Source of the DNA: an uncultured Gammaproteobacteria bacterium
Lineage (GTDB): Bacteria > Pseudomonadota > Gammaproteobacteria > CAYNNN01
Length of the DNA stretch: 64,000 bases
Assembly: GCA_964398665.1 (NCBI GenBank)
Contig: CAYNNN010000003.1
Location: 55-64,054, forward strand
Direction: 5' to 3'
Positions 1 through 64,000 of the stretch are shown here, piece by piece (within the stretch, counting starts at the first letter, position 1; every line of letters starts with the position of its first letter). The position numbers and the translations under genes are program-made. The notes under the pieces were generated by a model that was not told the origin of the DNA, searched no databases, and saw only the letters and a list, made by a program, of their open reading frames with translations.

Positions 1-219
1 AGCACCCCGTTTGCGGCTCAGGTGGCTGCGGAAAAAGCGGCTGAGGTGGTTAAGGAGTTTGGGATGAAGTCCCTGGACGTTCTGGTCAAGGGGCCGGGAC
101 CGGGCCGTGAATCTGCGGTGCGTGCCCTGCACAACAGCGGCTTCAAGATCACAAACATCCAGGATATTACCCCGATTCCCCATAACGGTTGCCGCCCACC
201 CAAGCGGCGCCGGGTATAG
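1..219 (+). CDS. rpsK: 30S ribosomal protein S11, C-terminal part (5' partial at window edge)
   Basis: C-terminus ...[44 protein letters not shown] is the conserved S11 tail; sits before rpsD-rpoA-rplQ as in the alpha operon. Confidence 0.9.
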
Positions 220-239
220 TTTTAGTACGAGGATACACG

Positions 240-860
240 ATGGCTCGCTATCTAGGCCCCAGCTGCAAGTTGGCCCGGCGCGAAGGTGTTGATTTACACC
301 TTAAAAGCGGCGTCAAGGCGTTTGAGAACAAGTGCAAGTCGGAACATCCACCAGGCCAGCACGGTCAACGGCGGGGACGTTTGAGCGACTACGGGGTGCA
401 GCTGCGGGAAAAGCAGAAATTGCGCCGGATTTATGGGGTGCTGGAGCGGCAGTTCCGGAATTATTTCCACGAGGCGGCCGCCCGTAAGGGATCGACCGGC
501 GAGAATTTGCTGAAGCTGCTGGAAGGGCGCCTGGACAATATTGTTTACCGGATGGGCTTTGCGACCACACGTGCTGAAGCGCGGCAGATGGTGTTACATA
601 AGGCGATCACGGTTAACGGCAATGGCGTGAACATCCCCTCCTACCAGGTGGAAGCCGCAGATCAAATTGCGGTGCATGAGAAGTGCAAACAGCAGTTACG
701 GGTGCAAAACGCCGTGCAGCTGGCTCAGCAGCGCGAAGTCGCACCTTGGCTGGAAGTCAACTTCACGGAGCTGTCGGGTACTGTCAAAGAGTTGCCAAGT
801 CGCGCCGAGTTGCCGCAAGATTTACACGAGCAGCTCGTAGTCGAACTGTACTCCAAGTAA
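240..860 (+). CDS. rpsD: 30S ribosomal protein S4
   Basis: [19 protein letters not shown]... 206 aa, ATG at 240 after AGGA; track ORF 189 begins at an upstream alternative start. Confidence 0.93.
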
Positions 861-870
861 GGGGGCTGAT

Positions 871-1872
871 ATGGCAAGTTTTGCCAGCGATTTTCTCAAG
901 CCGGATCTACGGGTCGAGAATATCGGGCCGCACCGGGCCAAGGTCGTGCTTGAGCCGCTGGAACGGGGCTTCGGGCATACGGTTGGTAATGCGTTGCGCC
1001 GCATTCTGCTATCCTCAATTGTGGGTTATGCCGTCACGGAAGTCGAGATCGAAGGTGTGCAGCATGAATACATGACACTGCCCAACCTGCGTGAAGATGT
1101 CATTGACGTGTTGCTGAATCTGAAGCAGCTGGCCGTGCGACTGCATACGCGCACTGAAACGACGCTACGCTTGGAAAAGCAGGGGCCGGGCGAGGTGCGT
1201 GCTGGCGACATCCAGGCTGATCATACGACCGAGATTTTGAATCCGGATTTGGTCATTGCGCATCTGGATCAGGGTGGTCGCCTGTCCATGCAGTTGAAGA
1301 TCGAAGCGGGACGTGGCTATCAGGTTGCTACGGTGCGTCGCGATGCCGCTGGACGTGATCGTCCGATTGGGCGGTTGTTCATCGATGCTTCTTTCAGCCC
1401 CATTCGGCGTGTGGCTTATGTGGTGGAACGGGCTCGTGTCGGTCAGCGTACTGATCTCGACTGCCTGGTGATGGACATTGAAACCAATGGTGCCCTGCAT
1501 CCTGAGGAGGCAGCGCGGCTGGCGGCCGGGATTTTGCAGGAACAGCTTTCGGTGTTTGTGGCGCTGCATCTGCCGGAAGAGCGCAAGGTGGAGCCACAGG
1601 TCGAAACGGTGGACCCACTGTTGCTGCGGCCCATTGACATGCTGGAGCTGACGGTGCGGGCAGCCAACTGCCTCAAGGCCGAGCAGATTTTCATCATTGG
1701 CGATCTGGTGCGGCGTACCGAAGTCGAGTTATTGAAAACCCCGAATCTGGGCAAGAAGTCGCTGACCGAAATCAAGGAGGTTTTGGGACGTTACGGCTTG
1801 TCGCTGGGGATGCGTCTGGCGCATTGGCCGCCGGCTGAGTCTGCGGGTATTGCCGCCGAGTCTTCGTCTTAA
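871..1872 (+). CDS. rpoA: DNA-directed RNA polymerase subunit alpha
   Basis: 333 aa, conserved alpha NTD/CTD sequence, GGGGG RBS, order rpsD-rpoA-rplQ. Confidence 0.95.
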
Positions 1873-1885
1873 AGGAGTCTGATTT

Positions 1886-2260
1886 ATGCGTCACCGTAAT
1901 GCCGGGACCAAACTGAACCGTACCAGTAGCCACCGGAGTCTGATGTTCCGTAACATGGCAGTGTCTTTGATTCAGCATGAGCTGATCAAGACCACGCTGC
2001 CCAAGGCCCGGGAATTGCGTCGGGTTGCCGAACCGCTGATTACCTTGGCCAAAACCGATAGCGTAGCCCAGCGGCGGCTGGCGTTCTCACGGCTACGGGA
2101 TCGTGAAGCGGTGACCAAGCTGTTTACCCAGCTGGCGCCGCGCTATTTGAAGCGTCCCGGTGGCTATCTGCGCATCTTGAAGTGTGGGTTCAGGGCAGGC
2201 GACAATGCCCCGATGGCCTACGTTGAACTGGTTGATCGTCCGCAAGCGTCGCAGGACTGA
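1886..2260 (+). CDS. rplQ: 50S ribosomal protein L17
   Basis: 124 aa [17 protein letters not shown]... typical L17. Confidence 0.93.
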
Positions 2261-2268
2261 GGGCCGTA

Positions 2269-2292
2269 CACTCCTGGTTCATGCCAGGAGTG
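2269..2292 (+). terminator. GC-rich perfect hairpin (CACTCCTGG-ttcatg-CCAGGAGTG) just after rplQ stop; candidate terminator or attenuator at the end of the alpha operon
   Basis: 9-bp perfect stem with 6-nt loop seen directly; downstream tract only weakly T-rich. Confidence 0.4.
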
Positions 2293-2340
2293 GTTACGAT
2301 AGCTGTTGGTCATTCCCCCGTTACCCACAGGAACTGCCGC

Positions 2341-3075
2341 GTGGGTCTGTTCATCCTTTATACTGACTACCACAGTCATAGCCCTTATGTCGGTCAGCTT
2401 AAGGCGGTGTTGGCGCATGCCCTGCCGCAGTGGCCGATCATCGATCTGCTGCACGATGCTCCGGCCTTCCAGCCGCGCTTGGCCGCCTACCTCCTGGCGG
2501 CATTCTGGTCGCATCTCCCACTCGGCAGCATTGTCATCGGCGTGGTTGACCCCGGTGTGGGTACCACCCGTGGTGTGTGTTGGGTTGAAGCGGATGGACG
2601 GCACTTCGTTGGCCCAGATAACGGCTTGATCAATCAGGTTGCCCAGCGGGCCACTGCTATTACCTGGCACGAGGTGCTGTGGCAGCCGCAGCGTCTGTCG
2701 GCCAGTTTTCATGGTCGGGACTGGTTTGCACCGTTAGCCGTGCGATTGGCGCGCGGCGAAAATTTTGCCCAGCGCACGGTGGTGGCAGCCGAGCGTATCC
2801 AGCCCTGGCCGCCGGATGTGGCGCAAATCATTTACCTGGATCCCTACGGCAATGCGTACAGCGGGGTTCGGGCCGAACCGCTGGCGCCGACTGCAACGCT
2901 GGTCTGGCGCGGCCACCGCCTGCCCCGGGTGCGCACCTTTGCGGATGTTCCACCCGGCGCCCCACTTTGCTACGCCAATAGTCAGGGCTTGCTGGAAATT
3001 GCAGTGAATGGCGGCTCGGCCCAGCAGGCGCTGGGTCTGTTTTTAGGCGCGGTGGTAACGTTGGCGACTTCATGA
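2341..3075 (+). CDS. SAM hydroxide adenosyltransferase family protein (DUF62, fluorinase/chlorinase-like SAM hydrolase)
   Basis: LFILYTDYHSHSPYVGQLKAVL... VVDPGVGTTRG motifs; proposed GTG start at 2341 preceded by AGGAA; track ORF begins at 2281. Confidence 0.7.
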   Translation: MGLFILYTDYHSHSPYVGQLKAVLAHALPQWPIIDLLHDAPAFQPRLAAYLLAAFWSHLPLGSIVIGVVDPGVGTTRGVCWVEADGRHFVGPDNGLINQVAQRATAITWHEVLWQPQRLSASFHGRDWFAPLAVRLARGENFAQRTVVAAERIQPWPPDVAQIIYLDPYGNAYSGVRAEPLAPTATLVWRGHRLPRVRTFADVPPGAPLCYANSQGLLEIAVNGGSAQQALGLFLGAVVTLATS

Positions 3076-4461
3076 ATCCCGGACGTGACGCATGAGCCGC
3101 TGGCGTTTTTGTATCTGCCGGGGCGTCAGGACATTTTTTTTGCCTGCATAGGGATTGTGCCCGGTCTTGTATTCGATGCGCAGGGGTACCCCGATGAGTT
3201 TGAGCGCGTCCCGGTAGCAGCCGGCCAGATAGCGGGTGTAATGCTCAGGTACGGCCTCGGTCTGATTGCCATGAATGACCAGCAGATTTTGCCCACCCTG
3301 GTGGGCGTAGCGCAGCTTGATCCGACGTCCATGCACTAACGGAGGCTGGTGTTTGGCCACAAATTGAGCCAATAATTCGGTCAGCTGGTGCGTTTCCAGC
3401 TTGGCAGTGGCTGCCTGATGGACCTGCTGAATCAGGGGAAATAAATCTCCAACCCCGCTGCCGTGCAGCGCCGAGATAAAACGCAGGGGCGCAAAACTCA
3501 GAAATGGCAATTTGATGTCCAGTTGGCGCCGGATATTGGTGCGGCCGTCCTGATTCAGACCATCCCATTTGTTGATCACAACGATGATGCCTTTATTTTG
3601 CTCCAGTAGCAAACCCGCCAAGGTAGCATCCTGTTCGCTGATTTCGCTATGGGCATCCAGAACCAGTATCGTGACCTGTGCAGCTTCTACGGCTTGCAGT
3701 GTCTTAATAATACTGAATTTTTCAATTACATCACTGACGCGGGATCGACGGCGCACTCCGGCCGTGTCGATCAGCGTATAGGCGACCGCGTCACGGCTGA
3801 ACGGGATGAAGATACTGTCGCGGGTAGTGCCAGGCTGAGGGCTGACGATCACCCGATCTTCGCCCAGCATTCGGTTGATCAAAGTGGATTTTCCTGCATT
3901 CGGGCGCCCAAACAGCGCGACCCGGATGCGCGTTGCATCAAGCGTGGCAGGTTCCACGTCTGCTTCAGGCCTGGGGAATTGGCTGAGCAGGTGCTCCAGC
4001 AGGGGTATCACCCCAGTACCGTGGGCCGCAGAAATAGGCCAGGGCTGACCTAGACCCAAGGTATGGAATTCGCTTAGAATCTGCTGCAGATTCAGCCCTT
4101 CGGTTTTATTGACCCCCAAGACCAGTGGTTTCCCCAGCTTGCGTAGTTGCAGGGCCAGGGTATGGTCAAAGGCGTTGAGGCTGAACCGGCCATCGACGAG
4201 CAATAAAATTCCGTCCGCAGCCTCCAGGGCCCGGCGGGCCTGGAGTTCGCTTTGGGCAGCCACACCTTCCTGGGCACCGGTAAAACCGCCGGTGTCCACG
4301 ACGATATAGCCGCCGCCGCCGAGCTTGCCCAAACCGTATTGGCGGTCACGGGTCAGACCGGGCAAGTCGGCGACCAGAGCGGCCCGGGTTTGTGTCAGGC
4401 GATTGAAGAGCGTGGACTTGCCTACATTAGGCTGGCCCACCAGTGCGATCACAGGGTTCAT
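3070..4461 (-). CDS. der: ribosome-associated GTPase Der/EngA
   Basis: Two tandem GTPase domains (GQPNVGKSTLFN and GRPNAGKSTLIN) plus KH-like C-terminus, 463 aa. Confidence 0.93.
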   Translation of the reverse strand: MNPVIALVGQPNVGKSTLFNRLTQTRAALVADLPGLTRDRQYGLGKLGGGGYIVVDTGGFTGAQEGVAAQSELQARRALEAADGILLLVDGRFSLNAFDHTLALQLRKLGKPLVLGVNKTEGLNLQQILSEFHTLGLGQPWPISAAHGTGVIPLLEHLLSQFPRPEADVEPATLDATRIRVALFGRPNAGKSTLINRMLGEDRVIVSPQPGTTRDSIFIPFSRDAVAYTLIDTAGVRRRSRVSDVIEKFSIIKTLQAVEAAQVTILVLDAHSEISEQDATLAGLLLEQNKGIIVVINKWDGLNQDGRTNIRRQLDIKLPFLSFAPLRFISALHGSGVGDLFPLIQQVHQAATAKLETHQLTELLAQFVAKHQPPLVHGRRIKLRYAHQGGQNLLVIHGNQTEAVPEHYTRYLAGCYRDALKLIGVPLRIEYKTGHNPYAGKKNVLTPRQIQKRQRLMRHVRDS

Positions 4462-5480
4462 AGGGTTCCAGGGGGACAGGCCCGTCCTGCCACCCAGGCT
4501 GCGCCCTGCAAACCCACATCCGGGTTGCGAATGACCGTGATCGGCATTTGCTCAAGCAGGGCTGTCATGGGGGGTTTGGCAAGGAAGGTAGCCAGAAAGG
4601 TTGTAGTTTGAATGACCGGGAGGATTTTAGCGGCAATGCCCCCGGCGAGATAGACCCCGCCGCTGGCTTTGGCGGTCAGGGCCAGGTTGCCGGCGACCGC
4701 CGCATAAATCCGGGCAAACAGATGCAGACTCTCTACCGCCAGCGCATCACGTTGAGCCAGGCCAAATGTGCTAATCAGTGCGGCAGTGTCGGCGTTTGTC
4801 TCCAGTGCAGCCTGGAGCGCCGGACCTGGCGTCTGCCCGCGCTCTGCCTGCAGGAAGGTAAACAATCTCACCAGCCCTGGCCCGGAGAGGACGTGCTCAA
4901 CGGAGACCCGGCCCAGTTGGGGATGCAGATGTTCCCACAGCCGCTGTGTTACGGTATCGAAGGGTGCAAAATCGGCGTGGCCACCTTCAGAAGCCAGGAC
5001 ATGATAAGCACCTTCCCGCCAGACCAGCAGCGCGACCCCCAGTCCGGTACCTGCCCCCAATACCACACGTGTGCCATGTGTTTCGGGATGCCCGGCCTGC
5101 AGGATCGTACAGTCTTCGGCGTGCAGGGTGCCGATGCCATAGCCCACTGCCTCAAAATCGTTGATCAACCGGGTTGGGCAGCCGATACTGAGGCTGAGTT
5201 GTCGGCTATCGAGCTGCCAGGGCAGATTGGTGATCCGAGCCAGTTGCTGGTCGCCCTGGTGGCGAATCGGGCCGGCAACCCCCAGGCAGGCTGCAGTTGG
5301 GGTGAATGAGGTCACTGGCTTGATACGCAGACAGAAGTCATCCAGCAGGGGCTGGAAGCCGGGATAGGCCGTGCTGGAATAGGACTGGCGCAGCAGGGTC
5401 TGGCATTGTTCGGCACTGACCTCGGCCAGGGCCAGCCGGGTCTGAGTGCCGCCGATATCGCCAGCAATTACGAGTGTCAT
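4458..5480 (-). CDS. glk: glucokinase
   Basis: MTLVIAGDIGGTQTRLAL... matches Glk over its whole length (GAGTGLGVA, EGGHADFAP); ATG at 5478-5480; track ORF extends 5' to 5780; 4-nt overlap with der. Confidence 0.85.
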   Translation of the reverse strand: MTLVIAGDIGGTQTRLALAEVSAEQCQTLLRQSYSSTAYPGFQPLLDDFCLRIKPVTSFTPTAACLGVAGPIRHQGDQQLARITNLPWQLDSRQLSLSIGCPTRLINDFEAVGYGIGTLHAEDCTILQAGHPETHGTRVVLGAGTGLGVALLVWREGAYHVLASEGGHADFAPFDTVTQRLWEHLHPQLGRVSVEHVLSGPGLVRLFTFLQAERGQTPGPALQAALETNADTAALISTFGLAQRDALAVESLHLFARIYAAVAGNLALTAKASGGVYLAGGIAAKILPVIQTTTFLATFLAKPPMTALLEQMPITVIRNPDVGLQGAAWVAGRACPPGTL

Positions 5481-5623
5481 GGGCCGCCTCACAGGGTCAG
5501 TTCGGGATACCCAAGAGGTTAGCATGTCCTGACCGTATCGTGTCGGGGAGGCAGATACCATGAAAGCGTGGGTTGTTGCTGGCCTGGCAGAACAGTTTTG
5601 GTTACGTTGGACGCCCCTTGAAC

Positions 5624-6707
5624 ATGAAAAAACCATTCTTGATATGCCTGGACCCGGCACTGTGGAAAAGCATGGCACCGGTGGTGGCGTGCGTGTTGCT
5701 GGTGGGTGTGTGGGGCCAGACACCGACAGGATGGCTGTTACCTGGCGTTGCTGGGTACCGTGCTGGTAGCGGTCCATCATGCCGAGGTGGTGGCATTGCG
5801 GGTGGGCGAACCCTTTGGAACGTTGGTGCTGGCGCTGGCGGTCACAATTATTGAAGTTTCGCTGATCGTGGCCTTGATGCTGTCAGGCGGGACTGTTGCG
5901 CAGGCCTTGGCCCGCGATATGGTATTTGCCACGGTGATGATCACGTGTAATGGCGTTGTGGGCTTATGCCTGCTGCTGGGCGCACTGCGCCACCGGGTCA
6001 TCGCCTTTCAGGTTGAGGGCACGACCCCGGCCTTGGCGGTATTGGCCACGCTGGCCACGCTGACGCTGGTCATGCCCAGTTTCACATCCAGCACGCCGGG
6101 GCCTACCCTGTCCTCTGCCCAGCTGGCTTTTGTAGGCGCAGTATCGCTGGCCTTGTACGCCATCTTTGTGTTTGTGCAGACGGTGCGCCACCGGGAATAT
6201 TTTCTGCCGGCCGGTGGTGAGGGCGAGGTCGGACAGCATGGTGTGCCATCACCGGGCGCAGTCTGGCTTAGTATGTTGTTATTGATACTCTCATTGGTCG
6301 TTGTCGTGGGACTGGCCAAAACCCTGGCCCCCCGCATTGAGGATGTTGTCAGGATGGCTGCCATCCCGCACACGGTTGTGGGCATTGTCATTGCACTCAT
6401 GGTGTTGCTCCCGGAAACCTGGGCGGCGGTGCGGGCGGCCCGACGCAACCGCATGCAGGCCAGTTTTAACCTGGCGCTGGGGTCTGCGCTGGCGACCATC
6501 GGCCTGACCATTCCGGCCGTAGCGGTTACTGTATTGTCCTTGGGCCTGCCCTTGCAGCTGGGTTTGCCGGATAAGGAGATCGCGCTACTGGCGCTCACCC
6601 TGCTAATTTCCACCATGACGCTATCACGTGGTCACGCCACGGTTCTGCAAGGTGCAGTGCATCTGGTCCTGTTTGCAGTATTTTTATTTTTGGCCGTTGT
6701 ACCTTAG
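5624..6707 (+). CDS. chaA: Ca2+/H+ antiporter ChaA (CaCA family), apparently frameshifted near 5745-5755
   Basis: Body in frame 3 (LLGTVLVAVHHAEVVALRVGEPFGTLVLALAVTIIEVSLI...) is ChaA-like. A plausible N-terminal TM segment (MKKPFLICLDPALWKSMAPVVACVLLVGVW) lies in frame 2 starting at ATG 5624. A +1 shift around cctggcGttgctg would join them. Confidence 0.6.
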
Positions 6708-6826
6708 CCTGTCTTGCGCAGTTGCACCTCCTGTTGGCAGGGTGCGCTTGGTCACTGACCGACAACTTGCGCATATGGGGGGGCGCAAAAGGCAGGTGTG
6801 GCTACCCCCTCGGAGCGCGACCACCG

Positions 6827-7792
6827 CTATTCCTCGGGGTGACAGATTTGCTGGCGGAGCATCGCCTGCAGGGTGCGTACCAGCAACAGGCCGATGACGA
6901 TGCTCACCATGCCCACCATCACGTGCCCCAGCAGGCCAAATAATGCCAGTTGCGTGTGTTGATACATGCCCAGGACTGCCAGTGCCAGTGCGGCCAGCGG
7001 GAAGGAGTAGGCCCACCAGGATAGGTAAAATTTCAGACGCCAGAATCGTTGTAGTTGAAAAATCAACAGCAGAAAGATGAACAAGCCAGTGTAAAACAAA
7101 ATCCGTGCCAGTGGGTCCAGGCTGCCGGTCAGGCCCAGATAGGCGCTAAAACCCACCGCTGGGGGGGCAATCAGGATGAACAGGGTCGGCGTCAATTTCT
7201 CGGGTAGAGGTGGATGGAAAATAAGCCGGTAAAACAGTACGGTCTGCAATACCACCCAGAATATCAGGCCGACGCTGAAATAAAACCAGCTTATTTCCGG
7301 GTGGGCGTGTTGCACACCTGCAATCGGGACCAGAATGTTGCCGACTACCGGGATGAACCAGGCCGGGTTGCTATGTTGAATCTGGAATTTGTCGTGATAA
7401 AGCCAGGCTGACAGGATGCTGAGGGTAAAAAGCAGTTGTCCTGCTGCGCCCACGGCCCAGAGTGCAAATGATAGGCCAGGGGCCAGTTTGACCGTAGCTG
7501 TGCCGAGTAAAATCAGACTGATGGTGATCGCCGGGAAAAAGCTGAGTTTGATCGGGTGCGCAAATTCCTGATGCACGCGCACTGGATGACGGAGGTATTT
7601 GAGGCCATATGCCCCTGCAATGCTCAAGAAGGCCAGCGCGCTGAGCGCCAGCAGCAGGTGGGCTACCCACTCCACAGGCAATCCGTACAGACTGGCATAG
7701 CGCTGCCAGACCAGCGTGATCCCGGTCAGGCCCATCACCAGGGCAAAAAACGTGACAGGCATGAATTCCAGGCGCGCAGGCGTATTCTTCAT
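6827..7792 (-). CDS. TehA/TDT-family (tellurite-resistance / C4-dicarboxylate, SLAC1-like) transporter
   Basis: 321 aa, 10 predicted TM segments, sequence characteristic of TehA/Mae1 family. Confidence 0.75.
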   Translation of the reverse strand: MKNTPARLEFMPVTFFALVMGLTGITLVWQRYASLYGLPVEWVAHLLLALSALAFLSIAGAYGLKYLRHPVRVHQEFAHPIKLSFFPAITISLILLGTATVKLAPGLSFALWAVGAAGQLLFTLSILSAWLYHDKFQIQHSNPAWFIPVVGNILVPIAGVQHAHPEISWFYFSVGLIFWVVLQTVLFYRLIFHPPLPEKLTPTLFILIAPPAVGFSAYLGLTGSLDPLARILFYTGLFIFLLLIFQLQRFWRLKFYLSWWAYSFPLAALALAVLGMYQHTQLALFGLLGHVMVGMVSIVIGLLLVRTLQAMLRQQICHPEE

Positions 7793-7848
7793 AAGAATTT
7801 AAGCTAATGCTAACTTGCAGGCACTATAGCAAAAAGGTGCCCAACCCG

Positions 7849-8589
7849 CTAGGGTGACAACCCAATCAGGCTGGCCATCCGCCCGCTCCGAGCGCCATCA
7901 CGCCGGTAGGAATAAAAGCGTCCGGTATCGGTACAGGTACAGTATTCACCGCCATAAATCCTTGTGATCCCCAATCTTTCCAGTCGTTGCCGTGCCAGGA
8001 TGTACAGGTCGCAATGCCAATGTCCGGGTCGGGTAGGTGTGAAGGCCTGGCGCGCCAGGATGTCCCCGGTCACAAAAGCCGCGTACACTTCACTGCCCAC
8101 CTCGTAGGCCTGTGGGCCGATGGCCGGGCCTAGCCAGGCCAGCAGTTGCGTGGGTGCTACCGGCAGGCTGTGTACTGTGGCTTCCAATATCCCGCCGACC
8201 AGGCCACGCCAGCCTGCATGTGCAGCGGCCACACAACTGGCATCCGCCGCACAAAAGAGCACCGGCAGACAGTCGGCGGTCAAAATGGCGCAATAGGTGT
8301 CGGCGCGATCGGTCCAGCTGGCATCTGCCTGACGGTCTGCGGGTGGGGCATGTGCGGCCACTACACGGGTGCCATGTACCTGCTCCAGCCAGCACGGTGC
8401 TTGCTTCAGGCCCAAATTCTGCTGCAAACGGGCGCGATTGGCTGCGACGGCTTCGGGGTCATCGCCGCCACGCTGACTCAGGTTCAAGCTGGCATAGGGA
8501 CCAGTACTGACCCCCCCACTGCGCGTGGTGACGACAGCCTGTACCGGGCGAGGGGCGGGCCACTGGGGGCGCAGGTAGGTGTCAGACAT
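7849..8589 (-). CDS. pgeF: peptidoglycan editing factor PgeF / YfiH (purine nucleoside phosphorylase-laccase domain, DUF152)
   Basis: 246 aa with conserved YfiH motifs (RSGGVS...SLNLS, CADCLPVLF, HAGWRG). Confidence 0.85.
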   Translation of the reverse strand: MSDTYLRPQWPAPRPVQAVVTTRSGGVSTGPYASLNLSQRGGDDPEAVAANRARLQQNLGLKQAPCWLEQVHGTRVVAAHAPPADRQADASWTDRADTYCAILTADCLPVLFCAADASCVAAAHAGWRGLVGGILEATVHSLPVAPTQLLAWLGPAIGPQAYEVGSEVYAAFVTGDILARQAFTPTRPGHWHCDLYILARQRLERLGITRIYGGEYCTCTDTGRFYSYRRDGARSGRMASLIGLSP

Positions 8590-9544
8590 GTGCTGCCTGC
8601 TGGGTATCCCTACGCAGCAGTTCCAATAACTGCGTCAGGTCATCAGGTGGGGGAACCGCCCAGGTGCTCAGTGCGCCTGTCTTTGGATGGTTCAGGCTCA
8701 GGCGCGTGGCGTGGAGAGCCTGACGCTTGAACTGGCGCAAGCCCACCGCCAGCTCGGGCATGGCCTGGGGGGGCAGACGTAGCCGGGCACCATAAGCGGG
8801 GTCGCCAACCAGCGGATAACCTCGGTGGCTCAGGTGGACCCGAATCTGGTGAGTACGTCCGGTTTCCAGTTGCACCTGCAGCAGGGTGTGGGCGCGAAAC
8901 CGCTCGGCAACCCGGTAGTGGGTGATGGCTGGCTTGCCTTTCAGCACGACTGCCATTTTGGTGCGCTGGTGTGGGTCACGGCCCAAAGGAGCCTCTATCG
9001 TCCCTCCAGCGAGGGGGGTGCCCTGTATCAGGGCCAGGTACTCGCGCTGCACCTGGTGCTGGGCCAGGGCTCGCACCAGTGCGGTATGCGCCACCAGCGT
9101 GCGGGCGACGACCAGCAGGCCGCTGGTGTCCTTGTCCAGGCGGTGTACCAGTCCGGCCCGAGGTAGCGCTGCCAGTTCGGGGGCGTAGTGCAGCAGGGCA
9201 TTTTGCAGGGTTGAATCCGGATTGCCGGCACCGGGGTGGGTGACCAGCCCGGCTGGTTTGTTGATGACGATGACGTGATCATCTGCATGGATGACATTGA
9301 GCGCGAGTGCCTGGGCGATACAATCGGAAGCATCGGTAGGCGGCAGCAGGATTTCCACCGCTTCGCCGCCCTGGATCCGGGTATTGGCCTTAAGCCCGGT
9401 GCGGCCATTGATGTGGATGAAACCACTCGCCAGCAAGGTTTGCAGATAATTGCGTGAATAGTCGGGCAGCATCCGGGCCAGTGCCTGATCGAGCCGCTGG
9501 CCCTGAGCCGTGGCAGGAAGGGTGATGGTATAGCACAGGGTCAT
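8582..9544 (-). CDS. rluD: 23S rRNA pseudouridine(1911/1915/1917) synthase RluD
   Basis: S4 domain N-terminus plus RluA-family catalytic core (HRLDKDTSGLLVVA), 320 aa, genomic association with yfiH. Confidence 0.9.
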   Translation of the reverse strand: MTLCYTITLPATAQGQRLDQALARMLPDYSRNYLQTLLASGFIHINGRTGLKANTRIQGGEAVEILLPPTDASDCIAQALALNVIHADDHVIVINKPAGLVTHPGAGNPDSTLQNALLHYAPELAALPRAGLVHRLDKDTSGLLVVARTLVAHTALVRALAQHQVQREYLALIQGTPLAGGTIEAPLGRDPHQRTKMAVVLKGKPAITHYRVAERFRAHTLLQVQLETGRTHQIRVHLSHRGYPLVGDPAYGARLRLPPQAMPELAVGLRQFKRQALHATRLSLNHPKTGALSTWAVPPPDDLTQLLELLRRDTQQAAHV

Positions 9545-9927
9545 GGCAGGCTGATGATGCCTTCTGCCCCACCACTGGCGGCCTTGATGGCCAGCTCATC
9601 CAGGCCCAAGTGGGGATAGTTCATGACCCGCAGCAACATCGGCAGATTGACGCCGCTCACCAGACGCGTCTGGCCCTGCGGCAGGAGCAGGCTGGCCAGA
9701 TTGCTGGGCGTGGAACCATACAGGTCGGTCAACATCAACACGCCGCCACCCTGGTGGACTTGCTGCCAGGCCTGCCGGAGCCGGTGGTACACCGTGTCTG
9801 CAACTTCGCTGCTGGTGACCGCGCAGTTGATAACCGGCAGCGGGTACGACCCCAGAATGTGTTGAGCGCTGTCCAGCAGGGCTGCACCGAGTTCGCCATG
9901 TGTCACCAGCAGCACGCCGACAGCCAT
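9541..9927 (-). CDS. PTS EIIA component, mannose/fructose family (nitrogen-PTS associated)
   Basis: 128 aa, VGVLLVTHGELGAALLDSA... LTDLYGSTP typical EIIA-Man; immediately downstream of hprK. Confidence 0.8.
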   Translation of the reverse strand: MAVGVLLVTHGELGAALLDSAQHILGSYPLPVINCAVTSSEVADTVYHRLRQAWQQVHQGGGVLMLTDLYGSTPSNLASLLLPQGQTRLVSGVNLPMLLRVMNYPHLGLDELAIKAASGGAEGIISLP

Positions 9928-9936
9928 GTTGTTGCC

Positions 9937-10854
9937 TCAGGAGGTGAGCTGGATGGCGGTCCGCTGGCGTTCGGCCAGTTCGGCTGTCGCATTGTAGCCC
10001 CGCAGGCGCAGCAACTGGTCGCGTACCGCTGTTTCGACCAGCACCGCCAGATTGCGTCCAGCGACAACCGGCAGGGTGATTTGCGGGACGCTGACGCCCA
10101 GGATGCTGCGTCGGCTGCGTAAACCCTGCAGGCGTTCATCGCCTTGCAGGTTCAGGCCGGGGAGTGCCTGAAGATCGATGATCAGACGCAAGAATTTGTT
10201 CAGCTTCATGGCCGGGTCGCCAAACATGGCCCGGATGTTGAGCGCCCCCAGCCCCCGAACTTCCAGAAAATCCCGCAATAACTCCGGGCAGGCACCATTC
10301 AGGGTCTCTGGCCCCAACCGGGTGAGTTCCACCACGTCATCGGCAATCAGCCGATGCCCTCGGCTAATGAGTTCCAGGGCCAGCTCGCTTTTGCCAATGC
10401 CGCTGGCGCCGGTTAGCAGCACGCCCAAGCCCATGACTTCCAGAAAGACCCCATGCACGCTGGTACTGGCCAGGGCCGGTTCGGTGAGCAGATTGCGCAA
10501 GGTGGTACGCAAGGTTGCGAGGGGTAGGGGTGAGGCCAGCAAGGGCGTAGGTTGATGCTGGGCGTAGGCCAGCAGGCCGTCGCACAGACTTTGGTCAGCC
10601 AGCAGCAGGGCGCCGGGGCGAGCCGCAAACCATTGACCCAGTACCTGGCGCCGGGGCAGGTCATCCAACTGGCCCAGTTGCTCCAGGACTGCAGCGCCGA
10701 TAAGCCACAGACTGTGTGGGGCAGGCAGCGGGCCGTCAAGCTGGCACTCGGCGACCTGAGTCAGCGCCTCGCTTTCTTCCGGATCACCGCTCAGCCAGCG
10801 CAGCTGCAGGGTACCGCCCCAGTGCTGAATCAGCGTCAGGACACTAAGCGACAT
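9937..10854 (-). CDS. hprK: HPr kinase/phosphorylase
   Basis: GVLLTGASGIGKSELALELISRGHRLIADD Walker A / HprK signature; start taken at MSLSVLTLIQHWGG; track ORF starts at 10893. Confidence 0.85.
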   Translation of the reverse strand: MSLSVLTLIQHWGGTLQLRWLSGDPEESEALTQVAECQLDGPLPAPHSLWLIGAAVLEQLGQLDDLPRRQVLGQWFAARPGALLLADQSLCDGLLAYAQHQPTPLLASPLPLATLRTTLRNLLTEPALASTSVHGVFLEVMGLGVLLTGASGIGKSELALELISRGHRLIADDVVELTRLGPETLNGACPELLRDFLEVRGLGALNIRAMFGDPAMKLNKFLRLIIDLQALPGLNLQGDERLQGLRSRRSILGVSVPQITLPVVAGRNLAVLVETAVRDQLLRLRGYNATAELAERQRTAIQLTS

Positions 10855-11401
10855 CAGTCCGGGTGGGGGTCGGGGCGGTGCGGGTATCGTCATTGCAGTG
10901 CTGTGCAGTAGCCAGCAGCTTCATGAGTGTTTCGGCCTCGCCGACCGTGCGGAGCTGATCCAGCGTGGCTGCATCGCTCATGATGCTGGCCAGTTGCGCC
11001 AGCAGCCGCAGGTGCAGATCGTCGGCCTGTTCCGGAATCAGCAATCCCAGCAGCAGGGTGACTGGCATGTCGTCAAGGGCGTCAAATTCCAGTGGTTCCT
11101 GGAGGCTTAAAAACGCCGCCCTGGGTGCCGTGAGTCTGGGCAGGCGGGCATGGGGAATGGCTACCCCGCTGCCCAGGCCGGTACTGCCCAGCCGCTCCCG
11201 CTCCAGCAGTTGGGTGTAAACCACGTCGAAGTCAATCTCGGGCCCCAGTGCTGGAGCGCCGCAGAGCAACAGCTCTGCCAGACGTTCCAGGGCCCGCTTC
11301 TTGCTGCGGAGGGGGGCAGCGAACAACACCCGCTCGGGAGCCAGCAGGCTGGCCAGCGGCGGCGTTGCTGTCGGGGCAGCGGGGGCATCAGGGCAAGCCA
11401 C
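10844..11401 (-). CDS. ptsN: PTS EIIA-Ntr nitrogen regulatory protein PtsN
   Basis: LLAPERVLFAAPLRSKKRALERLAELL... GVAIPHARL typical PtsN; start uncertain (proposed GTG near 11401; track ORF runs to 11476). Confidence 0.75.
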   Translation of the reverse strand: MACPDAPAAPTATPPLASLLAPERVLFAAPLRSKKRALERLAELLLCGAPALGPEIDFDVVYTQLLERERLGSTGLGSGVAIPHARLPRLTAPRAAFLSLQEPLEFDALDDMPVTLLLGLLIPEQADDLHLRLLAQLASIMSDAATLDQLRTVGEAETLMKLLATAQHCNDDTRTAPTPTRTDVA

Positions 11402-11517
11402 CTGCTTTTCCGAGGCCAGCGGTGCTGTAGCGGTCCAGGTGAACAGGGGGCGACGGAAGCCCATAGACCAGTTCATGAACGTACTCCTCAGGGTGTGCGA
11501 ACCCTTGTCCTGCTGTA

Positions 11518-11838
11518 TTAATCCGCTTGTTTGAGTGCGCTTTCACCACGGTGGTGGTCGTGGTGCTTGTCCTGAAGCTTTTTCAATTGCCGATCCAGCT
11601 TGTCCAACAGCATGTCGATGGCTGCATACATGTCGGCCTCCGTGGCATCGGCAAACAAGTCACCCCCGTTCAGGTGCAGGGTAGCCTCGGCCTTGTGCCG
11701 GAGTTTATCCACACTGAGAATGACGTGGGTATGAGTTGCGTGGGCACCGTGCCGTTCAAGTCGGGTCAGCTTATCCTTGACGTAATCGCGCAAGGCAGGG
11801 GTTACTTCGATATGATGACCAGTAATATTGAGTTGCAT
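11518..11838 (-). CDS. hpf: ribosome hibernation promoting factor / sigma-54 modulation protein
   Basis: MQLNITGHHIEVTPALRDYVKDKLTRLERH... 106 aa, ATG at 11838 with GGAGAT RBS; directly after rpoN. Confidence 0.9.
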   Translation of the reverse strand: MQLNITGHHIEVTPALRDYVKDKLTRLERHGAHATHTHVILSVDKLRHKAEATLHLNGGDLFADATEADMYAAIDMLLDKLDRQLKKLQDKHHDHHRGESALKQAD

Positions 11839-11857
11839 GGGATCTCCTTGAAGCAAG

Positions 11858-13348
11858 TCAGCCAGCTTGCTTACGTTCGTTTGAAGGCGGAATGGCGAGC
11901 ATTTCGCGGTATTTGGCGACGGTTCGGCGTGCGACCTTGATGCCCTGCTGCCCCAGACGCTTGACCAGATCGCTGTCACTGAGCGGTTCGAGGGGTTGCT
12001 CGGTCGTGATGAACTGGCGGATCAGGGCACGGATGGCAGTCGCCGAGCAAGTGCCGCCGGCGTCGGTTTGCACATGACTGGAGAAGAAATACTTCAGCTC
12101 CAGCAGCCCGTGCGGGGCCAGAAGATATTTGTTGCTGGTAACCCGCGAGACTGTAGACTCGTGCAGGCCAACCCGCTGGGCAATGTCGCGCAGTACCAGC
12201 GGCTTCATCGCGGCAGGTCCGTGCTCGAAAAAAGCTTGTTGCGCGTCAACGATCATGCTGCCCACACGGAGTAAGGTTTCATGGCGGTTATGCAGGCTTT
12301 TGATGAACCAGCGGGCCTCTTGTAGGCGTGTCTTAAGATAGTGGGCCTCTTGGCTACCTAAACCGTTCCTTAACAGACTCGCATAATATGCGTTCACGCG
12401 CAAGTGAGGCGTCAGGGCCGGGTTCAACTCTGCCACCCAGATGCCATGACGTTTGCGTGCCAGCAAATCCGGTACCGGGGGTGCCAGCTCCGAATCATGG
12501 CTGATTCTGCCAGGACGCGGGTGCATGTGCCGGATCAGGTTCAGGGCGCCCTGCATTTCGGCCTGACTGACGCCCAGCTGTTGTTGCAAGGTGGTGTAGT
12601 CTTGACGGGCCAGATGCACGAATTGCGTGTTGACGATGCGCAGGGCCAGATTCCGATAGGGAACATCGGGAAGCTGGGCCTGGAGTTGCAACTGCAGGCA
12701 TTCGGCCAGGTTCCGGGCTGCAATGCCGCTAGGCTCCAGCGTTTGCACCTGGTACAACACCTGCTCCAGCGCCTCCGGGCTGATGACCAACGCTGGGTTG
12801 AGTTGGGCACAGGTGGCGCTGAGATCTGCCAGCGGGGTGCGTAAATAACCATCATCATCAATAGCATCAATGATGACCCAGGCTTGGGCCAGGGTGCGCG
12901 GGTCGTTGATCAGGAGTCGGGCCTGCTCGCGCAAATCTGCGTGCAGGCTTTGAGGGGTGCTACACAGATCCAGTGGATCGAATTCCTCGCTGCTACCGGG
13001 ACTGCGGCCCTCATAGGCGCCGTCCTCCCAGTCGCCGGTGTCTTCCCAGTCAGTGCCGGCGTCCTCCGGCTCGCTGCCTGTTTCCGGCAGGTCAGTCTCG
13101 CCTGCGGTCTCTTCAAGTTCGGTCTGGGGCGCGGCAGCCAGCGATTCCGGGGCCACCACCGGCTCCATGCCTGCGCTGTCCTGCTCCCCATCCTCTTCGG
13201 CTTCCAGCAGGGGGTTTTCGTTGAGCGCCTGCTCGACTTCCTGCTGCAACTCCAGACTGGACAATTGCAGCAGGCGCAGCGCCTGACGCAACTGGGGCGT
13301 CAGGGCCAGATGCTGGCTCATCTTGAGTTGTAAACCGGGTTTCAGCAT
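11858..13348 (-). CDS. rpoN: RNA polymerase sigma-54 factor
   Basis: MLKPGLQLKMSQHLALTPQLRQALRLLQLSSLEL... and C-terminal RpoN box ARRTVAKYRE; 496 aa. Confidence 0.95.
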   Translation of the reverse strand: MLKPGLQLKMSQHLALTPQLRQALRLLQLSSLELQQEVEQALNENPLLEAEEDGEQDSAGMEPVVAPESLAAAPQTELEETAGETDLPETGSEPEDAGTDWEDTGDWEDGAYEGRSPGSSEEFDPLDLCSTPQSLHADLREQARLLINDPRTLAQAWVIIDAIDDDGYLRTPLADLSATCAQLNPALVISPEALEQVLYQVQTLEPSGIAARNLAECLQLQLQAQLPDVPYRNLALRIVNTQFVHLARQDYTTLQQQLGVSQAEMQGALNLIRHMHPRPGRISHDSELAPPVPDLLARKRHGIWVAELNPALTPHLRVNAYYASLLRNGLGSQEAHYLKTRLQEARWFIKSLHNRHETLLRVGSMIVDAQQAFFEHGPAAMKPLVLRDIAQRVGLHESTVSRVTSNKYLLAPHGLLELKYFFSSHVQTDAGGTCSATAIRALIRQFITTEQPLEPLSDSDLVKRLGQQGIKVARRTVAKYREMLAIPPSNERKQAG

Positions 13349-13640
13349 AAATTGTCTGGCTCAAAACAGGGTGGGTGGGGCCGCCTATCATTATCACCCT
13401 CCATGATACGCCTAAACCTGTACCTATTGAGTGCTTGGCAAAACCGCCAGATTGCGCTAGGCTTGGCAGACTTCCCTAGGCTGTTTTCAGTATAGCCCGT
13501 GTTGACCTTGTTCGGCTGTGTGTACTGCAATTTGTGGCTGCTGACGCTGCTGCCCTCGGGGCAGTAACCTCCGTGTGTGCCCGGCGGGGCCAGCTTACGC
13601 AATATATCCACAAAAATTCCCGGCAGCTTACAGGTCTACC

Positions 13641-15182
13641 ATGAACAACCGTCTGATCATTTTCGATACTACCCTGCGCGATGGCGAACAAAGCCCCGGC
13701 GCAGCCATGACTAAAGACGAAAAAGTCCGTATCGCCAAAGCGTTGGAACGTCTGCGTGTGGACGTCATCGAGGCTGGATTTCCAGTCGCCAGTCCAGGTG
13801 ATTTTGCGTCGGTGCAGGCTGTTGCCGAGGCGGTTCGGGAGAGCAGCGTCTGCGGCCTGGCCCGTGCCGTGCCCCGCGATATCGAACAAGCCGGGGAAGC
13901 CTTGCGCAAGGCAGCTGCCCCACGCATTCACACCTTCATCGCCACCAGCCCCATCCACATGGAAAAAAAGCTGCGCATGCAGCCGGAACAGGTGCTGGAG
14001 GCCGCTGTGGCAGCCGTCAAGCTGGCCTTGCGCTATACGGATGATGTGGAGTTTTCTGCCGAAGATGCCGTACGCTCGGAACTGGACTTCCTGGCGCGGG
14101 TTTTCGAGGCTGTCATCAAGGCCGGTGCCAGAACCCTGAACGTGCCTGATACCGTGGGGTATAGCATTCCAGCCCTGTGGGGCGAGCGGATGCGGCAGTT
14201 GATTGAGCGCGTTCCCAATGCCGACAGGGTCGTGTGGTCCACCCATTGTCACAATGATCTCGGGATGGCGGTGGCCAACTCGCTGGCTGCGGTACAGGCG
14301 GGTGCCAGACAGGTGGAATGCACCATCAACGGCCTGGGGGAGCGGGCCGGGAATGCTTCCCTGGAAGAAATCGTCATGGCGGTGCGCACCCGGCGCGATG
14401 TATTCAGTTGTGATACCCGGATAGATGCCACACAAATTGTCCCCACCTCCAAGCTGGTCTCCACCATCACCGGCTATCCTGTCCAGCCCAACAAGGCCAT
14501 TGTCGGGGCCAACGCCTTTGCCCATGAGTCCGGAATTCATCAGGATGGCGTGCTCAAGCATCGTGAGACCTATGAAATCATGCGGGCCGAGGATGTGGGC
14601 TGGACGGCCAACCGGCTGACCCTGGGCAAGTTGTCCGGGCGTAATGCCTTGAAGTCCAGACTGGCGGAGCTGGGTATCACCCTAGCTTCCGAAACTGAAT
14701 TGAACGCGGTATTTGTCCGGTTCAAGGCCCTGGCGGACAAGAAGTCGGAAATCTTTGATGAAGACTTGCAGGCGCTGGTCAGTGAAACCAGCCAGGTGGC
14801 GGAGGAAGCCGTGCAGCTGCGCAGCCTGCGGGTCTGTTCCGAAATGGGCCAGACCCCGATTGCCACGGTCAGCCTGGTTATCCAGGGTGAAGTCAGGCAG
14901 GCGGAAGCCAGCGGGGGGGGGCCCGTGGATGCGGTATTTCGGGCCATCGAGGCGATCTTGCAAAGCCAGACCCGGCTGTTGCTCTATTCGGTCAACAACA
15001 TTACCACGGGTACTGACGCCCAGGGTGAAGTGACGGTGCGGGTGGAAAAGGCCGGGCGAGTGGTGAACGGTCAGGGTGCCGATACCGACATCGTGATCGC
15101 TTCGGCCAAGGCCTATCTGAATGCGCTGGAGCGTGTTTTGCACGGTCAGCACCGCGCCCATCCGCAGCGGGGCGATGTCTGA
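13641..15182 (+). CDS. leuA: 2-isopropylmalate synthase
   Basis: [24 protein letters not shown]... [17 protein letters not shown], 513 aa; ATG at 13641; track ORF starts 13575. Confidence 0.93.
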
Positions 15183-15918
15183 ACCGGTGCGGCTGGAGCC
15201 TGCGGCGGCCCGCCAGTGCCTGGCCCGGCTGGGTCTGGGTCTGTGGCAATGCCGCCTGGCGCCACCGGGTGCAGCGCCAGTGCTGGCAGCCCGGTCAGAC
15301 ACCCCACCGCCCATGACGACCGCCGCTTTGCCAGAGCCCGCCATGCGTGTATCCACAGTCACCCCGGACTGGGACGTGCTGGCGGCTCAGGTACGTGCCT
15401 GCCAGGCCTGTCGCCTGCACCAGACCCGCACCCAGACGGTGTTTGGGGTCGGCAACCGCCAGGCCCGCTGGATGGTGATCGGCGAGGCGCCGGGCGCCGA
15501 TGAAGATGCTCAGGGCGAGCCTTTTGTCGGTCGGGCCGGGCAGTTGCTCAATGCCATGTTGCGCGGGATTGGCCTGCAACGGGAACAGGTGTACATTGCC
15601 AATGTCCTGAAATGTCGCCCGCCGCAAAACCGTGACCCGCTGGAAGACGAAACCGTGCAATGCCTGCCGTACCTGCGCCAGCAAATTCTCGGCGTCCAGC
15701 CCCGTTTGCTGTTGGCCGTGGGCCGGGTGGCTGCTCAGGCCCTGCTGGCCACGGCCACCCCGATAGGTCAGCTGCGTGGGAGTGTTCACGAATATGCCGG
15801 GGTACCGCTGGTGGTTACCTATCACCCCGCCTATTTGCTCCGCTCACCGACTCAAAAGCGTAAAGCTTGGGAAGACCTGCTGCTGGCCCGGCGGGTGGCT
15901 GCACCACTGGCGCCATGA
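15175..15918 (+). CDS. uracil-DNA glycosylase, family 4
   Basis: [37 protein letters not shown]...[10 protein letters not shown] family-4 UDG motifs; ATG 15175 overlaps leuA stop. Confidence 0.85.
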
Positions 15919-16376
15919 CGCTGGACTTGCGCCCCATGCGCCTGGCAGACCTGCCTGCGGTCGTCCAGCTGGAAACTGCGGGGCATTTGTTCCCCTGGAC
16001 GGAAACCATCTTTGGCGATTGTCTGCGGGTGGGCTACAACTGCTGGCTGGCCTTGCAGACCACACCGCCGGAACCCGAGGCCATCGTGGGTTACGGTGTC
16101 ATGAGCGTGGCGCTGGACGAGGCGCATATCCTGAATCTGTGCGTCCACCCGCAGCAGCGCAATCAGGGCATCGGCACCCGGCTGATGCAGTTTTTCCTGC
16201 ACCTGGCGCATGAGCATCACGCCCAGCGGATGTTTCTGGAGGTGCGGGTTTCCAACCCCGGTGCCCAGCATATTTATCGCAAACTTGGCTTTACTCAGGT
16301 TGGAGTACGTAAAAATTACTACCCAACCCTGGAAGGTCGTGAGGATGCGCTGGTGTTTACCAAAAATTTACCTTAA
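15915..16376 (+). CDS. rimI: ribosomal-protein-alanine N-acetyltransferase
   Basis: GNAT fold with QQRNQGIGTRLM motif, 153 aa, overlaps UDG stop (ATGA). Confidence 0.8.
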   Translation: MTLDLRPMRLADLPAVVQLETAGHLFPWTETIFGDCLRVGYNCWLALQTTPPEPEAIVGYGVMSVALDEAHILNLCVHPQQRNQGIGTRLMQFFLHLAHEHHAQRMFLEVRVSNPGAQHIYRKLGFTQVGVRKNYYPTLEGREDALVFTKNLP

Positions 16377-16379
16377 CGC

Positions 16380-17966
16380 ATGTCAGAAACCCTGCTGTCG
16401 GAAATTCGCCGTCGGCGCACGTTTGCGATTATCTCGCATCCGGACGCCGGGAAAACCACCCTCACGGAAAAGCTGCTCCTGTTTGGCGGCGCGATCCAGC
16501 TGGCCGGGACGGTCAAGGGCCGCAAGGCCAGCCGTCACGCGACCTCGGACTGGATGGCGCTGGAGCAGCAGCGCGGGATTTCCGTCACCACCTCGGTGAT
16601 GCAGTTTCCCTATGGAGATGCAGTCATCAATCTGCTGGATACGCCCGGCCATGAGGACTTTTCCGAAGATACCTATCGCACGCTGACCGCAGTGGATTCG
16701 GCGCTGATGGTCATTGACTGCGCCAAGGGGGTCGAGCCACGCACCATCGCCCTGATGGAAGTCTGCCGGATGCGGACGACGCCGATCATCACCTTCATCA
16801 ACAAGTTGGATCGTGAAGGCCGTGACCCGCTGGAAGTCCTGGACGAAGTGGAAAAGGTGTTGAACATCCGTTGTGCGCCGATCACCTGGCCCATCGGGAT
16901 TGGTAAACGCTTCAAGGGCGTGTTTGATCTGTATCAGAATCAGGTCCACCTGTTTTCAGCTCAGCATGGCGGGCGCATCCAGCAGGGCGAGACCATCCCC
17001 GGCCTGGATAATCCACGCCTGGATGAGCTGCTGGAAGATCAGGCCGAAGAACTCCGTCAGGAGGTGGAACTGGTGCGCGGAGCCAGCTATCCATTTGATT
17101 TGGAAGAATATAGAGCCGGAAAATTGACCCCGGTTTTTTTTGGCTCGGCCATCAATAATTTTGGTATCAAGGAACTGCTGGACGCCTTTGTGGCCTACGC
17201 CCCGTCACCCTTGCCGCGTCAGGCTGACAGTCGCATGGTGGCTGCCGAGGAACCCAAATTCAGCGGTTTTGTATTCAAGATTCAGGCTAATATGGATCCC
17301 AACCATCGGGACCGGGTGGCATTTTTGCGGGTCTGTTCTGGCAGCTTCAACCGGGGTGAACGGTTTTATCAAGTGCGCATCGGACGTGAGGTGCAATTGA
17401 ACAACGCGCTGACCTTCCAGGCGGCAGAACGCACCCACATTGAAACCGCTTATGCCGGGGATATTATCGGACTGCATAACCACGGCACCATCCAGATTGG
17501 CGATACTTTCACGGCAGGGGAGAAACTACGCTTTCAGGGCATTCCCTATTTTGCCCCGGAATTATTCCGGCGCGTGGTGCTGCGCGACCCGCTGCGCATG
17601 AAAGCCCTGCAAAAAGGTCTGAATCAACTGTGCGAAGAAGGTGCGACCCAGGTGTTTCGGCCTCTGCGCAATAATGACATCATTTTGGGCGCGGTCGGCA
17701 TCCTGCAATTTGATGTGGTGGCCTTTCGGTTGCAAAGCGAATATGGGGTGGAGTGCAGCTTTGACACGGTGAGTGTGGCCACGGCTCGCTGGCTGACGTT
17801 TCAGGATAATAAACAGCGCGATGAGTGCAAGGCCAAGTTATTTGACTATCTGGCCGAAGATGCTTCCGGGGCCTGGGTTTATCTGGCCCCAACCCGGGTG
17901 AATCTGGGTCTGGCGCAAGAGCGCTGGCCCAAGGTGGCATTCCATGCCACCCGGGAACATCAGTGA
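16380..17966 (+). CDS. prfC: peptide chain release factor 3
   Basis: [29 protein letters not shown]... translational GTPase, 528 aa. Confidence 0.95.
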
Positions 17967-17988
17967 TGTTGCCCGGGCGCTTCGGGGG

Positions 17989-19497
17989 CTATGCGAGCAT
18001 CTTATAACTGAAGCGCTCATAATGGCCGCTGGCTTCCAGGAGCTTGTCGGCACGAATGGGTTGGGGCTGACCGGGGCGCGGCAGGAGCAGCAGCCCCCGG
18101 TCGGCATGATACAGTCCTTTGCTGGTCAGCAATTGTTGGCCCGGAAGCTGAAGGGCAAAGTAATGCTGGTCCTGGTAGCGCAGAGCTGCCGGGGTTGGGC
18201 AGCAGGGTAGTAGCTGGACGCCCAGACTGAGCTGCTGGGTATTCAAGTTACGCTGCCAGCGTACCATGCCTACCTGCCAGGCTGGTTCGGATTCGGCGCG
18301 CAGGGCCAGCAACTGCCCGACTCCCAGATTGGGAGCTGGCAGGGGTACCAGCAACTGGGCACCCTCGGCGTGGCGGCCTTCGGCCTGCCAATGCTGCAAC
18401 CTGGGCTGGACGGCGGTCTGAAAGCCGTAGGCGCCGACTGCCTGAATATCATGATCCTGGGGGTTATCGCCAAATTCAGCCAGCGGCAGGCCGCCCAGGA
18501 GTGGATACAGGGCATTCAGGCCGTAGCTGCCCAAAATGGGCTGTTGCTGGCGATTGCGCAAGGTGCGCCGTTGCGGTTTGAGCTTCCAGGCGCGGGCAAT
18601 GCGCTGCAAAAAAGCCGCTTGTTCCGGATCACTGTGCTGCGCCTGCTGTTCCAGATGCTGCACCAGACTCGCGGTGCTGAACAGGCGGTAGCGCTGTAGT
18701 TCTACCTGAGCGACCTTGAGGGGCATATGCGCCTGCAAGCCGTGTTCGGCACGCAAATCCACCCAGAAATGACCCGCAGTGGGCCGTTGTGTCGTCAGGG
18801 GCAACAATTCAACCCGAGCGGCACATTCGCCGAGCATCTGACGCAACCGGCGCTGATCCTGCACTGAAAACCGATATGGATCAATCAAAATTAGCAACAG
18901 ATAGCGTTGGTACAGCTGATCGGCCCTGAGCAAGGTCTGGGCTTGCCACGGGTGTGCGACCGGCTGCTCCAGCCAGCCGGCAGTTTCAGCCAGCTGATAG
19001 AGGGCGTGGAACCACTGACAGGCCAACGGACAGGGGGCGTAATATTGCATGGCCAGTTGAATCTGTTCCAGCTGGTAGTACATGGCTTGAGCCAGGGCTT
19101 GCGCGCCGGCATTCTGACCGCCCCACAGACTGCGATTATGCAGCGTGTCGTGCAGAACCTGAAGTTGGCCCAGGACAAAATGTTGGTAAAGCTGGCCCAA
19201 GCGGTCGCAAAAATTATCCTGGGGGCCGTTGCGGGGCGGGGTGTGCTGGAGGTGCTCATGCAGATAGGCCAGCGGCTCGCGGTAAGCGGCCAGAACCGCT
19301 GCCCGCTGGGTGCCGGACAGGCTATAATGGCTCAGGGTCTGGACTTGCTCCAGCAGGGCTTCGGTCAGTTGGGCGGCGTGGGCCGTGGGGACGCTGGCCA
19401 GCCAGCGGCGTACGCCACCGGGGCTGATTTCCAGATGGGGTGGCCGCACCGCCGAAGTTTCGGGCAGGGGCAAATGGGCAGGCCAGGTCAGGGTCAT
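17989..19497 (-). CDS. hypothetical Gln/Leu-rich protein of about 502 aa, function unknown
   Basis: Long ORF with coding-like composition; no recognisable catalytic motif; start taken at MTLTWPAHLPL (track ORF starts 19632, overlapping the divergent gene). Confidence 0.55.
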   Translation of the reverse strand: MTLTWPAHLPLPETSAVRPPHLEISPGGVRRWLASVPTAHAAQLTEALLEQVQTLSHYSLSGTQRAAVLAAYREPLAYLHEHLQHTPPRNGPQDNFCDRLGQLYQHFVLGQLQVLHDTLHNRSLWGGQNAGAQALAQAMYYQLEQIQLAMQYYAPCPLACQWFHALYQLAETAGWLEQPVAHPWQAQTLLRADQLYQRYLLLILIDPYRFSVQDQRRLRQMLGECAARVELLPLTTQRPTAGHFWVDLRAEHGLQAHMPLKVAQVELQRYRLFSTASLVQHLEQQAQHSDPEQAAFLQRIARAWKLKPQRRTLRNRQQQPILGSYGLNALYPLLGGLPLAEFGDNPQDHDIQAVGAYGFQTAVQPRLQHWQAEGRHAEGAQLLVPLPAPNLGVGQLLALRAESEPAWQVGMVRWQRNLNTQQLSLGVQLLPCCPTPAALRYQDQHYFALQLPGQQLLTSKGLYHADRGLLLLPRPGQPQPIRADKLLEASGHYERFSYKMLA

Positions 19498-19620
19498 GGT
19501 GTCATCCGTCAGATAAGGCCGACAGGGTTGAGTGTAGCCGTGATTGTGCCAGCCAGATGGAATTTTTCGCAAGCCCAGACAGTCCCAGCAGCAGCGACAA
19601 GAAAAGTAGGGTGGAGTGCC

Positions 19621-20145
19621 ATGAAATTGCAAGTTGGGTTATTCATCATCATCAGCTACTGGCTCATGGGTCTGGCCCAGGCCGAGTCAGCATTTTTTAA
19701 CCAGACGCTGGGAGATTTGCGTGAAGAACTCCAGAACGCGCGCCAGCAGGGCAAGCAGGGGGTCATGCTGTTTTTCGAGATGGACGAGTGCCCGTTTTGT
19801 CGACGCATGAAGGAGACTGTCCTGAATCAGCCAGAAGTGCAGAAATTCTATCAGCAACATTTCATCAGCCTGCCCCTGGATATCGAGGGTGATCTGGAGA
19901 TTACCGATTTTGCAGGCAAGGTCCGAACCCAGAAAGACTTTGCCACCCGTGAGCATCGGGTGCGTGCCACGCCGGTGATCATTTTCTTTGACCTGGAGGG
20001 CAAACCGGTAGCCCGCTATACCGGGGCAACCTCGGGGGTGCAAGAATTTCTCTGGCTGGGCGAGTATGTGGTGGGCGGCCATTATAAAACCCCTGGTATG
20101 GACTTCAGCCTGTACAAGAAACAGCGTGCCCAGGGTAAACCGTGA
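19621..20145 (+). CDS. periplasmic thioredoxin-fold protein (CPFC active-site motif, signal peptide)
   Basis: MKLQVGLFIIISYWLMGLAQA signal; VMLFFEMDECPFCRRMKETV thioredoxin-like CxxC; ATG at 19621; overlaps next gene by 4 nt. Confidence 0.7.
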   Translation: MKLQVGLFIIISYWLMGLAQAESAFFNQTLGDLREELQNARQQGKQGVMLFFEMDECPFCRRMKETVLNQPEVQKFYQQHFISLPLDIEGDLEITDFAGKVRTQKDFATREHRVRATPVIIFFDLEGKPVARYTGATSGVQEFLWLGEYVVGGHYKTPGMDFSLYKKQRAQGKP

Positions 20146-21476
20146 GTTACCGCACCCTGGTGCTGGGTTTCACACTGCTGGCCGGGACGCCTGGGTGGGC
20201 GGCTGAACCCGAGCCGCTGCCGGAACCACTGACGCTGGAATGGGCCTTGAGTCGCAGTGATGCGCATCCGGGGGTAGCATTGGCCCAGGCCGAGCAGGAC
20301 GGAGCCGTGGCCCGGACCCGGCGGGTAGTTGCCGATACGGCCTGGAATCTGGAGGCCGAAGCCCGGTTACGCTACATAGACCCGAATCCGACTGCGCCAG
20401 ATGCCCGCTCTGAAGACCACCAGCTGGGTTTGCGGCTGAGCAAAACTTTGTATGATTTTGGCCGTAGCACGTATGCCCGTGAGGCGGCCAGTGCCCGCCA
20501 GCAAAGTGCTACCTATCAACTGACTGACCGTGCAAACACCCAGCGTCTGGAGGTGATGGAACGGTTTCTGGCAGTGCTGTTGGCTGACCTGGCGGATGCC
20601 AGTACGGATGAGGCGATGGCCGTGGCCTATGTGGAACTGGATCGCCTGCGCCAGCGCCGGGAACTGGGTCAGGTGGACGAAGTGACGTTGCTGGCCAAGG
20701 AAGCCGCCTACCAGACCCTGCGTACTGAGCGCGTCCGTGCTCAACATGCCCGTCAGGCCAGCCGTACCCGGTTAGCACTGACCTTGGGTCACACGGGCGC
20801 TTTGCCGGCCACTTTGACGCCCCCGCCCCTGCTGGATTTGCAACGCCCCCTGCCGCCGGTGCCTACTGCCTGGTTGGCCCAGGCTCAAGCTCAAAATCCG
20901 GTTCTACAGGCATTGCAGGCCCAACTGGCGGCCAGTACGGCGGCCAGGGCAGCCGCACGCGCTGAGGTTCAGCCGACCGTGCGGGCTGAAGTCGAAGCCT
21001 ATACCTATACCCGTGACCTTTCGGGGCGGGATGAGTTTCGGGCGGGTCTGGTGCTGCAAGTACCCCTGTTGACCGGTGGTCGGGTGGATGCCCTGGCTGC
21101 CGAGCGCGAGGCCGAACGCCAAAGTGCTGCCGCCCGCCTGCAGCAGCGCCAGCTGGAAGTTCGTCAGCAACTGACCGAACATTGGCTGGCCTTACAAGGC
21201 TTGCGGGCCGAACATGAAGCCCTGCAAGCCGGGATGCGCTATCGGGATCGCTACCTGGACCGCAGCCGCACCCGCTACGAGATGGAAGTGCAGGCCGACC
21301 TGGGTGATGCAATGGTACAGATTGCCCAGCAAAAATTGCAGCTTGCGCAAAATGAATATGCCCAGTTGCATACTTGGGCCAAATTGGACGCACTCCTAGG
21401 CTATCCTGTCTGGGATGCCGCCCGGCTTGATCCTGTCCCTGCCGTATCCGGGAGTACCGATGTCAAAACGCCTTAG
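20142..21476 (+). CDS. TolC-family outer membrane efflux protein (OMF)
   Basis: Signal peptide, two repeated alpha/beta OEP halves, 444 aa; stop overlaps next start. Confidence 0.8.
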   Translation: MSYRTLVLGFTLLAGTPGWAAEPEPLPEPLTLEWALSRSDAHPGVALAQAEQDGAVARTRRVVADTAWNLEAEARLRYIDPNPTAPDARSEDHQLGLRLSKTLYDFGRSTYAREAASARQQSATYQLTDRANTQRLEVMERFLAVLLADLADASTDEAMAVAYVELDRLRQRRELGQVDEVTLLAKEAAYQTLRTERVRAQHARQASRTRLALTLGHTGALPATLTPPPLLDLQRPLPPVPTAWLAQAQAQNPVLQALQAQLAASTAARAAARAEVQPTVRAEVEAYTYTRDLSGRDEFRAGLVLQVPLLTGGRVDALAAEREAERQSAAARLQQRQLEVRQQLTEHWLALQGLRAEHEALQAGMRYRDRYLDRSRTRYEMEVQADLGDAMVQIAQQKLQLAQNEYAQLHTWAKLDALLGYPVWDAARLDPVPAVSGSTDVKTP

Positions 21477-22218
21477 CCCCGTTGTCCCGATGCTGGTGGC
21501 TGCGCTGATGCAGTCAGCAGTCGGTGCTGAAGTCGAGGCCCGATTGAACTGGCTGGAGCGTGTGGATCTGGCGCCGTTGGTGTCGGGTCAGGTCAGTAGT
21601 CTCAAGGTCCAGCCCGGTAGTCGGGTCCAAAAGGGCCAGATTCTGTTGACCCTGGATCCCCGACCCTTTCAGGCCCGCCTCCAGGCAGCTACAGCGGAAC
21701 TGACCCGCAGCCGTGAGGTGGCCGCCGAGGCCCAGCGCGAGCAGACACGTGCCCAGCAGCTTTATGACAAGATGCTGAGTTCAGACCATGATCTGCAAAG
21801 TGCCAAGCTGGCTGCCGCCCAGGCTGCAGCAGCGCATCAGGCCGCGCAGGCGCAACTCACCCAGGCACAACTGGAACAGGAATATGGCAGCCTCAAAGCG
21901 CCGTTTGCCGGGGTGGTGGTCGCAGTACAAACCGCTGTGGGTCAGGCAGTCGTCAGCCAGTGGCAGGCTACCCCGTTATTGACTGTGGCCCGGGCCGATG
22001 CTTTGTTGGCCCGGGCGGTCGTACCACTGGCACAGCTGGAGTCCTTGCAGGTCGGGCAGAATCTGCCCCTGCGCTGGGGCACCCGGCTGCTGACCGCACA
22101 AGTGCGCCACCTGGGGCTGGAACCGGTGGCCGGGGGTTATGTGCTGGAAGTTCAAGTGACGGTGCCCGCAGGCGTGACGCCTCGGGTGGGGGAAAGCGTT
22201 TATCTGGAGTTACCGTAA
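21460..22218 (+). CDS. short periplasmic adaptor (HlyD/MFP family), signal-peptide type
   Basis: MSKRLSPVVPMLVAALMQSAVGA signal; lipoyl-like, coiled-coil and beta-barrel segments; 252 aa; GGAG RBS; ATG 21460. Confidence 0.7.
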   Translation: MSKRLSPVVPMLVAALMQSAVGAEVEARLNWLERVDLAPLVSGQVSSLKVQPGSRVQKGQILLTLDPRPFQARLQAATAELTRSREVAAEAQREQTRAQQLYDKMLSSDHDLQSAKLAAAQAAAAHQAAQAQLTQAQLEQEYGSLKAPFAGVVVAVQTAVGQAVVSQWQATPLLTVARADALLARAVVPLAQLESLQVGQNLPLRWGTRLLTAQVRHLGLEPVAGGYVLEVQVTVPAGVTPRVGESVYLELP

Positions 22219-22524
22219 ATGATGATGCAGAAAGTGATGCCTCAGGGGATCAAGATTTGCCTGCACTGCCTGGTCGGGGGCAAGGTGCAGGGCGTGTTCT
22301 ATCGGGCAGCGGCGCGGGAACAGGCGACCCGGCTGGGGGTGACGGGCTGGATCCGCAACCGCGTTGATGGTTCAGTGGAGCTGCTGGCCTGCGGGGAGCG
22401 CGAAGCCGTGCGCCAATTTCAGGACTGGCTGCGGGTCGGGCCACCTCAGGCACGGGTCAGCAGTGTAGCCTGCGAGTCGGCCGATTATCAGGAGCTGGAT
22501 AATTTTCATGTGGATCGCGGATGA
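22219..22524 (+). CDS. acyP: acylphosphatase
   Basis: VGGKVQGVFYRAAAREQATRLGVTGWIRNRVDGSVE acylphosphatase signature; starts immediately after adaptor stop (TAAATG). Confidence 0.85.
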   Translation: MMMQKVMPQGIKICLHCLVGGKVQGVFYRAAAREQATRLGVTGWIRNRVDGSVELLACGEREAVRQFQDWLRVGPPQARVSSVACESADYQELDNFHVDRG

Positions 22525-24299
22525 ACCTGCTGGCGAACACCGAACACAAGCTGGGCTTGAATGAATTGCTGGACGGTCTGCTGGCCGAGGGCTTTATCAC
22601 GCCGCCTCAGGCGGAGAAAATACGTCCTAAAAACGGTGAACGCCTCAGCCTGCATCCTCTGGTGATCCTTGCTAATCAGGGTTGGACCCATCCCCAGCAG
22701 TCGACCCAGAAACTGCATCTGGAATTTCTCACCCAGTGGCTGGCCACCTGGTCGGGCTTGCCTTATGTGCGCATTGACCCGCTGAAAATCGATGTTACGG
22801 CGGTCACCAGTGTTATTTCCAGAGCCTATGCGGCGCGGTTCAACATTCTGCCGGTGGAGGTCGAGGGCGGTAGCCGAGTGGTGATCGCCACGGCGGAGCC
22901 ATTTATTCAGGAATGGCAGCAGGAACTGGAACGCATGTTGCGCCTGCAAATTGAGCGGGTGATCGCCAATCCTATCGAAATCAGCCGCTATCTCAACGAA
23001 TTTTACGGCCTGAGCCATTCCTTGCGCCGGGCTACGGCAGAAAAGGCCAAGGATGAAATCGTCGGGCTGGCAAATTTTGAGCAGCTGATTGAGCTGGGCA
23101 AGGCTGGCAAGCTGGACGCCAATGATCAGCATATCGTCCATATCGTGGACTGGCTGTTGCAATATGCCTTCGATCAACGGGCCAGTGACATTCACATCGA
23201 ACCCCGGCGTGACCAGGGCAATATCCGGTTTCGCATTGACGGCCTGCTGCATCTGGTCAATCAGATCCCTACTCCGGTCATGGCTGCTGTCACCAGCCGC
23301 ATCAAGGCCATTGGCCGGATGGACGTGATTGAAAAACGCCGTCCGCAAGATGGCCGCCTGAAAACCCGTACCCCCAATGGCAATGAAGTGGAAATCCGGA
23401 TTTCTTCCATGCCAACCGCCTTCGGGGAGAAATTCGTACTGCGTATCTTTGACCCGGAAGTACTGTTCAAAAGCTTGAGTCAGCTTGGTTTCAGTGGCCG
23501 GGATAAGGAACGTTGGCACCAGATGACCCGCCGCCCTCACGGCGTGATTCTGGTGACGGGGCCAACCGGTTCGGGGAAAACTTCGACGCTATACTCCACG
23601 CTCAAGCAGTTGGCCACCCCGGAAGTCAATGTCTGCACCATTGAAGATCCGATCGAAAATATCGTGCCTCAATTCAATCAGATGCAGGTACTCACCAATA
23701 TCGGGGTGGACTTCGCTACCGGGGTGCGTACCCTGCTGCGTCAGGACCCCGATATCATCATGGTGGGGGAAATCCGTGACAAGGACACCGCCGAGATGGC
23801 GATTCAGGCCGCCCTGACCGGGCATCTGGTGTTCTCCACCCTGCATACCAACGATGCGGCAGCGGCGCTTACCCGGCTGCTGGACTTGGGGGCGCCGGCC
23901 TATTTGCTCAATGCCACGTTGATCGGGGTGCTGGCTCAGCGTCTGGTGCGGGTGTTATGTCCGCATTGCAAGAAAACTGCCGAACCCGACCTTGCAGCCT
24001 GGGAGGCACTGATCCATCCGCTAAAACTGCCTCCGCCACGGCAGGTTGGCGTCAAGGTCGGTTGCGCCGAATGCCGCAATACGGGCTATCGGGGCCGGAC
24101 AGGGCTGTATGAAATGTTGGCCATGACTCCCAACCTGCGCAGGCGAGTGCATGAAGGCTGCGATTTGGCCGACCTGCGCAGGCAGGCATTGCAAGATGGT
24201 ATGGAAAACCTGCGCCTGAGCGGAGCACGTAAGGTGTATGCCGGGATTACCACGCTGGAGGAGATTTTCGACGTGGCTCCGGCTGCCGAGGAGCTGTAG
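22521..24299 (+). CDS. GspE/PilB-family secretion ATPase with N-terminal T2SSE_N (MshEN-like) domain and C-terminal CxxC...CxxC zinc motif
   Basis: N-terminal domain LPYVRIDPLKIDVTAV...; Walker A GPTGSGKTSTLYSTL; Walker B DPDIIMVGEIRD; CPHCKK...CAECRNTG; ATGA overlap with acyP. Confidence 0.85.
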   Translation: MNLLANTEHKLGLNELLDGLLAEGFITPPQAEKIRPKNGERLSLHPLVILANQGWTHPQQSTQKLHLEFLTQWLATWSGLPYVRIDPLKIDVTAVTSVISRAYAARFNILPVEVEGGSRVVIATAEPFIQEWQQELERMLRLQIERVIANPIEISRYLNEFYGLSHSLRRATAEKAKDEIVGLANFEQLIELGKAGKLDANDQHIVHIVDWLLQYAFDQRASDIHIEPRRDQGNIRFRIDGLLHLVNQIPTPVMAAVTSRIKAIGRMDVIEKRRPQDGRLKTRTPNGNEVEIRISSMPTAFGEKFVLRIFDPEVLFKSLSQLGFSGRDKERWHQMTRRPHGVILVTGPTGSGKTSTLYSTLKQLATPEVNVCTIEDPIENIVPQFNQMQVLTNIGVDFATGVRTLLRQDPDIIMVGEIRDKDTAEMAIQAALTGHLVFSTLHTNDAAAALTRLLDLGAPAYLLNATLIGVLAQRLVRVLCPHCKKTAEPDLAAWEALIHPLKLPPPRQVGVKVGCAECRNTGYRGRTGLYEMLAMTPNLRRRVHEGCDLADLRRQALQDGMENLRLSGARKVYAGITTLEEIFDVAPAAEEL

Positions 24300-24442
24300 C
24301 GGTTATCGCTTGATTATGTCAGTACGGGCTTATCGTTATCCTGTACTTGCACCCAACGTGGCAGTTTGTGCCGGGCGCGTTGGCTACTCCCAAACGCGGC
24401 GTTGTTCCTGCCAGGCCTGGAATGCGCGCCTGCATCCCGCAA

Positions 24443-24862
24443 TCACGCTGCGGGCAGAATTTCGTAGCTGTGCGTGAGTTGCGCCGTTGCCCCCAGCATG
24501 ATCGAGGCCGAGCAGTACTTTTCACTGGACAGCTTGATGGCGCGTTCCACCACTGCCGGGGTCAAGGTCGGCCCGGCCAGGCGATAGTGAACGTGAATTT
24601 TGGTAAACACCTTGGGTACTTGGTCGGCGCGTTCCCCGGTCACTTCCAGACTGAACCGGGTCAGGGTCTGGCGACTTTTTTGCAGGATGGTCACGATGTC
24701 AATCCCGGTGCAGCCCCCAAGGCCCAACAAGAGCATTTCCATCGGGCGCATGCCCAGATTTTGCCCACCCAGGTCAGGCGGGCCGTCGATGGCCACACAA
24801 TGACCGCTTTCGGTCTGGCCTAGAAACAGGAGCTGGTCTTGCCAACGTAACTGCATTTTCAT
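24443..24862 (-). CDS. OsmC/Ohr-family peroxiredoxin-like protein
   Basis: 139 aa, LLLGLGGCTGIDIV... OsmC fold with two conserved Cys; 10 nt downstream of ureC. Confidence 0.8.
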   Translation of the reverse strand: MKMQLRWQDQLLFLGQTESGHCVAIDGPPDLGGQNLGMRPMEMLLLGLGGCTGIDIVTILQKSRQTLTRFSLEVTGERADQVPKVFTKIHVHYRLAGPTLTPAVVERAIKLSSEKYCSASIMLGATAQLTHSYEILPAA

Positions 24863-24871
24863 GTTGCGTCC

Positions 24872-26575
<1,704 letters not shown>

Positions 26576-26583
26576 GCGGCCTC

Positions 26584-26907
26584 CTACAATGCACCCATGA
26601 TCTGGCCCTGAAAGCCATAAACCTGGCGCGCCCCGGCCAGCGCGACCAATTCGACGGTGCGCGTCTGGCCTGGCTCAAAACGCACCGCAGTACCCGCCGG
26701 GATATTGAGCCGAAACCCACGTGCCTGGGCACGGTCAAAGTGCAAGGCATTATTAGTCTCAAGGAAATGATAATGCGAACCGACCTGGATGGGCCGATCG
26801 CCCAGATTGGCGACTGTCAGGGTGCGCGTCTCCCGCCCGGCGTTGAGTTCAATGTCACCGGCGGCGACCAGGATTTGTCCTGGAATGAACTGCGTGGATG
26901 TTGACAT
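26584..26907 (-). CDS. ureB: urease subunit beta
   Basis: [50 protein letters not shown]...; ATG at 26907; track ORF starts further upstream. Confidence 0.9.
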
Positions 26908-26917
26908 GGTGGGGCCT

Positions 26918-27220
26918 TTAGCGAATGGGGTCATGGACGGTGACGAGCTTGGTGCCGTCGGGGAACGTGGCTTCAATCTGCACCTCGTGGAGCATTTCTG
27001 CAATGCCCGCCATGACCTCGTTTTGGGTCAGCAAGGTGCGCCCATAATCCATCAGTTCGGCAACGCTGCGCCCGTCACGGGCACCTTCCAGCAGCGCACA
27101 ACTGATATAGGCCACCGCCTCGGGATAATTCAGTTTCAGACCTCTAGCCTTGCGCCGTTCGGCCAGCAGTCCGGCAGTAAAGAGCAGCAGCTTGTCTTTC
27201 TCACGGGGGGTCAATTCCAT
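26918..27220 (-). CDS. ureA: urease subunit gamma
   Basis: [40 protein letters not shown]... 100 aa. Confidence 0.93.
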
Positions 27221-27612
27221 CGGAATACCTCAATACTTGGAAGCAACTGTCCTGGTTCCTGGCCTTAGCTGTAGCGGCCAGGGGGCACGACTGCCGCCCG
27301 CTGGGCCAAGGCCGGACGCAATATACCCGCCACAGGGCACACAACAACTGCTGCGCCGGGGCCGTATCGTGGCTTAAATAGCGTACCATCAGCACCCCTG
27401 CAACCTCCAGCCGCCGGGATGTTCTACCCTTGATGCGGCCTTGACCGGGGTGGCGCCTGCGGACCGCGTGCAACTGACGCTGCGCATTCGTGCTGCAAGC
27501 TTCCGGTGCGCACATCCAGGTCAGCAACGCAGCGGACTTTCAGCCCAAAAGCTGGTAGGCCAGCGGACGCCTCCCGCCGGCGGATTGCCCCCGCGCCCTT
27601 CATGCGGCGCTA

Positions 27613-29427
27613 TTACGATCTTTCGATGTGCGCCTGATACGCCCGCCAGCCCCCCAAGTGCGTAATATCCGCCGCACTTGCCAGCGCAGTCGGCTCGCAA
27701 ATAAACCCACTGTACCAACGCCCATCCGCCAGTTCCACCTTGCCAATCCCCAGCGGTGCGGGAATACCCGCCACAAACGAGCCGAATTGCGCGGTGGGCA
27801 AACGCCAGATTTCCACCTCAATCGCCGCGCCATTGGCTTCATCCCGTACCATGCCGGGGCGGAACGGTGGGCCACCTGCCAGTGCGTACAAGCGGTAACA
27901 GGCAGCACTGTATGTTTTTGCTACCAACTCCCCACCGCGCTCGGTTAGTTGCCAATTGAGCGGCAACCCTTGCAAGTGTGCGCCGCATACCACGACTTCG
28001 ATGCGGTCATCTACCCCCGCTGCCTTGGCTGATGACGGCGGCAATGTCTGTCCCGTTGCCCCCAGCGGCAATTGCAAGGCTTGTTGCCAACGGTTGGCAA
28101 GGCTCAGTAAGCGGTTGTCGCTAAAGGCGCGGGAAAACAGCGTCACCCCAAACGGCAAACCGTTTTCCAGAAAACCCGCAGGCATTGCCACTGCGGAACA
28201 ATCCAGCAAATTCATGAAGTTGGTGTAATACCCCAAATGGCTGTTAAGGCGGATCGGGTCGGCATCCACTTCGGCGATGGTATAGAGCGTCCCGGCTGTG
28301 GGCGTGAACAGGCAATCGAAATGCTCTAGCAACGGCTGTACTTGTTGGTAATACGCCTGCAATTGATATTGCGCCCGAAACACATCCTCTGCTCGCGCCT
28401 CCGCCTGACTGGCAAGGATGTCGCGGATCACCGGCAGCATGGCAGCGGCATCAACCCCTGCGGTAGCAATCCGCCGTTCCGCCACCCACGGGCCTTCGTA
28501 CAGCAGCTTTGCCGCTTGCAGGAACGGGGTAAAATCCACCCGCTGGCATTCGCCGCCCAACTGTTCCAATGTCTCCACCGTCGCCGCAAAACAGGCTTGC
28601 GCACTGGCATTGCCAAAAAATTGAAGTTGCTCGTCCTGCGGGATGGCAAAGCGGAAAGTGGATTTAGCAGGCACACCGTCATTACGCCGATTGGTGTCAC
28701 GGTTAGGGCGGGCAAACGCATCCTGTGCATCAAACTGTGCAGCAATATCAAATACCTGTGCTGCATCATCCGTGGTGGTGGCAAAAATACTCACGCAATC
28801 CAGACTACGGCAGGCAGGTACAACCCCGTGTGTACTCAACAAGCCCTTGCTGGGTTTCAAGCCGACAATATTGTTGAATGCCGCAGGCACTCGCCCCGAA
28901 CCGGCGGTATCTGTCCCCAAGGCAAACGTCACCAGACCCAATGCCACTGCCACCGCCGAACCGGAACTCGACCCACCGGAAATATACGCAGGGTTGAAAC
29001 TGTTGCGGCACGCCCCCCACGGCGAACGCACCCCCACCAGTCCTGTGGCAAACTGATCCAGATTGGTCTTGCCCAAGGGAATCGCTCCCGCCTTGAGCAA
29101 TTGCGCCACCACAAACGCATCGTCGGACGGTACGTAAGCAAACTCGGCACACCCCGCCGTGGTCGGGATTCCGGCAAGGTCGATATTGTCCTTGATTGCA
29201 AACGGCACGCCGTACAAGGGCAAGGTATCCGGGCTATGCCCCTCCAGCGCATCCAGATAGGGCTGGAGTTGCGCACGGCTCAGGCGCGTGATCCAGACAT
29301 TGTGTGCGGCATAGCTTTCACAACGAAGCAGCAATTCATCCAGCAATTGCGCTGGCGTTAATGTGCCACTGCGATAGGCCGCCTGAAGTGCCACAATGGT
29401 CATGTTCAGTTGGGAAAAATCCATCAC
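27613..29427 (-). CDS. atzF: allophanate hydrolase (amidase-signature family)
   Basis: 604 aa, GGSSSGSAVAVALG...GTDTAGSGRVPAAF amidase signature plus AtzF C-terminal domain; overlaps carboxylase stop. Confidence 0.85.
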   Translation of the reverse strand: MMDFSQLNMTIVALQAAYRSGTLTPAQLLDELLLRCESYAAHNVWITRLSRAQLQPYLDALEGHSPDTLPLYGVPFAIKDNIDLAGIPTTAGCAEFAYVPSDDAFVVAQLLKAGAIPLGKTNLDQFATGLVGVRSPWGACRNSFNPAYISGGSSSGSAVAVALGLVTFALGTDTAGSGRVPAAFNNIVGLKPSKGLLSTHGVVPACRSLDCVSIFATTTDDAAQVFDIAAQFDAQDAFARPNRDTNRRNDGVPAKSTFRFAIPQDEQLQFFGNASAQACFAATVETLEQLGGECQRVDFTPFLQAAKLLYEGPWVAERRIATAGVDAAAMLPVIRDILASQAEARAEDVFRAQYQLQAYYQQVQPLLEHFDCLFTPTAGTLYTIAEVDADPIRLNSHLGYYTNFMNLLDCSAVAMPAGFLENGLPFGVTLFSRAFSDNRLLSLANRWQQALQLPLGATGQTLPPSSAKAAGVDDRIEVVVCGAHLQGLPLNWQLTERGGELVAKTYSAACYRLYALAGGPPFRPGMVRDEANGAAIEVEIWRLPTAQFGSFVAGIPAPLGIGKVELADGRWYSGFICEPTALASAADITHLGGWRAYQAHIERS

Positions 29428-32400
29428 ACCACCTCCAGAACCAGTAAACGTTCACCCGCCGCCACTTGCGCCCCCGCCTGACGCTGGATGGATAACACCA
29501 CCCCGTCGCAAGGGGCTTCCAGTTTGATTTCCATTTTCATCGCCTCCAGTATCAGCAAGGTATCGCCTGTTTTGACCGTCATACCCGGTTCGACCAGCAC
29601 TTGCCAGATGGAACAGGCTAAGGGGCTATCCACTGCGGTGTGGTGCGCATCCAGCGTTTCGCGTTCGGCTTCGGTGTTTCTGGCTTGTGATTCGCTTTCA
29701 AAATGGAATTGCCCGCTGTCGATCCAGTGCTGCAATTCGGTGTCAAACGCCGCCTGCCGTTGTGCCGTGAACGTAGCAATGTCGGCACGGTGTTGTTCCA
29801 GCATGGCGTTGTAGTCACGCAGGCTGAACGTGGTTTCCTCAATCTTCAGCGGGTAACGCCCGTGCGGGAAATCCTGCCGGATACGCTGCAATTCCTCGTG
29901 GCTGACTGCAAAGAAACGGATTTGGTCGAAAAAGCGCAACAGCCACGGTTGGGTAAACTCGCGGGTCTGGCGGTAACGGTTCCACATTTGCAAGGTACGC
30001 CCGACAAACTGGTAGCCACCGGGGCCTTCCATGCCGTAGACGCACAGGTAAGAGCCGCCGATACCGACCGAGTTTTCCGCCGTCCAAGTCCTTGCCGGGT
30101 TGTATTTGGTCGTCACCAGCCGATGGCGCGGGTCAAGTGGCGTGGCAACGGGTGCGCCCAGATACACATCGCCCAAGCCCATTACCAGATAGCTGGCTGC
30201 AAACACGATGCGCTTTACCGCGTCGAGGGAATCCAGCCCGTTGATACGGCGGATGAATTCGATATTGCTCGGACACCACGGCGCATCCTTGCGCACCGAT
30301 TGCTGGTATTTGGCGATGGCTTCATGGCAAGCCACGTCATCCCACGACAGCGGCAGGTGGACGATGCGGGCAGGCACTTGCATGTCCTCAATGCCTTGCA
30401 GCGCGTGTTCCGCCCGTTCCAGCCATGCCAGCAACGCCTCCACAGACAAGGTTTGGCTATCGTAGTGCACTTGCAGCGAACGGATGCCGGGGGTGAGTTC
30501 GCGCACGCCTTCGATTTGCTGTTCCTGTAACCACAGCATCAGCGCATGGACGCGGAAGCGCAGGTTGATGTCCAGCACCATCTCGCCGTATTCGACCAGC
30601 AGGTAGTGGTCGCCGCAGGGGCGGTAGGTAACACCAACGGGATGTTGGGCGGGGGAAATGGCTTTGAGAATAGGCGTTGTAGGTCGGGCTTCAGCCCGAC
30701 TTGTCGGACTAAAGTCCGACCCACAAGGTAGCAAATCGCCCAGGCTGGCAGTTTGCGCCCGCTCCAACGCGACCGCTTCTGCCAGCGTCACTGGCACAAA
30801 CCGCACCTTATCGCCTGCGCGTAGCTGCCCCAGTTTCCACAATTCCGCCGTGATGACCGTCGCGGGGCAAACAAAGCCGCCGAGGGACGGCCCATCTGGC
30901 CCCAGAATCACGGGCATATCGCCGGTAAAATCAATCGTACCCACCGCATAGGCATTGTCGTGCAAGTTGGACGGGTGCATCCCCGCTTCGCCGCCATCGG
31001 AACGCGCCCATTGCGGCTTGGGGCCAATCAGGCGGATGCCGGTACGGCTGGAGTTGTAATGCACCTCCCAATCGGTGGCAAAGAAGGTGTCGATGTCTTG
31101 CGCCGTAAAGAAATCCGGCGCACCGTGCGGCCCGTAGATGACCTTGATGTCCCAATGTGGCGTGATGTCCGGCAATAAATCGGTGGGCAACGGCGCAACG
31201 TCCGGCAATATTTCTCGAAAAACAGGCAGATGCAACACGTCACCCGTGCGCAGCACCCGACCTGCATGACCACCGAATTGCCCCAGCGTAAACGTGGCGC
31301 GTGAACCCAGATAAGGCGGGCATTGAAAACCACCTTGCACCAGCAAATACGCCCGTACCCCCGCCGCTTGCACCTTGCCCAGCTTCAAAACACTGCCAGC
31401 CGCCACGGGAATCACTTGCCAGAAAGGCACGGCAACGCCATCCAGCGTGGCATCCATGCACGCCCCCGTCAGTACCACACGGGTCGCGGTGTTGAAGCGT
31501 AATGCCGGGCCACTCAAGGTCATTTCCAACCCGGCACAGCCTGGCGCATTGCCCAGCAAGCGATTGCCAAGGCGAAACGACCAGTGATCGAAAGGCCCCG
31601 AAGGCGGCACACCAATGTCCCAATAGCCTTGCCGCCCCGGATAATCTTGCAAGGTGGTTTGCGTACCGGGCGTGCGTACATCCACCGTGCGCGGCTGCCA
31701 TGCCAGACTGTTGAGGTAACGGGTGGTAATTTGTCCCGCACGGAACGTAGCCGTCGCCAGCACTTGCCGCACGTAGGCGATATTGGTTTCAATGCCGTAA
31801 ATATCGGTAGCAGCCAGTGCCGCATCCAGTTGTTGACAAGCAGTCGCCCGATCCGGCGCATGGCAGATAATCTTTGCCAGCATCGGGTCAAAAAACGGCG
31901 CAACCGTCATGCCCGCTTCAATCCAGTGGTCAATACGCAAGCCCGCTGTTTGCGGGAACGCCACATGACTGAGCAACCCGGCACACGGCTGGAATTGCTT
32001 ATTCGGGTCTTCGGCGTACACACGGGTCTGGATGGCGTGCCCATTGGCGCGTAACGGTTCAGTCGGAAACACAAACTCGCCTGCGCCCAGTTCCAGCATC
32101 CAGCGCACAATGTCCACACCGTACACCTGTTCGGTAACACCATGCTCAACCTGCAAGCGGGTATTCACTTCCAGAAAATAAAACGCAGCGGTTTGCTGGT
32201 CGTAGACGAATTCCACCGTGCCAGCACTGCGGTATTGCACCGCGCTCATCAGGCGGATTGCCACCGCTTGCAGTTCCTGACGCACCGCATTCGGCAGGTT
32301 GGGGGCGGGGGTTTCTTCGATCACTTTCTGGTTACGGCGTTGCGCGGAACAATCGCGTTCGCCCAAGGCCAGCACCTTGCCCTGTCCGTCGCCGAACACC

Positions 32401-40298: not shown

Positions 40299-41395
40299 GC
40301 GCACTCCAGGTGTTCCAGCAGGCGTTGGGGCAATTGGTACAGGTCCGCAGTAGCGCCATAATGCCGGGCATTGGCCGCCCAGACTGCCCGCCGATCCTGT
40401 GTCAGTGCTTGCTGTAACAGGGTATTCCAGGCAGCTTGTGCAAATGGCTCGGCCAGTACGGCGCCTGCCTGAGCCTGCGTCACATGGGTGGCATAACCGC
40501 AAGCGGCGGTGGTCAGCACCGGTAGTCCGGCCGCCAGGGCTTCAACCAGTACCAGCCCGGCATTTTCCACCCGTGCCGGATGCACCAGATAATCCGCAGC
40601 CTGCAACAAGGCCGGGACATCATGGCGCGGGCCGTAAAATTGTACCTGCGCGGCCACGCCCAGCCGCTGGGCCTGCCGCTGCCAGGGTCGGGCGGTATCT
40701 GCCCCCACGACCCAAAGCCGGGGCTTGAGCGGGCGCACCGCAATCAGGCTTTCCAGCACCCGGTCCAGCCCCTTGCGGTGAAAATCCGATCCCAGGAACA
40801 GGAGTACCGGCGTGGTTGCTGCCACCTGAGCTTCAGCCCGCAGTTGGGTCCGTTGCTGCAGGGCATCCGGGCCGGGGCGCCGATTGGGGTCTATGCCGGG
40901 TGGCAACAGGTGCAGGCGCTGGGTCGGGGTGTGGTAAGCGTCCCGATAATGCTGGCGCCCGGTTTCGGTCAGCAGGAAAATTTCCGTGCGGGATTCCGGG
41001 GCGAACACGGCCTGCTCAAAGTTCAGCAGTTGGGTCTGGCGTCGGCCCCAGCGCCGCCACCAAGGCCGCCCAGCCCAGCGGACCGCCAGACATTCATCGG
41101 CAGCATAATAGGCATCCAGGTTCGGCAACTTGTTGAAACCCAAAACGCAATCGGCCGGATCTGCTTGCAGGACCTGCTGGAGTTGCTGGCAGAACCTGTA
41201 ATTTTTAGACGTATTATCCCAGCCGGGGCTGGGCAGGATGACCACGGGCAGGGTATCCGGGCGTGGCCCGATCCACTGGCGTGCATACAAGGTGACGGTG
41301 TGGCCACGGGCCTGTGCGGTCTGCGCCACGGCCAGACAGTCCCGTTGCAGGCCGCCATAGGGAAAATAACGATACAGCACTACTGCCAGTTTCAA
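40286..41395 (-). CDS. glycosyltransferase family 4 (WaaG-like LPS core glucosyltransferase)
   Basis: 369 aa, GT-B fold with EX7E-type C-terminal motif (HPARVENAGLVLVEALAAGLPV). Confidence 0.75.
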   Translation of the reverse strand: MKLAVVLYRYFPYGGLQRDCLAVAQTAQARGHTVTLYARQWIGPRPDTLPVVILPSPGWDNTSKNYRFCQQLQQVLQADPADCVLGFNKLPNLDAYYAADECLAVRWAGRPWWRRWGRRQTQLLNFEQAVFAPESRTEIFLLTETGRQHYRDAYHTPTQRLHLLPPGIDPNRRPGPDALQQRTQLRAEAQVAATTPVLLFLGSDFHRKGLDRVLESLIAVRPLKPRLWVVGADTARPWQRQAQRLGVAAQVQFYGPRHDVPALLQAADYLVHPARVENAGLVLVEALAAGLPVLTTAACGYATHVTQAQAGAVLAEPFAQAAWNTLLQQALTQDRRAVWAANARHYGATADLYQLPQRLLEHLECAWPR

Positions 41396-41697
41396 ACCTT
41401 ACCCCGCCGAATCACACGTTGTCCCACTGGGCGCCTGACCGGACGCCTGATGGTTGATGAGCCCTGATGCCCAGCTTAGGGGGCCTGCCGGGCAAGTTCA
41501 AGCGACAACCGTTGCAGGGCACGCTGCCCCGCAGGCGAGGGCCAGCAAGGGGGCAGGGCCGGGCAGTGTCGCCCAAAAATCGCCTGAGGGGGGGCCGACA
41601 TTCCCCCGCAAGCCAGGATTGCCTGAACAGTGAAGTTGCTTTAGAGTCAATCCGTTTGTGAATGGCCTGAATCCTGGCTGTCGTGAGGAATTACCCG

Positions 41698-42645
41698 ATG
41701 AATTTGTTGAACCCCGTGCGTCTGATGATTGGCGGCCTCATGCTGCTGTTGAGCCTGTCGGCGCAGGCTGTTTATCCCCTGAAGGCCGAGCTGGTGCGGG
41801 CCAATGTGTATGCCATTATTTCCCCGCATCTGGAAGCGCCCAATCCACAAAACCGGGGTTGGATGTCCAATGTGGCCTTCGTGGTAGGCAGCGAAGGTGT
41901 GTTGCTGTTTGATACCGGATCTTCGCAAGCAATTGGCCAGGCTATCGTGCAGGCCATTGCAGCGGTGACGGACAAGCCCATCCGCTGGGTGATTAATTCG
42001 CATGAGCATGGCGATCACTGGCTGGGCAATGCGGGGGCTGTTGGGGCCGCCGTGCCGATTTATGCTAGCACCACCGCAGCGGCCAATATGGCCCGTGATG
42101 GGCGCAACTGGGTGAGCCAGTTCAAGGAACTGACTGCCGGGGCGACCGGCGATTCAACCTTGCGACTGCCGACCCAAATCATTTCGACCCGTAACCGCCA
42201 GCATCTGGGCGACATCGAGGTGGAATTCATTCCGGTAGGTCCGGCCCATGCGCCTGGTGATATGGTGGTCTGGCTGCCCCAGACACAGGTCTTGCTGGCG
42301 GCGGATGTGCTGTTCAACAAGCGCCTGCCAGTGACCTTTGACAGTGATATTGGCAATTGGATCAAAATTATCAAGGATATTCTGGAGCCGCTTCAGCCCG
42401 TGGCCGTCGTGCCAGGGCATGGCCCGGTGGGGACGCTGGCCGATTTGCAATTCCAGCGGCGCTATTTTGAAACCGTGTGGCAGCAGGTGACGACCCTGCA
42501 ACAGCAAGGCCAGCAGGATTTTGAGATTGCTGCCCATGTGCGTCGGACGTTGCCGGAATATCGCAGCGCTTACGGTGATTTTGAGGCCCAGATTGGCAAT
42601 TCCGTTTCACATTTCTACCTGCAGGCCGAGCGGGCAGGCTTCTGA
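41698..42645 (+). CDS. periplasmic MBL-fold metallo-hydrolase
   Basis: Signal peptide; HEHGDHWLG (HxHxDH) motif; GAGGAA RBS 7 nt before ATG 41698. Confidence 0.75.
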   Translation: MNLLNPVRLMIGGLMLLLSLSAQAVYPLKAELVRANVYAIISPHLEAPNPQNRGWMSNVAFVVGSEGVLLFDTGSSQAIGQAIVQAIAAVTDKPIRWVINSHEHGDHWLGNAGAVGAAVPIYASTTAAANMARDGRNWVSQFKELTAGATGDSTLRLPTQIISTRNRQHLGDIEVEFIPVGPAHAPGDMVVWLPQTQVLLAADVLFNKRLPVTFDSDIGNWIKIIKDILEPLQPVAVVPGHGPVGTLADLQFQRRYFETVWQQVTTLQQQGQQDFEIAAHVRRTLPEYRSAYGDFEAQIGNSVSHFYLQAERAGF

Positions 42646-42663
42646 GGCGGAGTGTTGGGCAAT

Positions 42664-43881
42664 TTAGCGGCCCTTGAAGCCCAACGCCACCCAGGTCCCG
42701 GACAGCAGCATGGCAGTACCGACCAGCCAGAAGCTCATGTCCAGGGTTTGCGTCCATTGCGCCAGTGTGCCCAGTGCCAACGCGCCTACGGCATAGCCAA
42801 AATCACGCCAGAAGCGATACACCCCCAACAAGGTGCTGCGCTGGGCGGGGGGGCTGATGTCGGCAACTGCCGCGCCCAGCGTGGGATAGAGCATGGCCAT
42901 ACCGAGGCCAATCAGCCCGGCTTCCAGCGTCCACAGCCAGACAGAATGGGTCAGCACCAGTAGCATGACGCCGAGACCACAAAGCCACATCCCTGCGACA
43001 ATCAGCCGCTTGCGCCCCAGGCGGTCAGAAGCCGGGCCGGTTACAAGCTGGCTGGCACCCCAGACCAGCGCATACACCCCAATGATCGCGCTACCCTGAA
43101 CCAGACTGAGTTGTTGGGCCAAAAACCAGACCGGCAGGATGACCCATACCAGGGCATCGGTGAATTTCTCGACCAGCCCCGCCTGATTCAAGGCCAGCAG
43201 GCTACGGTTGTGCCAGCTGGCGGCATAAAACGCCTGCCCCAGGGTCAGGTTTGAGGCCGCTGCGGCTGGCTGATGCGCCAAAGCCCAGGGGCGCGTTTCC
43301 CGGATGAACAGGAACGCCAGCACCAGCCCTGCCAGAATCACACTGCTGCCAAACAGTGCCAGGCCTTGCCGTGCGCCGTAAACTTCGACCAGCCCGGCGG
43401 TGACGATGCCAGCCAGGGCTACGGCCGCGTAGCCGGAAAACTCATTCAGGCCATTGATCAGGCCCTTTTGTTGCAGGTGAGCCATATCCAGTTTGCTATT
43501 CAGGGTCATGGACCAGCACAAACCCTGATTCACCCCCAGCAGGGCTGTGGCCAGCACTACCCATGACCAGCTCGGTGCATACAACAGGAGCCCGGGAATC
43601 GGCAGCGCGGCCAGCCATCCGGCAATTAACACCCGCCTGCGCCCAAAGCGGTCGGCCAGGCGTCCGGCAAACAGATTGACCACGGCCTTGATGGCGCCAA
43701 AGGTCACGACAAACGTGGTCAACAGGAAAAATTGCTGCCCGCCCAAACCAAATTCGGTTTCGGCCAGCCCCGGTACCACCGTGCGGGTCATGCCCAAGGT
43801 CAACCCGACAAGAAATACCTGGAAAAGCTGTTGCAGGATTTGGGCAAAATTGGCGTGCAGACCGTGCTGGGGGGAAGGCAT
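42664..43881 (-). CDS. MFS transporter
   Basis: 12 TM segments, GRLADRFGRRRVL MFS motif A; start at MPSPQHG. Confidence 0.8.
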   Translation of the reverse strand: MPSPQHGLHANFAQILQQLFQVFLVGLTLGMTRTVVPGLAETEFGLGGQQFFLLTTFVVTFGAIKAVVNLFAGRLADRFGRRRVLIAGWLAALPIPGLLLYAPSWSWVVLATALLGVNQGLCWSMTLNSKLDMAHLQQKGLINGLNEFSGYAAVALAGIVTAGLVEVYGARQGLALFGSSVILAGLVLAFLFIRETRPWALAHQPAAAASNLTLGQAFYAASWHNRSLLALNQAGLVEKFTDALVWVILPVWFLAQQLSLVQGSAIIGVYALVWGASQLVTGPASDRLGRKRLIVAGMWLCGLGVMLLVLTHSVWLWTLEAGLIGLGMAMLYPTLGAAVADISPPAQRSTLLGVYRFWRDFGYAVGALALGTLAQWTQTLDMSFWLVGTAMLLSGTWVALGFKGR

Positions 43882-43923
43882 GAGGCATGATTGAGGCAAG
43901 GAAGGAACGCAGCATAGCGAAGT

Positions 43924-43955
43924 ATGAATAATCATTCAAGCGAATGATTGAATAT
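43924..43955. promoter_or_regulatory. imperfect palindrome ATGAATAATCATTC-aagc-GAATGATTGAATAT overlapping a TTGAAT-17-TATACT sigma70-like promoter; candidate ArsR-type operator for the dsrE operon
   Basis: Inverted repeat and -35/-10 hexamers (43948-43953 and 43971-43976) read directly, 32 nt upstream of the dsrE ATG. Confidence 0.5.
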
Positions 43956-44007
43956 TTGCAATGTGGCAGCTATACTGCGATCAGTACCGCAATGCAGTTG
44001 ACTGGCC

Positions 44008-44361
44008 ATGACTATTCTCCTGATCTTGAACGATGCGCCTTATGGGAGTGAAAAGACCTATAATGCCCTGCGGTTGGCCATGGCCTTGCAGAAAGAGCCG
44101 ACCCCGGTTGAGGTGCTGATTTTTCTCATGGCCGATGCGGTCTCTTGCGCAGTGCCCCAGCAGGTGACGCCAGCAGGTTATTACAACCTTGAGCGTATGC
44201 TGCATGCGGTGGTCCAGAAAGGCGGCCAGGTCAGGGCGTGCGGGACATGTCTTGAGGCCCGTGGCCTGAAGGCGCTCGCACTGGTGCCGGGCGTAGAGGT
44301 CAGCAACATGCCACAACTGGCGCAGTGGACCTTGTTGGCGGACAAGGTGCTGACATTCTGA
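44008..44361 (+). CDS. DsrE/DsrF-family sulfur-relay protein
   Basis: 117 aa, MTILLILNDAPYGSEKTYNALRLA... DsrE fold with conserved Cys. Confidence 0.8.
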   Translation: MTILLILNDAPYGSEKTYNALRLAMALQKEPTPVEVLIFLMADAVSCAVPQQVTPAGYYNLERMLHAVVQKGGQVRACGTCLEARGLKALALVPGVEVSNMPQLAQWTLLADKVLTF

Positions 44362-44373
44362 CCTGGTAGCGAC

Positions 44374-45057
44374 ATGGCACCTTCGACGCCCAAACAACAG
44401 CTAAACGCCCAGTTTGCCCTGATTGCCCAGGCACTGGCTTCACCGCAGCGGCTGGAATTGCTGGATTATCTGGCGCAAGCCGAGCGCAGCGTGGAAGATC
44501 TGGCACAGTTGGCCAGCCTCACGCTTGCCAATACCTCCCGCCACTTGCAGGTGCTGCGTCAGGCGATGCTGGTGCAGGTGCGCACAGATGGCAAGCACCG
44601 CCGTTACCGTCTGGCGGGCGATGATGTAGTGCAGCTGCTGGCCAGTCTGCGCCGCAGTGCCGAGTTGCATCTGGCTGAAGTGGATCGTCTGGCACATGTT
44701 TACCTGACCGATAAAACCGCGATGGAAGCCATCAGCGCCGAGGAATTGCTGGCCCGGATCGCCCGTGACGAAGTGCTGCTGCTGGATGTACGTCCCCGGA
44801 CCGAATACGCAGCCGGGCATATCCCCGGTGCGCTGCATCTGCCGCCGGAAGCGGTGGCCGAACGGCTGCATACCCTGGATGACCGCAAAACCATTGTGGC
44901 CTATTGCCGGGGGCCGTACTGCGTTTATGCGATGGCCGCAGTCAGGGCGCTGCGTGCGCAGGGGTTGCCCGCCCTGCGCCTGGAAAACGGTTTCCCGGAG
45001 TGGCGTGCTGCCGGGTTGCCAGTACAAACCTTGAATGAAAACCCACGTACTACTTGA
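44374..45057 (+). CDS. ArsR/SmtB-family transcriptional regulator fused to a rhodanese domain
   Basis: HTH region LASPQRLELLDYLAQAERSVEDLAQLASLTLANTSRHLQVLRQA plus rhodanese CRGPYCVYA with active-site Cys. Confidence 0.8.
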   Translation: MAPSTPKQQLNAQFALIAQALASPQRLELLDYLAQAERSVEDLAQLASLTLANTSRHLQVLRQAMLVQVRTDGKHRRYRLAGDDVVQLLASLRRSAELHLAEVDRLAHVYLTDKTAMEAISAEELLARIARDEVLLLDVRPRTEYAAGHIPGALHLPPEAVAERLHTLDDRKTIVAYCRGPYCVYAMAAVRALRAQGLPALRLENGFPEWRAAGLPVQTLNENPRTT

Positions 45058-45066
45058 GGAGTCATC

Positions 45067-45801
45067 ATGTTTTTTCTGCAACGCGCTGCCCCTTCCGATG
45101 CTTCGTCGCTGGCCTATTTGTTGGGCTGTGGCGGGAAAGGCCATGCCATCGCCGTGGATGTCCACGCGGAAGATGTGGCCTGGTTTCTGGAACAGGCAGC
45201 CCGACAGGCCGTCAAGATTGATTATGTGATTGATACACACATCCATGCCGACCATCTTTCCGGGGGGCGGGAATTGGCCAGGCAGGCAGGTGGCGCGTAT
45301 TGTCTGCATGAAAGTGCCGGTGCGCAGTTTGCATTTACCCCACTCAAGGATGGACAGGTTCTGGAAATTGGCAATGTCACTGCCACCGTGCTGCACACGC
45401 CGGGACATACCGCTGACAGCATCTGTCTGGTGATTGCCGATAACCGCCGGGGGGATGCACCGTGGTTTGTGTTGACGGGGCATACCTTGTTTGTCGGTAG
45501 CGCCGGGCGCCCCGATTTGCGTGGCGAGGAAGCGCGCATGGGCGGATTACTGCATGATTCCCTCTTTAACAAGTTGTTAAACTTGCCGGATCATGTGGAA
45601 ATCTATCCAGGCGCACAAGCCGGGAGTGTCTGTGGGGCCGGCATTTCGGGCAAGCCCTCTTCCACGCTGGCTTTTGAAAAGCGCTTCAATACCGCGTTGT
45701 TAGCCGACAAGACGGCATTCGTGACAGCGATTCTGGCCAAGCTGCCGCCCCAGCCGGCCAACATGGCTGATATTGTCCGGCGCAATATCATGGGCGTATA
45801 G
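45067..45801 (+). CDS. MBL-fold persulfide dioxygenase-like hydrolase (ETHE1/Blh-type)
   Basis: DTHIHADHLSGG, HTPGHTADS motifs of glyoxalase-II/PDO family; 244 aa. Confidence 0.75.
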   Translation: MFFLQRAAPSDASSLAYLLGCGGKGHAIAVDVHAEDVAWFLEQAARQAVKIDYVIDTHIHADHLSGGRELARQAGGAYCLHESAGAQFAFTPLKDGQVLEIGNVTATVLHTPGHTADSICLVIADNRRGDAPWFVLTGHTLFVGSAGRPDLRGEEARMGGLLHDSLFNKLLNLPDHVEIYPGAQAGSVCGAGISGKPSSTLAFEKRFNTALLADKTAFVTAILAKLPPQPANMADIVRRNIMGV

Positions 45802-45811
45802 GTCTGGGGAA

Positions 45812-47863
45812 TCAGGGGGGTATGCCTAGCCGGGGTGCGCCGAAGCAGGCCGTTTCGATGGCATGGATCTGGTCGCGCAGCCGGGCGGCTTCGGTAAATT
45901 CCAGCTTCCGGGCTGCGGCGTACATGGCTTTTTCCAGCTTGCCCAGGGCACGGGCCAGCTTGTCCGCAGGCATGAGCGGATAACGGGCCAACGCCCGTGC
46001 GGCGCGTTGTGCCTCGGCAGCCGGCACGGCGGCCGGGTCGCTGCCTTCACTGACCCAGGTTTCGGCCAGTGGACGGGCTGCGCTGCGCGGGATGATACCG
46101 TGGGCGGCATTATGGGCGGCTTGCAGTGCCCGGCGGCGCCGGGTTTCTGTCTGGGCGTACTGCATGGCCGGTGTTGTCCTGTCGGCATAGAGGATTGCCT
46201 GGCCGTTGATGTGACGGGCAGCCCGGCCTATAGTCTGGATCAAGGCACTTTCCGAGCGCAAAAAGCCTTCCTGATCCGCGTCCAGGATGGCCACCAGGGA
46301 GACTTCCGGCAAATCCAGACCCTCGCGCAGCAGGTTGATACCGACCAGCACGTCAAATTTTCCCAGCCGTAGGTCGCGCAAAATCTCGACCCGCTCCACG
46401 GTGTCAATGTCGGCGTGCAGGTATTGTACCCGCAGTCCCTGAGCCTTGAGATATTGCGTCAGGTTTTCGGCCAGACGTTTGGTCAGCACCGTGACCAGGG
46501 TGCGCTCCTGCCGGGCGATGCGCTGACGGATTTCCTGACCCAGATTTTCAACCTGTCCGGCAGTGGGCCGCACCTCCAGCACCGGGTCGAGCAGACCCGT
46601 GGGGCGCAGGAGCTGCTCCACCCAGCGGCTGCTGTGCTGGCGCTCATAGGGGCCGGGTGTGGCCGAGATGCACAGGGTCTGCGGGGCACGGGCGATGAAT
46701 TCTTCAAATTTCAGGGGCCGATTGTCCAGGGCAGAGGGTAGCCGGAAGCCATAGTCCACCAGATTCTGCTTGCGGGCCTGATCGCCCCGATACATGCCCT
46801 GAATCTGGGGCAGGGTGACATGACTTTCATCCAGGACCAGCAGGCCGTCCGCAGGCAGGTAATCAAACAGGGTGGCCGGCGGCGTGCCGGCCGCCCGGCC
46901 ATCCAGATGCCGGGAGTAATTTTCAATGCCCCGGCAAAAATTGGTCTGGGTGAGCAGCTCCAGGTCATAAGCCGTGCGTTCCTGTAGCCGCTGGGCTTCC
47001 AGCAACTTGCCCGTTTGCTGGAAGAAGGCCAGGCGCTCGGTCAGTTCGGCCCGAATCCCGTCCGTTGCCTTCAGAATCTGTTCCCGGGGCGTAGCAAAAT
47101 GAGTCTTGGGATAGAGCGTGTAGCGGGGCAGGGCACGCAGCCGCTTGCCGGTCAGCGGGTCGAACCGGTGCAAGCTCAGCAGCTCATCCGCTTCCAGTTC
47201 CAGGCGTAGCGCTTCGGCTTCCTCTTCCGCCGGGAAAATGTCAATGTGGGGGCCGCGCACGCGGTACGTGCCCCGGCTCAACTCCAGGTCATTGCGGGTA
47301 TATTGCAGTTGGACCAGTTGCTTGAGCAGATGTTCCCGTACAATGTGCATGCCGCGATTCAGGTGCAGCACCATGCGCAGATACGCTTGGGGGTCGCCCA
47401 GGCCGTAAATGGCCGAGACCGACGCGACAATGATGCAATCCCGACGCTCCAGCAACGCCTTGGTGGCTGAAAGGCGCATTTGCTCGATGTGGTCATTGAT
47501 TGCCGAATCTTTCTCGATATAAGTATCACTGCCGGGCAGATAGGCTTCAGGCTGGTAGTAATCGTAATAAGAAACAAAATATTCCACTGCATTATCCGGA
47601 AAGAAGGCGCGCAGTTCGCCATAGAGCTGGGCCGCCAGGGTCTTGTTGTGTGCCATGACCAGGGCCGGGCGCTGGAGTTGGGCAATGACCTGTGCCAGGG
47701 TATAGGTTTTGCCCGAGCCGGTGACACCAACCAGGGTCAGGAAACTTTCCCCGGCTTGCAGGCCCTGCGTCAGGGCGGCAATTGCTTGAGGCTGGTCACC
47801 GGCCGGGGCATAAGCGGCGTGGAGCCGCAAGGGCTTGCTGTTCTGGCTGTCAGGTGTTTGCAT
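45812..47863 (-). CDS. uvrB: excinuclease ABC subunit B
   Basis: [15 protein letters not shown]..., helicase motifs, C-terminal UVR domain; start at [14 protein letters not shown]. Confidence 0.95.
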
Positions 47864-47947
47864 ATGGGTCGGTTGGGGGCAGCGTGCAGGACGCAGCGCC
47901 TGAAGTAGCAGCAAATGGTTGCCCCCGGCGCCAGGCTGTGGCCTGTC

Positions 47948-48658
47948 TCACAAGGTCAGCAACTGCTCGCGTTCTTCCGGCGAAGGCTCAAACCCGCGTT
48001 GTTCGTAGTGGCTGAAAATGGCTTGTACCACGGCGTCGGGTGCATCCAGTACCTGAATCAGGTTCAGATCAGCCGCATGGATCACGCCTGCCGTGACCAG
48101 GGTCTGCCGGAACCAGTCCAGCAGACCCTGCCAGAATGGGGAACCCACCAGAATGATCGGAATGCGGCGCGTTTTGCCCGTCTGGACCAGGGTGAGGATT
48201 TCGGCCAGTTCATCCAGGGTGCCAAAACCGCCCGGCATCACCACATAGGCCGAGGCATACTTGACAAACATCACCTTGCGCGAGAAAAAATGCCGAAATT
48301 GCAAGGAAACATTCTGATAAGGGTTGTTGGACTGCTCGTGGGGCAACTGCATGTTCAAGCCTACACTGGCTGATTTGCCCGCATGGGCGCCCTTGTTGGC
48401 CGCTTCCATCAAACCCGGCCCCCCACCGCTGATCACCGCAAACCCGGCATCCGACAGTTGGCGGGCCAGTTGCTCGGTCAGTTGATAGTACGGATGTTCG
48501 GGTTTAATCCGGGCCGAACCAAAAATCGTGACTGCTGGGCGGATGCCGGCCAGGCGCTCGAAGCCTTCGACAAACTCCGAAATAATCTGAAAAATCTTCC
48601 AGGATTCCCGGCTGAGTTGCGTTTCGTTGACTACCGGATGCGGCTGAGAGGTCTGCAT
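47948..48658 (-). CDS. LOG-family (TIGR00730) cytokinin riboside 5'-monophosphate phosphoribohydrolase-like protein
   Basis: AVISGGGPGLMEAANKGA and PGGFGTLDEL motifs; 236 aa. Confidence 0.8.
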   Translation of the reverse strand: MQTSQPHPVVNETQLSRESWKIFQIISEFVEGFERLAGIRPAVTIFGSARIKPEHPYYQLTEQLARQLSDAGFAVISGGGPGLMEAANKGAHAGKSASVGLNMQLPHEQSNNPYQNVSLQFRHFFSRKVMFVKYASAYVVMPGGFGTLDELAEILTLVQTGKTRRIPIILVGSPFWQGLLDWFRQTLVTAGVIHAADLNLIQVLDAPDAVVQAIFSHYEQRGFEPSPEEREQLLTL

Positions 48659-48723
48659 GGATTCGCTCCTGTGAGGGCACTCAAGATACCATAGCGCCTT
48701 CTTGTCTGCATGGGCCCTGACGC

Positions 48724-51390
48724 ATGACCACCTGTCTGCTGCTGGTTGACGGTTCTTCCTATCTCTATCGGGCCTATCATGCCCTTCCGCCCCTGCAAAC
48801 CCGGCGCGGGCAGCCCACGGGCGCCATCTACGGCATGGTGCATATGCTGCGCCAGTTGTTGGCGCAACATCGGCCCAGCCACTGTGCCGTGGTCTTCGAT
48901 GCCCCCGGCGGCAGTTTCCGCCAGACCCTTTATCCCGGTTACAAAGCCCAGCGCCCCGCCATGCCGGAGGCCCTGGCAGCCCAGCTGGAACCGTTGTTTC
49001 AAGTCATCGCCGCCTTGGGCTTGGCGCAATTGCGTGAAGCCGGGGTCGAGGCTGATGATGTGCTGGCCAGTCTGGCCCAACAGGCTCAGGCACGTGCCTG
49101 GCCAGTCATTATTGCCAGTAATGACAAGGACCTGGCCCAGCTGGTCAACGAACAGGTGCAGATTTATCATCCATTTGAGCAAAAGCTGCTGGATGCGGCG
49201 GGGGTCTTGCGCAAATATGGCGTCCGCCCGGAACAAATGGGTGATTATCTGGCGCTGGTCGGGGATAGTAGCGACAACATCCCCGGCGTGCCCCAAGTGG
49301 GTCCCAAAACAGCGGCCCGCTGGCTGGCCCACTATGGCAGTCTGGACAATTTGTTGGCCCACGAAGCCGAACTGGGTGGTCAGGTCGGTGCCAATCTGCG
49401 CTCCCATCATCCCACTGTGCATCTGGCCCGCCAACTGGTCCGTCTGCGCACCGACCTGAATCTGCCCGACCTGGAACACTTGCGCCCGCAGGCCCCTGAC
49501 CTGGAAAAACTTCAACATTATTATACCGAGCTGGAATTTACCACCTGGCTGGAATCCCCGCCCCCGCCCCCGCCCAGTACCGAGGGAAGGTATGAGACCG
49601 TCACTGACCCCGCCACCTGGCAAGTGTGGCTGGCACGATTTCAGGCCGCACCGCTGCTGGCGTTGGACACGGAAACCACCAGTCTGGATACCCACGCTGC
49701 GGAGCTGGTCGGGCTGGCTTTTGCCCTGGAACCGGGCAGTGGCTGTTACGTGCCGCTGGCGCACACCCAAGCAGGCATTCCGGTTGTCGGGCAGTTGAGT
49801 CGTGACCAGGTGCTGGCCGACCTCAAGCCACTGCTGGAGAACCCGACCTGCGCCAAATTGGGCCAGAATCTTAAATATGATGCTGAAATTTTAGCCAATT
49901 ATCAAATTGAGCTGCGCGGCATCCAGCACGATACGCTGCTGGCGGCCTATGTGCTGGACAGCAGCCTGCGTCATTACGACCTGGATACCCTGGCCAAGCG
50001 GGAACTGCACTACCAGACTATCTCTTATGCAGAAATTACTGAAAAAGGTAAACGCGGCTTTGCGGAAGTCGGTCTGGCCGAGGCTACCCGCTACGCGGCT
50101 GAAGATGCTGATCTCAGTTATCGGCTGCATACGGCATTTTGGCCGCGCCTGCGTGCCGAACCCACGCTGAAACAGCTCTATGAAACCCTGGAAATTCCCC
50201 TGATTCCGGTGCTGGCCCGCATGGAACGCCACGGGATTTTGCTGGACAGCGCCAAACTCCAGCAACACAGCGCCGAACTGGCCGTTCAGCTTAAAACCCT
50301 CGAGCATCAGCTCTACAGTGTGACTGGCCAGCCATTCAACCCGGCTTCGCCCAAACAGCTTCAGGCCGTACTCTATGAACACCTGCGCCTGCCGGTGCTG
50401 GAGAAAACGCCCAAGGGCCAGGCTTCTACTGCCGAAAGTGCCTTGCAGGGCCTCATGGATCTGCACCCGGTCGTGCCACTGCTGCTGGAGCATCGCAGCC
50501 TGAGCAAGCTCAAATCCACTTATACCGACCGCCTGCCTCAGCAGGTCAGCCCGCAGACCGGGCGTGTCCACACCTCATTTCATCAAACGGGTACCAGCAC
50601 GGGCCGTCTGAGTTCCAGCGATCCCAATTTGCAGAATATCCCGGTGCGTAGCCCCGAAGGGCGCCGGATTCGGGAAGCGTTCATCGCCCCACCGGGCAGC
50701 GTCCTGCTGGCAGCTGATTACTCCCAGATTGAGCTGCGCATTCTGGCGCATTGGTGTGCCGACCCGGCCCTGCTGGCGGCTTTCCAGAATGATCAGGATG
50801 TGCATCGGGCGACGGCGGCAGAAATTTTCAGTACCCCGCCCGGCGCCGTTAGCGCTGATCAGCGTCGGGCCGCCAAGGCAATCAATTTTGGCCTGATCTA
50901 CGGCATGTCTGCCTTTGGTCTGGCCCGACAACTGGGCATCAGCCGCGAGGCGGCTCAGGCTTACCTGCAACGCTATTTCGAGCGTTATCCGAGTGTTAAA
51001 AATTTTATGGATCAACTGCGCCTGCAAGCCAGACAACAGGGTTATGTCGAAACCCTGCTGGGTCGGCGGCTGTACCTGCCCGACTTGCAGGCGCGCAATG
51101 CTGCCCTGCGCCAGGCGGCTGAACGGGCTGCCATCAACGCCCCCATGCAGGGTAGCGCGGCGGATTTCATCAAGCGGGCCATGCTGGCGCTGGATGCCTG
51201 GCTTCAGCACAGTGGCAGTCAGGCCCGGATGCTGTTGCAAGTTCATGATGAACTGGTGCTGGAAGTGCCGGAATCCGAGTTGGCTACGGTCAGCGCGCAG
51301 GTGCGCCATTTGATGGAGCAGGTCTATCCCCTGCGGGTGCCACTGCGGGTTGAAATCGGCCTAGGGCCAAACTGGGACGCAGCCCATTGA
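48724..51390 (+). CDS. polA: DNA polymerase I
   Basis: 888 aa; 5'-3' exonuclease N-terminus, 3'-5' exonuclease, polymerase motifs (RRAAKAINFGLIYG, QVHDELVLE). Confidence 0.95.
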   Translation: MTTCLLLVDGSSYLYRAYHALPPLQTRRGQPTGAIYGMVHMLRQLLAQHRPSHCAVVFDAPGGSFRQTLYPGYKAQRPAMPEALAAQLEPLFQVIAALGLAQLREAGVEADDVLASLAQQAQARAWPVIIASNDKDLAQLVNEQVQIYHPFEQKLLDAAGVLRKYGVRPEQMGDYLALVGDSSDNIPGVPQVGPKTAARWLAHYGSLDNLLAHEAELGGQVGANLRSHHPTVHLARQLVRLRTDLNLPDLEHLRPQAPDLEKLQHYYTELEFTTWLESPPPPPPSTEGRYETVTDPATWQVWLARFQAAPLLALDTETTSLDTHAAELVGLAFALEPGSGCYVPLAHTQAGIPVVGQLSRDQVLADLKPLLENPTCAKLGQNLKYDAEILANYQIELRGIQHDTLLAAYVLDSSLRHYDLDTLAKRELHYQTISYAEITEKGKRGFAEVGLAEATRYAAEDADLSYRLHTAFWPRLRAEPTLKQLYETLEIPLIPVLARMERHGILLDSAKLQQHSAELAVQLKTLEHQLYSVTGQPFNPASPKQLQAVLYEHLRLPVLEKTPKGQASTAESALQGLMDLHPVVPLLLEHRSLSKLKSTYTDRLPQQVSPQTGRVHTSFHQTGTSTGRLSSSDPNLQNIPVRSPEGRRIREAFIAPPGSVLLAADYSQIELRILAHWCADPALLAAFQNDQDVHRATAAEIFSTPPGAVSADQRRAAKAINFGLIYGMSAFGLARQLGISREAAQAYLQRYFERYPSVKNFMDQLRLQARQQGYVETLLGRRLYLPDLQARNAALRQAAERAAINAPMQGSAADFIKRAMLALDAWLQHSGSQARMLLQVHDELVLEVPESELATVSAQVRHLMEQVYPLRVPLRVEIGLGPNWDAAH

Positions 51391-51471
51391 AGCGGCTTCC
51401 TTGCCAAACAAACTTGATAAGCGTTCTTGTTTGTGGCAGACTGCGAGGGTCATTTCTGGTCTGCCGAGGTT

Positions 51472-52482
51472 ATCATGAAGTTATTCCGGGTGCTGGGTCT
51501 GGGTGTGCTCAGTTTAAGTTTGAGCTGGGCAAATGCTGCTGAAGTTACAGTATATTCTGCCCGCAACGAGCAACTGATCAAGCCGTTGTTTGATGCTTAC
51601 ACCAAAGCCACCGGCACGACGGTGCAATTCATCACCGACAAGGAAGGCCCGCTGCTGACCCGACTCCAGTCGGAAGGTGCCAACACCCCGGCAGACCTGC
51701 TGATCACCGTGGATGCCGGCAATCTCTGGCAGGCTGCTGAAGCCGGTTTGCTGCAACCGGTCCAGTCGGCCACGCTGGAAGCCAATATCCCGGCCCATCT
51801 GCGTGACCCGGACAACCGCTGGTTCGGTCTTTCCGTGCGGGCCCGCACGGTGGTTTATAACCGCAACACGGTCAAGCCGGCTGAACTCGGCACCTATGAG
51901 GACCTGGCCGACCCGAAATGGAAAGGCCGCCTGTGTTTGCGCACTTCCAAGAAGGTCTACAACCAGTCGCTGGTAGCCATGCTGATCCATGCCCACGGCG
52001 AAGCCGAGGCCGAACGCATCGTCAAGGGTTGGGTGGCCAATCTGGCCGTTGATCCGTTTGCCGATGATACCAAAGCCCTGGAAGCCGTCGCCGCCGGTAT
52101 TTGCGATGTTACGCTGGTGAATACCTATTATTATGGACGGCTACTGAGCAAAAGCCCGAACCTGCCCCTGGCAATTTTCTGGCCGAACCAGCAAGTGACC
52201 GGTCATGCGGCCGGGGTGCATGTGAATGTCTCGGGTGCCGGTGTCACGCGGCATGCCAAACACGCTGCCGAAGCGGTCAAGTTGCTGGAATGGCTGTCAT
52301 CCAGGCAGGCACAAAACCTGTACGCCGATGAAAATCTGGAATACCCCGCCAACCCGCAGGTGCCACCCGCCGCTGTGGTCAAGGCGTGGGGTGAATTCAA
52401 GCAAAACCCCCTGAACGTCTCGGCGGCAGGCAAACGCCAGGCTGAAGCCGTCATGCTGATGGACCGTGCAGGCTACAAATAG
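51472..52482 (+). CDS. fbpA: ferric iron ABC transporter substrate-binding protein (FbpA/AfuA family)
   Basis: Signal peptide [21 protein letters not shown]; FbpA-like SBP. Confidence 0.85.
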
Positions 52483-52517
52483 GCGGGCATTCGCTACAAT
52501 CGTGGACTTTTGCTGCA

Positions 52518-54164
52518 TTGCAACCGTCCACCATGCCACCTGCCCTCATCGTCCGGCTCGCTGCCTGGGCCAGTACCCTGCCAGGGCTGGTTACGCTGGC
52601 AGCCGCCGCCCTCAGCCTGACCCCGCTGGTGGTGGTATTCGCCGCGCTGTGGCATCCTGACCCGCAGCTGTGGACGCACTTGTGGCGTCATGTCCTGCCG
52701 GGGCTGGTCGGAAATACCGTATTGCTGGGGGTGGGGGTAGGGGTGGGCGTGACCGTGCTGGGCGTCTCCCTGGGCTGGCTGACCGCAGTCTGTGAGTTTC
52801 CGGGCCGGCGTTTTTTCAGTTGGGCCTTGCTGTTGCCCCTGGCGTTACCGGCGTACGTCACCGCCTTTGTCTGGGTCGGCTGGCTGGATGTGACTGGCAG
52901 CGTCACGCTCTGGCTCCGTGATACCTGGGGACTGCCAGGCCTGCCTTTTCGCAATGGCGGCGGGGTGATCTGGGTCATGAGCCTGGCCTTATATCCTTAC
53001 GTTTACCTGACCGCCCGCACCGCGTTTCAGGAGCAGGGCCGCAGCCTGCTGGAAGCCGCGCAAAGCTTAGGTCTGCGCCGCCGGCAGGCGTTCTGGCATG
53101 TAGCCCTGCCCATCGCAAGACCTGCCCTGATCGCAGGGCTTACGCTGGCCCTGATGGAAACGCTCGCCGATTTTGGTACGGTGGCAGTTTTCAACTACGA
53201 CACCTTTACCAGTGCCATCTACAAGACCTGGTTTGCCCTGTTTTCCCTGACGGCTGCGTCCCAGCTGGCCGCCCTGCTGGTGCTGTTTGTCTTGAGTCTG
53301 CTCTGGCTGGAGCGGGTGTCTCGCCGCAATCTACGCGCTCACGCGGCCCGCAATGCTGCCCCGCTGCGCCTACGGCTGCGCCCGTGGCATGCCCGCCTGG
53401 CCAGCCTGTATGCCGGGCTGATCTTTACCCTGGCTTTTGCGCTGCCGATGGCGCAGTTGCTGTTCTGGGCCATTCTGACCGCCGCACGCGACCTGGACAG
53501 CCGCTATATTGGATTCATCTGGCACAGCCTGCTGCTGGCCGGTAGCGGCGCGCTGTTGGTCACGGGCGTGGCCATTGCCCTGGGCTATGCCCAGCATCGC
53601 CAGCCGCGCCCCTGGTTGCGCCTGAGCGTGCGCCTGGCCACTCTGGGTTATGCCCTGCCCGGCGCCGTGCTGGCCGTGGGGTTTTTCATCCCCCTGACCA
53701 TGCTGGACAATCAACTGCTCACCCTGCGCCAGTTCCTGGGTGATTCCAGTACCCAATACTGGTTGCAGGGCACCCTGGCCGTCATGCTGCTGGCTTATCT
53801 GATCCGATTTCTGGCCGTGGCCTTTGGCCCGATCGAAAGCGGCTTTGGCCGCATCACCCCGCACCTGGACGAAGCCGCCCAATCACTGGGCGTGACGGGA
53901 CTGGCCCAACTGCGCTGGGTCCATCTGCCCCTGCTGCGCGGTTCCCTGCTGGTTGCCCTGGCACTCAGCTTTGTGGATATCATGAAGGAACTGCCCATCA
54001 CGCTCATGACCCGGCCCTTTGGCTGGGACACCTTGGCGGTGCGCGTTTTTGAAATGACTTCCGAAGGTGAGTGGGAGCGGGCGGCCCTGCCGGCCGTGCT
54101 CATCGCCCTGGTGGGTTTATTGCCCGTCTTTCTCCTGGCCCGACCTGATCATGCTCAACGTTAA
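52518..54164 (+). CDS. fbpB: iron(III) ABC transporter permease (duplicated-domain FbpB/AfuB)
   Basis: 548 aa, two permease domains each with an EAA loop. Confidence 0.85.
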   Translation: MQPSTMPPALIVRLAAWASTLPGLVTLAAAALSLTPLVVVFAALWHPDPQLWTHLWRHVLPGLVGNTVLLGVGVGVGVTVLGVSLGWLTAVCEFPGRRFFSWALLLPLALPAYVTAFVWVGWLDVTGSVTLWLRDTWGLPGLPFRNGGGVIWVMSLALYPYVYLTARTAFQEQGRSLLEAAQSLGLRRRQAFWHVALPIARPALIAGLTLALMETLADFGTVAVFNYDTFTSAIYKTWFALFSLTAASQLAALLVLFVLSLLWLERVSRRNLRAHAARNAAPLRLRLRPWHARLASLYAGLIFTLAFALPMAQLLFWAILTAARDLDSRYIGFIWHSLLLAGSGALLVTGVAIALGYAQHRQPRPWLRLSVRLATLGYALPGAVLAVGFFIPLTMLDNQLLTLRQFLGDSSTQYWLQGTLAVMLLAYLIRFLAVAFGPIESGFGRITPHLDEAAQSLGVTGLAQLRWVHLPLLRGSLLVALALSFVDIMKELPITLMTRPFGWDTLAVRVFEMTSEGEWERAALPAVLIALVGLLPVFLLARPDHAQR

Positions 54165-55242
54165 CCATCTGCACGCCTGTTACGGTTCCAAGATCGTCCT
54201 GAATGATCTGAGTCTGCAACTCTTCCCCAGCCAGATCGGCTGTCTGGTCGGTCCGTCTGGCTGTGGGAAAACCACCGCCCTGCGCCTGATCGCCGGATTT
54301 GAAACCCCAGAGCAGGGCGAAATCTGGCTGGGTAGCGAACTGGTCAGCCAGGCGCGGCGTGCAACCCCGCCCCATTTGCGCAAAGTCGGTGTGGTGTTCC
54401 AGGATTACGCGCTGTTTCCGCATCTGGACGTGCAAGGCAATATCGGGTTTGGTCTGCCCAAGACCCCGGCTGCCGATCGCAAGCTGCGCATTCAGGAAAT
54501 GCTGGAGCTGGTGGGGCTGACGCAGGAGGCCCGCCGTTACCCGCATCAGCTTTCCGGAGGCCAGCAGCAACGGGTGGCGTTGGCGCGTGCCTTGGCTCCC
54601 CGCCCGCGCCTGCTGCTGCTGGATGAGCCATTTTCCAATCTGGATGTCGAGTTACGGGAGAAACTCTCGCTGGAGTTGCGCGAGATCCTCAAGCATGAGG
54701 CCATCACGGCCCTGCTGGTGACCCATGATCAGCACGAAGCCTTTGCCATTGCGGACATGGTGGGGGTATTACATCAGGGCAGTATCCAGCAATGGGATAC
54801 GCCCTATAACCTGTACCATCAGCCTAAAACCCGTTTCGTCGCCGATTTCATCGGCTTGGGCAGTCTGCTGCCCGGTCGGGTGCTCAACGCCCAACAGGTG
54901 GAAATTGCCTTGGGGGTGTTGCAAGGTCAAGTGCCTGCGTTATGTGCCGAACAAGGGGGCTGTGCGCACTGCAACCGGGGCTGCCAGGTGGACGTGCTGA
55001 TCCGGCCCGATGATCTCCTGCACGATGATAGCAGTCCGCTGCTGGCTGAAGTTGAACGTAAAGCCTTTCGCGGTGCGGAATTCTTGTATACCCTGAAGTT
55101 GCCCCAGGGCCAGCGGGTGCTGGTTTTAGTACCGTCGCATCATAATCATGCCATCGGGGAACAGATCGGGCTGCGCCTGACTGTGGATCATGTGGTGGCG
55201 TTTCGTCCGGAATCCGACCGGCATTCGTCCAGCGCCTCGTGA
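54151..55242 (+). CDS. fbpC: iron(III) ABC transporter ATP-binding protein
   Basis: GPSGCGKTT, LSGGQQQRVALARAL, LLLDEPFSNLD; start MLNVNHLHACYG overlapping permease end. Confidence 0.85.
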   Translation: MLNVNHLHACYGSKIVLNDLSLQLFPSQIGCLVGPSGCGKTTALRLIAGFETPEQGEIWLGSELVSQARRATPPHLRKVGVVFQDYALFPHLDVQGNIGFGLPKTPAADRKLRIQEMLELVGLTQEARRYPHQLSGGQQQRVALARALAPRPRLLLLDEPFSNLDVELREKLSLELREILKHEAITALLVTHDQHEAFAIADMVGVLHQGSIQQWDTPYNLYHQPKTRFVADFIGLGSLLPGRVLNAQQVEIALGVLQGQVPALCAEQGGCAHCNRGCQVDVLIRPDDLLHDDSSPLLAEVERKAFRGAEFLYTLKLPQGQRVLVLVPSHHNHAIGEQIGLRLTVDHVVAFRPESDRHSSSAS

Positions 55243-56321
55243 TAATCCGCGATCAATTCAGCAATGCGCTGTTCAATATGTGCTTGGGCCAGCTCGTGGG
55301 TCGCCAGTTGCCGGCGCAGCCGACGCAGCTCGGCAGCATGATTGCGCGGTAAATAGGGCGCCAGCAGTCGCCACAGCGCCATGCCCAGGATCACCCCGCG
55401 CCGGCTCAGCACCCGTAGCCGGTAGGCCCGTGCCAGCTGCCCGACCCGCAGCAATTGGGCCAGACGCAGCACCCGTAAAAACGATACCAGCGGCAGCAGG
55501 ATGATCACGATGTCCATCCAGCGCCGGATGGCATAGTCCAGCTTGTCGCGGCTCAACAGGAACAGCAGGGTGAATTCCGTGGCAAAGGCCAGCCAGATCA
55601 CCGGATATTCGATCAGCTCGAACAGCCAGACCCAGGCGGGATGAGTCTGTGCCGTCACCAGCCACAAATCCCCCAGCAAGACCGGCAAGATCAACAGCGC
55701 CACCAGGGTGAGCGGCCAGTCAATACGCTTCTGGAGCGCCTCGATCAGCGCGGTATTGGCTACGCACCAGCCCCAGAATGGCAGCCAGCGCTGGCGCGGC
55801 TGCGAGAGCCGGGGCGCCGCCAGTCGGGTGAATGGCAATAAGGCATGGAGCCAGCGTTGCCGCACCACCACACCCGGCGGCGGGCGCAGGAACAGATATT
55901 CAGCGATAAACACCAGCCACAGGCTGCCCAGGCCACCCAGGGTGATCTGCCATAACCACAGCGGTGCCCAGCCTTCGGGCAGACTCGCCCAGGCCAGCAT
56001 CAGGCTGAACAGGCCGAAATAGCCCAGACTGAGGTAGAACATCAGCGGGTAACTCCAGTCCTCCCAACGGGTCAGCGGCGTTTGTTCCGTGACCTGAAGA
56101 TGAGTCTGCAACTGATGATCATCCGGTTCATGGTGCGGGTCCAGGACCTCCAGATGATCGCTGATCAGGCGGCAGGTATCCTGATGGCGTTCCACCACGT
56201 CGAGCAGGGTATGCAGCTTGGCCAGCACCGCCGCATCTTGTACGGACTCCAGGCGCAGCAGCAGCAAGGTTTTATCCCGGACGGGCGGCGCGGGTGGTTC
56301 CAGCGGATCGGGTGTGGTCAT
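55188..56321 (-). CDS. voltage-sensor-containing ion transport protein (Ion_trans family channel)
   Basis: S4-like LRVLRLAQLLRVGQLARAYRLRVL with multiple TM segments; start at MTTPDPLE; 55-nt convergent overlap with fbpC. Confidence 0.65.
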   Translation of the reverse strand: MTTPDPLEPPAPPVRDKTLLLLRLESVQDAAVLAKLHTLLDVVERHQDTCRLISDHLEVLDPHHEPDDHQLQTHLQVTEQTPLTRWEDWSYPLMFYLSLGYFGLFSLMLAWASLPEGWAPLWLWQITLGGLGSLWLVFIAEYLFLRPPPGVVVRQRWLHALLPFTRLAAPRLSQPRQRWLPFWGWCVANTALIEALQKRIDWPLTLVALLILPVLLGDLWLVTAQTHPAWVWLFELIEYPVIWLAFATEFTLLFLLSRDKLDYAIRRWMDIVIILLPLVSFLRVLRLAQLLRVGQLARAYRLRVLSRRGVILGMALWRLLAPYLPRNHAAELRRLRRQLATHELAQAHIEQRIAELIADYHEALDECRSDSGRNATT

Positions 56322-56534
56322 GTGGTAGGCCGTGGCAAACAATCCTGAACGTTGGGCGAGCGGCTCATCGCGCCACTTTGGGTGTAGGGCCACCCGTCAT
56401 GGAGATGCCCGTGCGCTTATGGAGTGCCGGAGTGTGATCAGGTGGCGGCAAGTGTAGCGCAATTTTTTCAGGGGCGACAGTTGCCCGGTACGGGGCATGA
56501 TGACACCTGGACAATCACCGTCTACACTATCGGC

Positions 56535-56858
56535 ATGTGGCGCATGGTCCTGGGTTTGTTGTTGGGTGGCTGGCTGATGCTGCACGGTGGTCTGGCCGTG
56601 GCGATGGCCTATTGCCCGCACGCCAGCCCCACGCCAGACTGCCATGAACCGGCGGATGATGGCAGCCCCGGCTGTGCCGGCTGTGCCGGCTGTGCCTATT
56701 GCCTGAGCGCCCAGGCGCCGGTGCTGCCCGCGACTGACTGCACTGTGGTCCTGGCGCCCGCCATCCCACATGACCTTCCTGCCGATTCCCCCGATCGGAC
56801 AACCTGGCCCACCGACCCGCCTTATCATCCGCCCCGGACCCGGACCTGCTGGCTGTAG
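56535..56858 (+). CDS. small Cys/His-rich membrane-anchored protein, putative periplasmic copper-binding protein
   Basis: MWRMVLGLLLGGWLMLHGG TM/signal, then CPHASPTPDCHEPADDGSPGCAGCAGCAYC; precedes OMF and multicopper oxidase. Confidence 0.5.
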   Translation: MWRMVLGLLLGGWLMLHGGLAVAMAYCPHASPTPDCHEPADDGSPGCAGCAGCAYCLSAQAPVLPATDCTVVLAPAIPHDLPADSPDRTTWPTDPPYHPPRTRTCWL

Positions 56859-56882
56859 CATTTTTTCAACCAGAAAGGTCAC

Positions 56883-58316
56883 ATGATGAATCATTGCCAA
56901 TCGTCCTGGCGGGGGCGGGGCTGGCTGAGCGTGGGCGTACTAGCCCTGGTCGGCTGTGCCCAACTCGACGCCCCGCGTGAAATCAGCCACCTGAGCGATC
57001 AGGTGCAAGCCCGTACCGGTGCCAATCTGCACTGGCGTCTGAATCCGGCAGATGCCGAAGCCATCCATCAGGCCGTACAGGCGCAACTGACGCAAGCGCT
57101 GACCCCAAAGGCCGCAGTGCAGGTTGCCCTGTTGGCCAGCCCGCAAGCCCAGCGCCTGCTGGATGAGCTGGATTGGGCGGGCGCCGAGCGGGTGCAGGCC
57201 AGCCGTCTGCCCAATCCATTGCTGGAAGTCACCCGCCTGACCCCTCGACACGAGGGCCGTACCGGTGTGGAAACCGCGCTGCACCTTGAGTTGCTGGGTG
57301 CCTTGAGCTGGCCCCTGCGCCAGCGTCTGGCTCAGGCGACCTACGCCGCCGAGCAGGAGCGCATTACTGCCGGGTTGTTGGCGCTGGCGGTACAGGTGCG
57401 CAAAACTTACTGGCAAGCCCTGGCAGCCACCTTGGCCCAGCGCCACTGGACGCAGCTATACCATCTGGCGGAACTCAATGGGGCGTTTGCCGAGCAACTC
57501 GCGCAGGCGGGGAATTTGCCGGATCTGCAACGCCAGCGCCAGCGCTATGCCAATGCGCAAATGCAGTTGCAGGTAGCTCAGGCCGAGGTGGAAGCCCGAC
57601 GCTGGCGGCTGATCCTCAATCAGCAGATGGGCTTATGGGGCAGTGCAGCGGGGGGTTGGACGTTCCCGGCCCAACTGCCGCCCCTGCCATCCACACCCCC
57701 TTCGACCGAGGCGCTGGAGGCAGCTGCTCTGGCGGCCAATCTACAGCGCCGCAGCCTGGAGGCCCGGCTGCGTGCCCAGGCCGAGCAGGTCGGTCTCCGT
57801 GATCTCCACGCCTGGCTGCCGGAACTGGCGCTGGGTTATGAATGGAACCGGGAAGTCGGTGATGGCGAGCGCAACCGGGGGGTGGGCCTGGGTCTGGCCC
57901 TGCCGCTGGCGGGCAGTGTCGAACAGGCCCAGGCGCAAGCGCAACTGCGCATCCTGGAGCGGGATTATGTCCAGACTACCTTGCAGGTGCGTACTGCGGC
58001 CCAGCAGATACAGCTGCAACTGGCGGCCCAGTGGCAGGCGGCCAGGCAGGCTGAACAACTGCTTGGCCCGCTAGCTCAGGGCATTGCCCAGGAGAGTCTG
58101 CTGCACTTCCATGCCATGCAGATTGGCCTGCCCGAGTTGCTGCAAGACAGGCAGCGCATGGTCGAAGCGGCACTGCAAGCCATCACGACACTACGGGATT
58201 ACTGGCTGCTGGACACCGATTTCAACAGCTTGCAGGCAGGCATCCTGCCCCCGGATGTTGCCCCGGAGCGCACCCAATCCCCCCAACAAGCCGATACCCC
58301 GGCTGGAGGTCATTAA
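56883..58316 (+). CDS. TolC/CusC-family outer membrane efflux protein
   Basis: 477 aa; lipoprotein-type signal (LALVGCAQL); OEP repeats. Confidence 0.8.
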   Translation: MMNHCQSSWRGRGWLSVGVLALVGCAQLDAPREISHLSDQVQARTGANLHWRLNPADAEAIHQAVQAQLTQALTPKAAVQVALLASPQAQRLLDELDWAGAERVQASRLPNPLLEVTRLTPRHEGRTGVETALHLELLGALSWPLRQRLAQATYAAEQERITAGLLALAVQVRKTYWQALAATLAQRHWTQLYHLAELNGAFAEQLAQAGNLPDLQRQRQRYANAQMQLQVAQAEVEARRWRLILNQQMGLWGSAAGGWTFPAQLPPLPSTPPSTEALEAAALAANLQRRSLEARLRAQAEQVGLRDLHAWLPELALGYEWNREVGDGERNRGVGLGLALPLAGSVEQAQAQAQLRILERDYVQTTLQVRTAAQQIQLQLAAQWQAARQAEQLLGPLAQGIAQESLLHFHAMQIGLPELLQDRQRMVEAALQAITTLRDYWLLDTDFNSLQAGILPPDVAPERTQSPQQADTPAGGH

Positions 58317-58317
58317 C

Positions 58318-59697
58318 ATGAAGCGACGTGAATTACTCCAACAAGGTGGTCTGCTGGGCGCGGGTCTGACCGGACTGGCCAGCCTGTCCCCCGCCCAGGC
58401 TGAACCAGCCCCGCGTGGCCCCTGGGATGCCCACTACAGCGGAGGGCCAGAAACGACACCGCCGCTGGCGCCGGGCTTGCCAGGGCGGGATTATCAGCCG
58501 GTCATTGTGCCTGACGGCGCGGCGTTGCCGTTCAAAATCATCAATGGCGTTAAAGTGTTTCATCTGGTGGCCGAAGAAATTCACCACACGTTTGCCCCCG
58601 GTCTGCAAGCTCGGTGCTGGGGCTACAATGGCCATGTCAACAGCACGGTTATCGAAGCCGTCGAGGGGGAGCGGGTGCGGATTTATGTCACCAATCACCT
58701 GCCCGCCCCGACCACCGTGCATTGGCACGGGGTATTTCTACCCAATGGCATGGATGGGGTGGGTGGGCTGAATCAGCCGCTGATTCAAATCGGGGAGACC
58801 TTTGTCTATGAGTTTACCCTGCGTCAGCACGGCACCTTGATGTTTCATTCCCATCACGATGAAATGACCCAGATGGCCCTGGGGCTGATTGGCCTGTTCA
58901 TCATTCACCCCCGCCAGCCCGCCTATCCGGTGGACAAGGAATTTGCCCTGATGCTGTCGGAGTGGAAAATCGACCCCGGCGCCTCCCGACCCGACCCTTC
59001 GGAGATGAAGGACTTCAATATCCTGACCTTCAACGGTAAATGTTTTCCCGGCACCGCCCCGCTGATCTGCCAGCTGGGTGACCGGGTACGCATCCGGTTG
59101 GGGAATTTATCCGTCATGGATCATCATCCCATTCATCTGCATGGCTTTTATTTTCGGGTGACGGCCACGGATGGGGGGCCGATTCCGTTGGCGGCTCAAT
59201 GGCCGGAAACCTCAGTGCTGGTAGCCGCCGGGCAAACCCGCGACATCGAGTTCAAGGCCGATGCGCCCGGCGACTGGGCGATGCACTGCCACATGATCCA
59301 CCACTTGATGAACCAGATGGGCCACGGCCTGCCCAACATGGTCGGGGTGGATACGGCAAACCTGAGTCGCCAGCTGGCCCCACTGCTACCCGAGGCCATG
59401 TTGATGGGCAGTGATGGCATGTCGGGCATGGCGGAAATGCGTATGACCGGCCCGGCCAACAGCATTGCCACTACCCTGGGTCAGGGGCCCTTTGGGCCGA
59501 TCATGATGGGCGGCATGTTCACCCTCGTTAAAGTGCGGCCCAAAATCCAGGGCCAGCAAGACCCTGGCTGGTATCGTGCGCCCCCGGGCACCCTGACCCG
59601 GCTGGCCCGTCCGGCGGAACTGGCCCGCGACGGCATCCAGCCTGGGGTAGCCCCGCAGCGGCCCGCAGCAACGGGGCACCATCCCCATCATCGCTGA
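58318..59697 (+). CDS. multicopper oxidase (CopA/CueO-like) with Tat signal
   Basis: MKRRELLQQGGLLGAGL twin-arginine signal; HWHG, HSHH, HPIHLHG, HCHMIHH copper-binding motifs; Met-rich segment. Confidence 0.9.
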   Translation: MKRRELLQQGGLLGAGLTGLASLSPAQAEPAPRGPWDAHYSGGPETTPPLAPGLPGRDYQPVIVPDGAALPFKIINGVKVFHLVAEEIHHTFAPGLQARCWGYNGHVNSTVIEAVEGERVRIYVTNHLPAPTTVHWHGVFLPNGMDGVGGLNQPLIQIGETFVYEFTLRQHGTLMFHSHHDEMTQMALGLIGLFIIHPRQPAYPVDKEFALMLSEWKIDPGASRPDPSEMKDFNILTFNGKCFPGTAPLICQLGDRVRIRLGNLSVMDHHPIHLHGFYFRVTATDGGPIPLAAQWPETSVLVAAGQTRDIEFKADAPGDWAMHCHMIHHLMNQMGHGLPNMVGVDTANLSRQLAPLLPEAMLMGSDGMSGMAEMRMTGPANSIATTLGQGPFGPIMMGGMFTLVKVRPKIQGQQDPGWYRAPPGTLTRLARPAELARDGIQPGVAPQRPAATGHHPHHR

Positions 59698-59714
59698 ACC
59701 CGCCCGGTGCATCT

Positions 59715-64000: not shown

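Follow-up and report, generated by a model that had tools for sequence, protein, structure and literature searches.

Five co-directional genes, packed end to end on the forward strand (19621-24299) of a 64-kb window, the whole stretch of DNA analysed here, raise the question of whether an outer-membrane channel, its adaptor and a secretion-type ATPase make up a single envelope-spanning machine. The genes encode, in this order, a periplasmic thioredoxin-fold protein (Trx; 19621..20145, 174 aa), a TolC-family outer-membrane factor (OMF; 20142..21476, 444 aa), a short, soluble, periplasmic adaptor (21460..22218, 252 aa), a cytoplasmic acylphosphatase (AcyP; 22219..22524, 101 aa) and a TfpB-family, PilB-like ATPase (22521..24299, 592 aa). 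Each neighbouring pair overlaps or abuts: trx and the OMF gene share 4 nt (GTGA), the OMF and adaptor genes share 17 nt, and the last two junctions read TAAATG and ATGA. A first-pass annotation of this DNA had described the packing and the domain content of all five products, both of which are borne out here together with the last three junctions; the first junction, which it gave as ATGA, is actually GTGA, with GTG as the start of the OMF gene. Indeed, the operon-like packing is also kept in two related species, the successive overlaps being 4, 17, 1 and 4 nt in one (L004) and 4, 17, 4 and 4 nt in the other (L090). When the translated ORFs of the 64-kb window were inspected, mainly by eye, neither an RND, ABC or MFS pump nor gspF/pilC, pilin or secretin genes were found adjoining the cluster, and the remainder of the window resembled housekeeping, urease and guanidine genes.

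Trx, OMF and the short adaptor form a conserved and uncharacterised core, a variant of tripartite efflux hardware without a pump, which is found in many sulfur-oxidiser-type Gammaproteobacteria. All three sequences start with a signal peptide without a lipobox cysteine, and no signal peptide was found in those of AcyP and the ATPase. Trx matches the Pfam families Thioredoxin_2 (71.5 bits) and Thioredoxin_7 (45 bits), its nearest solved relative is 4fyb (E = 9e-8), and only weak matches to DsbH and to the C-terminal domain of DsbD were obtained; its active-site motif, CPFC, is kept without exception in the 85 related loci. OMF has the two repeats of OEP (PF02321, 109 bits), and its score against TIGR01844 (90 bits) lies under the subfamily cut-off of 225. 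The adaptor is matched by HlyD_3, HlyD_D23 and Biotin_lipoyl_2, and its alignment with RND_mfp (TIGR01730, 123.5 bits) covers only positions 13-194 of the 322 in that model. In a confident AF2 model (mean pLDDT 92.5), which has helices at residues 68-103 and 109-141, the adaptor is an AcrA/MacA core minus the membrane-proximal domain, with lipoyl, alpha-hairpin and beta-barrel domains only; Foldseek ranks the AcrA core fragment 2f1m first (TM-score of 0.87 on the target), with MacA, MexA and TMexC next. Cluster-linked homologs of the adaptor are all short as well, with a median length of 257 aa. As read from the sequences, no cysteine is present in OMF or the adaptor, and no Met- or His-rich metal site is present in the adaptor.

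As in AcrAB-TolC, MexAB-OprM and MacAB-TolC, a TolC-family OMF stands beside an adaptor that superposes on AcrA, MexA and MacA in its hairpin, lipoyl and beta-barrel domains, and the Arg and Leu residues at the hairpin tip are conserved (R97 and L101, near-invariant among 113 adaptors). Compared with those tripartite pumps, however, the adaptor has, in addition to the missing domain, neither lipid anchor nor transmembrane helix, and the place of the pump as an invariant partner is taken by the periplasmic CPFC thioredoxin, often together with a TlpA-like redoxin. The first-pass annotation had remarked on the missing cognate inner-membrane pump, and this holds not only here but also in 80 related loci, near which no RND, ABC or MFS pump is encoded. 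In CusCFBA-type systems, an OMF and an adaptor are accompanied by a small soluble periplasmic protein able to pass cargo to the duct. We take the gene logic of Trx-OMF-adaptor to be the same, except that, presumably, no CusA-type pump takes part and the carrier has a redox-active thioredoxin fold instead of being a metal chaperone. In the core, six adaptors would dock tip-to-tip on the OMF trimer via the conserved hairpin tip and thereby open OMF, and the lower end of the resulting duct would be free in the periplasm, with no inner-membrane pump beneath it. Trx, which is of the reductase type, may act on periplasmic cargo bearing a thiol, disulfide or persulfide, or may keep the cargo reduced before its exit, and a TlpA-like CPPC partner, which joins the core in 42 of 75 loci, could assist Trx in about half of the genomes. 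An energising partner or an electron donor of the DsbD/CcdA type, if any, would be encoded elsewhere.

The ATPase was originally regarded as anomalous, namely as a secretion ATPase without GspF/PilC and pilins, but this view fails. The protein matches the NCBIfam equivalog model of TfpB (NF053534) over the full length with 862.9 bits, barely over the cut-off of 850, and stays below the cut-offs of the models for PilB (499.5 against 675.65) and GspE (492 against 630.25). Judged from its sequence, the ATPase is TfpB, an orphan second motor for the extension of type IV pili, and the lack of those partner genes typifies this family. A T2SSE domain (415 bits) and an "MshEN" domain (PF05157, residues 79-167) are found by Pfam, and the Walker A motif (347), Asp box (375), Walker B motif (409), His box (433) and a tetracysteine (CPHC at 480 and CAEC at 515) are all in place. 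According to Ellison et al. 2021 (PMC8213720), TfpB is paralogous to PilB but not syntenic with pilC, the family being named for the missing pilB-type synteny, and is required for efficient pilus extension in A. baylyi (reviewed in PMC11656802). The window ATPase and TfpB of A. baylyi are alike in the PilB-like architecture, the GSPII/"MshEN" domain and T2SSE with a tetracysteine, and neither gene lies beside pilC or pilD; the window tfpB instead overlaps the acylphosphatase gene and follows the OMF/adaptor module. Its product would probably serve as a second extension motor for a type IVa pilus platform encoded elsewhere and not for OMF and the adaptor. Furthermore, it is identical by 96% and 90% to the orthologs in two sister species, with just 53-89% for the neighbouring genes.

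A c-di-GMP-type N-domain had also been proposed for the ATPase. The superfamily and PF05157 are indeed common to this protein and the MshE/MshEN c-di-GMP receptor ATPases (Wang et al. 2016, PMC5013675), but the tandem 24-residue motif defining the latter is missing, with 8 mismatches even against the authors' relaxed pattern, and is matched by 0 of 120 TfpB homologs; "MshEN" is here a Pfam domain name only. TfpB has a conserved and peculiar N-terminal motif, roughly (D/H)(R/K)KL.L.E...L..DGL, followed by HPLV and then by Q.W. AcyP, in turn, appears to be an ordinary cytoplasmic acylphosphatase (PF00708, 86.5 bits; NF011022, 96.9 bits with the cut-off at 91), in which the motifs VGGKVQGVFYR (19-29) and GWIRN (43-47) are found.

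A sixth member of the gene block lies upstream on the reverse strand (17989..19497, 502 aa). Alignment with orthologs places its true start at Met46 of a long ORF (17989-19632), and FimW_N (PF27104) is recorded in precomputed Pfam data for exactly this protein (P0237) and also for orthologs with 75% and 53% identity. The protein consists of the N-terminal helical FimW_N, an RxxxR motif (R310 and R314; invariant in four sequences) and a beta-rich C-terminal part, the predicted fold of which is of low confidence, with PilZ structures among the non-significant matches only. In P. aeruginosa, FimW (PA4958) is a c-di-GMP-binding regulator of pilus extension; the window protein shares with it the FimW_N family and the RxxxR motif before a beta-rich C-terminal region, and its gene is tied to that of a pilus-extension ATPase. 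FimW_C/PilZ is, however, not confidently detected in the window protein, and fimW of P. aeruginosa lies with fimX, whereas the window gene lies with the OMF module. The divergent gene encodes a homolog of a c-di-GMP-responsive regulator of pilus extension, which might bind c-di-GMP here as well.

The gene order recurs well beyond this genome, contrary to the lack of conserved synteny that the first-pass annotation had named as its refutation, although not all of its parts recur together. Of the 72 genome loci that offer sufficient sequence, 71 have the complete core: OMF follows trx in all of the 79 eligible loci, and the adaptor is present in 71 of 72. In terms of the eligible loci, AcyP comes after the adaptor in 40 of 67 and TfpB after the module in 12 of 57 (and in three short contigs), while the divergent FimW-like gene is upstream in 9 of 68. 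The units are found as the core alone, core with AcyP, core with TfpB, core with both, AcyP with TfpB but no core, and TfpB alone, and this occurrence of every combination is evidence against one obligate five-part machine. We therefore favour, with moderate confidence, a composite of separable units (the core module, AcyP, TfpB and the FimW-like gene), those on the forward strand being probably co-transcribed in this lineage; the locus is best read as something other than a new ATPase-driven secretion machine. The promoters of trx and the FimW-like gene are presumably both located in the 123-bp region between them (19498..19620), in which no Rfam family was matched and a consensus promoter scan gave nothing exceeding the shuffled background.

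AcyP and TfpB would then stand beside the core largely by inheritance from a chromosomal neighbourhood that was ancestral in basal Gammaproteobacteria and may have been compacted into overlapping reading frames in the window lineage. Genes flanking the module are of the housekeeping type (purM/N, hda, perM, wrbA, arsC, slt, proS, nadB, rpoE, pntAB, obg and proB), with no transporters found among them, and proS occurs within ±8 genes in 22 loci, about as often as TfpB adjoins; part of the synteny is thus an inherited backbone. One locus (L126) has the backbone of DUF2069, wrbA, arsC and DUF4398 followed by AcyP-TfpB, and the core module is missing.

Several observations nonetheless speak against inheritance alone. 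The module-linked TfpBs belong to at least five deep lineages, at most 64% identical to one another, with differing flanks (prfC/osmC, fabA-fabB, trmB, crp-slt-proS and proB-obg), and gene order usually decays at such a distance unless selected. A second pilus-extension factor, the FimW-like protein, adjoins the module in other clades, and within the window lineage three species have it there together with TfpB, the six-gene block with overlapping codons having been kept despite changes in both flanks. The recurrence of TfpB and FimW beside the module in differently flanked lineages is why we consider a regulatory link between the module and pili possible. The module could then be an accessory of type IV pili or surface attachment, co-expressed with TfpB and under common control with the FimW-like c-di-GMP effector. 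Its task might be to export or process some factor in the periplasm that pilus deployment requires, or to handle disulfides of pilus components. The short gaps to TfpB, mostly 36-144 nt and in the window a 4-nt overlap, would suit such coupling. Most TfpB genes are, however, far from the module, pil genes are found in 0 of the 80 module loci, proS and wrbA are equally frequent in the neighbourhood, OMF and the adaptor are free of cysteines, and the FimW and TfpB associations could each derive from a single ancestral event; we hence regard this alternative as rather doubtful.

Neutral juxtaposition, in which the overlaps would be a by-product of the compaction of the genome and genes 1-3 would be expressed and used independently of genes 4-5, is improbable. 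The units are separable, and elsewhere tfpB is found after ilvD, after ptsP or beside amtB, with its start overlapping the ilvD stop in Sulfuricella and lying 5 nt after ptsP in Thiohalophilus. The overlapping codons, however, exclude internal promoters and terminators outside the coding sequence, a scan for terminator-like sites gave none above background, and the arrangement has endured in three species despite rearranged flanks. The recurrent TfpB adjacency fits poorly with the chance juxtaposition that the first-pass annotation had allowed for. Its other suggestion, a single export or redox machine with the GspE/PilB-type ATPase energising the OMF/adaptor duct, is very improbable: translational coupling of the five genes is conserved in two sister species and genes for another energising component are absent from the vicinity, but a polytopic inner-membrane platform is absent from the cluster here and in 80 loci, the adaptor cannot reach the inner membrane because it has no membrane-proximal domain or anchor, the ATPase is orthologous to TfpB, which would act on pili, 45 of the 57 module-bearing loci have no adjoining ATPase, and its orthologs abound without the module nearby, neither Trx nor OMF nor the short adaptor being encoded at any of the 80 metagenomic loci with its closest TfpB relatives. 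In agreement with separable units, T. thiocyanatoxydans appears to carry both the module and TfpB unlinked, the contig with the module measuring 270 kb and 133 kb being the longest contig listed for the cluster to which its named TfpB belongs.

Five open reading frames, all in one direction, occupy 19621-24299 of the window, namely a thioredoxin-like protein (Trx; 19621-20145, +), a TolC-like outer-membrane factor (OMF; 20142-21476, +), an adaptor (21460-22218, +), an acylphosphatase (AcyP; 22219-22524, +) and an ATPase (22521-24299, +). The first-pass annotation had described a cluster of co-directional genes with overlapping or abutting junctions, and we could confirm this description together with all of its domain calls by Pfam and NCBIfam; only the junction between Trx and the OMF, given as ATGA, needs correction to GTGA, because the OMF starts with GTG. 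The OMF and the adaptor overlap by 17 nt, and the remaining two junctions are TAAATG (adaptor and AcyP) and ATGA (AcyP and the ATPase). Cleavable signal peptides with no lipobox are found in Trx, the OMF and the adaptor, AcyP and the ATPase have no signal peptide, and the cluster is closed downstream by a convergent OsmC gene. The genes are presumably co-transcribed; a scan for promoters and terminators was uninformative, because the counts equalled those of the shuffled background.

Trx has a thioredoxin fold with a CPFC motif that is invariant at the loci compared (85/85), and it belongs to no named subfamily, since its scores for DsbH (36.7, cut-off 190), DsbD (20.3, cut-off 330) and PedC (15.9, cut-off 120) are all far under the cut-offs. 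The OMF matches PF02321 (TolC/OEP family) with 109 bits in two repeats and falls short of the TolC and NodT subfamily cut-offs. In the AlphaFold2 model of the adaptor (mean pLDDT 92.5), we found lipoyl halves, a hairpin of two helices (residues 68-103 and 109-141) and a beta-barrel, with no other domain; neither a membrane-proximal (MP) domain nor a lipobox or transmembrane helix was detected by profile, model or Foldseek. The NCBIfam profile RND_mfp aligns to the adaptor only up to model position 194 of 322. Foldseek superposed the model on AcrA, MexA, MacA and TMexC, and the best target coverage was obtained with the proteolytic AcrA core 2f1m (TM-score of 0.87 on the target); as modelled, the adaptor amounts to a truncated core of the AcrA type. 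Arg97 and Leu101 at the hairpin tip, which in such pumps belong to the tip motif contacting TolC-type channels, are near-invariant among 113 adaptors, and docking of the adaptor on the OMF is therefore plausible. By the same model, it is implausible that the adaptor touches an inner-membrane pump. Reduction of the OMF or the adaptor by Trx was also considered and rejected, as neither contains a cysteine. AcyP matches NF011022 with 96.9 bits (cut-off 91), and both of its catalytic motifs, VGGKVQGVFYR and GWIRN, were found.

In comparison with tripartite efflux systems (RND, ABC or MFS), the cluster shares an OMF of the TolC/OEP family and an adaptor with the hairpin, lipoyl and beta-barrel parts, but the MP domain and the anchor are absent. 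While such systems encode their cognate inner-membrane transporter alongside, none is located next to the cluster in the window, nor among the recurrent neighbors at 80 homologous loci; the claim that a pump partner is missing thus stands. Type I secretion, which pairs an ABC exporter with an HlyD-type adaptor anchored by a transmembrane segment, was rejected, given that the adaptor scores only 27.8 bits for TIGR01843 (cut-off 208.65) and that no ABC gene accompanies the adaptor and the OMF next to the cluster. A Cus-like metal system was likewise unsupported, the adaptor having no Met or His clusters. A literature search linking acylphosphatase, TolC, thioredoxin and sulfur-oxidizing found no papers.

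The ATPase matches NF053534, the NCBIfam equivalog for the type IV pilus assembly ATPase TfpB (by definition a second extension motor that works with PilB on type IVa pili, in genomes also encoding the T4P machinery), with 862.9 bits (cut-off 850) over its full length (residues 8-587 on model positions 4-583 of 584) and possesses Walker A, Asp box, Walker B, His box and CPHC/CAEC tetracysteine motifs. Assignments as PilB (TIGR02538; 499.5 bits, cut-off 675.65) and GspE (TIGR02533; 492 bits, cut-off 630.25) were rejected. By these profile scores, the ATPase is assigned to TfpB, and TfpB, not GspE, would be the proper annotation. We recognized no pilC, pilD or pilin genes across the 64-kb window, largely by eye from translations of the open reading frames; in lacking synteny with pilC and pilD, the gene resembles the TfpB described by Ellison (2021; PMC8213720), a family named for the absent pilB-pilC synteny (reviewed in PMC11656802). 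The ATPase without GspF/PilC, pilins and secretin had been regarded as an anomaly, but this is the normal state of the TfpB family. Also, the proposed c-di-GMP-type N-domain had rested on the Pfam name MshEN. The c-di-GMP determinant of MshEN is composed of two tandem 24-residue motifs, RLGxx(L/V/I)(L/V/I)xxG(L/V/I)(L/V/I)xxxxLxxxLxxQ, with five residues between them (PMC5013675). The best single site in the window TfpB has five substitutions from the strict pattern and two from the relaxed one; the tandem motif is absent, with eight substitutions even against the authors' relaxed pattern, and is matched by none of 120 TfpB homologs. The Pfam match (residues 79-167) lies downstream of the motif position in MshE, and TfpB proteins have their own conserved N-terminal signature, different from the MshEN motif. 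In two homologs (P0003 and P0004; 712 and 788 aa), the N-terminal module, composed of TfpB-specific helices and a GSPII domain, is present twice, resembling the multi-GSPII PilF of Thermus.

Divergent from Trx is a FimW-like gene (17989-19497, −), the start of which was placed at Met46 (19497) by alignment of orthologs, leaving a divergent promoter region of 123 bp before Trx. No riboswitch or other RNA element was found in this intergenic region. The longest open reading frame (17989-19632, −) has a TTG start and overlaps the start of Trx at 19621 (+). In P. aeruginosa, FimW regulates pilus assembly on activation by c-di-GMP and is grouped with PilZ-domain proteins (sources including PMC11656802). 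For the window protein and for its orthologs with 75% and 53% identity, Pfam lists FimW_N (PF27104) as a precomputed assignment, and an RxxxR motif is invariant in the four aligned sequences; the sole record of FimW_C is a weak one, on a relative with 23% identity. Our local Pfam search (E up to 10, the C-terminal half included), with a release that predates the FimW model, gave no match to PilZ or FimW. An AlphaFold2 model from four sequences had a mean pLDDT of 66.8 (50-68 in the C-terminal half) and was not counted as evidence; a fold search with it gave no significant match, PilZ structures appearing only at E > 1. By sequence, the FimW-like protein would be predicted to bind c-di-GMP and TfpB (residues 1-170) would not.

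Trx is the best-conserved member of the cluster, with approximately 52% identity where the adaptor is down to 37%. The neighborhoods are described from a scan with a Trx alignment over genomes that represent one species each, which gave 342 relatives and from which 80 loci were kept; a word-indexed search with the adaptor was insensitive, returning about four or five short homologs and understating the abundance relative to the Trx-based scan. The loci derive mostly from metagenome-assembled genomes and a few isolates, including Thiohalophilus, Thiohalobacter, Thiofaba, Halothiobacillus and Ectothiorhodospira as well as Chromatiales-, Thiotrichales- and Granulosicoccaceae-type lineages. When neighbors were scored by tblastn with the window proteins at loci having sufficient flanking sequence, the OMF adjoined Trx at 79/79 loci and the short adaptor was present at 71/72. 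AcyP was immediately 3′ of the adaptor at 40/67 loci, TfpB 3′ of AcyP or the adaptor at 12/57 (and on three short contigs), a TlpA-like CPPC redoxin 5′ of Trx at 42/75 and the divergent FimW-like gene at 9/68. The arrangement thus recurs in other genomes. In the Thiofaba/Halothiobacillus-type lineage, the usual place of AcyP after the short adaptor is taken by a small Cys-rich DUF1540 protein (locus L009, 3034-3333; L072, 12710-13006). The FimW-like gene and TfpB occurred together at none of the 80 loci; they do so only in the lineage of the window, namely in the window itself, in one close relative (contigs L004-L007; TfpB with 96% identity) and on contig L090 (TfpB with 90% and FimW-like with 53% identity), all of which keep the overlapping junctions but differ in their flanks.

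Neighboring open reading frames were clustered over the loci, and the flanks were identified largely by eye from translations. Those that recur are housekeeping genes, in sets: purM/purN, DUF2066, perM, hda, DUF2069, wrbA, arsC-like, DUF4398 and a LysM lipoprotein; slt, proS, a MIF-like gene, DUF4124 and ilvI; amgK/murU with a GacA-like regulator; nadB with rpoE; and proB, obg, ispB, pntAB and ppx. No RND, ABC or MFS pump, DsbD/CcdA or pil genes were found among the clustered neighbors. Within ±8 genes, proS was present at 22 loci and wrbA at 31, which equals or exceeds the frequency of an adjacent TfpB, and much of the synteny is therefore inherited backbone.

TfpB is also separable from the module. 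Among its 80 closest metagenomic relatives (59-65% identity to the window TfpB), none had Trx, the OMF or the short adaptor nearby (flanks up to 8 kb on each side). On high-GC TfpB loci, a simple caller of open reading frames gave many spurious antisense frames, and its gene calls are taken qualitatively only. The gene tends to occupy the 3′ end of unrelated genes. In Sulfuricella denitrificans, its start overlaps the ilvD stop (L001, 8001), and in Thiohalophilus it lies 5 nt after ptsP (L002, 7996-8001). Tight upstream coupling is hence not specific to AcyP; at both the ilvD-tfpB and ptsP-tfpB loci the other cluster genes are absent. One metagenomic contig has AcyP upstream of TfpB (L126, 1-6071), with the backbone seen at the module loci (DUF2069, wrbA, arsC-like, DUF4398) followed by a class I fumarase and AcyP-TfpB, but no Trx-OMF-adaptor module; the fumarase is in the place held by the module in other genomes. 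In Thiohalophilus thiocyanatoxydans, the two appear to be unlinked, since a contig of 270 kb bears the module and the longest contig listed for the cluster of the named TfpB has 133 kb. All combinations of the units thus occur, which argues against an obligate five-part machine.

Given these results, we lean toward a reading in which an OMF trimer, opened by docking of an adaptor hexamer, would form an exit duct facing the periplasm, and a reductase-type Trx would act on the cargo or deliver it. An energizer and an electron donor, if any, would be encoded elsewhere. AcyP would then be an ordinary cytoplasmic enzyme, TfpB would power pilus extension on machinery encoded elsewhere, and the FimW-like protein would be a candidate c-di-GMP input. 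The new part is the pump-less module of Trx, OMF and short adaptor with its recurrent pilus-factor neighbors. A coupling of the module to pili, by shared regulation or joint use, is less likely but a real possibility. The module-linked TfpBs fall into at least five groups with mutual identity of no more than 64%, diverge from each other as much as from unlinked TfpBs and have different chromosomal contexts. Other clades moreover have a second pilus-extension factor, FimW-like, linked to the module, and the window lineage retains both; this pattern exceeds what we would expect from pure drift. Doubtful to a greater degree is a new kind of envelope device, a pump-free duct of Trx, OMF and anchorless, MP-less adaptor, fed from the periplasm, that is tied to type IV pili and surface behavior through co-expression with TfpB and the FimW-like gene; for example, a thiol- or persulfide-bearing periplasmic product might be released or processed on attachment. 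A new secretion system built from the five genes, as the first-pass annotation had entertained, is very improbable: the conserved synteny and the lack of a pump hold, but the ATPase is accounted for by a known family and the units exist in every combination.

The module is kept across hundreds of species-level genomes of sulfur-oxidizer-type Gammaproteobacteria, although its tie to sulfur oxidizers may reflect phylogeny alone. As to efflux, it presents an OMF with a dedicated adaptor stripped of every part required for contact with inner-membrane pumps, always with an invariant redox-active thioredoxin, and could show the way in which TolC-type ducts take up cargo from the periplasm. TfpB and FimW have only recently been recognized in pilus extension, with mechanisms yet to be explained, and for both the shared neighborhood gives concrete candidate partners. 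If the genes are only co-located, the finding reduces to an annotation fix (TfpB, not GspE) and a module that is conserved and of unknown function.

Elsewhere in the window, a Guanidine-I riboswitch (37221-37330, −; 82.5 bits, gathering score 63) heads a run of minus-strand genes (27613-37291, −), which by eye encodes a binding protein, ABC transporter genes, two open reading frames (33101-34506), a 1202-aa urea-carboxylase-like enzyme, an allophanate-hydrolase-like amidase and then ureABC; judging from these genes, the run looks like the known type of guanidine-degradation operon. An Rfam match to 5_ureB_sRNA (26140-26426, +; 97.9 bits) is antisense inside the ureC/ureB coding region and is probably due to the conserved coding sequence, not to a real sRNA. 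A Mn2+ (yybP-ykoY) riboswitch (37544-37728, +; 82.3 bits) is located ahead of a 231-aa membrane-protein open reading frame (37595-38290), and 9541-13348 (−) is, by eye from translations, an ordinary housekeeping block of the rpoN-hpf-ptsN-rapZ-npr type.
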